From Somniosus microcephalus (lineage: Eukaryota): a DNA stretch of 64,000 nt. The stretch lies in the NCBI GenBank assembly GCA_052327205.1, contig CM126203.1:94302001-94366000 (forward strand), in the 5' to 3' direction. A model generated the notes under the pieces. That model saw only the letters and a program-made list of their open reading frames with translations. It ran no database searches and was not told the DNA's origin. Made by a program: the position numbers and the translations under genes. Positions 1 to 64,000 of this stretch are shown here, one piece after another (position 1 is the stretch's first letter; each line of letters opens with the position of its first letter).

Positions 1-170
1 AGAACTGAGAGATCACTTCTGAGGTCAGCTGTAGCATGCTTTGGTCAGTTTACCTCTTGCCTCATAGTGGCAGCCGTCATCTCCTCAATCATCTTTTCCA
101 CAGTGAAATAAGTTTGGCTCTGTGCATCTTACCTGATAAGAAAAAGCCCTAACTCCTGAAAATGTCTTTA

Positions 171-395
171 ATAAGAACATAAGAAATAGGAGCTGGAGTA
201 GGCCATTTGGCCCTTCAAGCCAGCTCCGCCATCCAAAAAGATTATGGCTGATCTTCTACCTCAACTCCACCTTCCCGCACTATCACTATATCCCTTCATT
301 CCCACAAATTTATCAACCTCTGTCTTGAATATACTCAACGACTGAGCATCCACAGCTCTCTGGCGTAGAGAATTCCAAAGATTCACAACTCTTTC
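171..395 (-). mobile_element. CR1-clade LINE 3' fragment
   Basis: taagaacataagaaataggagc..gtaggccatt 3' tail and agaattccaaagattcacaac motif shared with the longer CR1 copies; boundaries approximate. Confidence 0.75.
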
Positions 396-990
396 TCATT
401 CTACTCTAACCCTCTCCCAACACACAAATATATTTTTAAGATCGGATGCCCAAAATTGCAGTTTTCCAAATGTGATCTCGTTTTGTGCAAAGTCAGAATT
501 AACTTCAGTCGGCACCAATTTATATTTTTTATAAATACTGCAACTTCTTCAGAACGAATTCCAAACAGGTGCTGTGCAATCACCTTTTTTACATTAAACT
601 CAGAGGTCCAATGTGACTAGTAAGCAGCTTGTTGTAAGGAAATCTCTTAAGCTCAATTAAATGATTCCTCGTGATTCAGACTTGAGCATATTGTCCAAAT
701 GCAAATTTATTACTCAGACACCAATAGTATAATAACTATTACGGTTATCCAATAGACTCATACAACCTGGTTTCCTGCAGACCCAAGGTGATCAAGCTTG
801 GCCTCCGTAGGTGTTGGACTTCCGACCGTCCCGTGAGCTCTAACTACCTGTTCTTTTGTATCCCTCTTTTGTCATCTGTCACATGTTCAAAAATCTTCCA
901 GCATCCTTATAGTACCCTCCCCTTTAATGTGAATCATATCACATGATGCCCAGAATGTATATTGAAGCGAGTTTCCTTCTCTCCAAACCT

Positions 991-2520
991 CCATAGAAAC
1001 ATAGAAGATAGGAGCAGGAGTAGGCCATTCGGCCCCTTGAGCCTGCTCCGCCATTCAATGAGATCATGGCTGATCATCCAAATTCAGTACCCTGTCCCTG
1101 CCTTCTCCCCATATCCCTTGATCCCTGTAGCCTTAAGAAATATATCCAACTCCTTCTTGAATATATTTAATGAACTGGCCTCCGCCGCCCTCTGTGGCAG
1201 AGAATTCCACAGGTTCACCACTCTCTGGGTGAAGAAATTCCTCCTCATCTCAGTCCTAAATGGCTTACCCCTTATCCTTAGACTATGACCCCTGGTTCTG
1301 GACTCCCCGGCCATCGGGAACATCCTTCCTGCATCTAGTCTGTCCAGGCCTGACAGAATTTTATAGGTTTCGATGAGATCCCCTCTCAATCTTCTAAACT
1401 CCAGTGAGTATAAGCCCAATCGAGACAATCTCTCCTCATACATCATTCCTGCCATCCCAGGTATCAGCCTGGTGAATCTTCGCTGCACTCCTCCCATGGC
1501 AAGAACATCATTCCTCAGATAAGGCGACCAAAACTGCACACAATACTCAAGGTGCGGTCTCACCAAGGCCCTGTACAACTGCAGCAAGACATCTTTGTTC
1601 CTGTACTCGAACCCTCTTGCTACGAAGGCCAACATACCATTTGCCTTCTTAACCGCCTGCTGCACCTGCATGCTTACCTTCAGCGACTGGTGCACAAGAA
1701 CACACAGGTCTCTTTGCGCTTCCCCTTCTCCCAATCTATTGCCATTCAAATAATAATCTGCCTTCCTGTTTTTGCCACCAAAGTGGATAACCTCACATTT
1801 ATCCACATTATAGTGCATTTGCCATGTTTCTGCCCAAACACCCAACCTGTCCAAATCATACTGGAGTTTCATGACATCCTCCTCACAACATACGCTCCCA
1901 CCCAGCTTTGTGTCGTCTGCAAATTTGGAGATATTACATCCAGTTCCCCCGTCCAGATCATTAATATAGTGAACAGCTGGGGTCCTAGGACCGATCCTTG
2001 CGGTACCCCACTAGTCACTGCCTGCCACTCGGAAAACGACCCGTTTATTCCAACTCTTTGCTTTCTATCTGTCAACCAGTTCTCTATCCAAGTCAATACC
2101 TTGCCCCGAATCCCATGTGCCTTAACTTTGCACGCTATTCTCTTATGCGGGACCTTATCGAAAGCCTTCTGAAAGTCCAAATACACCACATCCACTGGTT
2201 CTCCCTTATCTATTTTACCAGTTACATCCTCAAAAAATTCCAGTAGATTAGTCAAGCACGATTTACCTTTTGTAAATCCATGTTGACTTTGTCCGATCCT
2301 GTCACTGCTTTCCAGTGCTCTGCTATTACATCTTTTATAATGGACTCTAGCATTTTCCCCACTATCGATGTCAGGCTTACTGGTCTATAATTCCCCGCTT
2401 TTTCTCTACCACCTTTTTTGAATAGTGGGGTAACATTAGCTACCCTCCAATCCATGGGTACTGTTCCAGAGTCTATCGAGTTCTGGAAGATGACCAGCAA
2501 TGCATCTACTATCTCCAGAC
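991..2520 (-). mobile_element. 5'-truncated CR1 LINE with frameshifted ORF2 reverse transcriptase
   Basis: ORFs 2252-2536, 1869-2255 and 1084-1872 give NYRPVSLTS, YLDFQKAFDKVPH, GVPQGSVLGP, RPHLEYCVQFWSP and RRLRGDLIETYK; catagaaa repeat at the 3' tail. Confidence 0.93.
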
Positions 2521-2748
2521 CTGACATATTAGCCATAACTGTTAATCCTGCCTTAACATTTTAAAAGGAACGGGATGACCTAGACAATCCCAGATAGTTA
2601 ATGTGACACTGCTTGGGTGCTTTCATTGTTCTGGCCAATACCTGATACTCACACCGCACATGGGATGTAACCAACATGACTGCTAGTTGCTACTTCCATT
2701 GTCCCGACTAATCTCCAATATTAGCATATCATCATCGGACAATGGCCT

Positions 2749-2857
2749 CTTCTTCTTAGGCAGTCCCTCGGGACCGAGGATGACTTGCTTCCACATTAAA
2801 AATTAGTTCGCAGGTGACTGATGAGTCCAATGCGGGACCTACAGTCTCTGTCACAGG
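2749..2857 (-). mobile_element. RTE-clade LINE, very short 3' fragment with 9-bp TSD
   Basis: Reverse complement of the RTE 3' end at 43853-43960; caatggcct at 2740-2748 and 2858-2866. Confidence 0.85.
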
Positions 2858-2869
2858 CAATGGCCTAGA

Positions 2870-2985
2870 GATAGCAATCAGGAGCAAGAATCCTGATCAA
2901 TTTTTTTTCTTCCTAATCCCAGGGACGCTGAGGCCAACTGCAGTTCTATTACTGACGCACAGGCTGAGCTCGGCTAAATTAGCCA
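2870..2985 (-). repeat. Local inverted copy of 3660-3775
   Basis: About 115 nt nearly identical to the reverse complement of 3660-3775; both translate as IAIRSKNPDQFFFFLIPG.LRPTAVLLL in the ORF track. Confidence 0.85.
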
Positions 2986-3604
2986 ATCATGGACAATGGC
3001 CTAGAGATATGATGGGACACCTGAAACAGAAGGAAGTTCTAACACTTGTGCAGCAGTTCCCAATCCTCTTTGTGTTCACCACCTGCACTGGGACATATTT
3101 TAGGCCTCAGGTGGCCACCATGCCCAATTTTTCATAGAGCTGGCATCTGATGTGTTTCAGGTGCTATCATATTGTCCATGCCATCATATTATCAGCCTCA
3201 TTGTAAGCAATGTCCCAACTTTAACTTACTTTAAAAGCATTCAATTTCAAACAAGTATTAGCCAACATAATTGAAATATTTGTGTTTTACATTGTTTTGT
3301 TTGATAAGTTTGTTCATTCAATGCAAGTTCCATCAGACTTTGGGTTTATTGTTACTAACCTAATGGTGCTTTGAACTGTAATGGCATTTAGCATTACACA
3401 ACAACAGTGTTGTTTGAGAAATGCCCATTTGTATTAATATTACTCCTGTATATTGAATCAATAGAGAAAAATAAAAATCGGTGTTCAAGTATAGTTTACA
3501 TAATCCTGAAAATGACCCACAACCCAACCCAGCATCAATTATATCTTTTAAAGAAATTATCAAATTGATACACTTCCGCAAATAACACAGGAAAGCATGC
3601 TATC

Positions 3605-3965
3605 TCATGTGATGTTGTACCACACAGGCCAGGAAGTTCCAAGCTTTGTTTTCTCGTCTGCTAATTTAGCCAAGCTCAGCCTGTGTGCCAGTAATAGAAC
3701 TGCAGTTGGCCTCAGCATCCCTGGGATCAGGAAGAAAAAAAATTGATCAGGATTCTTGCTCCTGATTGCTATCCAGTTATCACTGCTGGAATGTGTGTGT
3801 ATGTGTGCATGTGTTGGGTAAGAACAAATCGGAATCAGCTGTGATGCTCCTCCCATGTTGACGCACTCTAGGCTCATAAATGAAATATGGCCGCGGCATC
3901 AATGGGCTTCGGTGCCTGTGGAACTGGGCTGTAGTATGAACCATCGCCATTGGAACAGAAGGCAA
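3605..3965 (+). mobile_element. Old SINE-like repeat (family not identified)
   Basis: Shares motifs (gttggcctcagc, ctgctggaa-tgtgtgtg, ctaggctca..tgaa..atggcc) with diverged copies at about 45360-45700, 47700-47990 and 60340-60640. Confidence 0.55.
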
Positions 3966-4624
3966 GAAAATTGTGGGGGAAATCACCAGTTACATCGGAA
4001 TTGCTGCTAATTTTTGAGACCTCTAAATACCCAACAAAAGTGATAAATTATGTTTCTGTGTTCCTAACCAAATCGTTTGTACCAAAGATAAATTGCTTCT
4101 TCTTCCTTGCTTGCACATAGCTGGATTGGTATGTGCTACATGCTAGAAAATAATGAAGTATTACCCACTGCTGGCCCAACACTTCTAGTGGAAGACTCAA
4201 ATTCGAGGGCCAGAATTTTTTTAAATTGTGGGTAGAGATTAATGATGCAATTCGGACATCAAAGTAGCAATTGGCAACTGCTATTGACTGCAAGCTCAAA
4301 TAGAGCAGATGGTAAGAGTTGGGCAAATAAGAGTGGCTGTAGGGATCTGTAGTAAAATCAGAAAATGCTGGAAATGTACAGTAGGCCAGTCAGATCAGTG
4401 AAGAGAAAAGACAAGTTATGATGCTTTCATTTGCTATTGTAATAAAGGCAAAGCCCAAATTAATATAAATATGCAAAACTGTAGAGCTTAGAAATAACTA
4501 TTGGCAAGCACTTAGGGTAGTGTTGATGTGAAGTATTCTTGTGTTAATATTCTGCTCTTCTGAAGGAGCCTACACATTCTCACATCTAGTTCTGTGGGCA
4601 CGAGGACCAGTACCTGGCTCAAGT

Positions 4625-4970
4625 AAAGAAAAAAAGACCTTGCATTTATATAATGTCTTATCACTTCCTTTGGCCATCCCACAGCACTTTGCAACCAATT
4701 TTGCACACAACAATGTTGTACAAACAGCAAATGAATGAAATACTGGATAATCTGGTTTTGGTGATGCTGGTAGAGGGAGGAATGTTTACTTAGAACATCG
4801 AGGGAATTCTCTGCTTTTCTTCAAATAATACCATGGGATCTTTCACGTCCACCTGCGTGGGCAGACAGGAGCTGGGTTTAATGTCTCATTTGAAAAATAG
4901 CACCTCTGACAATGCAGCACCCCCTCAGCACTGCCCTGAAGTGCCAGCCTAGAATATGTGTTCAAGTTCA
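4625..4970 (-). mobile_element. Deu-domain (SacSINE1-like) SINE, diverged
   Basis: aaagac(c)ttgcatttata tail and gggatcttt..cgtccacctg core, as in 46057-46503. Confidence 0.7.
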
Positions 4971-5285
4971 TTAACAGATTCTTCAACTGTTGGGGACTTG
5001 TCTTCACCCATTGTTGACAGGTGCATTTTCCAGCATTACTCGATAAAGATCATTAGAAATCTACATGAAAAAAGACTTGCATTTATGTAGCCTTATCACA
5101 AATCTCAAAAAAGTTCCAAAGTGCTTCACATACAGTAAATTACTTTTTAGTGTAGTGACTGTTATACTGTATAGCCATTTTGTGCACAATAAGATCCCAC
5201 AAAAAGCAATGAGATGACTGACCAGTTGATTTATTTTTAGTGGTTTTGGCTGAGGTAACATGAGAACTCCCTGCTCTCCAGCTGT

Positions 5286-5712
5286 ATCAGCTGTGGCTCA
5301 GTAGGTTGTGGGTTCAAGTCCCACTCCAGGGACTTGAGCACATAAAGCTAGGCTGACACTCCAGTGCAGTGCTGAGGGGGTACTGCACTGTCGGAGGTGC
5401 TGTCTTTCAGATGAGACGTTAAACCGAGGCCCTGTCTGCTCTCTCAGGCGGACATAAAAGATCCCATGGCACTATTTTGAAGAAGAGCAGGGGAGTTATC
5501 CCCGGTGTACTGGCCAATATTTATCCCTCAACCAACATAACAAAAACAGATCATCACATTGCAGTTTGTGGGACCTTGCTATGCACAAATTGACTGCCAC
5601 GTTTCCCACATTACAACAGTGACTCCACTTCAAAAAGTACTTCATTGGCTGTAAAGTGCTTTGAGACGTCCAGTGGTCGTGAAAGGCACTATATAAATGC
5701 AAGTCTTTCTTT
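5286..5712 (+). mobile_element. Deu-domain (SacSINE1-like) tRNA-derived SINE, inside an older minus-strand copy (about 5068-5280 and 5790-5935)
   Basis: tRNA-like head (gtggctcagt..gggttcaagtccc), core tcggaggtgctgtctttcagatgagacgttaaaccgaggcc, and tail atataaatgcaagtctttcttt. Confidence 0.8.
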
Positions 5713-7887
5713 CTAATTTGGATAGTGCCTTTAGATTTTTTATTTCTACCTGAGAAGTTGGAATGGGCAGAAGGAACCTTAACTTATTTGGGGGACACCT
5801 ACAACAGGGAAGCACTTCATTAGCACTGCACTGGAACGTCAGCATGGATTATGTGCTGAAATCTTGGAGTGGGGCTTGAACCTGTAATCTTCTGTCTTGG
5901 AGGTAAGAGTGCTACTAACTGAGCCAAGCTGTCAAGGGAACTCAAGTTTTTGTAAACAATAATAGATGTGTGGGAGTACTATCATTTTAGCCAAACTGAA
6001 ATTCCCATGTGGAATGCTAAGGGTTAAAATCTAGAAGCAGGTATTGACTAAATAAATTTAAAAATCTAAATTACGTATTTGAGAAAACCATTGAATACCC
6101 AAAAACAAACTTTGCATTTTTAGATGATCAAACGAGGAGGTAATGAGAATAAAAAGTAGTCACGCAAAATGACTATTGTGGATCTTCTGAGAACATTTAC
6201 ACACATTTTGGCTGGGGAATAATGCATTCTACAGAGGGACATAAATAGGGGGAGAAAAGTAAAACGTGGTCAAGTGGCTACAAAATAAGATATAAACAAA
6301 TATTATTTTGGCTTATTTTACTATTATGCCATACATTTGATGGATTAAAAGGATCCCAATTGATTGTGCTGTTCGAGCAGCAGTTACATTGTTTTTTATC
6401 CTGATTCAATTCAGTACATACGTTGGGCAGTTTTAAATTATCAGCTTGTGTGCTAGTTAGCAGTACGCTATTTATACTGACCTTCCCCAGTTCCGCAGTC
6501 TGTTTTCAATAGATTCTCCAGTTCTACAGTCTGATTTAAATCAATTACCCATATTTGAGACATTTTACTCCAAAATAAGATTGGAGTAATCATTGCTGCA
6601 CCATTTAGAGTAAAGGGATACTATAAATTGTTAGATTTGTAGTTGTGGAGTAATGGAGATAACATTTTAACAGCAAGTAGTAGAAAAACAAGTGTGTTTA
6701 CTTTGTCTTCCCATGGAATGTTACATTTCAGGCAGAAGATTGCTAGCAGATGTCCTTTGAAAGTGCTCCTTATGGAATATCCTGCAATGTCAGCTTCTGT
6801 TTGGTGACTTTTAGAAGAGTGAGCCATGCATGACATAGAAATATTACATGCTGTACATTAGTGATTTCCCAAGTGCTTGCATTGGGTAGTAATGTGCTGA
6901 GAAAGTGCTCTATATCAGCCCACACACACTACTTGTCTGATGGTAAAATGCTCTTGCTAGAAATTACATTAGTAATGAAGAATCCATTTAAAGTACATAC
7001 CTTCCACCTGCTTTACAGACAGTGCATTGTAGTTCTGAAAAATTTGATTAATCTTTTATAAACATTTGCAGTGTGGCAGCTCAGTGGCCTTGTAAATGTA
7101 TAGATAGTGCACTATCCTGCACGGCCATATGTCATCATGAAAGCTCATTGAGGCTCTGTCAAAGAAAGTGCTACCGTATCAGAGTTCTGACATGTTAAAA
7201 TGTATTCATTATTGTTGAAATCTGATCACCATACCCTTTTTGTATACTATCTTTAAGTTCACATATAGCATTCAACTATAAACTTTATAATTCTCACTGA
7301 TTAATTGGAAGCCATAGAGAACTGTTTATCATCACTTTAGTTTGCTTTAAAAGATTTATTTTTCCACAATTCTTAATGTGAGAATGTATTATGTTTACAG
7401 GTCAGCTATGTATGGCACTTGCATGGTTTTGTGATTATCATATATGTTTTGATATGATTTGTTTTTCTGTACACTTGCAATCTAATTTGTGCTACTTGAT
7501 GTTCGTGTCTTGAATCTAACTTGCCATTCATTCATTAGGTTTAAAACACACAATGAGGGAGAAAGGTTAGCAAATCCAGTGATAAACCACAAACAAAGAA
7601 TGTGCACATGTTGTATTTCAAAATATATGAATTTATAACTTGAAAATGGAAATAAAACAAATCACACTTTGATGTTTGCAAATTGTATTTGATCCTTTAA
7701 ATATTTTTGAAGTCTTTACATTAAATTTATGATGTTACATACTTTTTAACTATTATTAAAAACTGTCCAGAATCAAAGACCATTGCTTTAACTGCAGTAT
7801 TCTCTAAGTAAGTCACAGCCTTCAAAAGATTATCCACAAAGTCCCAAAGCTGTTTGTAGCAGCTATGAAATTGCTAATAGAAACCTT

Positions 7888-8510
7888 GGGGTAGATTTTC
7901 AAGTGACCACTTCCATCAGGTGTGAGGTGAGCAGAGCGAGCCCAATGGAAGCGGTTTGAGGCCAGCACCCTTTTTATGGTTGGACCTCATTAGCATTCCG
8001 TTAGCGGGTTGCTTACCCTTTTGGAGCAGCTCACTGATCGGAGGGGTCAGGATATCCAGTAGCCTCAACACAGCAATCCCACAGGAGGGCTATGGGGGGG
8101 AGGGCAATTTTTCTGGGGCCAGGAAGAGCATGAATGCTCCTCCTGGCCAACAAAAATTGTTTACAAACCTTTTTTGAAACCTTTTTTGGAGCAGCCTGCA
8201 GCGGCTTGTTTAAGAACTGCTAATAAGGCTGCTTAATGCCAAATACCAATGGGCGGAGCTTGTGCAATGCACCCTGACCGATTGGTACTTTAATGCTGCA
8301 TCAGGATCCTATTGACATTATACACCTCATTTTACAAGGACTGGTGAGGCTCCACCCTGTTTCCAGCCAGCACCTGGGCCACCCATTTCAAGGCCATACT
8401 CAAATGGCGGAGACGGCGACTGTGGGAAAGTGGTGTTAAGTGCTGTGCTGCCATTTTGTTTGCACTACCCTCCTGTTCCTGTCTAGTAGGGGGAATGAAA
8501 ATTGCCCCCC
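7888..8510. mobile_element. Non-autonomous DNA transposon / MITE (Harbinger-like ends)
   Basis: Imperfect TIRs ggggtagattttca ... tgaaaattgcccc; no ORF. Confidence 0.5.
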
Positions 8511-8564
8511 TCATTTTTAAGTATAAGACCTGGAACAAAGAGAGATTGTCCAATATTTTCTCAA

Positions 8565-9028
8565 AGAAAAGACTTGCATTTATATGGTGCCTTTCACAAC
8601 CACCAAACGTCCCAAAGTGCTTTACAGCCAATCAAGTACTTTTTGAAGTGTAGTCACGTTAGTAATGTAGGAAACGAGATAGACAATTTGCACACAGCAA
8701 GCTCCCACAAACAGCAATGTGATAAAGATCAGTAAATCTGTTTTAATGATGTTGATTGAGGGATAAATATTGGCCAGGACATGGGTTGGGGGGGGTGGTG
8801 GGGAAGCTCCCCTGCTCGTCTTCGAAATAGTGGCGTAGGATCTTTTATGTCCACCTGAGAGGGCAGGCTGCACCTCGGTTTAACGTCTCATCCGAAAGAC
8901 GACATCTCCGACAGTGCAGCACTCCCTCAGCACTGCACTGGAGTCAGCCTAGGTTTTGTGCTCAAGCCTCTGGAGTGGGACTTGAACTCACAACCTTCTG
9001 ACTCCGAGGCAAGGGTGCCACAGCTGAC
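8565..9028 (-). mobile_element. Deu-domain SINE, full length
   Basis: Reverse complement of the 5286-5712 family from head to tail. Confidence 0.8.
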
Positions 9029-9130
9029 GGGAATTAAGAACCCAAAACTTGCAAAATATTTTTTTTAATTCCGAAAAATTTGCAGTTCTTAACTAACTTT
9101 TTTTTTGTATCTTTTGTTTTCTATTAACAG

Positions 9131-9276
9131 GAATACCAATGTTGAAGATAGTGTTTTCAGGGTATGAACATTTATCCCTCATCTCTGTTCCATTACTCAT
9201 CTATCATCCCACCCAGATTCTGCTAGGTGGTCTATTAGTTGGAACAGTGAAAACCTGGATGGTCACTCGTCAAAAA
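9131..9276 (+). CDS. SLC10A7: Sodium/bile acid cotransporter 7, penultimate coding exon
   Basis: Polypyrimidine tract and AG at 9129-9130, GTAAG at 9277; 146-nt phase 1-to-0 exon encoding (G)[48 protein letters not shown], recognised as the SLC10A7 C-terminal TM region. Confidence 0.95.
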
Positions 9277-9767
9277 GTAAGGCCTGCCGAGCCAGATAAG
9301 TAACCTGAAACAATTAGAACTGTTTTAGTGAGGTTATCAGAATTTCTTTTTGAAACTGCTGTAAATATTTGGCTTTGGCTTTGTTTTACTTTCTCGCAGT
9401 TCAGATGGCCGGAACACTCTTCTGCTTTGTTTTATGTAACTTACCCCAACTCTGATTACAGTTCTAGTAAATTTTTGAAACCCTTCTGCTTTCTTCAAAG
9501 TTTCCATAGATTTCATGTACTGATTGTCTTAGAAGGTGGGTGACCTGTTCCCAGTGCCACTGTCACTCTGAGCCCATCACCATACCATTTGTTTTAAATA
9601 GAGAAGTAAAAAAAAACATTCTGCAGGACACCACCAATGTGTAAAAAGAGATGAGGTAAATCAGGAAAGAGTGATGCCAATTTTAGATTTTAAAAGTTTG
9701 AAAATCATAAGACGGAAAGAAAGAGGGAAGTAAAAAGTCACATTGATTTGAGATCCTGAAAAAGAAT

Positions 9768-10465
9768 GGGATAGATTTTAATTATCGGGCTAACTACCCG
9801 ATCCTGCCAGCAGAAGGCCCGGACCATTTTGAGGACTGAGACTCATTATCATTGCCACCAGCGAGCTACGGGTGTTAAACAATGTGCCCCGTAATTTTTT
9901 TTTGAACTGCGCGGCCCCTTTAACAGGCTGCATGGCTCATTCAAAAGTCCGCGCATGCGCAGTTTTTTCAATTTAACAGCCGACATGCCGGCTGCGCGGG
10001 ATCCCTGGAGCGCTGCGCAGCTTAAAGGGAATATTGGTGCTAAATATGGAGTCCCCTCAGCAGCTCATCAGTTCCAGCCCGATGGAATATTGGATAGCAG
10101 GAAGCTAGGTACGGGAAAGGGGGGTGGGTGATCGCTATTGGGGGGCAGAACCCGGGGCAGCAGCGGCCCACATTATTATTGTGCAACTCAGAGCAGCCCC
10201 TCAAAATTAATTTTAAACTCACCTTTTTGGTGCCTCTTCTAATAAAACAGTACACACTCTGCCCGTTTTTCCATCACAATTGTTGGTGGGGTCCTTTGTA
10301 TGTCATATGACCCTGATTTTCATATTAAAGGGGTCTACCGCCCGAAACAGATGGGCTCTCCAGGATGCAGGGGACCGGACCACCAGTGTAAAGGGGCGGG
10401 GAGCTATTTTCATTCCGCTGCCGCTCCGTTTACTACACCAGGTGGCCCAAGTTAAAATCTACCCC
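9768..10465. mobile_element. Non-autonomous DNA transposon / MITE
   Basis: TIRs gggatagattttaa ... ttaaaatctacccc; GC-rich interior without a credible ORF. Confidence 0.6.
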
Positions 10466-10939
10466 AATGTGTTAGAGTAGGAAACAATATGATAGGAGAA
10501 GCAGCATGGAACGTGGCATATTTAGAGCTTAGAAGCAACAGGAGGGAAAAGTTCAGATGCAGACTGACCATAGCCGATAAAATAGAAAAAGACCAGAAAG
10601 ATTGCAACATTGGCGACTAGAGGTAATAAAGAATTTCTCATCAGACAATAAGCTTTTTCATGTATTCTATCCAGAATTGCGAGAGAAGTGCTGGAAGGTT
10701 CTCCCCAGATACGGCAGCAGTAATCAAGTCTTAAAGTGACTTGGGCATTATTGAGAGTTGAAAATTATTGGGGGGAGCAAAAATATTGGGCATGAGAAAG
10801 GAAACCAAGTTTTTTGGAAGCAGCTTTAGCAATTGAGGAGATTCAGGAGTTCCATTTGAAGTCAGAGCAAATGGTGAAATCAAGAATGTTGATAGATAAA
10901 GGACTTAGGATGGCGCTGTCAAAGATAAGAGCTGTCTAT

Positions 10940-11190
10940 TTTGATTGAGGGAGAAATGTTGGCCAGGACACCAGCAGACCTCCCTGCTCTTCTTTAAATA
11001 GTACTATGGAATCTTTTACATACACCGTAACAGTCAGGTGAGACCTCAGTTTGACATCTCATTGATGACACCTCCAGCAACACAGCACTCCCTCAGTACA
11101 CCATTGACGTGTCAACCTAGATTATGTACTCAAGTCGTAGAGTGGGGGAAGAACCAACGACCTTCAGACATAGAGACTATAATGCTATCA
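10940..11190 (-). mobile_element. Deu-domain SINE fragment, diverged
   Basis: ttgagggagaaatgttggccaggacacc and cagcactccctcagtac motifs. Confidence 0.6.
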
Positions 11191-11731
11191 ACATACTGTA
11201 ACAATCCCCATACTCCAAAGAGCACCTCCTGTCACACTGGCGGGAGATTTTCTATTTTCCACACTAGCCATCCTTAGGTCATCTTTCAGCAACAGTGTCA
11301 ATTTAATGTCAACTAGTGCTGAAGTATAGGTGGTTTTTTGCTCAGTTGGAACTGGGTTGACACTGCTCAAACTAATTTCAAGTGAGACCCTTCTAACTGT
11401 CTTAGAGGAGACTTTCATCTCACCAGTCCAGGAAGTGAAGGGCCAGTGAACCTCTGCACTCCTCCCAAACTATTTTTTAAAGGTAAAACAAAACAAATTG
11501 TAAGATAACAAGTTAGAAATGCTATGACTTTCACACAATTTCTTTTGTTACTTATATGCATGATAAAAGCAAATTCTGGTATTTCGAACACCAACTTTTA
11601 AAAGAAAAACAATTGCCACTGTGGCTGACTAGTATGGACAACTTTACCAGACATTTCTATAGTGAAATATATACCATGCTGATTTGCTATTTGATTCAAA
11701 ATTAAAGCAATTCATTTTTTTTCATTCACAG

Positions 11732-11770
11732 GCATTAAAGCTCACAAGACAGACGAAGATGCCTGTATAA
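11732..11770 (+). CDS. SLC10A7: SLC10A7 terminal coding exon
   Basis: ttttttttcattcacag acceptor; phase 0, ALKLTRQTKMPV-TAA, in frame with the preceding exon and similar to the vertebrate KLTR C-terminus. Confidence 0.88.
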   Translation, partial: ALKLTRQTKMPV

Positions 11771-14700
11771 CATCAGTAGAATCTTTTATTTTGTATGAAT
11801 GCACATATCATGCAATGTACCGTACATGTAGAACCTCCAGCAAACCGTTCAAGTGAAGATTTATGTTTAAGAATTTTGCGTATGCATCTATTTTATTTTG
11901 AGGATGTACACGATTAAGTGCCTTAAGAGTACAACTGAAGCTTTCAGTTTGATTTTCTCCTTATGTAAGAACTGTTCATTGAATAAGAGCAGAAGACTGC
12001 AGAAATTTGTTCACGGTGTATGTCTGATTTGACTTTAAGCAACAAAAATTATTTACTAAATCAACACGTGGCGTAATTAACAGTTGGTAGCACTGTATCG
12101 CAGGTGTCCTAAGGCGAGCTCAGGGATGACAGAAATTCCTGTGGAGCAGAATGCTATTCAGCTATCAAAAAATATAAAGGACTTTCTTTCACATTTCTGT
12201 CCTATTTTTCTTAAAAAGAAACAAATGTTGCATTGGTATTTTCCCCCCTTAAGCTTTACGTATAATGTTATAACATTAGCTGCCCTCATTTTGTGTTAAA
12301 TTCACAAAGCTTCCATCTTTGTCCCATGAGGATTCCCCATAGTATGTCTAAGTGCTGTTGTGGTGGGCAAGGGGCAGGAATTAACTGTTTGTGTCTGCTC
12401 CCATTAAAACCATTGTGCTTGACATTAATTGAATTGAGGAATAGTGGACATTTTTAAGTAGTTTCTTGCCAGATTGAGGGTAGGCAAGATAATTGATAGA
12501 AGGCCTCCAATCAAATTACATCAGTACCCTTCAGTCAGTCAGATTAATGTATTCAAATGAGGCAAAATAAAATTCAGACTAGACATTATTGTTGAACAGT
12601 TATTGAATGTGGGAAACACTAAATATTTCACATTTATTCAGTGGTGCAGCCTTCTGCAAACTATTTGCTGGAAGCCCTTTGGATGTATTAATGTAATTCT
12701 ACTATTCTGTAATGATATCACTGAATCTCAAAGTCGATGAATCAAAATTGTGTGTATTGATGAGTTACAGTAATTGGTAGCTGCAAAACTGCCCATTTTG
12801 TAATTAACTATTAAAAAGCGCCCAAAGTTCTGGAAGGTTCCATATCATTTTATGTTGCCAAACTAGTATCCTGTGAGGACCTGCATAATTTTATGTTACA
12901 AACCTATATTTTGAGATTGTGTGGTCAAGGCTAATAAAATGTTTATACAGGGCTTCTGTCTCAGGACTCAGATGACTAAATCCATTTGACCTTCGATGAC
13001 ATGATGTGGGATTAAAATAGACCCTTCAGTTGGATTACAACTTCGTATCCTTAATAGATTTAGTCACAATTCCTTTGGACAGTACTGTGTTCATTTATTA
13101 AATGGAGTACAGAGATTTTTTTTATGGTTCCACTATAAATTTTGGAGCATGATCCTTGAAATAGTGGGGCTATTAGTAACATACAATTAGTAATACAGCA
13201 ATGTAGACTTAACTCTTATTTGCATCAGGCTTTGCTCATGTTTAAGTCACTGGTTATCAGCTGTATATTTGTTCTTTACTGAGCTGTTTTCATAACAAGT
13301 ATTTGTCTCTAACACTTTTTTTATTTGCTTTTGGGCAAGATACGACTTAGTTAAAATATGTGCGTCTTTTGAGAGTTATGTAAGCATTTGGAAGTTATTG
13401 CTTGTGGGCCATTATTATTAATGTGTTTTAACCTTAACAAATGTCTAGATGCAAATTATTGTTGGGACCAATTTATTTTATGTGTTTATTTTACCTTACT
13501 TATTTTCTTTAATCTCAAGATTAGTATATTGATGTCTAGTGACAATTTTTCTTTTTGCAAGATTTATCAATAAAACTAAATGATTCCAGTTAGCTCACAC
13601 AGACTTGATACCAGTATCAAAATGTATTTTTATAGTCTGTTTAGTTTCTTCTGTTAGTTTGCACACAAGCAGATTGATATTCTGAGTTTATAGTTCTTTG
13701 TGATAAGATTGACTAATGCATTCATTATTTTACTTTAAACATTTTAGGTGGAATTTGTGCTTTTTAGAGTTTTACTGTTAAGTAATTTTATGTTAATAGT
13801 TAATTAATTAACCTCTAATTTCCATCTTAATTTAAAACTTTTAGTTAGGCCTCTCGTACCCCACTAAAACGTTATACATTATTGGAAAAAGTTCTGAATA
13901 GCTTTCTTTATGAACTAATGTATTTATTGCAAAAAGAACTATAGTTAATTCAGTATATTTGTTGCAAAATATTAACATAAGATCCTAATTTACTAATTCA
14001 ATGTAATTACTGAGAATATTTTCAACATTTAGCAGTGAAATGTACTCCACATTCTGTGTAGTTGCAAGTGCCTAAAATGTAATTAAGTTAGATATTCTTT
14101 TAAAAACTTGAAGAATTTAGGTTTACACATGTTTACAAATTAGTATTCTGTATATTAAAATCTTTATCGTGTATATGCACAAGTGACTTCCATTTCCCTT
14201 GGATTACAACAGAACAATTGTAATAAGGCAAAAACTTTACAAAATGCATATTTCAATTTTCTTCAGCTAGATTTTATCAAGTTGGCACTGTGGGTCTAAT
14301 TGTGTGCAGAAATCACATTTTCAACAGCATAGTTTTAAATTTGATTTGACGTTCTTGGACTTTAAGCATATTGCAATGTAACATTGACGCATGTAAATAC
14401 CAATACAAACATGATGCAAATGAGCTGTCCTTGTATTTCCCAGCGACGTTAGCTCACTTATGTGCATCCGCGTGCAGCACCTTCATAGCGCTGACACTGT
14501 GTGGGGGATGTGTTATTGGCTCCCATATTTTTCCCATTATAATTTGCAAAAATAAAGTAAAATATGTAATCATTAAATGAACTTAGATGAAAGCTAAACA
14601 GTTATTAATCTGTTTAGAAAAGCACAGTTCAATAATAATGGCCTATAATGCATAGTAGATAACTGGGTGTAATTGCCATAGGTTAATGTTTAATTTTAGG

Positions 14701-15015
14701 TTATTACTATGTGTATTTTTTTGTAAATGCAATTGTAAATGTGTTTGGATGTTTTTGTTGTTTAATACAGAGTTTCTGATGGAGCATGAATGAAAGCTCT
14801 ACATTTTTTATTGTTTTTTGTTAAAATTAACTTGCATGAAAGTATAACTACAAGTAAAATTCCCTTAAAATATGTAGAATGTAAATTTTTCCCTTTTTAA
14901 TAATTGATTTATGAGGTTTCTATGGTTTTTTTTGCATTACGGAAATTTCTGGACAAAGGTGAACTATCTGTGACAATGGAAAGTTGTTTTGGGTCAAAGT
15001 ATATTTAAATAAAAA
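11771..15015 (+). other. SLC10A7: Probable long 3' UTR of SLC10A7
   Basis: About 3.2 kb of AT-rich sequence with no repeat I can recognise, following the stop codon; several AATAAA, the last at 15008-15013 just before repeats resume. The end is inferred. Confidence 0.55.
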
Positions 15016-15729
15016 GAAAAGAAAAACTTGATTGTGTGTATAGAGTGCCTTTTCCCATCTCTCAAATGTCTCAAAGTGCTTCACAAACCATAAAGTGTAG
15101 TAGCTGTTATGTAGGCAAATACAGTAAGATCATTTCAATAACAATGTTTGACCAAAGGGAAGAAATTGCAGGCATAATTTTCACAGATGGCTTTAGCTCT
15201 GTTCAGAACTGTATTTGGAATATATTGGGCCAGATCTTGCTAGAGCTGGGTAGGCCACTGGTTAGATATTTTTCTGCACCCTTCAGCTCAAAATTTTTTT
15301 GCACTGTAACTTGCTGGAAGTGCGAGCTGATAATGAGGGCAACGGACCATCTGGGACCTTGGTGAGCAACGGAACAAACAGTGTATCTCCTTAACCAATG
15401 AGATTTAAGGACTGAGAAATAAACAGGAATGACTGAGAAAGAGGGTGAATTAGAGTCAAATCAGGTACAGACAGAGAAAGAAAGACTGGATTGCACAGTG
15501 TTCAGTTCCATTCGCAACTCCTCAGATAATGAAGCAGCCTGAATGCAGCAAGACCTGGATGACATTCAAGCTTGGGTTGATAAGTGGCAAGTAACATTCG
15601 CGCCACACAAGTGCCAGGCAATGACTATCTCCAACAAGCAAGAGTCTAACCACTGCCCCTTGACATTCAACGGCATTACCATCGCCAAATCCCCCACCAT
15701 CAATATCCTGGGGGGTCACCATTGACCAG

Positions 15730-16009
15730 TGTGGTAAACCACTGTTATAGTTATCACTGTATATTGTTCTCACTGTTCTCACTGTCACATCACTACACGA
15801 GGTCGCCTCTTGTCGCACTGTTATACCTGGGCTGACCACCTCCGACTCCGCCCATTACCTGCCCAGGTATAAAGGTAGCTGACTGGCTAGTATTCCTCCC
15901 TGTTGGATCGGATCACCCACGAGGGTGGGCTCTGTTATTTAGCCAATAAAAACCTTCAGTTACGTTCTTAACTCGTCGCCTTTTATTGGACTAATTGATA
16001 GGCATATCA
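15730..16009 (+). repeat. Gypsy-A 5' LTR
   Basis: TATAAA near 15868, AATAAA at 15945-15950; direct repeat of 20062-20341. Confidence 0.95.
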
Positions 16010-16032
16010 ATTTTATTGACTAAATTTTAAAG

Positions 16033-19000
16033 ATGTCTGATAATGAACAGCAACAGCAAGGAGCTCACCCAGCAGCACAGCAACAGCAGCCTCCAGACAA
16101 CGGGCCACACCAGCCGGCTTGGCTGCAAGCCTTGAAACCACCATACCTGGATCTAAACCCACAGGCACCAAACTCAGCCAACGACTTCAAACACTGGCTG
16201 GACTGCTTCGAATCGTACCTGGAGGAAGCCGTCGTCCCTCAGAGATCCAAACTAAGAGTCCTGAAAGCCCAAGCGAGCCCGAGAGTATATACACTCATCC
16301 AGGACATGACTACGTACGACGACGCCATCAACCTACTGAAACAGCAGTACCGGAGCCCGGTAAACTACATGTACACTAGGCATCTCTTAAGATCTCGCCA
16401 GCAACAGCCAGGAGAATCGATAGCTGAATTTTCACGAGCGCTGAGACAACTCGGCAGGAACTGTGACTTTAAAGCGGTGACGGCTACTGCGAACATGGAA
16501 GACAATGTCCGCGACGCCTTGGTGAGAGGCCTACGTTCCGACTACACACGGCAAAGACTGCTTGAAGCTAAGGACATAGACCTGGACAAGGCCGAAGCCC
16601 TCGCCCTCACCCTAGAGGCCACCCAGCAAGACCAGGAAGCGTTTGCCAGGTACTATTCGCGACCCTGGGACTCGGGCCCGACCCCCACCCCACCACCCTT
16701 CACAGCGCTGCCCCCGGGACCTACCTCAGCGTCTGCATCACGGATCCGACCGGGCCCGCTAGCCCCGGTACCGGCCCCGACATCAGGCAACCCCGATCGG
16801 GCCGCTGGCTGCTTCTTTTGCGGCCAGGAGAAGCATCCGAGGTCGCGCTGCCCAGCCAAAAACTCGACCTGCAAAACCTGCCTCAAGAAAGGCCACTTCT
16901 CCAAGGCCTGCAGAAGCAAATCCTCAGAAGCCAGCAGTGCCTCATGCGAACCCTGGGGGCGGCCATCTTTGTGCGGGGCAGCCGAAGCCTGCAGAGCCTC
17001 ATGGGAAAACCAGGGGCGGCCATCTTTGTGCGGGGCAGCCGAAGCCTGCAGAGCCTCATGGGAAAACCAGGGGCGGCCATCTTTGTGCGGGGCAGCCGAA
17101 GCCTGCAGAGCCTCATGGGAACAGCAGGGGCGGCCATCTTTGTGCGGGGCAAACGATTTAAACAGAGCCTCATGTGAACTACGGGGGCCGCCATCTTCGC
17201 CGCCATCTTGTCATGACAACGACGCGCTCATCTACACCCTAGCTTCCGTGACCCTGGATCAAGCCCGCCCGCACCACCTGGCCAGCTCAATGATGGACAT
17301 CAAAGTCAACGGCCACGCCACGACCTGCCTGTTCGACAGCGGAAGCACGGAGAGCTTCATCCACCCAGACACGGTGAGCCACTACTCCCTCCCCGTCCTG
17401 CCAACGCGCAGCCGCATCTCGATGGCATCGAGGTCGCACGCCACAGACATCAGCGGCTACTGTGTCGTGACATTGTCGGTTAAAGGGACAGAGTATAAAA
17501 ATTTTAAACTCCTCGTACTCCCCCAGCTGTGCGCTGCCGTCATACTAGGGCTGGACTTCCAATCCCACCTCCAAAGTGTAACCCTAGCATACGGTGGACC
17601 CCTCCCCCCACTCACAGTCGACAACCAGCGAAAGTTAAACCGCCCACCGCGTAACACCTGCAGCCTATCCACCCTCAAGGTACCGCCACCTTCCCTGTTC
17701 GCTAACCTCACCCCCGACTGCAAACCTGTCGCTACTAAGAGCAGGCGGTACAGCGCTGGGGACAGAGCCTTCATTAGCTCTGAGGTGCAGCGACTCCTGA
17801 AAGAGGGCATTATTGAGGGGAGCAGCAGCCCCTGGCGTGCCCAGGTGGTGGTAGTCAAGACCGGCGACAAAAATCGCCTGGTTATCGACTACAGCCAGAC
17901 CATAAACAGATACACCCAGCTGGACGCATACCCCCCTCCCCCGCATATCGGACATGGTCAATGAGATTGCACAATACCGCGTATTCTCGACCATCGACCT
18001 CAAGTCGGCCTACCACCAACTCCCCATCAGCCCGGAGGACAGCCAGTACACCGCCTTCGAGGCGAATGGCCGCCTCTACCAATTCCTTAGGGTCCCCTTT
18101 GGTGTCACCAACGGGGTCTCGGTTTTCCAACGGGAGATGGACCGGATGGTTGACCAGAACGGACTACAGGCCACTTTCCCCTATCTCGATAACGTCACCA
18201 TCTGCGGCCGCAACCGGCAGGACCATGACGTGAATCTGGAGAAATTCCTCCGTACGGCCCAACGGCTGAACCTCACCTACAATAAGGAGAAATGCGTGTT
18301 TAACACAGCGCGCCTTGCCATCCTTGGCTGTGTAGTAGAGAACGGAGTCATCGGCCCCGACCCCGAAAGAATGCGCCCCCTCATGGAGCTACCCCTCCCC
18401 CACTGTCCAAAAGCACTTAGGAGAACCCTGGGGCTTTTCGCCTACTATGCCCAATGGGTACCCAATTATGCGGACAAAGCCAGACCCCTCCTGAAAACCA
18501 CATCCTTCCCCCTCACGGAAGAGGCGTGCGCGGCCTTCTCCCTCATTAAGGGAGACATAGCCAAGGCCACAATGCACGCAGTGGATGAGTCAATCCCCTT
18601 CCAAGTGGAGAGCGATGCATCCGACTTCGCCCTAGCCGCTACCCTTAACCAGGAGGGTAGGCCGGTAGCCTTCTTCTCAAGGACCCTACAGGGCCCCGAG
18701 ACCCGACACTCGTCGGTCGAGAAGGAAGCCCAGGCAATTGTGGAGGCAGTACGGCGCTGGAGGCACTACTTGGCAGGCAAACGATTTACCCTCCTCACCG
18801 ACCAACGCTCGGTTGCCTTCATGTTTAATAACAAGCTGAGGGGCAAGATCAAGAACGACAAAATCTTGAGGTGGAGAATCGAGCTTTCCACCTATGATTA
18901 TGAGATCTTGTACCGGCCCGGTAAACTGAACGACCCCCCTGATGCTCTTTCACGCATTACATGCGCCAGCGCGCAAAGTGATAGACTTCAGACCCTCCAC

Positions 19001-20019
19001 AATGACCTCTGCCACCCCGGAGTCACCAGACTCTACCATTTCATTAAGGCCCGCAACCTGCCATACTCCATCGAGGAGGTCAGGACCATGACCAGGAACT
19101 GCCAGATCTGTGCTGAGTGCAAACCGCACTTCTATAAGCCGGACAGAGCAAGCCTGATCAAGGCCACCCGCCCCTTCGAGCGTCTGAGCATCGACTTCCA
19201 AGGGGCCCCTACCGTCATCCGACCGTAATGTGTACTTCCTCAACATCGTTGATGAGTACTCCCGTTTCCCCTTTGCCTTCCCCTGCCCAGACATGACCAG
19301 TAACACGGTCATTAAATGCCTGAACAAACTCTTCGCCTTGTTCGGGTTCCCGAACTATATACATAGTGACCGGGGCGCCTCCTTCATGAGCGAGGAACTC
19401 CGTCAGTTCCTATTGGAGAGGGGTATTGCAGCAAGCAGGACCACCAGCTACAACCCCCGAGGGAACGGCCAGGTGGAAAGAGAGAACGCGACGGTATGGA
19501 AGGCCACCCTCTTTAGCCTTAAAGTCTAAGGGCCTCCCAACCTCCCGCTGGCAAGAGGTCCTCCCGATTGCGCTGCACTCCATCCGGTCACTACTTTGCA
19601 CTGCCATTAACACCACCCCCCATGCTCGAATGTTTGTCTTCCCCAGGAAGTCGACTACGGGAACCACCCTACCAACCTGGCTGACCTCTCCGGGACCCGT
19701 CTTGCTGCGAAAGCACGTGAGGGCCCATAAAACGGACCCCCTGGTCGAGAAGGTGAACCTCCTGCACGCCAACCCCCAGTACGCCTATGTGGCTTAACCA
19801 GACGGACGGGAGGACACTGTCTCCTTACAAGACCTCGCACCCTCACCCCCCCCTCCCAACCCCCCGAGTCCAGCCGAGGTAGACAGCATGCCGGAACCCC
19901 ACGAGCCTTTGCCGACTACGCAGACACCAGCTTTAACACCGGATAATGTAACACCGCCGCTGCGACGATCGGAGAGGCTAACGAAGCCTCCGGACAGACT
20001 GACATACCAGAGCTGGTAA
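16033..20019 (+). pseudogene. Gypsy-A gag-pol (zinc knuckles, protease, RT, RNase H, integrase), disrupted
   Basis: CFFCGQEKHPRSRC and CKTCLKKGHFSKAC knuckles, FDSGS protease, YLDN RT, ESDASD RNase H, HHCC and DDE integrase; frameshifts near 17935, 19200 and 19510 and a TAA at 19795. Confidence 0.93.
16937..17210 (+). repeat. 57-bp in-frame tandem repeat (about 4.5 units) in the gag-protease linker
   Basis: Unit encodes GRPSLCGAAEACRASWENQ. Confidence 0.9.
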
Positions 20020-20061
20020 TACACTTCACCCCGCCGGACTCTAATCTAAACAAGGGGTGAA

Positions 20062-20341
20062 TGTGGTAAACCACTGTTATAGTTATCACTGTATATTGTT
20101 CTCACTGTTCTCACTGTCACATCACTACACGAGGTCGCCTCTTGTCGCACTGTTATACCTGGGCTGACCACCTCCGACTCCGCCCATTACCTGCCCAGGT
20201 ATAAAGGTAGCTGACTGGCTAGTATTCCTTCCTGTTGGATCGGATCACCCACGAGGGTGGGCTCTGTTATTTAGCCAATAAAAACCTTCAGTTACGTTCT
20301 TAACTCGTCGCCTTTTATTGGACTAATTGATAGGCATATCA
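20062..20341 (+). repeat. Gypsy-A 3' LTR
   Basis: Direct repeat of 15730-16009, preceded by the PPT. Confidence 0.95.
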
Positions 20342-22085
20342 ACCAGAAACTTAACTGGACCAGCCACATAAATACTGTGGCTACAAGAGCAGGTCAGAGG
20401 CTGGGTATTCTGCGGCGAGTGTCTCACCTGACTCTCCAAAGCCTTTCCACCATCTACAAGGCACATGTGAGAAGTGTGATGGAATACTCTCCACTTGCCT
20501 GGATGAGTGTAGCTCCAACAACACTCAAGAAGCTTGACACCATCCAGGAAAAAGCAGCCCGCTTGATTGGCACCCCATCCGCCACCTTAAACATTCACTC
20601 CCTCCACCACCAGCATACCGTGGCTGCAGTGTGTACCATCTACAAGATGTACTGCAGCAACTCACCAAGGCTTCTTCGACAGCACTTCCCAAACCCACGA
20701 CCTCTACCACCTAGAAGGACAAGGGCAGCAGACGTGTAGGAACACCATCACCTGCAAATGCCCCATCAAGTTTCACACCATCCTGACCTGGAAATGTATT
20801 GCTGTTCCTTCATCGTCGCTCGGTCAAAATCCTGGAATTCCCTAACAGCACTGTGGGAGTATCTTCACCACAAGAACTGCAGCGGTTCAAGAAGGTGGCT
20901 CACCTTCTCAACGGCAATTAGGGATGGGCAATAAATACTGGCCTTGCCAGCAAATCCCACATCCCAGGAATGAATTAAAAAAATTTGAGGGAGGGGGAAA
21001 AAAGACAGAAAGGAAAAATCAGAAAAGAAAATTCAAATTTTAAATTTAAATAATATCTCAACAATTGACTACATGCAGGAATGAGATTGAACTCTTTAAA
21101 TTGTTCCCTTTCTGGGCCAGAGAGGTCGATTGGCATCGCATTAACAATTATCACATCACGAATAGGGTACTTATGCTCTTAATTGCCAGATTTAACTTTC
21201 TGTGGCGAGTTTAATAATTAATGTGCAAATCCAGCAAGTTCTTTAAAATAATGGGGAAGCTAAGGGCGAGAGTTTGTGTGAAGCAAATGGCGAGTGGGTA
21301 AATCAACCAGCAAGTTCTGGAGATTCAGAACTCACGCCATATCTCTTAATGCCCTGCACTTGCTGGCCGATTTATGCATTGATAGCAGCATGCATCACTA
21401 ACACGCCATTATTTCTCAGCAAGATCCGGCCCATAATGTTTGATTTATACTCTGTATGTAGTGTCCACACCCAAGAGTGGACTGGCTCCCCTGAAAGGGC
21501 GCGAGATTATTCAGGAATTTTACAGAAAAGGGGGGCACCGATAATACAGCGCTATGAACAATTTACAAAGGACACGTGGGAAATCTTCCTATTTCCCATA
21601 TGGCTTGTCCACCCCTGCCCACACCCATGCTAATAAGTAGTTCAGTAGTGGGAGAAAATGGATGAGACCTAAAATTCTATTTTTCTGTGTACTTTTGTAA
21701 GATTTTAACATAAAAAGAAAAAAAAACAAAGACAAAAAAGGTAATTCGGCCCATTCAGTTCATCCCACAAGTATTTCAGCTCCCCCAGTCTAGTATCCAA
21801 CTGCCTTGTGAACGCCCCTAAATGTCTTTTACTCCATAACCTTATCTGGTATATCATTCGAAACATTTTATCACCTTTTGAATAAAACACTTTCAAGAAG
21901 CATTAAATGCTGGAAACACTCAGCAGGTCAAGCAGCATCTGTGGACAGAAGAAATGAGTCGATGGTACAGATGTGAGGACCCTTTGCCAAGACTAGGATA
22001 CCTGACTAGCTGTGTGCTCCAGCATTTTCTGCTTTAGTTTCAGATTTCCAGCATCTGCAGTATTTTGCTTCCTGTTCTTACTTTA

Positions 22086-23500
22086 GAAACATAGAAAAAA
22101 AAATAGGATCAGGAGTAGGCCATTCAATATGATCATGGCTGAGCCTCTATCTCAGTACCATATTCCCGCTCTCTCCCCATACCCCTTGATGCCTTTTGTG
22201 TCTAGAAATCTATCTATCTCCTTCTTAAATATATTCAGTGACTTGGCCTCCACAGCCTTCTGTGGTAGAGAATTCCACAGGTTCACCACCCTCTGAGTGA
22301 AGAAATTTCTCCTCATCTCAGTCCTAAATGTCCTACCTCGTATCCTGAGACTGTGACCCCTCATTCTAGACCCCCCAGCCAAGGGAAACATCCTCTCTGC
22401 ATCCAGTCTGTCCAGCCCTGTCAGAATTTTATACAGGCCTAGTCGACCCAATCTCTCCTCATACGACAGCCCTGCCATCCCAGGAATCAGTCTGGTGAAC
22501 CTTTGCTGTACTCCCTCTATGGCAAGTATATCCTTTCTTAGACCAAAACTGCACACACTACTCCAGGTGTGGTCTCACCAAGGCCCTGTACAACTGTAGT
22601 AAGACATCCTTGCTCCTGTACTCAAATCGTCTTGCAATGAAGGCCAACATACCATTTGCCTTCCTAACTGCTTGCTGCACCTGCATGTTTGCTTTCAGTG
22701 ACTGGTGTACAAGGACACCCAGGACCCTTTCTACATCAGCATTTCCCAATCTAGCACCATTTAAATAAATCTCTACCTTTCTGTTTTTCCTACTGAAGTG
22801 GATAACTTCACATTTATCTATGTTATACTGCATCTGCATGTATTTGCCCACTCACTCAACTTGTCTAAATCGGCTCGAAGCCTCTTTGCATCCTCCTCAC
22901 AACTCACAATCCCACCTAGTTTTGTGTCATCAGCAAACTTGGAAATATTACATTTGGTTCCCTCATCCAAATCATTGACATATATATATATTGTGAATAG
23001 CTGGGGCCCAAGCACTGATCCCTGCAGTACCCCACTAGTCACCGCCTGCCACCCCAAAAAAGACCCATTTATTCCTACTCTCCGTTTCCTGTCTGTTAAC
23101 CAATTTTCAATCCATATCAGTATATTACCCCCAATCCCATGTGCTTTAATTTTGCACACTAACCTCTTATGTAGGACTTTATCAAAGGCCTTCTGAAAAT
23201 CCAAATACACCACATCCACTGGTTCTCCCTTATCTATTCTATCAGTTACATCCTCAAAAAACTCCAGTAGGTTTGTCAAACACGATTTCCCTTTCATAAA
23301 TCCATGTTGACTTTGTCTAATCCCGTTGATATTTTCTAAGTGTCCTGTTATCGCATCCTTTATAATTGACTCTAGCATTTTCTCTACTACTGATGCTAGG
23401 TAGTTTCCTGTTTTCTCTCTCCCTTTTTTAAATAGTGTGGTTACATTTGCTACCCTCCAATCTGCAGGAACGGGTCCATAATCTATAGAATTTTAAAGAT
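22086..23500 (-). mobile_element. 5'-truncated CR1 LINE, degenerate RT
   Basis: ORFs 22818-23378, 22558-22851 and 22152-22556 (QHGFMKGKSCLTNL, KFADDTK, FFTQRVVNLWNSLP). Confidence 0.92.
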
Positions 23501-23569
23501 CTGTTTTATGTTTGCCTTTTACTAATTCACATTTATATCCTCTTATTCTCTAGCCTAATTGACAAAGTA

Positions 23570-23680
23570 CATTGGAACAAGAGTAGGCCATTTAGCCCCT
23601 CGAGCCTGTTCTGCCATTCAATGAGATCATGGCTGATCTGTGACCTAACTCCATGTACCTGCCTTTGCCCCATATCCCTG
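23570..23680 (-). mobile_element. CR1 3' tail fragment
   Basis: gagtaggccatttagcccctcgagcctg..gagatcatggctgatc tail motif. Confidence 0.7.
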
Positions 23681-23699
23681 TCATGTAGAACTAGGGGGC

Positions 23700-26600
23700 T
23701 GATGCGCTATCAATAACTCAAAAGACTGAGATTAAGCGAGTAATTAACAGGCTTTTATTAACAAGAGAATGAAGGTGTGCCTCGAGTGGTCGACCGGTCC
23801 AGAATACAGAGGGACTGTGGAGCAGTCACCTTTATACCTGGACTCGTGGGAGGAGTCAGCCGAGACATGTACAGGCATGTACACAGTGGAATACAAACAG
23901 TGGTTTAGCACATTCACCCCTTGTTTAAACATGAGTCCGGCGGGGTGAAGTGTATTAAAAGTTAGTGTATTGGAGTCTCTCCGGAGGTCTTGTCTGCCGC
24001 TGTGATCGACGTGGCGACGGCAGGGGTAGTGAAGCTTCCGGCATCGAGTCCCGCGTAGGCTGGGGCGCTGGTGTGTAGTCCTCGTAGGTGTCGAGCGGGT
24101 CGCAGGGCCCAGGCCCGCCGTCTGCTGGGGCTGGATATCGGGTCGTCGGGGGGGGTGGTAGTGGGTAGTGGGTTACTGCGGCCCCCGAGGGTGCGAGGTC
24201 TCGTATGGAGACTGTGTCCTCCCGCCCGTCCGGGTACGCAATGTAAGCATACTGGGGGTTGGCGTGGAGGAGGTCGACCCTTTCGACCAGGGGGTCCGTT
24301 TTATGGGTCCTCACGTGTCTTCTCAGTAGGACCGGCCCTGGGGACGTCAGCCATGGCGGTAGCGATGTCCCCGATGTGGACTTCCTTGGGAAGACAAACA
24401 TTTTCTCATGAGGGGTGGCGTTAGTGGCAGTGCAGAGCAGTGACCGAATAGAGTGGAGCGCATCGGGGAGCACATCCTGCCAGCGGGAGGTCGGAAGGCC
24501 CCTAGACTTTAAGGCTAGCAGGGCGGCCTTCCAAACTGTCGCATTCTCTCTTTCCACCTGTCCGTTCCCCCGGGGGTTGTAACTGGTGGTCCTGCTTGTG
24601 GCAATACCCCTAGCGAGCAGGTACTGATGGAGTTCGTCGCTCATAAACGATGAGCCCCGGTCGCTATGGATATAGCTGGGGAAACCGAACAGGGTGAAGA
24701 GGTCGTTCAGACATTTAATGACCGTGGCACTGGTCATGTCCGGGCAGGGGATGGCGAACGGGAAACGGGAGTACTCATCAATAATGTTGAGGAAGTACAC
24801 ATTGCGGTCGGAGGAGGGGAGAGGCCCTTTAAAATCAACGCTCAGGCGCTCGAAGGGGCGAGTGGCTTTTATCAGGTGAGCCCTGTCTGGTCTATAAAAG
24901 TGCAGTTTGCACTCAGCGCAGACTTGGCAGTTCCTGGTCATGGTCCTGACCTCCTCAATGGAGTAAGGCAGGTTGCGGGCCTTGATGAGGTGGAAGAACC
25001 TGGTGACCCCCGGGTGGCAGAGGTCATTGTGGAGGGCCCGCAGTCTATCGATCTGCGCGCTGGTGCAGGTGTCACGCGATAGAGCATCCGGGGGTTCATT
25101 GAGCTTCCCGGGCCGGTACAAGATCTCGTAATTGTAGGTGGAAAGTTCGATTCTCCACCTCAGGATCTTGTCGTTTTTGATTTTGCCCCTCTGCTTGTTG
25201 TTAAACATAAACGCAACTGAACGCTGGTCAGTGAGCAGGGTAAATCGTTTTCCGGCCAGGTAGTGCCTCCAATGACGCACAGCCTCCACAATAGCCTGGG
25301 CCTCCTTCTCAACGGCGGAGTGTCTGGTCTCCGGGCCCTGGAGGGTTCATGAAAAGAAGGCCACGGGTCTCCCCGCCTGATTGAGGGTAGCGGCCAGGGC
25401 AAAGTCGGACGCGTCGCTTTCCACCTGGAAGGGGATGGATTCGTCCACTGCGTGCATGGTGGCTTTGGCAATGTCTTCCTTGATACGGTGGAAGGCTAAG
25501 CGGGCCTCTGCCGTCACGGGAAAAGAGGTGGACTTGATCAGCGGACGGGCCTTGTCCGCATAGTAGGGGACCCACTGGGCGTAATAAGAGAAAAACCCTA
25601 GGCACCTCTTCAGGGCCTTGAGGCAGTGGGGCAGTGGGAGTTCCATAAGGGGACGCATCCGGTCGGGGTCGGGATCGATGACTCTGTGTTCCACAACACA
25701 GCCAAGGATGGCGAGGCGGGTTGTGCGGAATATGCACTTCCCCTTGTTATACGTCAGGTTGAGGAGTTTGGCAGTGCAGAGGAATTTTTTGAGGTTTGCG
25801 TCATGGTCCTGCAAGTCATGGCCGCAGATGGTCACATTGTCCAGATATGGGAAGGTGGATTGCAACGCATTTTGATCGACCATCCGGTCCATCTCCCTTT
25901 GGAAGACGGAGACCCCGTTGGTGACGCCAAAGGGAACCCTAAGGAAGTGATAGAGGCGGCCGTTTGCCTCAAAGGCAGTATACTGGCGGTCCTCAGGGCG
26001 GATAGGGAGCTTGGTGGTATGCTGATTTCAGGTCAATGGTCGAGAAGACGCGGTACTGCGCGATCTCGTTGATCATATCAGCTATACGGGGGAGTGGGTA
26101 AGCGTCCAGCAGGGTGTAGCGATTTATTGTCTGGCTGTAGTCGACGACCAGGCGCTGCTTCTCGCCAGTCTTAACGACCACAACCTGGGCTCGCCAGGGG
26201 CTGGTGCTGCCCTCAATAATCCCCTCCTTCAGGAGCCACTCCACTTTGGTTTTAATGAAAACCCTGTCCCCGGCACTGTATCGCCTGCTCTTTGTGGCGA
26301 TGGGCTTACAGTCGGGGGTGAGGTTAGCAAACAGTGGGGGGGGGGGTGACTCTGAGTGTGGAGAGGTTGCACCTGGTGCGCGGCGGGCAATTTGGAAGCT
26401 GCTGGCTGCGGACTGTGAGTGGGGGGAGGGGTCCACCGTACGCCATCGCAACACTTTTAAGGTGGCACTGAAAATCTAACCCCAGTAGAACGGCAGCGCA
26501 GAGGTGGGGCAGGACCAGAAGTTTAAAATTATCGTACACAGTCCCGTCTACTACGAGTGTCACCACGCAGTAGCCGCCAATGTCCGCCGACTGGGACTCA

Positions 26601-28035
26601 GAGGCCATAGAAATCCGCTGGTGCGCAGGCAGGACTGGGAGAGAGCAACGCCGCACCGTGTCGGGGTGGATGAAGCTCTCCGTGCTCCCAGAGTCAAAAA
26701 GGCAGATTGTTTCGTGACCATTTACCTTAATGTCCATTGTGGACCAGGCCAGCTGGTGCGGTCTCGCTTGGTCCAGCGTAACGGAGGCCAGCGTAGGGGT
26801 CGGTGTGTCGCTGCGGGTATCAGATGAGGCGGTGTTGGGGGCCTGCTGCATCCCGGCTGTCGTCCAAGATGGCGGCGTCCATGATCCCCATGTGGCTGGA
26901 GGCGTCCAAAATGGCTGCTGTTCCGGTGGTTCGCACATGGCTGGGGAGGCCCAAGATGGCGGCCCGCACGGCCCACACGCGGCGCTGCTGGGGTTCGGGG
27001 TGGCTTTGGCTCTGCAGACGCTGGCGTAGTGTCCTTTCTTCCCGCAGCCCGAGCAGGTCACATTTTTCACCGGGCAGCACGCTCTGGGGTGTTTGGCCTG
27101 GCCACAGAAGTAGCATTTCTGGCCTTGGGGCACTGCTGTCTGGCCTTGGGACATTGCTGCGGTAGTTGGGCCATTGCTGGGATGTGACTGGGGTGGCACG
27201 GCGCTATGAGACGGTCCTACCGTGTCCCAGGCTGTCGTTCCCCACGGCGTCCACGGTGCAGAGGAGTAGGCGCCCATGCCCAGGTAGGCTGCGTCCAATG
27301 ATAGTGCGAGTTCAGAGGCCTTGTTGAGATCGAGGTCACTCTGCTCCAACAGTCGCTGTCGGGTGTAATTGGACCTGTGGCCCGCTACAAAAGCGTCCCG
27401 GATAAGTTCCTCTGTGTACACGGCGGCCTTTACATCCTTACAACCACAGGCCCGGCCAAGCACAGACAGTGCCTGAAGGTATTCCTCGGTCGATTCCCCA
27501 GGTTGTTGTTTACGACTCCCCAGGAGGTGCCTAGCGTACACTTCGTTCACTGGGCACGTGTACTGGTCCTTGAGGAGCTTGATAGCATCCACGTACGAGG
27601 TCGCATCCTGGATGACCGAGTACACTCGGTGGTTCACTTTGGAGGTCAGGATGTCCAGTTTGTCCTCGTCCGATTTGACCGTTTCAGCAGAGGCGATCAG
27701 AAATTTTTCAAAACACCTAAGCCAGTGAGTAAACTTGGTGGATGAGTCCGCCTCCCGATGATCTAAGTCCAGGCATGCTGGTGTGAGGATCTTCTCCATT
27801 ATAAAAATCTTGTTAATAAAATTGATGCGCTATCAATAACTCAAAAGACTGAGATTAAGCGAGTAATTAACAGGCTTTTATTAACAAGAGAATGAAGGTG
27901 TGCCTCGAGTGGTCGACCGGTCCAGAATACAGAGGGACTGTGGAGCAGTCACCTTTATACCTGGGCTCGTGGGAGGAGTCAGCCGAGACATGTACAGGCA
28001 TGTACACAGTGGAATACAAACAGTGGTTTACCACA
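23700..28035 (-). mobile_element. Gypsy-B: full-length Ty3/Gypsy element related to Gypsy-A
   Basis: 213-bp LTRs at 27823-28035 (5') and 23700-23912 (3'), 2 mismatches seen; TSD GGGGC at 23695-23699 and 28036-28040; PPT at 23913-23922. Confidence 0.97.
23955..27799 (-). pseudogene. Gypsy-B gag-pol, disrupted
   Basis: ORFs 26324-27799 (gag, knuckles, FDSGS), 25993-26454, 25347-25892 (YLDN) and 23955-25289 (integrase); frameshifts at the G-run near 26340 and near 26005, TGA at 25347-25349. Confidence 0.93.
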
Positions 28036-28639
28036 GGGGCATAGTCTAAGGATAAAGGGTTGGCCATTTATGACTGGGATGAGGAGAAATTTCTTCACTC
28101 AGAGTGTTGTGAATCTTTGCATTTCTCTACCCCAGAGGACTGTGGATGCTCAGTCGTTAAGTATATTCAAGGCTGAGATCAATAGATTTTTGGACTCTAA
28201 AGGGAATCAAGGGATATGGAGATCGGGCTGAAGAGTGGAGTTGAGGACGAAGATCAGCCATGATCTTATTGAATGGCGGAGCAGGCTTGAGGGGCCATAT
28301 GGCCTACTCCTGCTCCTATTTTATGTCTCTTATGTAAGTAAGTAATAGTCACCTTGTCAATTTGATTAATATTTAATCATCTTCTCTTAAGACTGTAGAG
28401 TTTAAGGTTCTCTCATTTTCCTCATTGCTCCTGCTTTGCACTTGCATTCTTGTTATGAAAAATAATTCAATTATTTTCATCCAGTCTTCAAGAATTTCCA
28501 CTACTTTTATCTTTTAAAGATCAATGTTTTCCCCTAAATATTCTTTTGCTAATATAATATTGAACTAGTTTTATTTTGCTTAGCATCCTTTGCTATGTTC
28601 CTTTCTAGTGCCTTTCTACAACCCCAATAACTTTTTTCA

Positions 28640-29300
28640 CAACAACAACTTGTGTTTATATAGCACCTTTATGGTAGTAAAACATTCCAAGGCGCTTCAC
28701 AGGTGCATTATCAAACAGAATTTGACACGGAGCCACATCATGCGAAATTGGGGCAGATGATCAAAAGCTTGGTCAATGAGGTAGATTTTAAGGAGCGTCT
28801 TAAAGGAGGAAAGAGAGGCGAAGAGATTTACGGAAGGAATTCCAGAGCTTAGAGTCTCGGCAGCCGAAGGCACGGCCACCAATTATGGAGCAATTAAAAT
28901 CAGGGATGCGCAAGAGGCCAGAATTGGAGGAGTGCAGAGATATTGGAGGGTTGCAGGTCTGGTAGCGGTTACAGAGATAGGGAGGGGCATGGCCATGGAT
29001 GGATTTGAAAACAAGGATGAGAATTTTAAATTCAAGGCGAGAGAGCCAGTGTAGGTCAGCGAGCACAGGGATGATGGGTGAATAGAACTTGGTGCGAGTT
29101 AGGATACGGGCAGCAGAGTTTTGAATGACCTTAAGTTTATGGAGGGTGAAGGCTGGCCAGGAACGTGTTGGAATACAAAAGCAAAATACTGCTGATGTGG
29201 TCAGCCGTGTCAAAGGCTGCAGATAGGTCGGGAAGGACGAGGAGGGATAATTTACCACTGTCACAGTCACATAGGATGTCATTTGTGACTTGATAAATCT
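28640..29300 (-). mobile_element. L2-clade LINE 3' fragment
   Basis: IQNSAARILTRTK..PVLADLHWL..FKILILVFKSIHGHAPPYL and DLSAAFDT motifs; (aac)n tail. Confidence 0.85.
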
Positions 29301-29725
29301 TAACATTTTTGTCTCTTTCCAATGTTGTTCCCCTCCTTTATCCCTTTAGATTTTATGCAGCATGTTTCCCTTCCTTATTTCCAATTTAACTGGTCATCCA
29401 TTTTAGAGATCTACTTGTTTAGTTTACATGCATTTTGCTTTGATATCTTGCATATTTAATAAAATAGTTTTTTTAATTTTCCATTTTTAGTAGTATATCC
29501 CACTTAATACTTTTTTTCTTCACACCTTATTCCATTGAAGCTTGTTTTCTTGATAACATATTTCTGTCCCAGTCTTTGTGGGCATTAATTACCAGATTAT
29601 CTCATATTTGATCGCATTCTTGTCACTTGTTCCTAGAGGTTCCATTACTTCTATATAATGGACACTATCCTAATTACTAGTAAGAACCAAGTCTAGGAGT
29701 TCCCTGATGGGGTTCATGATACATT

Positions 29726-30230
29726 GGCCCGGAATTTGCGATGTAATGACAGTGAAACTGTTAGCATTCATCATCATTACCACTGCAAAACTGACAGCAA
29801 CTTCTGGCGTCCGCACATGCACAGTTAAATGCGGAAATCCAGAAGTTGCTATCAGTCATTTCCTACTCCTCCACAGGGCGCACTGTTGAACTCCCTGCAA
29901 CTGACAATCAATTGAAATCACTGAACTGGTGAAAACTTAAGCCTTTGCGCTCTAATACTGCTGTTAAAACCCCCCTAAAAAATGTTAAGCTTTGTTCAAC
30001 AAGAAGCAACTGGTTTTTAACAGTGTACTGAGTCATAACTACTGCTGAACAACTGTTCTGGCCTGGAAAAACTAATTTTATATTTGTAAAAAGTCACATT
30101 TTTCCATTTTGATAAAAATTCCTTAATTTTTAATATTTTTTTAAAGTTTGTTTATATCATATCTCAGCTCCTGTGTGTATGTCCCAATTTTTATTTCACG
30201 CTCTGTAAAATGTATTAAAAGTAAAGGATG
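29726..30230. mobile_element. Fragment of a non-autonomous TIR element (related to 41865-42580)
   Basis: ggcccggaatttgc terminus and ccgcacatg.cagttaaa..cgga motif shared with 41865-42000. Confidence 0.5.
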
Positions 30231-30269
30231 TCGGGAGAGGTGAAATCCACAACACTGAGATTGCTAGAT

Positions 30270-32815
30270 CTTTCATAGAAATTTACAGCACGGAAGGAAG
30301 CCATTCAGCCCATCGTGTCTGTGCTGGATGAAAAGAAACTATCCAGTCTAATCCCACTTTCCAGCTCTTGGTCCGTAGCCTTGAAGGTTACAGCACTTCA
30401 AGTGCATATCCAAGTACTTTTTAAATGTGATGAGGGTTTCTGCCTCTATAACCCTTTCAGGCAGTGAGTTCCAGACCCCCACCGCCCTCTGGGTGAAAAG
30501 ATTTCTCCTCAATTCCCCTCTAGTCCTTCTACCAATTACTTTAAATCTATGCCCCCTGGTTATTGACCTCTCTGCTAAGGGAAATAGGTCCTTCTCTCCA
30601 CTCTAGGTCCCCCATAATTTTATACACCTCAATTAAATCTCCCCTCAGCCTCCACTGTTCCAAAGAAAACAACCCCAGCCTATCCAATCTTTCCTCATAG
30701 CTAAAATTCTCCATTCCTGGCAACATCCTTGTCAATCTCCTCTGTACCCTCTCTAGTGCAATCACATCTTTCCTGTAATATGACCAGAACTGTACGCAGT
30801 ATTCTAGCTGAGGCCTAACTAGTGTTTTATACAGTTCTAGCATAACCTCCCTGCTCTTATATTCTATGCCTTGGCTAATAAAAGAAAGTATCCCATATGC
30901 CTTCTTAACCCCCATATCTACCTGTTCAGGGATCTTTTGACATGCCTCTGTTCCTCTACACTTTTCAATATCCTACCATTTATTGTGTATTCCCTTACCT
31001 TGTTAGCCCTCCCCAAATGCACTACTTCACACTTTTCCAGATTGAATTCCATTTGCCACTTTTCTGCCCACCTGACCAGTCCATTGATATCTTCCTGCAG
31101 TCTACAGCTATCTTCCTCACTATCAACCACATGGCCAATTTTTGTATCATCAGCAAACTTCTTAATCATGCCCCCTACATTAAAGTCTGAATCATTGATA
31201 TATACCACAAAAAGCAAGGGACCTAGTATTGAGCCCTGCAGAACCACACTAGAAACCATCTTGCAGTCACAAAAACACCTGCCGACCATTACCCTTTGCT
31301 TCCTGCCACTGAACCAATTTTGGATCCAACTTGCCACTTTCCCTTGGATCCCATGGGCTTTTACTTTTCTGACCAACCTGCCATATGGGACCATGTCAAA
31401 AGCCTTGCTAAAATCCATGTGGACTAGATCAAATGCACTACCCTCATTGACCTTGTTACCGCCTCAAAAAATTAAATCAAGTAGTCAGACACATCTGTCC
31501 CTTAACAAATCTATGCTACTGTCCTTGATTAATCCGTGCCTTTCTAAATGATGATTAATACTGTCCCTCAGAAATGTTTTCCAATAATTTTCCCACCACC
31601 GAGGTTAGGCTGACTGGCCTGTAGTTATTCGGTCTATCCCTTTCTCCCTTTTTAAACAACAGTACAATGTTTCCAGTCCTCTGGCACCACACCTGTAGTC
31701 AGAGAGGATTGAAAAATTATGGTCAGAGCCTCCGCTATTTTCTCCCTTGCTTCTCTTAACAGCCTAGGATACATTTCATCTGGGCCGGGCGATTTATCTA
31801 CTTTCAAAAATGCTAAACCCCTTAATACTTCCTCTGTCACTATGTTTATCCCATCTAATATTTTACACTCTTCCTCCTTAACTACAATGTCTGCATCATC
31901 CCTCTCTTTTGTGAAGATAGATGCAAAGTATTCATTAAGAACCATAACCACATCTTCCGCCTCCACACACAAGCTTCCTTTTTGGTCTCTAATAGGCCCT
32001 ACTCTTTCCTTAGTTATCCTCTTGCTCTTTATGTATTTATAAAACATCTTTGGGTTTTCCTTGATTTACTTGCCAATATTTTTTCATGCCCTTTCTTTGC
32101 TTTCCTAATTTCCTTTTTAATTTCACCCCAGCGCTTTCTATACTCCTCTGGGCTTTCTGTAGTATTGTGCTCTCAGTATCTGACAAAAGCTTCCCTTCTT
32201 TTCCTTATCCTACCCTATATGCTCCTTGACATCCAGGGGGCTCTAGATTTGGGAGTTCCACCCTTTTTCTTTGTGAGAACTTTGCTCTGAACCCTCCTCC
32301 TTGAATGCCTCCCACTGCTCTGACACTGATTTACCTTCAAGTAGCTGTTTCCAGTTCACTTTTGCTAAATCACATCTAAGCTTAGTAAAATTGGCATTTC
32401 CCCAATTGAGAACTTTTACACCTGGTCTATCTTTGTCCTTTTCCATAACTATGCTAAATCTAACTGAATTATGATTGCTACCACCAAAATGCTGTCCAAC
32501 TGATACCCCTACCAGCTGCCCAGCTTCATTCCCTAAAACTAAGTTCAGAACTGCCCCCTCTCTTGTTGGGCTTGTTACGTACTGACTAAAAAAGTTCTCC
32601 TGAATGCATTTTAAGAATTCTGCGCCCTCTATACCCTACTATTACTGCCCTATTTTTGCACTTCTCAGAAATTTGCCTCCATATATGCGCTTCTATCTCC
32701 CTCTGACCGTTAGGGGAGTCTATAGTACACACCCAGCATTGTGATTGCCCCTTTTTTGTTCTTCAGTTCAACCCCTATGGCCTCATTAGATGATCCTTCT
32801 AACATATCCCTTCTC
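30270..32815 (-). mobile_element. CR1 LINE (second subfamily), degenerate ORF2
   Basis: ORFs 32243-32446, 31652-32047 (KSPGPDEMYPRLL), 30918-31418 (DFSKAFD, KFADDTK) and 30547-30915. Confidence 0.92.
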
Positions 32816-34424
32816 TTGGCAGCTTTCTTCGAGGTCAGCGGTGAACACCATTACTTTGCCACTGACCGCAAAATCCGGACCATTATATGCCAAAGCCGTT
32901 TTCTACCATATTTTTCAATTTAGCTTTTGGTGCCACACTTCTATTTGGGCATTTCCAGCACATCATGTTGTAGTTACCTATTTGTACAACATTACTAACT
33001 GGAAATAGCTTTTCAAATCACATCATATAAAATGCTGTTGCTGTCTTTTGCCTGCACTAGGGATTTTTTAACAGACCACAAGTTTTAACCCAGTCCACTG
33101 CTCATTTTCTAGCTCCAGTGAGACTTTCATTTTTTGCTCTGGCCCCAAGATATTGTTTCAATTTAATTAATATTAACATTGTCTTCTACATATAAAGTTA
33201 CCCCTCTTCCGCTTGCATCATCTCTTGTTCCTGAACAGCCATTATCTCTGCATGTTGAATTCACTCCCATTTTCTAAATGTGATTCCTGCAATAGTTTAT
33301 TCTGCCACTTTATAGTATTTTCATTCCATGGATCGGAACATAATTATTTTTAAGCCCCTTTCAAGTAAACTCTTGAACAAGTATAAACCCATAAGGTTGT
33401 ATAAATTTGTTTATTTGTTTTTCATTCAAAACGATAACCGAACTTTGTTTTTGGAAAGGGTATTAATTACATCAGGTACCTTAAATGAGCCACATTGTAG
33501 CAACAGAGAAAGTTTGGAACTATGTAAAACTAAGTTAGGAACTATTACTGAAACATTTGATAATAGAAGACAAATAGAACTATCTGGGCTGCTATAATAT
33601 TGGGGTAATATTTGTAAAAAATGGGAGGACCTCATACTTTTCAGATTGGAGATGTAAAAACTATTTGTAATAGCGGAACAGGCTTGAGGGGCTAAATGGC
33701 CTACTCCTGTTCCTAGACATAGTTCAGTTCCAAGTGCAATAGAACTATTTTTTGAATTTAAGGATTTTATAAACGAATCCTGATTTCAATGTTGTGTAAA
33801 GTAACATCAAAGATGGCTAACATGTGGCAACTAGTTTAGGTAGGTAACATCCTCAATTCACCATTTTGGTTAAAAAAATTATTTGCCTTAATTTTCTATA
33901 GTCATGAGAGACAATACCAAAGAAAGTTTGCTGTTTTTATATTTTCCTGACATCCAGTTTTATTATTTGAGCTTTTGCAATCTCAATTCAGTGAAATTTG
34001 TAACAGCACTTACCTGCATTAAACAGTTTTTCCTCCCATCAAGTCCCAGTAGAATCCGTACAATGAACTTCCATAGGGAGAGTGAGCAAAGCTTTTCCTC
34101 CTCTGTGACTTTGTTTCCAGTGGCACATCGTGGTTAACTATGAACATGCTGAGCAAGATGACCCGTGTTCATTTCCATCAGATCTTGAATATCTACCGGT
34201 GTTTAGACAGAAATGTGTGACCACAGAGGTAACAGTAGACCACTGAACTCTTAATCTGAGGGCTTGGGTTTAAATACCAGTAGTAAATGCAATTTGAAGA
34301 TGAATCCTTTCATTGACAACTTTGGCAAGACTATTAGTTGGAATACTGTCACAAATTGTGATAAACATGCAGTATGTGTTTTAAACTACCAGCAATATTC
34401 TTCTGAACCAAGATTAAATGCCAG

Positions 34425-35232
34425 ATGCCTATACTTGCATTGGAGGTGTGATGAAATATGCCATTCATCACTCATCTGTATTCTCTGTGTGATTGTGCCT
34501 GTGACTGTGGTTTAGTTTCAGTTTCATTTCCCTTACCTCAGTTCCATTTCCTCACCTTGTATTGTATTGTGTGTAGGGCTCCGCCCATACCTGGCCCCTA
34601 TGTAAGCAGGCTCAGCGTGCCTCACATCCAGTACTGCAGACCTCTGGATGGAAGACACCTCTCCACTGTGTGTTACCTTCTAAGTTAATAAAAGCCTTGT
34701 TTTGTTCCGCTAACATTGAGTCTCGGATTTATTGAGGCACATCAGGAGGCAGTTCAGAGACGATTCACTAGGTTAATTCCAGAGATGATGGGGTTGACTT
34801 ATGAGGAAAGGTTGAGCAGGCTGGGTCTATACTCATTGGAATTTAGAAGAATGAGAGGTGATCTTATTGAAACATATAAGATACTGAGGGGGCTCAACAA
34901 GGTAGATGCAGAGAGGATGTTTTTCCCTTGTGGGGAAATCTAGAACGCGGGTCACAGTTTTAGAATAAAGGGTCGCCCTTTTAGAACTGAGATGAGGAGG
35001 AATTTCTTCTCTGAGGGTCATAAATCTGGAATTCTCTGCCCCAGAGAGCTATGGAGGCTGGGTCATTAAATACATTTAAGGTGGAGATAGACAGATTTTT
35101 GCAAGATAAGGGAGTGAAGGGTTATGGTGAAGTGGCTTTGAGCCCAAGATCAGCCATGATCTTATTGAATGGCGGAGCAGGCTCAAGGGGCCAAGTGGCC
35201 TATTCCTGCTCCTATTTCTTATGCTCTTATGA
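34425..35232 (+). mobile_element. CR1 3' fragment interrupted by a solo LTR
   Basis: tatacttgcattggagg|LTR|cagttcagagacgattcactagg; EAVQRRFTRLIP..RRMRGDLIETYK. Confidence 0.88.
34447..34744 (+). mobile_element. Solo LTR (298 bp), Gypsy-A/B-like
   Basis: TG..CA ends, 5-bp TSD GGAGG at 34442-34446 and 34745-34749, gttAATAAAagcc, and an attga..catca terminus like the Gypsy-B LTR. Confidence 0.88.
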
Positions 35233-36902
35233 CTGTGTTTTCTTTACTTCTAAGGGGGTTGCCTGCCTTTGTTAATGAGAAAATACCCAATTAGTTAGGT
35301 TAATGTACTAAATGTAAATGGATAGTCCTTTGCTTTGCAAGTACTCACAGTATGTTACACTGTAAATTGCTCCTAGCCATTTAATTCAAAACCAAGAATT
35401 GTTTCTATGAATTTCATCATGTTGTAGCATCTGACTCAAACATGGTTTCTTCATGGTTGCATGTAAAAACTGGCTAACTAGTAAGCATGAAAATGGCATT
35501 GGACTGTCCAAAACTTACAAAATGTTATTCCATTTTGGTTTTGTTTGGTAATATATTTAACGTTCATCTCTTCAAAGAAATTAAACTGATAAAAGCAGGG
35601 TGTATCGTTGTTCTTGCGGAATTCTGGATCTCCATGCATATGGCTCATATATTTTACATGAAACTCCCAACCTAGGGGATACAGCTGGAGACAACATTCT
35701 CCAAAGAGCTTGAGAAAACGGGACTGTTAAATGTCACTCTGACAGTTGTCAGGGCTTTATCTGTTTTATTCCAAGTGGATATTTTAATTTCAAGAGTCTC
35801 TTCCAACTGCTGGAGAAAGGAAGGTGACAGCTCAGATGAACTGTATGTTATAATCTTAGTTGTCTTGTATTCCATTATTAGTCTAATTTGCTGTGTTTCA
35901 TAAATTTCCTTGATTTTGTAAATAAATCTGATTGTTTTAGCCTGTCAAATCTCTCGTCTATGTGCAATATTTTCTATCTGTCTCAAGCGAATGTGGCATT
36001 GTAGTGCAGGGCTACTGTTAATTAAGTAGCAGTACTTCAACTGAGATAATTGTTAATTCCTGGGTCTACACACACACGCACATCACAAAATTATGCCAAT
36101 TTCAGATAGGAAATGACACAGTAACATTTTTGTCAGGCTGTTAAATGAGAGAATTATGCAAAAAACAGCCAGATTTATAATGGTAGCCAAGATTCTATCC
36201 AGAGTGACCAAGGTGAGGAAGTGGCAGAACTTGCCACTCAAATCTTGCTTCAAAGAAGCACATCTCTTGATCAGTCATGGAACAGCATCAGCAGCATTGT
36301 GGAGGCTTCTGTGACCCAGACTATTCAGTTCTCATATGGTGATGGGTACTGATGAATACAGGCTAACTGAGAATTGTGTTTGAACAATCAATAAACATAT
36401 TGGGGGAGAAATTCAGTTGTTAGCGCCAGCCGTTAGCGCCTTAAGAGGGCGATAAGTGGGGCGCGAAGCGGCTAGCGCCCGGGCGCGGCGAGACCTGCGC
36501 CTCTCGCGACATTGAGCGGACATTTAGTGGCGGTGCAAAACCGCAACGCCCGCTCAGCTGCGCACGCAGATCCTGACGTCATTTCATGGTGCAACGCCCT
36601 TTGTGGCGCCCCCCTCCTTTCCGCCTGGCGCTCCCAGCGACTGGTTGACTGGAACGGTTCCCAGTCGCTGTGGGGCTGAGGGGGCGCTATTTAATGGGGG
36701 CTCTTCCTGGCTTCTTAGTGGTAGCCATTTTGGACCACTCCTTCTGTGAGAGAGAGAGAGATTTGCAGAGAGACAAAGGGAGAGGGCTTTCTGCATTGAC
36801 TCAGCACTCGCACATGTACTTCTGGCTTCAGCCCAGAACTTTGCAGTTGGATTGATTTTTCAGTGCCATAGCCTTGATTGGCCACATATTATGGGGGCTG
36901 CA

Positions 36903-38015
36903 ATGGGTGGAAACGTTGGGTTTCTCCATTTCATTGAGAGGGCTCAGAGACGCCGAGAGAGAGTGCCAATCATGGCCAGACGGAGGAGGGCCAACAGGCG
37001 TCGGCACAGGAGACCTTACCCTGCCAGGGTATTCCGCCAGCAGTTCTCCTGCCTCAACATGTCTGAGGAGCAGTATATTCAGAGGCTTCGATTCAGCAGG
37101 GAGGTGGTCACTGAGCTCTGCCACCTGCTTCAGCCAGATCTGCAGCCTCAGCTGAGGAACAGGACGTCTCTGTCAGTGGCAGTGAAGGTGACAGTGGCTC
37201 TCAACTTCTATGCCACCGGCTCCTTCCAATCCACTACTGGGGACATTGCCAATGTCTCCCAGTTTGCGGTGCATTGCTGCATCCGCCAAGTCACGAATGC
37301 CCTCTTCAAAAGGAGACGTCAGTACATTTCCTTCCCCATGACCCTGGACAAGCAGCAAGAGCGCGCAATGGGATTTGCAAGAATAGCGGGCTTCCCTATG
37401 GTCCAGGGCGCCATTGACTGCACGCATGTGGCTTTGCGGGCGCCTCAAGAGAATGCCGAGGATTACCGCAACCGGAAGGGGTTCCATTCGTTGAATGTGC
37501 AGTTGGTGTGTGACCACAGACAGCTGATACTAGCTGTCAATGCCCGCTTTCCAGGCAGCAGCCACGACGCCTTCATCCTGCACCAGACTTCTGTGGCAGA
37601 CCTTTTCGAAGCCCCGGCTCACCCAGGAGGGTGGCTTCTCGGGGACAAGGGCTATTCTCTGTGCACCTGGCTGATGACCCTGCTCCATGCGCCCAGTACC
37701 CCTGCTGAAGAACGATACAATGACAGCCATTAAGCGACCAGGAACATCATTGAGCACACAATCTGCGTGCTAAAGCAACGGTTCCGCTGTCTGGACCATT
37801 CCGGGGGAGCCCTTCAGTACTCGCCTGAGCGAGTCTCCCATTTCGTTGTAGTGTGCTGCATGCTGCACAACCTGGCTATCCTCAGGACTCAGCCACTGCC
37901 AGCAGACATTGGAGGACCAGCAGAGGAGGCGGAGGAGGAGGAGGAGCACCAAGACGGGAGGGAGGCACAAAGTGCAAGGGCCGTCCGTCAGCGGCTTATT
38001 GCAAGTTGGTTCTAG
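36903..38015 (+). pseudogene. Harbinger (HARBI1-like) DDE transposase with one in-frame stop
   Basis: GAIDCTHV, NRKGFHSLNVQLVCD, PGSSHDAFIL, LLGDKGY and LKQRFRCLD..CCMLHN; TAA at 37731-37733 is followed by in-frame ATRNIIEHTI. Start codon uncertain. Confidence 0.92.
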
Positions 38016-38858
38016 GCCCCCTCTGAGGGAATGGCTTGTGCCATTGAAAGAACATGAATGGAACGGTTCCGCAAACCCTGGGAGCCGGTCAATGCAACAA
38101 ATAGTTCAAAGAGCAAACATGCACAATCTGAATAAAGACAATTCTTTATTTAACAAACTGTGTGCCCTTCCCGCATGACAAAGTAATACAGAGAAACCCC
38201 CCAAAAAGCAGTCAGACACATAACTGGCTCTCACAACCTGGAGACAATGAACAAAAGAGTTAACAAAAAATGACCACGATCCTCGGCCTTCACTAAAAAA
38301 ATTTACAGCATTTTGCCACACCTCCTACTTTTTGCCCTTCGAGGGTGATCTGCTTCGCTTGCGAGATTGGCCCCTTCCCACCCTGCAGCTCCTCCGCAAT
38401 GGGACCCCAGTGGCTGCAGCAAGGCTGGGGGAAGGCTGCTGAGTGTCAGAAACTGAGTCGGCAGATACCCTTGGGGGACGGCCTGGACAAGCTCTGGGCC
38501 TGGAGGTCCCGGCTGCTGACTGCTCCAACTCTGCATGGGCGGCAGCAGTCTGTCCTACGGGTGGTGGCAGCTGCAGTGGAGGAGTGACAGTGTTGGCAGC
38601 AGGAATGCTGCCATCCTGACAGGGAACAGGCACTCCCTAGTCGGACGACACACTGGCACTCCCACGGGGAAGCACTGCAGCATGCGGTGCAATCTGCTGA
38701 AGCACAGACTGCTGGCCTTCTGCGACGTGGCGAGGGCCCCGGCGACTCATACCCGATGCAGCGAGGGTGGCAGCAGTCAGTGCTTGTGTGGCCTCAATCT
38801 GTGTCTGCATCAGACCAGCCACTGACTGCATTGCACCACTAAGCACTTGCGTGGAAGC

Positions 38859-38950
38859 CGCCTGTGCTGCACCGAAGTCCTGCAGACTCCTTGCCTGTGC
38901 TGCACCGAAGTCCTGCAGACTCCTTGCCTGTGCTGCCCCGAAGTCCTGCT
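38859..38950. repeat. 33-bp tandem repeat (about 2.7 units)
   Basis: gcctgtgctgcaccgaagtcctgcagactcctt repeated. Confidence 0.85.
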
Positions 38951-39689
38951 CCTTGCCAGTGACTCAATGCATTCGGGCATCCTTGCCACTGCAGCCATGA
39001 GCTCAGTGTGCCTCTGCTCCGCCTGGGCGCCCATTTCAGCGAGGAGCCGCACCTCTTCTGCGCTCACTGTAGCAGGACTGGAGGCCAGACTCTCCCTCTG
39101 GGGAGAAGGCCGCCGAGCTTCCCTAACCCCCCCGCGTTACTGCAGCCTGCTGGGCCCCGGAGCTTCACCCTCCTCAGACCCTTCCCCCCTGCTCCCCTCC
39201 AGGGAAGACGTGTCCCCATTATGGCCATGGGCTGCCTTGGCTGAGGGTGGCACTGATGGTCCGGCTTCCTCTTCTTCATCGCCTTCAGAATCACTCACAG
39301 TGGCAGCTTGAGGGCCCGCCTCCTCACCTGGCGATTCACCATCTGAAAGCAGGGAGGTACAAGAGTTGCTTTAGCGTGAAGACAGGGCGGCAGTGAGGGA
39401 GGCTTGAGTGCTGCAATGCACTGTATTGGTGCGATAGTGGCAAAGGATGCTGGTGTGAGGCACAAGTGGAAGGAGAGAGGTCAAAAGGTGATGACCTTAC
39501 CATTGCTGTCCAGAACAGGGTCGGCATCTCCAGTGGCGACGGGGCCAATCATCTGGCCTGCCATAATGCACTGGACTCGCTGCTCCAGATCGCTGAGGTC
39601 TTTAAGGTGAGGCCGGCCTCCCCCGGTCCGTTGCTGCTGCCTCCTATTATGGGCCAGCTTGTCCTGCAAGAGAAAGGACGGGCTCTGAG

Positions 39690-39806
39690 TACAGTGTGAA
39701 GCCCTGATCTTGGCTGCACTGCCTCCCATGGTGGAATAGCCCTTACAGTGTGAAGCCCTGATCTTGGCTGCACTGCCTCCCATGGTCGAATAGCCCTTAC
39801 AGTGTG
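39690..39806. repeat. 54-bp tandem duplication in intron 1 of the Myb-like gene
   Basis: tacagtgtgaagccctgatcttggctgcactgcctcccatggt.gaatagccct twice. Confidence 0.85.
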
Positions 39807-40549
39807 TAAAGTGGTGAATGTGCATGTGAGTTTCATGAAATGCCCATAGGTGTTGGATGAGGGCTGGGCATTGGGGCTTTCAGGACCCTTTGGCCATAAA
39901 GTGAGGTGCACATGCAGGGATGAAGAGGATACTGAAAAGGGTACTCACCCTGACGACCCGAGTGAGGTCGTTGAACTTCTTCCTGCATTGCACAGGGGTC
40001 CTAGGTACCATGCTGCTGGAGGTCACTCTGTGAGCCACCTCCCTCCAAGCTTTGCAGTAGTCGGTGGGCAGCGGCCTCCCGCCACTGTCCAGAAACAGGA
40101 TAGATCGCCTGCACTCCACTGCGCCAACCAGAACCTGCAGGGCCCCCTCAGTGAACCACTGCGCTCGCTCCCTGGCCCTCTCCATGGTCCTAGGCGTTAG
40201 AATGTGGCAGCAGGTCTGTCCAGGCCGAGAATCAGGGCTCCAATGTGCAGGGTGTGGCTGCAATCCAAGATCGACCCTCCCCCTTTAAGAGCTGACCGGC
40301 GCCAGCGTGTCTGCCTGCAATCGCTAACTGGCCGCACCTGCGCTGCGCCCGCCCTCGGTGGTAGTGCCTCGCTTCTCCGGCTTAGCGCCTTAGGACAGTC
40401 ATGCAGCGCCTGCTTTAGCGCTCCAAGCACCTCTTGGGGCGAAGCAGGTCAATTTAGCTGAAGGTGGCGATAATTTGCGCTGGACGCTAAATTTCGCGCC
40501 CGCTCAACTATAACGCTCCAAATGTGGCGATACTGAATTTCTAGGCCAA

Positions 40550-41745
40550 AGTGAGTGGGCAATAAGGTAGCAGATGAAGTATAATGTGGGGAAATGTGAG
40601 GTTATTCACTTTGGTAGGAAGAATAGCAAAACAGAATATTTTTTCAATGGTGAGAAACTATTAAATGTGTTCAGAGAGATTTAGGTGTCCTCGTACAGGG
40701 AACACAGAAAGTTAACATGCAGGTACAGCAAGCTAAATGAGGCAAATGGCCTGTTTGCCTTTATTGAAGGGGGTTGGAGTACAAGAGTAAGGAAGTGTTA
40801 CTACAATTGTACAGGGCTTTGGTGAGACCACGCCTGGAGTACTGTGCACATTGTTCACCTTATCTGAGGAAGGACATACTTGCCTTAGAGGCGGTGCAAC
40901 GAAGGTTCACTAGATTGATCCCTGGGATGAGAGGGTTGTCCTATGAGGAGCGAATGAGTAGATTGGGCCTATTTAAATGGTGAGAAACTTTTAAATGTTG
41001 GGTGATAAGAGAGATTTGGGTGTTCAGAGAGAGTTGGGTGTCCTCATGCAAGAAACACAGAAAGCTAGCATGCAGGTACAGCAAGCAATAGGAAGGCAAA
41101 TGGCATGTTGGCCTTTATTGCAAGGGGGTTGGAGTATAAGAGTAAGGAAGTCTTGCTACAATTGTACAGGGCCTTGGTGAGACCACACCTGGAGTACTGT
41201 GCACAGTTTTGGTCTCCTTATCTAAGGAAGGATATACTTGCCTTGGAGGCGGTGCAATGAAGGTTCACTAGATTGATTCCTGGGATGAGAGGGTTGTCCT
41301 ATGATGAGAGATTGTGTAGAATGGGCCGATACTCTCTGGAGTTTAGAAGAATGAGAGGTGATCTCATTGCAACATACAAGATTCTGAAGGAGATTGACAG
41401 GGTAGATGCTGAGAGGTTATTTCCCCTGGAGAGCCTAGAACTAGGGGGCATAGTCTCAGGATAAGAGGTCAGCCGTTTAAGACTGAGATGAGGAGGAATT
41501 TCTTCACTCAAAAGGTTATGAATCTTTGGAATTCTCTACCCCAAAGGGTTTTGGATGCTGAATCGTTGAGTGTATTCAAGACTGAGGTCGATAGATTTTT
41601 GGACTCTCGGGGAATCGAGGGATATGGGGATTGGGCGGGAAAGTAGAGTTGAGGTTGAAGATCAGCTATGATCTTATTGAATGACGGAACAGGCTTGAAG
41701 GGCTGTATGGTCTACTCCTGCTCCTAATTCTTATGTTCTTATGTT
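40550..41745 (+). mobile_element. CR1 3' fragments with a repeated ~340-bp segment
   Basis: aatggtgagaaact..atgcaggtacagcaagc..gagtactgtgcaca..gagggttgtcctatga occurs at about 40645-40965 and again at 40975-41320; ttatgttcttatgt tail. Confidence 0.88.
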
Positions 41746-41864
41746 TATTATAACCACACTTCTACTTGAGCTAACCTGCCAACTTTTTTAAGCATTCTTT
41801 TTAAATAAGTTTGGAGAACGAGCAATTAATGTAGCTTTCACTGACAATACTGAAGAGAAACAAT

Positions 41865-42580
41865 GGCCCAGATTTTGCAGTAAAAATAATAGTGAGGCTA
41901 ACAGCACTCACTGTTATTGAAGAGTAAATCGGACAACAACATCTGACGACCGCACATGTGCAGTTAAACACGGATCAGGAAATTGTTCTCCAAGTTGCCC
42001 TGCTCTCCCATAAGCTGTGCTATGCAGGTATCTCGCCAAGAGACTTAGCATTGAAACACATGGAACAGCGTGAGGTTGCTGTACTTACCCACTAGTTACC
42101 CACTAAACGCGGCAGAAAGTTAGGGCTTGTCCATTCAAGTGTAAGTGAATCTTTAACGCATGATATGTCTTAATTACTGCCAAACAATTCTGGCACTAAA
42201 AATGAACTTTTACAAAGGTGGCGTCTCATTCCTTCAGATTTTAATTATTGTTGGAAATTTTTAAAAATTAAAATAAAACTTTTTTTACTTTTTCTTTTTG
42301 TTTCTTTTATCTCCTCTTTCTCTCTCTTAATCCCATCTTTCTTTCCCTCTTTATTTTGCTTTCTGTACATGGTTTAACATTGAATTAATTATTCAATCTG
42401 CACATCCTGGTTTAGACTCTGCATGTCTCAGTAAGGATTCTTCAATCTGATTGGTTAAAGAGACACACCCACCCTGTTCACACAGGTCCCAGATCCCCTG
42501 TAGAGGGCGTTGTGCTGTTTTGACTCTAAGAATGGCACGTTCCAGTGCAAAAGCCCACAGAAAGTCTGTGGGCAAGTGTA
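41865..42580. mobile_element. Non-autonomous TIR element, same family as 15227-21432 in the opposite orientation
   Basis: ggcccagattttgc terminus; tctcagt..ctgattggttaaagagacacac resembles the reverse complement of 15380-15420. Confidence 0.55.
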
Positions 42581-43212
42581 AGTGTACTGAACCGCTTCAC
42601 CTGCAAAATCTATATTTGATAAAGTGCAAGGTTGCTTTTATGTTTTTTTCATTTATTTCTGTTTTGCTCTTGCACACAGGTTACTTATTTTAGCTGAATG
42701 CTTATTCTTAGTTGGCTGGGCATCCAAAACCACCTGTGATTCAAGAACAAATAATGCCAAACACAAGACAAAAGGCATTTAGTTCACAAAATCACAAGTT
42801 GCAAATGGATCTTTATGGCAGCTACTTGACATGCAGGAGTCTACTTCTCTTAAATTCTCATAACTACTGTAAGCACAAACTTTCCCCGAGTCCATAATTT
42901 TCACTTTTTTATTCGCAAAATTTTTCGTGCACAAATTAAATAGGACTGAGAATATAATAGACTGAAAGCAAAGTACAATGGAATCTCACCACTGCACTGT
43001 GTGCAGGAGCCTTAGAAAAATGTTATAGGAAGTGTGTTTTATTTCACGATGCTGCCTGACCTGTTGAGTGTTTCCAGCATTTTCTGATGTTATTTCTGAT
43101 TTCCAGCATCTGCAGTATTTTGCTATCGTATTAGCGTTTGGTTCACTGCCACATTTGAAGAAGTTCTGCTCTTTGACGGGATTTCCATTTGTCTCTTCAT
43201 TTCCCTAACTGA

Positions 43213-43962
43213 AGTCCAACACCGCCTTCAGTGTACCAGTGCAGCCTTCGGTCGCCTGAGGAAGAGAGTGTTTGAAGACCAGGACCTCAAACCCGGCACT
43301 AAGCTCATGGTCTACAGAGCAGCAGTGATACCCGCCCTGCTGTATGCCTCAGAGACATGGACCATGTACAGCAGGCACCTCAAAGCACTGGAGAGGTATC
43401 ACCAACGCTGCCTCCGCAAGATCCTGCAAATCCATTGGCAGGATAGGTGCACCAACGTCAGTGTTTTTGCTCAGGCCAACATCCCCAGCATCGAAGCTCT
43501 GACCACGCTCGATCAGCTCTGATGGATGGGTCACATTGTCCGCATGCCCGATACGAGACTCCCAAAACAAGCGCTCTACTCGGAGCTCCGGCACGGCAAG
43601 AGAGCCCCAGGTGGGCAAAGGAAACGCTTCAAGGACACCCTCAAAGCCTCCTTGAAAAAGTGTAACATCCCCACCGACACCTGGGAATCCCTGGCCCAAG
43701 ACCGCACAAAGTAGAGGAGAAGCATCTGGGAAGGCGCCGAACACCTCGAGTCTCTTCGCCAGGAGCAATCAGAAGCCAAGCGCAAGGAGCACAACGAGCA
43801 CATGTCAACCCAAGCACCCCACCCACCCGCTCCTTCAACCACCGTCTGCCCCACCTGTGACAGAGACTGTAGGTCCCGCATTGGACTCATCAGTCACCTG
43901 CAAACTCATTTTTAATGTGGAAGCAAGTCATCCTCAGTTCCGAGGGACTGCCTAAGAAGAGA
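43213..43962 (+). mobile_element. RTE-clade LINE 3' fragment
   Basis: TKLMVYRAAVIPALLYASETW..FHQRCLR-like ERYHQRCLRKIL, GHIVRMPDTRLPKQALYSEL..GGQRKRFKDTLK, C-terminal CPTC..H zinc finger, aagaag tail. Confidence 0.9.
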
Positions 43963-43964
43963 AC

Positions 43965-44070
43965 CTTTTCCAGTTCTGACGAAGGGTCATCAACCTGAAA
44001 CGTTAACTCTGTTTCCCTCTCCACGATGCTGCCAGACCTGCTGAGTGTTTCCAGCATTTTCTGTTGTTAT
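43965..44070 (+). repeat. Penelope-associated repeat containing a minimal hammerhead ribozyme-like motif
   Basis: agtt-CTGACGA-agg..cct-GAAACGTT-aact at 43972-44008; related repeat pieces without the core at about 4365-4410, 21905-22075 and 43048-43125. Confidence 0.55.
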
Positions 44071-45359
44071 TAGTGTTTTATATGGCATGTTTTTGTCAGA
44101 GGAACTTATAAACAGATCGCGATGTCAAAGAAGTATAGTTAGGAATTTGATCTATTTTTATGTTAGAGCGGCGATGTCGCTCTGTACGAAGTGTAGGTGG
44201 AATTGGGGTTCCAGACCGCGCAGAGTCCTGTTTATGTCCCTGGCTTCTGCCTGACAGGAACACTGCACATACCTGAATGCATACACGGGCAAATATGTCT
44301 AAAAAGTTAGAAATGTAAATGTTGAGAGTGTGTAGGAATAATCTGGCTTTCTAAAGATCTTAATTTAAAGTCAGATAGGTTTAAGATGTCTCCAGAGAGC
44401 TCCAATGGATCCCTGAGCATTTTGTCAACCAAGTTTAACACGATAAAGAAAGTTAGACTGACACCACTACTGTTTTAACTCTATAGGGAGTATATTTGAT
44501 TTTATACTCCATACAGCCTCAAACAGGAGGTGTGAGACTATCCCTTCAGGGACTCTCACTCCACTTCACTTTGGCGTCAGATCAGGCCCCAACTTCAGAT
44601 TTACACTACCAATTTAGTGTCAACGTGAAGCTGAAAGTGTTTTGAACCAACAGTAAATTGCAATGTAATGCACCCTTAGTTTCTGCTGGTGGCACTGCTG
44701 AGAGTAGTGTCTTCTACAAGCTCAATAGCACCACCAGCAGCTACTTGGTTGCAGTGCATCTGTTTGCAAAGTGCGTAATATTCTTTATATGTTATTTAAA
44801 AATACATTTATACAGTGATTTTTTTAAAGTTTAAAAATGTGGAACTTAATGGGCTGTGGAAACTAATGGGGCTATAGTGCTTTTATAGTTTGATTTATGC
44901 ATATTCAATTCTGAGTAAAACCAACAAATTGGAAATACATAATTGTAACTAATTTAACAAAACGTACTTTTATTGTTAATGCTCTTCCCAAAATAATATT
45001 TTAAAATGTTAAGTTGGAAGATTCTTTTTGGAGAACATGTTAATTACTGTATCATATTATTGAAAATGTAAAATTGTTAACACTTCTTCAACAAATTGTT
45101 TTTTAAAAATGATGTAATAAGACTTGTAAATCCTATTACTTCATATTATTAATGGGAGGCAATTCTGCTGCTTACAGATAGTGTATGAAATACAAGTGTT
45201 CATTTGTCCCAACAAATTGTGCATTGTAACACAATGAAAATTGTGGGGTTTAAAGATGTGTCTGAGAACCACTCACTGTGTCCACTCACAAGTGGTTTAA
45301 CCATTTTGACAGTAACTCACCATATGTAATTGAGAAACTCAACAAAATTAAATTCTGAG

Positions 45360-45700
45360 GTTCCAGTGGTTTGACAAGTGAGTTGCTGAGCCGTACAGAC
45401 GAGGGAGATCCCAGGTTCAGTCCTAGGAGTGTGCTGAGGTAACTCATTTCAGCCAGGGTCAGTGGTAAAAATGCTAACAGTTGGCTTCAGCAGTGTCTGC
45501 TGGAAGTGTGTGTGTGTAGACATTGTGTGAGAACAGGATTGAGTTCAGCTTTAATATCCCTTTCAAACAGCTTGCACTTCACAAACCTAGGCTTATATAT
45601 GAAGAATGGTCATTTTGACAAGATAGCAGAAGGCAAGAGGCAGCATGTGAAACAGGAGCCCAGCAAAAGGCCAACATATTCAGGAGAGGGAGGGAGCGAA
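45360..45700 (+). mobile_element. Old SINE-like repeat (family of 3605-3965)
   Basis: ccgtacagac..cccaggttcagtcc head, ctgctggaagtgtgtgtg and tgaagaatggtca motifs. Confidence 0.55.
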
Positions 45701-46056
45701 ACCGAGGAGCAAAGTTAGGAGGAATAAAAAGTAAGAAAGTAAAGGTAAATATTAGAGGAAGGAAAAATATGGAAGAAAAAGCAAAAGTGAAAGAAAAGAA
45801 TCACAAACAGCAAATATGAAAATCTATAAGGAGTAATAAAAGATTGGGGAGAGAGAATAAGGTACACATTTATTTAAATCTCTATGTGTGGGAATGAAAA
45901 TATGGCGAGCAAAGTATGGAAGTAATCTCTTTATTACTATCATGTTTTTGGTCGTAACTCACTTTGCCTTATAAGTAAGAGTGGCTAGAAACTGTTTTGG
46001 GAAATTTCCTCCAAAACGGGAAGAAGGTTAGTTCCACCAGTGTTTACTTTGTATTA

Positions 46057-46503
46057 GAAAGAAAGACTTGCATTTATATAGCGCCTTTCACGACCACCGG
46101 ACGTCTCAAAGCGCTTTACAGCCAATGAAGTACTTTTGAAGTGGAGTCACTGTTGTAATGTGGGAAACGCGGCAGCCAATTTGCGCACAGCAAGGTCCCA
46201 CAAACAGCAATGTGATAATGACCAGATAATCTGTTTTTGTTATGTTGGTTGAGGGATAAATATTGGCCAGGACACCAGGGATAACTTCCCTGCTCTTCTT
46301 CGAAATGGTGCCATGGGATCTTTTACGTCCACCTGAGAGAGCAGACGGGGCCTCGGTTTAACATCTCATCCGAAAGACGGCACCTCCGACAGTGTACTGG
46401 AGTGTTAGCCTAGCTTTATGTGCTCAAGTCTCTGGAGTGGGGACTTGAACCCACAACCTTCTTACTCAGAGGCAAGTGTGCTACCCACTGAGCCACAGCT
46501 GAC
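46057..46503 (-). mobile_element. Deu-domain SINE, full length and well preserved
   Basis: Near-complete reverse complement of 5286-5712. Confidence 0.85.
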
Positions 46504-48841
46504 AGTACATTATATTATAACAGAACCAGTAGTTATTTCACATGCAAGTGTCTGTGTTGCCATTTTGAATGTACCTCCTAGTTGAATCATACTTTGTAAT
46601 AATATGAGAGACTATACTTTCAGCAGGTCAGTTTTCTTATGGTATAAATGATCACTATAAAATGTATTTAACTGCAAACAGGCTTTTTAATAGACACAAT
46701 AGGGTTGAATGTTGATTCTTAGCAACATGCAGAATTTATAATGTGTTGCTTAAACAGAACAAAGCTATTTAATAAAAATATCCAGAATAAAGCAAACATT
46801 TACTAAAGTACCATCCACCCATATTAATCTGTTCCTAAAGATTACAAAGCTTCCACAGGGGAATTGTTTACAAGAGAATGTACTTTTACAAATATTTAAA
46901 TGTTAATACTCGAATTACAGAAAACAAGAATTTATTTAGTTTAAGTAGATCTAATTGCAAACCAAGGTGTTCTGTGTGCTCAGTATTATTACACTCCACC
47001 CTCACTATAATGCAATCCTCTGGAGATAAGCATTTTGCATGTTGTAATGTGAAAAAATCAACTGCGAGGATTTTGTGGCCTTGTAACATTGAGAATGCAA
47101 ATTTTTATTAACAATGCAGAGCAAAAATAGCCACAAAATCTGTAGTGAACAGTTCAAATCATACGTGAAAAGGTATAATTTTCTGTCTAGGCACGGGGAA
47201 AAAATAAAAAATTTATATGCAAACAATATATTAAGAGTTGTACATGCTTGTGATTTACGTACTGGAAAATGGCTGCTCCTTTAAATCACAATATCTCTTG
47301 ATGAGACAGGAAACTGTTCCTAAACTGAGTTATACTGAAACTGGTGTGAACCCACATTGTGTGATCAGGCCTCAAAGGTGGGGGTCTCTATACTTGACGT
47401 TCATGTGCGATCTAATGCCACATGATGCTGCTCCTTTTACATCAGTGCACACCCAAACTACTTCGCATCAGAACAAAACTGACCGTATAACTGCAGTCTT
47501 GGTCTTTATTTTTAATTACTTTCACTCATTTTTAAAATGATAAGCTGGACACTGTGCTGAGTGAAGCCTAGGGCTTGTATAGTGGTAGCGGGTAATAGGA
47601 ATATCCACTGGTGAACAATTAGAAGATAGATTGCTGCTGCTTTCTACTGTTTTAGTAAGAACTCAATTTGAAAAGCCCTCAGCAATTCCCTTGGTTCACT
47701 GTGTACAGGCACTGCTTTCGAAGAGCCATGCACAGCAGAAAGGTCCACAGTTTAATTCCTGCCCTGCGTTGAGTTAGCCATTCTCAGCTGAGTCACGACA
47801 ATTGGCCCTGATGTTCCCCGAGTTGAGAAGAGTCAGCCAGATTTCCCATTTCATTTGACTTCCTGCTGAAAATTGTGTGATACCTCATGGTGGAATAGCC
47901 CATCAAGACTTCATGTCCAATCACACACATGAAGCATAGTTGCTTGTGTGAGGTACCAAATGGCTGGCACCACCCAGCAATCATGTTTCAATATGAATTG
48001 CCACCTTCAAACAAGGGGTAAAAGGAAAATTGGGTTTTTCTATTTTCTCATACCGTCAATGATATTCCTGCATTTTTCATCTGAAAAGAGGAATACCATC
48101 AACAAATGGAGGGATGAGACAGCTGGCCCATGAAGTATGAACTGTTTGATTTTCTTCAACAGTTAAAAGAAAAGTGGTTTTGAATTTGCATCCTGCTCCA
48201 GTTGTGTTCAAAAGATTTTTTTAAACCCAGATAAAGATGGTGGGGTTTTATTGGCCCTTATTTACACTTCCTAAGAGCCAATATCAGCATTAGACAACAA
48301 TTTCTACTGACTTGCGGCAATTAACAATCTGTGGATATAAACAGCAGGTCAAGTAACTATCCAGAATGCAATGGCCACCAATACAAATGGATTTATTCAG
48401 CAGATGCCAGATGAGCCCATTGCTACATCAGCAGTATTGAGACTGCCGACTTAAAATTGCACACCCATCTCTTCTCCCCCACTCTGCCAAACCCCCTGCT
48501 GCAGCCAGGTTGTCTTTATACATGTACCCATTTAGCCCACAGGCAAAAGCAAGGACTAAATGTGGACATTGAGCAGGAGTAAACTCCTCTTACAGATTTT
48601 CACCAGCCTGTGCTCATAGGGAAAATGTGGAATAGAAAAACTGATGTGTCCTGTGAAATAAGACTATTCACAATCTGCATGTGCAAAGAGAGCAAGCAGG
48701 GAGCTGAACACATATAGATTGCAAATCTCTCTCCTTCATTCATGCAGAAGGTAATGTAACTCATAGTGTTATAACAGAGTGCATTGTAATGAGGGCGTGA
48801 TGTATAATCAATGAAAAAGCCTTACACATCTCAATCTGCAA

Positions 48842-49504
48842 TTACTTTTCAGCAATGGTTGACGGAGTGATCACATTGTATTCAGCCTGAACAAGCACAA
48901 AGCTGTTTTCACGTATCTTTCTGACATGCACCAGCTCACCACTCTCTCCCACACTGATGATGCTGCTGTCGGGATCCCGGAAGGACACTTCTGTGCGTTT
49001 TCGACAGTGTTGGGAAAGAAGATGGCGTAACCCTACTGCTAGCACCATCCCGAGAGCAGCAGAGCAACCCAGCAGGATTCCGAGTTGAGGAACGCCCAGC
49101 TCTGCTCCTTTAGCAGGACTATCTCCTCTACCTGCGCCACTTTCTTTCTGTGCCGGTCGAGTTACCCTGAGAGACGTGTTTCTGACCACTTTACCCAAAT
49201 CGGCTCTGGAACCCGAGTTTTCTGCCAACTGCAGGAAGTTTGCTGAAGCAGGGTGTGTTGCCAGTTGGTTTTCCGTGAGTGTTGGATTTACATCCTCTAA
49301 GTTTGGAAATAGTCCAGAGCCCAGAATCATTTTTCCTGCTAGGTTTTTAGTATCTTGCATATCCATTGGCACCCACTCCGTTTCCTCACCTGGAGTGAAG
49401 TCAGCAAACCAGAAGGTAGAATCATCTTGTCCAGTTATTATTGGCAAAGAAATTGCTCCTGAAGATCCTGAACCAACAATTTTAGAAGTGGTCCAAGTGT
49501 TGAC
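48842..49504 (-). CDS. REELD1: Reeler domain-containing protein 1-like, terminal coding exon (TM helix and cytoplasmic tail)
   Basis: PQLGILLGCSAALGMVLAVGLR..TEVSF..VHVRKIRENSFVLVQAEYN.ITPS matches my recollection of the REELD1 C-terminus; phase-0 acceptor ttttattttaaag|GTC at 49504; convergent with SLC10A7 as in mammals. Confidence 0.85.
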   Translation of the reverse strand, partial: VNTWTTSKIVGSGSSGAISLPIITGQDDSTFWFADFTPGEETEWVPMDMQDTKNLAGKMILGSGLFPNLEDVNPTLTENQLATHPASANFLQLAENSGSRADLGKVVRNTSLRVTRPAQKESGAGRGDSPAKGAELGVPQLGILLGCSAALGMVLAVGLRHLLSQHCRKRTEVSFRDPDSSIISVGESGELVHVRKIRENSFVLVQAEYNVITPSTIAEK

Positions 49505-50647
49505 CTTTAAAATAAAATCATGAAAGGAATTATATACCACAGCAGCCAACCCAACTGTTGCCAAGCCATTGCCTGTCGATTATTACAAGATAAACTTGTA
49601 CTGATTTCATCACAATTATTATTCTTTGGACTTGACACTGACATGCTGTGACACTTATCTCCTTTGACACCTACTGCTACTTAAAAAATACAGGCTTAAA
49701 GTTCTGGTGGAGGAAGAGAAACACCTACCTCTTACTCCACATTTCACATTGGCCCAGAAAATGCTGGCTAAATAACGGCGAGTTCACGGCGCCCGCCATT
49801 ATTATTTCATCAAAAAAACAGCAATTTGTGGCGAGGAAGAGATACGGCGTAAGTTCCGAGTCGCCACAAATTGCTGGACGATTAGTGTAGATCTGCCGTT
49901 AGCCTCACCAAAACCGAAAAAATTGGAACCTCGCCATCAGCCGCCCCATTGACATTCCTTGCGTGTCAAGAAATCGCTGGGTTTGTGTCTTATATGCGAA
50001 TTAATTTCGCTGCAGCTATTTAGCGCTGGTAATTTTTTTAATGGGATGTGGGCGTCACTGGCAAGGACAGCATTTATTGCCCATCCCTAATTGCCCTCGA
50101 GAAGATGGTGGTGAGCCGCCTTCTTGAACCGCTGCAGTCTGTATGGTGAAGGTACTCCCAAACTGCTGTTTGGTAGGGAATTCCAGGATTTTGACCAAGT
50201 GATGATGAAGGATTGGCGATATACTTCTAAGTCAGGATGTTGTGTGACTTGGAGGGGAACTTCCAGGTGGTGGTGGTGTTCCCATGTGCCTGCTGCCCTT
50301 GTCCTTCTAGGTGGAAGAGGTCGCGGGTTTGGGAGGTGCTGCCGAAGAAGCCTTGGCGAGTTGCTGCAGTGCATCTTGTAGATGGTACACACTGCAGCCA
50401 CGGTGCGCTGGTGGTGGAGGGAGTGAATGTTTAAGGTGGTGGATGGGATGCCAATCAAGCGGGCTGCTTTGTCCTGGATGGTGTCGAGCTTCTTGAGTTT
50501 TGTTGGAGCTGCACTCATCCAGGCAAGTGGAGAGTATTCCATCACACTCCTTACTTGTGCCTTGTAGATGGTGGAAAGGCTTTGGGGAGTCAAGAGGTGA
50601 GACACTCGCCGCAGAATACCGAGCCTCTGACCTGTTCTTGTTGCCAC

Positions 50648-53600
50648 TGTGGCGGAGCCACTAAGGGACTCCAATCAATTGTATATAATTCCCTTTAATA
50701 ATATGTTGGCTACAGCCTGAGTCTGTATCTTTGTTTTCACTGTTTACAAGTACAGAGCGCGATCACTTTAATAGCGCGGGTAAACGCGATGACGTCACGC
50801 CGTTCATCACGTGATCCCCCACCGGTGGGAAAAACGTGATGACGTCATGACGTCAGCCACGGGACCGCCCTTGCAGTCCTCGTGGAGCCTCCGAACTGAC
50901 TAGATCTATATTCGATGTTCTCCTGTAGTTATCTATTAAACTCTGTTACTTTTCATTAAACCTCATTTATTTGATCGCCTGAGTGGACCTCAGTCTTTTG
51001 GATAGGAACTAGACATTTCTACATTCCCCGACTTTTGCGAACGGTTTTCGCAGAAGTTACTGAACATGGAATCGAACGCCGTTGCTTTGAAGCTACCACA
51101 GTTCTGGGAGCAACAGCCAGCTGTGTGGTTCATCCAGGCTGAAGCCCAGTTCGTAATCAGGAACATCATTGCGGATCAGACCCGTTACTATCACGTGGTC
51201 TCCGCCCTCGACAGCGCCACAGCCTCGCGGATCGTCAGCCTGCTTGGTAATCCACCAGAAGATCACAAATATGATACGATAAAGGCACGGTTGTTACAGG
51301 TCTTCGGGCTCACGAAGTCGGAGCACGCCCGCCGGCTGCTCAATATGCCCGGCCTCGGGGACTCCAAGCCGTCCGAGCTCATGAGCCAAATGCTCACGCT
51401 CCTGGGCTCCGAACCGGAATGTTTCCTCTTCAGGGAGCTATTCCTCAGCCATCTACTGGAGCAAGTTCAAGCTGCCCTAGCCAGGTCGGAAGTCACCGAC
51501 TGCGCAGAGCTGGCTGCCGATGCGGACAAGATCTTCGCGGTGACACAGCAGTACTGCGCTGCCACAAGGCGCCCATCCCCCACAGACGCCACTCCAGCCC
51601 CTCAACCTGCGGGGTTGTGCTTCTACCACGCCCGTTTTGGTGCGAAAGCAAGATGCTGCCACCCTCCCTGCAGCTTTTCACTCAAAAAAACAAAAATACA
51701 GCAGCCACCCTGTCGAAAGAGGACCGGTTATAGCGAGCGCCCCACGGCTGCGATGGCAATTGGTAATTTGGGAAAACTCCTCTGCATCAACGACTCCCTA
51801 TCTGGTCGACGTTTCCTTTGCGACACCGGGGCGCAGTGTAGCATCCTACCCGCGTCAAATCTTGATCTACAAGTTGGGGGGCACGGCCCCTCCCTCCAGG
51901 CGGCTAATGGCGGGGCCATTCGGACCTTCGGAAGCCGTCGGGTCCAGGTGTGCTTCGGCGGCCAGCGGTTTTACTGGGATTTCATCACGGCCAAAGTCTC
52001 TCAAGCCATCCTCGGGGCAGATTTTTTGTGCGCCAACGGCCTCCTGGTGGATGTACAGCACCGCCGGTTGATCAATGTGGCCACTTTTCACTCCATCCCG
52101 TGCTACCGCGGTAACACCGTGGCTCGCACTGTCTCCTGCGCGTCCCCACCTCTGGATGACTTCACTCGCCTCCTCGGAGATTTTCCAGACCTGACCAAAC
52201 CCACTTTCTCTTCCACGGCCACGAAACATGGTGTCAAACATCACATCACCACTACTGGCTCCCCGGTCTACGCATGGGCCCGGCGCCTCGAACCTGGCAA
52301 GCTCGCGGCTGCGAAAGCAGAGTTCGACACGATGGAGCGGCTAGGGATTATTCGCTGGTCGAATAGTCCCTGGTCTTCGCCTCTCCACATTGTTCCGAAA
52401 CCTGGCGACGGATGGCGGCCTTGCGGCGACTACCGACGCCTGAACAACGCCACTACTCCTGATCGGTACCCGATCCCTCATATTCAGGATTTCTCTGCAC
52501 ATTTGGCGGGAAATACCATTTTTTCAAAAGTCGACCTTGTCCGTGGCTACCACCAAGTCCCCGTACACCTGCAAGACGTCCCGAAAACTGCAGTCATCAC
52601 CCCATTCGGCCTGTTTGAATTTCGGCGGATGCCGTTTGGATTGAAGAACGCTGCACAGGCTTTCCAGCACTTGATGGACTCCGTGCTTCGGGACCTCAAG
52701 TTTCTATTCATCTACCTCGACGACATCCTCATCGCTAGCCCTAATAAAGAGGAGCACATCTGCCATTTGCGCACCCTCTTTAGATGCTTCAGTCAACACG
52801 GCTTGATCATCAACCCGGCCAAGTGCCAGTTCGGCCTGCAGCAGATTGATTTTTTAGGCCATCGCATCACATCAGACGGCGCAATTCCCCTGCAAACGAA
52901 GGTGGAGGCAGTTACTTCATTCCCGCGCCCGCAGTCCGTCAAGGCCCTGCAGGAGTTCCTCGGGATGGTAAATTTTTATCACCGGTTCGTCCCTAATGCA
53001 GCTCTGCTCATGCAGCCCCTGTATGAGGCCCTCAAGGGCAAGTCCAGCAAGGATCCGATCAGCTGGACAGTCGAAATGGACCGGGCGTTCGTCGACACAA
53101 AAGACGCTTTAGCCAACACAACCATGCTGGCACACCCGCTGCCAGGTGCCACCATTGCCCTTACCACTGACGCGTCAGACTACGCCATTGGCGCAGTGCA
53201 GGAACAGTGGGTGCATGGGACGTGGCAACCGCTGGCGTTTTTCAGCCATCAACTACGGCGAAACGAATGAAAGTACAGCACGTTCGACCGGGAGTTGCTG
53301 GCCCTTTTTCTGGCCATCCGCCATTTCCGGTTCTTGCTAGAGGGACGTCCGTTCACAGCTTTTGTGGACCATAAGCCACTAACGTTCACTATGGCCAAGA
53401 CCGCCGAACCGTGGTCAGCTTGGCAACGTCAGTTGACGTTTATCTCAGAATTCACCACTGACATTCAGCATGTGTCCGGTAAGGACAACCTGGTGGCAGA
53501 TTGCCTCTCCCGCGCGACTATTCATGCAGTCCAGCTCGGCATCGACTCTGCCCTCATGGCTGCGGATCAAGCCTTGGATCTGGAGGGCCAATCTTACAGA

Positions 53601-55268
53601 ACCAACCCCTCTAGCCTCCAAGCGGCTGACGTCAAATTCCATTGCGGGCACGACGCTACGCTGCGACGTCTCCACAGGAGATCCTCGCCCTATCGTCCCG
53701 GTCGCCTGGCGCCGAAAAGTTTTTGACGCCATTCACGGGTTGTCGCACCCTGGCATGAAGGCCTCGCAACGGTTAATGTCATCCAAATTCGTGTGGTGGG
53801 GCATGCACATGGATGTTCGCGACTGGGCCAACACCTGCGTGGTCTGCCAAAAGGCCAAGGTGCAGCGTCACGTCAAGGCTCCATTGGCCACTTTTGCCGT
53901 TCCGGAACGTAGGTTTGATCATGTGCATGTGGACCTGGTGGGGCCACTTCCGCCTTCGCACAGGTTTACTCATCTTCTTACAATGGTGGACCGCACCACT
54001 CGATGGCCGGAGGCGGTTCCTCTGTCTTCCACCACTTCCGCAGACGTCGCCAGGGCATTCATCTCCTCTTGGGTCGCCCGTTTCGGGGTACCGGCGGACA
54101 TCTCGTCCGATCGTGGACCACAGTTTTCTTCTGAGCTCTGGAACGCCGTGGCTCAGGGGCTCGGTGTCAAGCTACATCGCACCACTGCCTACCATCCACA
54201 GGCGAACGGCCTGCGCGAACGATTCCACAGGTCGCTCAAAGCCGCACTGCAAGCCAGCCTTCAAGGCGCGGGCTGGGTGGACAGGCTTCCATGGGTCCTT
54301 ATGGGTCTTCGTACGGCACCTAAAGAAGATCTTCAATTGTCCTCGGCGGAGCTCGTATATGGCCAGCCGCTATGCGTACCAGGGGATTTCCTTCCGTCTC
54401 CAACAGAGCCATGGTCCACGTCCCAGCAGCTCATCAGCCACCAGGAGGCAGCCAGAAGTTTCGCTCCAGTGCCTACGTCGCATCACGGCTTGCAGAGCTC
54501 CCACGTCCCAGCTGAGCTGAAGAACGGCGACTATGTGTTTATCTGCCATGACGCTCATCGGGACCCGCTGAAACCCCCTTACACTGGTCCTTTCCGTGTG
54601 ATAGAGCTGGGAGACAAATCTTTTTCGGTTGATGTTGGAGGTAAACCGGACCACATTTCGGTTGACCGGTTGAAGCCGGCTCACTTGGACCTTGACCGCC
54701 CAGTCGAGACCGCACAACCGCCGAAATGTGGCCGACCGCCCACAGTCGCCGTGCCAGATCAAACGCAACCGCCCGCCAGCTCACCCGCCATCCATCAGCT
54801 TCCACTTCAAGGCTACAGAAGTCGATCTGATAGGCTTGTCAGGCCTCCTCGCCATTTTACTTTTGCTATTAAAGACAATTCTGGGGGGGCGCATGTGGCG
54901 GAGCCACTAAGGGACTCCAATCAATTGTATATAATTCCCTTTAATAATATGTTGGCTACAGCCTGAGTCTGTATCTTTGTTTTCACTGTTTACATGTACA
55001 GAGCGCGATCACTTTAATAGCGCGGGTAAACATGATGACGTCACGCCGTTCATCACGTGATCCCCACCGGTGGGAAAAACGTGATGACATGATGACGTCA
55101 GCCACGGGACCGCCCTTGCAGTCCTCGTGGAGCCTCCGAACTGACTAGATCTATATTCGATGTTCTCCTGTAGTTATCTATTAAACTCTGTTACTTTTCA
55201 TTAAACCTCGTTTATTTGATCGCCTGAGTGGACCTCAGTCTTTTGGATAGGAACTAGACATTCCTACA
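50648..55268 (+). mobile_element. Gypsy-C: full-length CsRn1/Kabuki-like Gypsy element
   Basis: LTRs 50648-51023 and 54894-55268 (about 8 differences seen); 4-bp TSD CCAC at 50644-50647 and 55269-55272; G-rich PPT before the 3' LTR. Confidence 0.96.
51066..54893 (+). pseudogene. Gypsy-C gag-pol, disrupted
   Basis: [18 protein letters not shown] gag, CFYHARFG..C knuckle, CDTGA protease, YLDD RT, TDASD RNase H, integrase with GPY/F-like YTGPF; TGA at 53268-53270 and a frameshift near 53640. Confidence 0.93.
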
Positions 55269-58069
55269 CCACAGTATTTATGTGGCTGGTCTAGTTAAGT
55301 TTCTGGTCAATGTTGATCCCCAGGATGTTGATGGTGAGGGATTCGGCGATGGTAATGCCGTTGAATGTCAAGGGGCGGTGGTTAGACTCTCGCTTGTTGG
55401 AGATAGTCATTGCTTGGCACTTCTGTGGCGAGAATGTTACCTGCCACCTATCAGCCCAAGCCTAAACGTCGTCCAGGTCTTGTTGCATGCGGGCATGGAC
55501 TGCTTCATTATCTGAGGAGTTGGGAATGGCACTGAACACTGCTGTCATCAGCAAACATCCCCACTTCTGACCTTATGTTGGAGGGAAGGTCATTGATGAA
55601 GCAGCTGAAGATGGTTGGGCCTAGGACACTGCCCTGAGGAACTCCTGCAGCGATGTCCTGGGGCAGTGATGATTGACCTTCAACCACTACAACCAACTTC
55701 CTTTGTGCTAGGTATGACTCCAGCCAGTGGAGAGTTTCCCCCCCACCCCCCCGATTCCCATTGACTTCAGTTTTACTAGGGCTCCTTGATGCCACACTCG
55801 GTCAAATGCTGCCTTGATGTCAAGGGCAGTCACCTCTGGAATTCAGCTTGTTTGTCCGTGTCTCGGCCAAGGCTGTAATGAGGTCGGGGCTAAGAGGTCT
55901 TGGCGGAACCCAAACTGGGCATCAGTGAGCAGGTTATTGGTGAGTAAATGCCACTTGACAGCACTGTTGATGACACCTTCCATCACTTTGCTGATGATTG
56001 AGAGTAGACTGATGGGGCGGTAATTGGCCAGGTTGGATTTGTCATGCTTTTCGTGGACAGGAAATACCTGGGCAGTTTTCAACATTGTCAGATAGATGCC
56101 AGTTTTGTAGCTGTACTGGAACAGCTTGACTAGAGGCGCGGCTAGTTCTGGAGCACATGTTTTCAACACGATAGCCAGAATGTTGTCGGGGCCTATAGCC
56201 TTTGCTGTATCCAGTGCGTTCAGCCATTTCTTGATATCACATAGAGTGAATCGAATTGTCTGAAGACTGGCTTCTGTGATGGTGGGGACCTCAGGAGTAG
56301 GCAGATATGGATCATCCACTCGGCACTTCTGGCTGAAGATGGTTGCAAACGCTTCAGCCTTGTCTTTTGCACTCACGTGCTGGGCTCCACCATCATTGAG
56401 GATGGGGATATTCATGGAGCCTTCTCCTCCCGTTAGTTGTTTAATGGTCCACCACCAATCACCACTGGATGTGGCAGGACTGCAGAGATTTGATCTGATC
56501 CGTTGATTGTGGGATCGCTTAGCCCTGTCTATAGCATGCTGCTTCTGCTTTTTAGCATGCATTGCATCTTGTGTTGCAGCTTGTCTAGGTTGGAACCTCA
56601 TTTTTAGATACGCCTGGTGCTGCTCCTGGCATGCTCTTCTACACTCCTTATTGAATCAGGTTTGGTCCCCTGGCTTGATGGTAATGGTAGAGTGAGGGAT
56701 ATGCTGGGCCATGAGGTTACAGATTGTGGTGAATTACAATTCTGCTGCTGCTGATGGCCCACAGTGCCTCATGGATGCCCAGTTTTGAGCAGCTAGATCT
56801 GTTCTGGATCTATCCCATTTAGCACAGTGGTAGTGCCACACAACATGATGGAGGGTGTTCTCAGTGTGGAGATGGGGCTTCATTCATGTCACAATGACCG
56901 TGATTTATGGTCCTCTCCCATCCCCCCACAACAGCACACAAAAGACAGGACAGCAAGATTAAAAGTCAAACAGTGGAACATTTATTCAGTGCAACAGGTT
57001 AAACGAAAATTGAGGTAGTGAGTCAATTTAGAAGTAGTGCTAGATTTCTCCGTCGACAACAGTTGTAAATGTAAATATGTTAAAATTATTTAAAATTTTC
57101 AAAGTTTCAAATCGTTGCAAATGACTTCTCACAGAATGATTTAACAGCAGAAGCAACAACAATAGTAGTATTAAGAGTAATAAATAAAAATATCAATAAA
57201 TAATAAAACAAAAATAGCAACAAATTTAACAAACTATTTATAAGACTTGCACCCTGGCAGGCATTCCTGACCTCCACATTCCAAGGGAACAACCTCTGCA
57301 GGATCAGGGAGTTGGGAGCTGGGTTCCTGATGCTGCTCCAAGGGGACATGGGGAGTGGATGGGCTGTGACCAACGTATTCTCTAGCTGCGGGACCGGCTT
57401 TATCAATGTTAAAATTTCACGCATGCACAAAACTGTAAATGGGCCATGCAGCCCTTTATAGGGGCCGCGCACCCAAAAAATATTAGGGAGAGCATTGGCT
57501 GCGACTACAGGCACCTACTAAGGAGAGACAGCTGCTGGCTGCATCACTGGATGATCATCCTTAGCAGCCAGGTCCTGCGAGGCCTGTGCATCTGGCACTA
57601 AGGCTGGGGGTGGGAGGAAGAGGCCCTGGCAGCTGCTGCCTTCCTGCTGGTCAGCCTCATGGCCCTGGACTGTCCTCGTACCGTATGGGTGCTGCTGTAT
57701 GGAGGTACAGTACAGTGGTACTTCCTGTGAACATGTCAACTGCCTGTGCAACAAGCTGGCAAAGGTTGCCCACATTATGATTAAGGAGCCTCATCTCCTG
57801 GTCCCAAGAAGTTGCAGGTATTGGCCATGCTCCCCAATCAACTTCCTTCGCATTTCTGGAACCCTGACATCTACCCTGTCTTACAGGGGACCGGGATGCA
57901 TCTCCCCCACCTCCTGGTGGTCCTGCAGCTTGGCAGTTGTGTGGGGATTGGAGTGACAGTGACGCTTAGCCAACCCTCCTGCCCCCCAACCCCGGGTCGC
58001 GTAGCCTCCTCTTCATCCTGCTGCCCCCCCCCCACCACCCCATTCATCCTCCTCCTGCTCAGCCCAACC

Positions 58070-58562
58070 TCAGTAGTCTCTGCTGCCCCCTCTCGGCCCT
58101 CTGCTGCCCCCCTCACCGCCCTCTGCTGCCCCCCTCATTGCCCTCTGCAGATCCCCCTTTCCCCCCCTCTTCGCCCTCTGCCCCCCGTCTCCGCCCTCTG
58201 CCCCTCCTCTCCGCCCTCTGCCCCCCCCTCCTGCCCCACCTCTCCGCCCCCCTCTCCACCCCCCTCCTGCCCTCTGCCCCCCTCCGCCCTCTGCTGCCCT
58301 CCTCTCCGCCCTCTGGCCCCCTCTCCGCCCTCTGCTGCCCTCCTCTCCGCCCTCTGCCCCCCTCTCCGCCCTCTGCCGCCCTCTCCGCCCTCTGCTGCCC
58401 TCCTTCCGCCCTCTGCCCCCTCTGCTGCCCTCCTCTCCACCCTCTGCCCCCTCTCCTGCCCCCCTCTGCTGCCCCCCTCTCTGCCCTCTGCCCCCCCTCT
58501 CCGCCCTCTGCCCCCCCTTCTCCGCCCTCTGCACTCCTCTCACTGCCCTCTGCCCCCACCTC
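58070..58562. repeat. C/T-rich degenerate mini/microsatellite
   Basis: About 490 nt built from ccctctg, ctccgccctctg and ctgc units. Confidence 0.9.
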
Positions 58563-59986
58563 CTCAGCTAGCCGTGCACCTGTGGAAAAATGAACAAAAT
58601 GTTATAATGGTAAAGCTTGCTCATTTTCCAAATCACCTAAGTTTGTTCTTCACATTCAATACACAACACGGAATAGCAATTCAACCCAAGCAGTCTATGC
58701 GGGGCGGGGGGGCAGAGGGCAGGAGTACCCCACCCGTTATCACCCGCTCCCAGGCATTATGAGCCATTTTACCCTACACAGGGAGCATCACATGGGTTGC
58801 TTGCTGGTGGAGAGTCTTTTCATGCAATCAAATGTGCTCTCACTGCTGCAGATAAAGGTGTGAAATTCATCACTTTGTGAAGGCTGTCTCCCATGGCAAC
58901 TGAGTTTTACCACTCACTTGACATTCAACCTTCCACAAATAACTTGTAAAGCAAATTTTAAAAAGTTCACTGGTCTGCATGAAGTAACACACAGACTGCA
59001 GTTTTAAAATTATATATTTGTATAATAATCTTTACCTTCCCTGCGCTGGTCAAATAATTATATTTCTTCCTGCTCTGGTCCGCTGTCCGTGGAACTGTTG
59101 AAGTTGCCTTGAGCATCTCTGCCACCTCCATCTGTACCACTATGCTTATTTTGTGGGGAGCCCTTGAGCTCTCATTTGCCAGCGGCCACTGACACCTCGT
59201 CTCAACCTGGTCTAAGGATCCACAGGTCGTCATCCACGAAGTTGGGAGACCTCTTCTTCTCATGTTGTGCCTTTTCTTGTGACATTTTTAAAAAATTATT
59301 TGCTGTGAAAAAGTGTTTATGCAAACCACTGTTAATTACTTTCTACTGCTTTGTAAAAAGGGTTTAAACATTTGTTAAATTTTAGTAACTTTTTAAAGTT
59401 AGTCATTTTAGAAGTTACAGGTCACTCACCTCTTCAGCTAATGATAGTGCCGTGTGGTTGGTCTGTGAGTTCGACCATTGGAGCCGACATTCAGCAGTTA
59501 GCAAAACAAATACACAGTGCGATCTGAAGAGTGGGGTAAAAAACAATTTGCGTCGCTCACCGCGAGATTCACTGCTCCAGCAATTTCAAGGCCAATATGA
59601 TCAATTACGTAATTTCAAGGCTGTGATCTCACCTGAAGAATTCAGATGGCAGTTTAAATTTGCTCAAGCTTTGCGCTTTCTTCTGAATCCTTTGATTAGT
59701 TTATACTGCCTTGTTCATATTCCTGCTTATTGTAAAATACTAATTCTTTCCTCCCCCCACCCAAAAACAATCAACCAAAACCTCCAGTCGATATTCCTGT
59801 TCGCCAATATGGATTCCAACTCATCCACATGGTTCTCATACTCATATTATTTACCATGTTTAAAATGCATAAACAATCAAACAATCCAGCACTGCACAAT
59901 TTAGCCCGTTCAGACAATAAATGTGTAATCTATAAAATATAATAATTGTTACATCGCACCAATGTGACAATGAAGTAAATACTTAC

Positions 59987-60062
59987 TTGTGCAATGTCAC
60001 TGCAATCCATGCAAGGCTGAAAGACTCGGTGGAAGTCACTCTTATTAGTCAGCATATCTTCA
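59987..60062 (-). CDS. REELD1: Probable penultimate coding exon of the REELD1-like gene
   Basis: ttctacattctag acceptor and GTAAGT donor; 76 nt, only one open frame (EDMLTNKSDFHRVFQPCMDCSDIAQ), ending in phase 0 and so compatible with the acceptor at 49504. No homology recognised. Confidence 0.6.
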
Positions 60063-60339
60063 CTAGAATGTAGAATTGTAAGAAGACAATAATTACATTT
60101 GTCATAATAAGTATAATTAAATAATTATTTATGGTAATTTCTTCAATTGTTTTAAAGTAATTGCTTCAACTGCGCAGAATGACCCACAGGGCTGTATTCT
60201 TCCTCTTAATTTAAGAGTCCAGTCCCTACCTTTATAAGTTACAGAGTGAAAACACATTAAAAGTCATAGATTCTCAGAGAAGTTTATATCGTTTATTTTT
60301 TCTTCTGGGTACAGTTCTGTTCCACCATGATTTAAGTCT

Positions 60340-60640
60340 CCCCGAAGGGCCTGTTGGATAAAAGACTCCTTCCAATAAAGCACTAAGCCACAGTTGCAGA
60401 AGGTCCCAGCTCTGAATCCCGGTCTGTGCTGAGCTAACTGATCTCAGCCAGGGTACCAGCTGGGATGCCAGAACGGGCCAATTCTCCTTATTAATATCCA
60501 AGTACTGCGGGTACATTGGATGAGGACACAGTCAGCCTTGGTTATGATGCTCGTTAGCCTACCAACACTTGCTGTCGAGGCTCACACCTGGAAAATGGTC
60601 ACTCTGCTGAGCAATAGGAGGGCTGATGACAGCCATGTGA
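60340..60640 (+). mobile_element. Old SINE-like repeat (family of 3605-3965)
   Basis: gaaggtcccag..atcccggtctgtgctgagctaactgatctcagcc and aggctcacacctggaaaatggtcact motifs. Confidence 0.55.
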
Positions 60641-60681
60641 TTGTATGTCAGAAAGGAGAATCCTACCACATATAAAAATAA

Positions 60682-62801
60682 TGGCAGGGAAATTCTAAAG
60701 ACCCAAAAATGGATGCAGGCACCGCGATGCGAGATATGCCCGCGCCTGTTTAGAAAGTGCAGGCAGCGCGACAATTTGGTGCTGCCTGCTGACTTAAATG
60801 ATTTTAGCGCACAGTCCAGCGACTATCGCGCTGCTGACGGGTTATGCGCTCAGCAGGGGGCCCAAGGTTGCATCATTGGAGCGACGCTGCCTTTCCTTAA
60901 AGCTAGGCTGTTAGTTTTCAAGGCAGTCTCTAGCCCTTAAAGCTGAACTGCCTTCTGCAAAAAAATTAAAAATCATTCAAAACTAGGCAGTCTGCAGCTC
61001 AAAAGCTGAACTGCCTTCTGCACATCAAAAATGGTAAAAGTGCTTCAGCACTAACACAAATGGCTCAACAGGCCAAGAAAGGGCACCCAGGGTCTCGGAC
61101 ATAGCACTTGAGCTTTGTGCAGAGGCCCTCTACCCACAGGGGACCAGGAGGCCCTCCAGAAAGAAGGTTGGGGGACCAGATCACCGAGCCCATCACAGCC
61201 AGCAGTGTCACACCCAGGACCTGGCTCCAGTGCCCAAAGAAGTTTCATGACCTCAGACCAGTGGTCAAGGCCAGTGAATGAATCTTCAAAAGCCATCTCC
61301 TGCCAACTGCACCAACAGCCTCACACACTGCTTAATGCACGACCCCACCACCACCCCCAACACTCACCTACCAACAATCTCCACCAAACACGAGGCACAC
61401 CTCACATTCCTAGCTTCACCTTGCCCCCTTGAAGGAGTCGGTGCAGACCATTCTTGGCAGGGGCATGGCTGAGCCCTTGGCCAGCGGCTGAGCTGAATGA
61501 ATACAAGATGCTGGTATCCTCATACGTTATCCTCCTTCTCACATCCCACTTCTCCCTCATCCTACAATCTCTTTTGATTTACAAGCTGCACACAGTGTAA
61601 GCATGTACCTCTTGCTTTCCCACCCTCCCGTCACCACAACCCTACCCTTGGGCCTTCCTCATTTCAGACACCAAGAAATCCATCCTGCCCAGCCAGTGGT
61701 TGACTAAGAAGAGGGAGAGGAAAGTGAAGAAGAAGAAGAAACACCATCACTTGATTTGACACTCCCAACAACCAGCTCATTGAGGTCGTCCTGCAAGGCC
61801 ATCGGCAGTGTTCCCCACTAAAAGTCAGCAGCCTTCCACCAGCCATGCTGCAGCCACTGGGGTAGCACTGCGTGACAGCACTAAGATAGGCAAAGGCACA
61901 TGCAAATCAGTCACTAAGGGAATGCACAAGGGTGATTAGTTGATTTTTTGATGTAATATTGGATGCATATATAGATAAAGTTGGATTGGAAAGTTTGCTT
62001 TGTGGTGGCTTTTATTTCAGCATTGTGTCCACGAGGACGCTGTGATGGTCAGTAACAGAGGGAAGGTAAGGTGTGGGACAAATGTTGAAAGGGGAATTGG
62101 GGTTGTGGTCACTGGTACCACAGGCGGATGATTTGATCCTGGCTATCTCGGCCAGAAAGGGGCTGTCTGGGTTGCCTCCTTCCTTCTGCTTCCTCCTCTT
62201 CTGATTCTTCCACCTCCCTTTGCAAGCAGCTTGTCCCCTTTGCTGCCTCTGCTTCATCTCCATGTGATGTTGCAGCCCAAGGGGGATCTGCAATGAGAGG
62301 CCCCAGGACTGGGAGCAAGTGGTGTTCTCCGAGGCCTTCCTTTAACATCCAAAGCCTTGCAAGCATCCAGCAGCACTCCCTGCACACTTTAACAACTTTT
62401 AAAATGTATTGCACCAAGCCACTACTGCAATAAAATGTAAAAAAAACTAAGCCAAAAGCTAAAATTGAAACTTACCTGAAAGATGTGTATATCCCTTTAA
62501 GAAACGCTGGCAGCGTCTCTGTAGTACTGCTGCACGCACGTTCTTCTGTGCATGGTTTGGTGAGGGCGGTATCTAGAGCGGCAACGTCCAAAATCACAGT
62601 CGTGCATCAATTCAGACGTTGCACACCGATTGACATCACGATCTACATACTTACATGTGGGAGGCGAGTGCAGGCAACAGCAGCGTTAATGACCTCCCCA
62701 AAATGGCAGCCACCGTATTCCACGCCGGAAGCGGGTGGAAGCGAGGCAGCCACCATTTTTTCAGCAAAACCAGCCGGATACACCCCCGGATTTCACGGCC
62801 A
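60682..62801. mobile_element. Highly degenerate Harbinger-derived element
   Basis: Myb-like remnant near 61040-61270 (RTWLQCPKKFHDL) on +, acidic transposase-tail-like remnant near 62100-62300 on -; candidate ends ggcagggaaattc / ggatttcacggcc. Confidence 0.45.
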
Positions 62802-63275
62802 ATGTATTTTAATAGTTTTTCTCAAAGTCCCCTACCTAATGTTTTAAGCTGGCAATATCCAAGACCTGGCCTATGAGCTCCTTTGATTGATACCATAATG
62901 TTCTTGCTAGTCCCTTTCTGCTTATGCACAAAGCCAATGCCAGCAGCTTTTAAATTCAGCTCTTTAACACTCCTGGGCTTGGAGGAGTGGAAAGAGCTGC
63001 TCTTTCAAACACCAGTGTACCAATCAGGAGTCAGTCTTTACCATTCGTCTAGGCCTGGGAAATTTAGAGGTGCTGAAGGTTCCATGTTTTCAGGCTTCAT
63101 GAGGGGGGGGGGGGGGGAGAGGATAATGGAGGGAGCCATACATATTTTTATGTTAATAGCACTTGTATTACTGAGTATAATCACATACAGCCCGCTCACT
63201 GATTTTATATGCGTACCCAGCAACAGGTTGGATGTCCCTGTTCTAAGCGACATGCTATTTGTTAAATCTGTGAGT

Positions 63276-64000
63276 TGTTCAAGTAATTAATACTCAGACT
63301 TAATCAGTAACAATAAAACAGGTCTTTACTGGTTGGAGGTAGGGACTACACGTAGGTCTTTACTTCATGCCCACAGGCGGGAACTGAGGGGAGATCAGTA
63401 CCCACAGTACTATTTATACCCCTATGGCCAGGAGTGGTACTGCGTATCACTACGCCCTACAAGTAGTGCAGTCCTGTCCATAGGTTCAAAGTAGCACACA
63501 TATTACATACACAACATTCCTCCCTTCCTAGCTTTACAGTCATCTCCCCATTTAACATAACGTAATAACATATATACATATATAACTTCAGGTTTACATA
63601 ACAGAATAACATAGATACATAGATAACTTCATGTCAAAACAGATCACAGATTCAGTCTCTGCGGAAAACAGTTCACAGATTCAATCTCTGTGGTGTAGTC
63701 GGTTCACGTTGCTGGAGTGACTCATTCAATAGTCCTTCCATGGATTTAACAGTTTGAACTTCTGAACTGAATTGGCTCCGTTCGGAGGGACCACGTGTGT
63801 GATCTGGTAGAGGTAATAATGGTTCAGATGGGTCATCTTCTGTTTCGACTTTTCCTTTTCTGCTTCTTGGAGACTCTCTGGGCTCCACTGTCAGCTGCCA
63901 GCTGCATGCGCAGTTCCTCCTTCTCTTCCTCCTTTTTCCGTAGTAGAGCCACCTTCTCCCGATGTTCCGTAGACTTTCGGTGCTCCTCCATGATTTCTGT
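63276..64000 (-). mobile_element. 3' end of another LTR retrotransposon (LTR about 63276-63516), truncated by the window edge
   Basis: On -, PPT ggaagggaggaa (63517-63528) immediately precedes TGTTGTG; TATAAATA inside; integrase-tail-like ..TPQRLNL-stop ORF at 63673-63888. The left LTR end is uncertain. Confidence 0.65.

Follow-up and report, generated by a model that had tools for sequence, protein, structure and literature searches.

LTR retrotransposons start minus-strand DNA synthesis just behind their 5' LTR, and priming from an element's own RNA has been proven in fission yeast. The 64,000-nucleotide stretch of Somniosus microcephalus DNA analyzed here (the window) raises the question of what primes a Gypsy element whose leader, at exactly this place, is complementary to its own LTR. 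The initial annotation had described this complementarity as a pairing of the leader with a poly(A) signal. We found that the pairing is real and strongly covarying, and that it is best explained as a variant of the known self-priming mechanism.

The element in question, Gypsy-B (28035-23700, minus strand; 4336 bp), is a Ty3/Gypsy LTR retrotransposon, with TG...CA LTRs, a 5-bp target duplication (GCCCC), a polypurine tract (23913..23926, minus strand) and the domain order gag-PR-RT-RH-IN; among solved structures, Ty3 is the closest to its RT. The 5' LTR (27823..28035) and the 3' LTR (23700..23912), both on the minus strand, are 213 bp long and 99% identical, with two mismatches between them. 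The gag-protease reading frame (26324..27799, minus strand) encodes a zinc knuckle and an aspartyl protease and ends early in this copy. Its ATG at 27799 is separated from the LTR by 23 nt, as previously noted. The region encoding RT, RNase H and integrase (23955..26475, minus strand) is split into several frames, carries the RT motif YLDN and lacks a chromodomain.

The primer-binding site (PBS) of Gypsy-B (27808..27821, minus strand) lies one base, an A at 27822, past the CA of the LTR and starts with TTT rather than TGG. Read as 27821-27808, it is a perfect 14/14 reverse complement of an arm inside the LTR at 27889-27876 (27876..27889, minus strand), the predicted self-primer, which contains AATAAA at 27882-27877. 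The coordinates given in the initial annotation were thus correct, and the match is beyond what shuffled sequence yields: when the LTR was dinucleotide-shuffled 2000 times, its best match to the first 24 nt of the leader never exceeded 11, and with the AATAAAA core held fixed, the distal 7 bases match by chance at p about 1.6e-4. In the fold predictions, none of 200 shuffles scored as well as the 5' region (z -3.1); the 3' LTR region, without the leader, had a z of +0.6. The arm and its AATAAA are repeated in the 3' LTR with no PBS behind them, and at that LTR the poly(A) signal is expected to remain unpaired. Directly after the arm, starting with RCCT, the fold places an inner R-U5 stem (27827..27875, minus strand) stacked on the primer duplex; the boundary between arm and stem (27876/27875, minus strand) is the putative cut site. 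The previously reported ATTGAT-agcgc-ATCAAT stem is present at 27837-27821 (27821..27837, minus strand), where, as a U5-IR-like alternative, it crosses the LTR end and would compete with the inner stem.

A second member of the lineage, Gypsy-A (15730-20341, plus strand; 5' LTR 15730-16009), has its arm at 15937..15951 and its PBS at 16011..16025, both on the plus strand, with 14 of 15 positions paired. The exception is an A-C mismatch at position 9, found in both of its LTRs, and the Gypsy-A leader is the perfect partner of the LTR of a sister subfamily (e.g., locus L023). The proposal that the distal half of each leader fits its own LTR therefore stands without exception for Gypsy-B but not for Gypsy-A. 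In their U5, the A-type LTRs also have a second stretch resembling TTTTATTGG (about 15975-15990), able to pair with the arm within the LTR; in the predicted fold of Gypsy-A, this stretch outcompetes the mismatched PBS. Four 57-nt tandem repeats are found in the Gypsy-A gag (16927-17211, plus strand).

The lineage is very abundant in the 6.4-Gb host genome, where the pattern of its LTR start matched 63,201 times, compared with 12,695 for the reversed control, leaving about 50,000 LTR starts above control. We took 29 candidates, dropped two that had no leader (L016 and L039) and added the two window copies, giving a host set of 29 elements. A target duplication was found in 23/31 host candidates, and the median difference between paired LTRs was 0.8%. 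The host leaders fall into 11 types, which pair over a mean of 13.0 bp with their own LTR vs 8.3 bp across types. The leader pattern of the group to which Gypsy-B belongs matched 7169 times in the host genome and its control 0 times. From the first 100 matches listed, 90 copies were taken, and two with a mutated core were left out; of the remaining 88, 79 are perfectly paired, over four letter types, three carry the leader of a sister type, and six have single uncompensated changes.

Relatives bear source names from sharks, rays, cnidarians, an echinoderm, molluscs, a shrimp, insects, nematodes, a fluke and Seison. At the DNA level, the comparison outside the host covered metagenome contigs (80 loci) and contigs of bacterial genome bins (9 loci), many of these loci being too short or decayed for a 5' LTR. 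Loci L120-L128 are animal Gypsy elements in bacterial genome-bin contigs, some with both LTRs, and are most likely host contamination of the bins. A scan of IMG/VR found no relatives. A blind inverted-repeat scan of 53 loci and 14 whole-locus scans (permuted contigs) turned up this arrangement again and again, and 25 non-host elements showing it were added.

Over the resulting 35 distinct leaders, the duplex with the own LTR averaged 14.2 bp and reached at least 11 bp in 33, whereas the same leaders paired with the LTRs of other families over a mean of 5.5 bp, with at least 11 bp in only 13 of 1190 combinations. The own LTR was the strictly best partner for 30/35 leaders, and in 20,000 permutations the observed own-LTR mean was never reached. 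Complementarity beyond the core, which the initial annotation had suggested seeking across subfamilies, thus holds at a level far from chance. At positions 1-13, 437 of 442 cells in 34 families (L074 left out) were Watson-Crick pairs and none was G-U, the latter partly by construction because the 25 non-host elements had been selected by a perfect inverted repeat; pairing at positions 14, 15 and 16 was seen in 25, 20 and 13 of the 34 families. We therefore also considered an unbiased set, in which loci were identified solely from their LTR pairs (26 candidates, four dropped as permuted contigs or a microsatellite). With the best register near the LTR end taken for each locus, at least 12 of the 13 positions are paired in 21/22 loci, representing about 10 families, and the 286 cells comprise 277 Watson-Crick, 5 G-U and 4 mismatched pairs. 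Pairing is kept in relatives down to 46% RT-RH identity to Gypsy-B. In one family, L072, the core itself is altered on both sides, with AGA in the arm and TCT in the PBS, and its GAAGA has a compensated partner.

These observations bear on whether an external primer, such as a half-tRNA or another small RNA, occupies the site, its match to the LTR being coincidental. Half-tRNA priming is known in some copia lineages, according to the accessible part of PMC6317226, and the site does follow a loose common pattern, with a G at arm position 10 in 31/34 families. However, 35 different sequences each track their own LTR, so that, judging from the sequences, no fixed external primer would account for the site; the cross-family test largely refutes this explanation. 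In addition, no Rfam match was found in 27600-28100, and the TGG start needed for a CCA end is absent. We therefore regard an external primer as exceedingly improbable. No tRNA-type PBS was seen among 54 elements, whose sites start with TTT or TCT, and ARAGORN detected no tRNA in the 64-kb window.

The layout around the LTR end is as constrained as the pairing is variable. The register, CA followed by one nucleotide and then TTT or TCT, was found in 53/54 elements, the exception being a mutated copy; the arm ends in AAA in 33/34 families (AGA in L072), and RCCT follows it directly. The AAA ends of the arms and the TTT starts of the PBSs, seen in 53/54 elements, would also suit priming by the 3' end of an RNA, either a poly(A) tail after trimming or 3' R from the same or a co-packaged RNA, annealing to the PBS with no cut in the 5' leader, and the 3' LTR does carry the same arm. 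Against this, L072 pairs AGA with TCT, which indicates a genomic partner rather than a poly(A) tail, and poly(A)-tail priming was rejected on this ground. Poly(A) cleavage falls 10-30 nt downstream of AATAAA, so that with the hexamer inside the arm, the RNA would not end where the arm does. Priming from the RNA 3' end thus appears very unlikely.

The arm overlaps a poly(A) hexamer in many but not all elements. AATAAA is present in 29/29 host arms, and AATAAA or ATTAAA in 14/25 non-host arms; most of the other non-host arms differ from the hexamer by one letter, and two of these 11 have a separate hexamer downstream. Together with the presence of the arm's partner behind the 5' LTR only, this overlap would fit a duplex that merely hides the poly(A) signal of the 5' LTR against premature termination, with priming taking another route. 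There is a precedent in HIV-1, for which a stem-loop has been proposed to conceal the 5' signal (PMC12789967, accessible part): there too, the poly(A) signal in R lies in a stem at the RNA 5' end, but HIV-1 combines a local hairpin with a tRNA primer, whereas the partner in this lineage is the PBS itself, found only at the 5' LTR. Yet AATAAA and ATTAAA are both missing from 11/25 non-host arms, L072 retains pairing through its compensated GAAGA, and hiding a signal requires neither the one-base register nor near-strict Watson-Crick pairing, and it would leave the element without a primer site. A further counterexample comes from the host sushi-type chromoviruses described below, which share the geometry with no poly(A) signal in the arm. 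Occlusion as the sole function is accordingly improbable. Masking of the 5' poly(A) signal, in those elements whose arm holds the hexamer, is likely a by-product and at most a second job, because 11/25 non-host arms lack it. The pairing that the initial annotation had attributed to the poly(A) signal is thus better described as mainly a primer-site pairing with a fixed register at the LTR end.

As controls, we analyzed other elements of the host and the window. Three host sushi-type chromoviruses (L159-L161), with a chromodomain-like C-terminus as read by eye, share the one-base register; their duplex is exact, 11 bp long, and lies 30 nt downstream of a TATA-like box. They belong to a young family with long open pol frames. 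Elements with a tRNA-type leader (GGGGGCTCG-type; L162 and L163) and a third Gypsy element of the window, element C, reached only 5 bp at best; four more control loci gave no usable LTR end. Element C (50648-55268, plus strand) belongs to another lineage and has a DUF7041 gag, a YLDD RT and 376-bp LTRs. The leader of element C, which shows no pairing with the LTR of that element, has no TGG start and resembles a shortened tRNA-type site, reminiscent of the CsRN1 clade. Another long-branch host retroelement lineage (L164 and L167) has an integrase of retrovirus-like appearance, and a search of the stretches taken for these two loci revealed no LTR pair. The window also contains a DDE_Tnp_4 (Harbinger-type) transposase frame (36750-37733, plus strand) and a C-rich tandem array (58080-58540, near 58.1-58.5 kb).

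The PBS cannot accept a CCA end and follows its own LTR, from which we infer self-priming; the fixed register and the host sushi-type chromovirus of the same geometry point to self-priming of the Tf1 kind. By analogy with Tf1, we consider it very probable that this Gypsy lineage primes reverse transcription with its own RNA rather than a tRNA, with a cut at AAA|RCC. The RNA would fold back so that the arm pairs with the PBS one base past the CA of the LTR. A cut at the arm's 3' end, probably made by the RNase H that the element encodes, would then release a terminus from which extension could run into U5 and on into the rest of R. Where the arm holds AATAAA or ATTAAA, the duplex, which can arise only at the 5' LTR, would likely conceal the poly(A) signal of that LTR. 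The Tf1 primer reportedly remains on the cDNA. If the same holds in this lineage, plus-strand synthesis would copy the retained primer back into the PBS, keeping the two strands strictly complementary.

Such re-copying in each cycle may drive part of the covariation. G-U pairs are rare, as expected if the PBS is rewritten from the primer every cycle: they make up 5/286 cells in the unbiased duplex set, compared with 93/657 in the neighboring inner stems as predicted by an energy model. Strict selection against wobble pairs could also keep G-U pairs few. The initial annotation had concluded that selection acts on base pairing and not on a fixed external primer. Its second half agrees with an internal, covarying pairing in 35 leaders, but selection on each pair is not needed to explain a covariation in which G-U is so rare.

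In Tf1, the RNA's first 11 bases prime after being cut by RNase H (PMC7175516, accessible part), and the self-priming region adopts a three-duplex structure (PMC10085805, accessible part). We compared the lineage with each of the further duplexes of this pretzel. The hairpin after the arm is supported: starting at the first base past the arm, it averages 4.2 bp, vs 2.5 bp in shuffles (p 5e-4; 23 non-host elements). The LTR-end stem ATTGAT/ATCAAT occurs in 29/29 host elements with nearly invariant arms, and the corresponding hairpin in non-host families was not significant (p 0.067); the stem, which the initial annotation had listed beside the leader-LTR pairing, is thus present but offers little evidence of covariation. 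We rejected, as a conserved feature, a pairing of the gag start with LTR sequence upstream of the arm: although attractive in B-type copies, this outer duplex was equally stable in own and cross combinations (-7.8 vs -7.7 kcal/mol; p 0.31).

The position of the primer within the RNA may differ from that in Tf1. A TATAAA box lies 82-85 nt before the 3' end of the arm in 26/29 host elements and in 0/25 non-host elements; in Gypsy-B, this putative promoter (27954..27959, minus strand) is 84 nt upstream. The host box is ~70 nt upstream of the start of the arm, vs 30 nt in the host sushi control, so that transcription would be expected to begin about 40 nt before the arm. The primer in the host is therefore perhaps not at the cap but ~40 nt inside the RNA, a departure from the Tf1 rule, in which the 5' end of the RNA serves as primer. 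At positions 11-10, a conserved A/T-G preceded by pyrimidines resembles an initiator motif, and such a motif would place the primer at the cap; against this, pairing extends 2-4 bases past it.

RNA reads were available from two raw runs (X7 and X8) of organism A, which is close to the host and maybe not the species of the window. They revealed sense transcription of the lineage, with a depth of up to about 1000 in gag. The best-matching copy, L037 (26/27 variant sites), has its arm at 161-174. Sense depth on L037 in X7 was 50-68 over positions 31-135, 106 at 136-150 and 132-149 at 151-195, placing the rise at 136-165, upstream of the arm; in X8 it came later, so the two runs disagree. No poly(A) ends were found among the loose read ends listed for X7 and X8. 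In X7 only, 13 antisense molecules stop at L037:157, a site 4 nt upstream from where the arm starts. Both runs have high antisense depth over U3, and a divergent promoter in the LTR is one possible source of these signals.

Phylogenetically, the lineage forms an RT clade of its own on a long branch (38 rows; SH-aLRT 100; stem of 1.1 changes per site in a quick tree). Quick trees that included one sushi lineage along with four other outgroups did not reject a sister position to sushi (p-AU 0.32), and the RT-RH of the lineage is 35% identical to that of the host sushi element. None of the 12 full-length relatives has a chromodomain. The RT motif, counted in the window at 23955-26475 (minus strand) and 17906-19228 (plus strand) and in loci L011-L126, is YxDN in 30/38 clade members and YxDD in six, with two unread, and many of these copies are young. 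For the YLDN motif in retrotransposons, we found nothing related in the open literature.

Like Tf1 and Tf2 of Schizosaccharomyces pombe, Tj1 and the Tf1/sushi group, the lineage has no tRNA PBS, and its PBS is complementary to its own LTR. It further shares with Tf1/sushi the duplex one base past CA, as in the host sushi element, and the flanking R-U5 stems. It differs in the absence of a chromodomain, its separate RT clade, its mostly YxDN motif and its length of about 4.3 kb, and also in the duplex itself, which is 11 bp in Tf1/sushi and 11-19 bp across the lineage (mostly 13-15), with an arm that overlaps the poly(A) signal. The lineage thus appears to work like Tf1 yet does not bear the chromodomain by which Tf1/sushi members are recognized. 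A more far-reaching reading is that a chromodomain-free, pan-animal Gypsy lineage evolved self-priming independently, with a poly(A)-signal primer cut inside the leader, a duplex that also blocks polyadenylation and a PBS rewritten each cycle; we offer it tentatively and consider it rather doubtful as a whole.

Cigr-1 elements are about 4.2 kb long with short LTRs. As a lead from comparison by description only, the lineage may correspond to Cigr-1 or to a MolGy clade; Cigr-1 and 16 MolGy clades are listed as animal Gypsy clades in the accessible part of PMC6238403, which gives no mechanism of priming for them. The searched supplements of published work contained none of the lineage's motifs. 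Self-priming has been published for Tf1/sushi, Tcn1 and TAR (PMC6317226, PMC5341516, PMC5443660 and PMC6934838, accessible parts). For the plant clades Tcn1 (Gypsy) and TAR (copia; Houba and Osr-1), it was likewise predicted from PBS-LTR complementarity alone, and TAR shows the trait outside chromoviruses; these are other lineages and hosts than an animal Gypsy lineage, and the accessible part of the source does not mention an overlap with the poly(A) signal for them (PMC6317226). We found no description of self-priming in the present lineage in the open literature, subscription journals and Repbase notes lying outside the search, and the accessible parts of PMC3601003, PMC13524379 and PMC8220671 contain nothing on it.

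In the open literature, as far as the accessible texts show, self-priming in animals is tied to the chromoviruses of the Tf1/sushi group. If our interpretation is true, a second, chromodomain-free animal lineage does the same, and independence from tRNA would be far commoner in animals. This touches on a question raised in PMC3601003 (accessible part), whether priming by a hairpin is an ancestral trait or one that evolved repeatedly. Annotation filters that require a tRNA PBS miss such elements. The abundance of the lineage in the host and its transcription in a close organism mean that the primer can be searched for directly in tissue RNA. If primed by their own RNA, such elements would presumably also escape silencing by 3' tRNA fragments.
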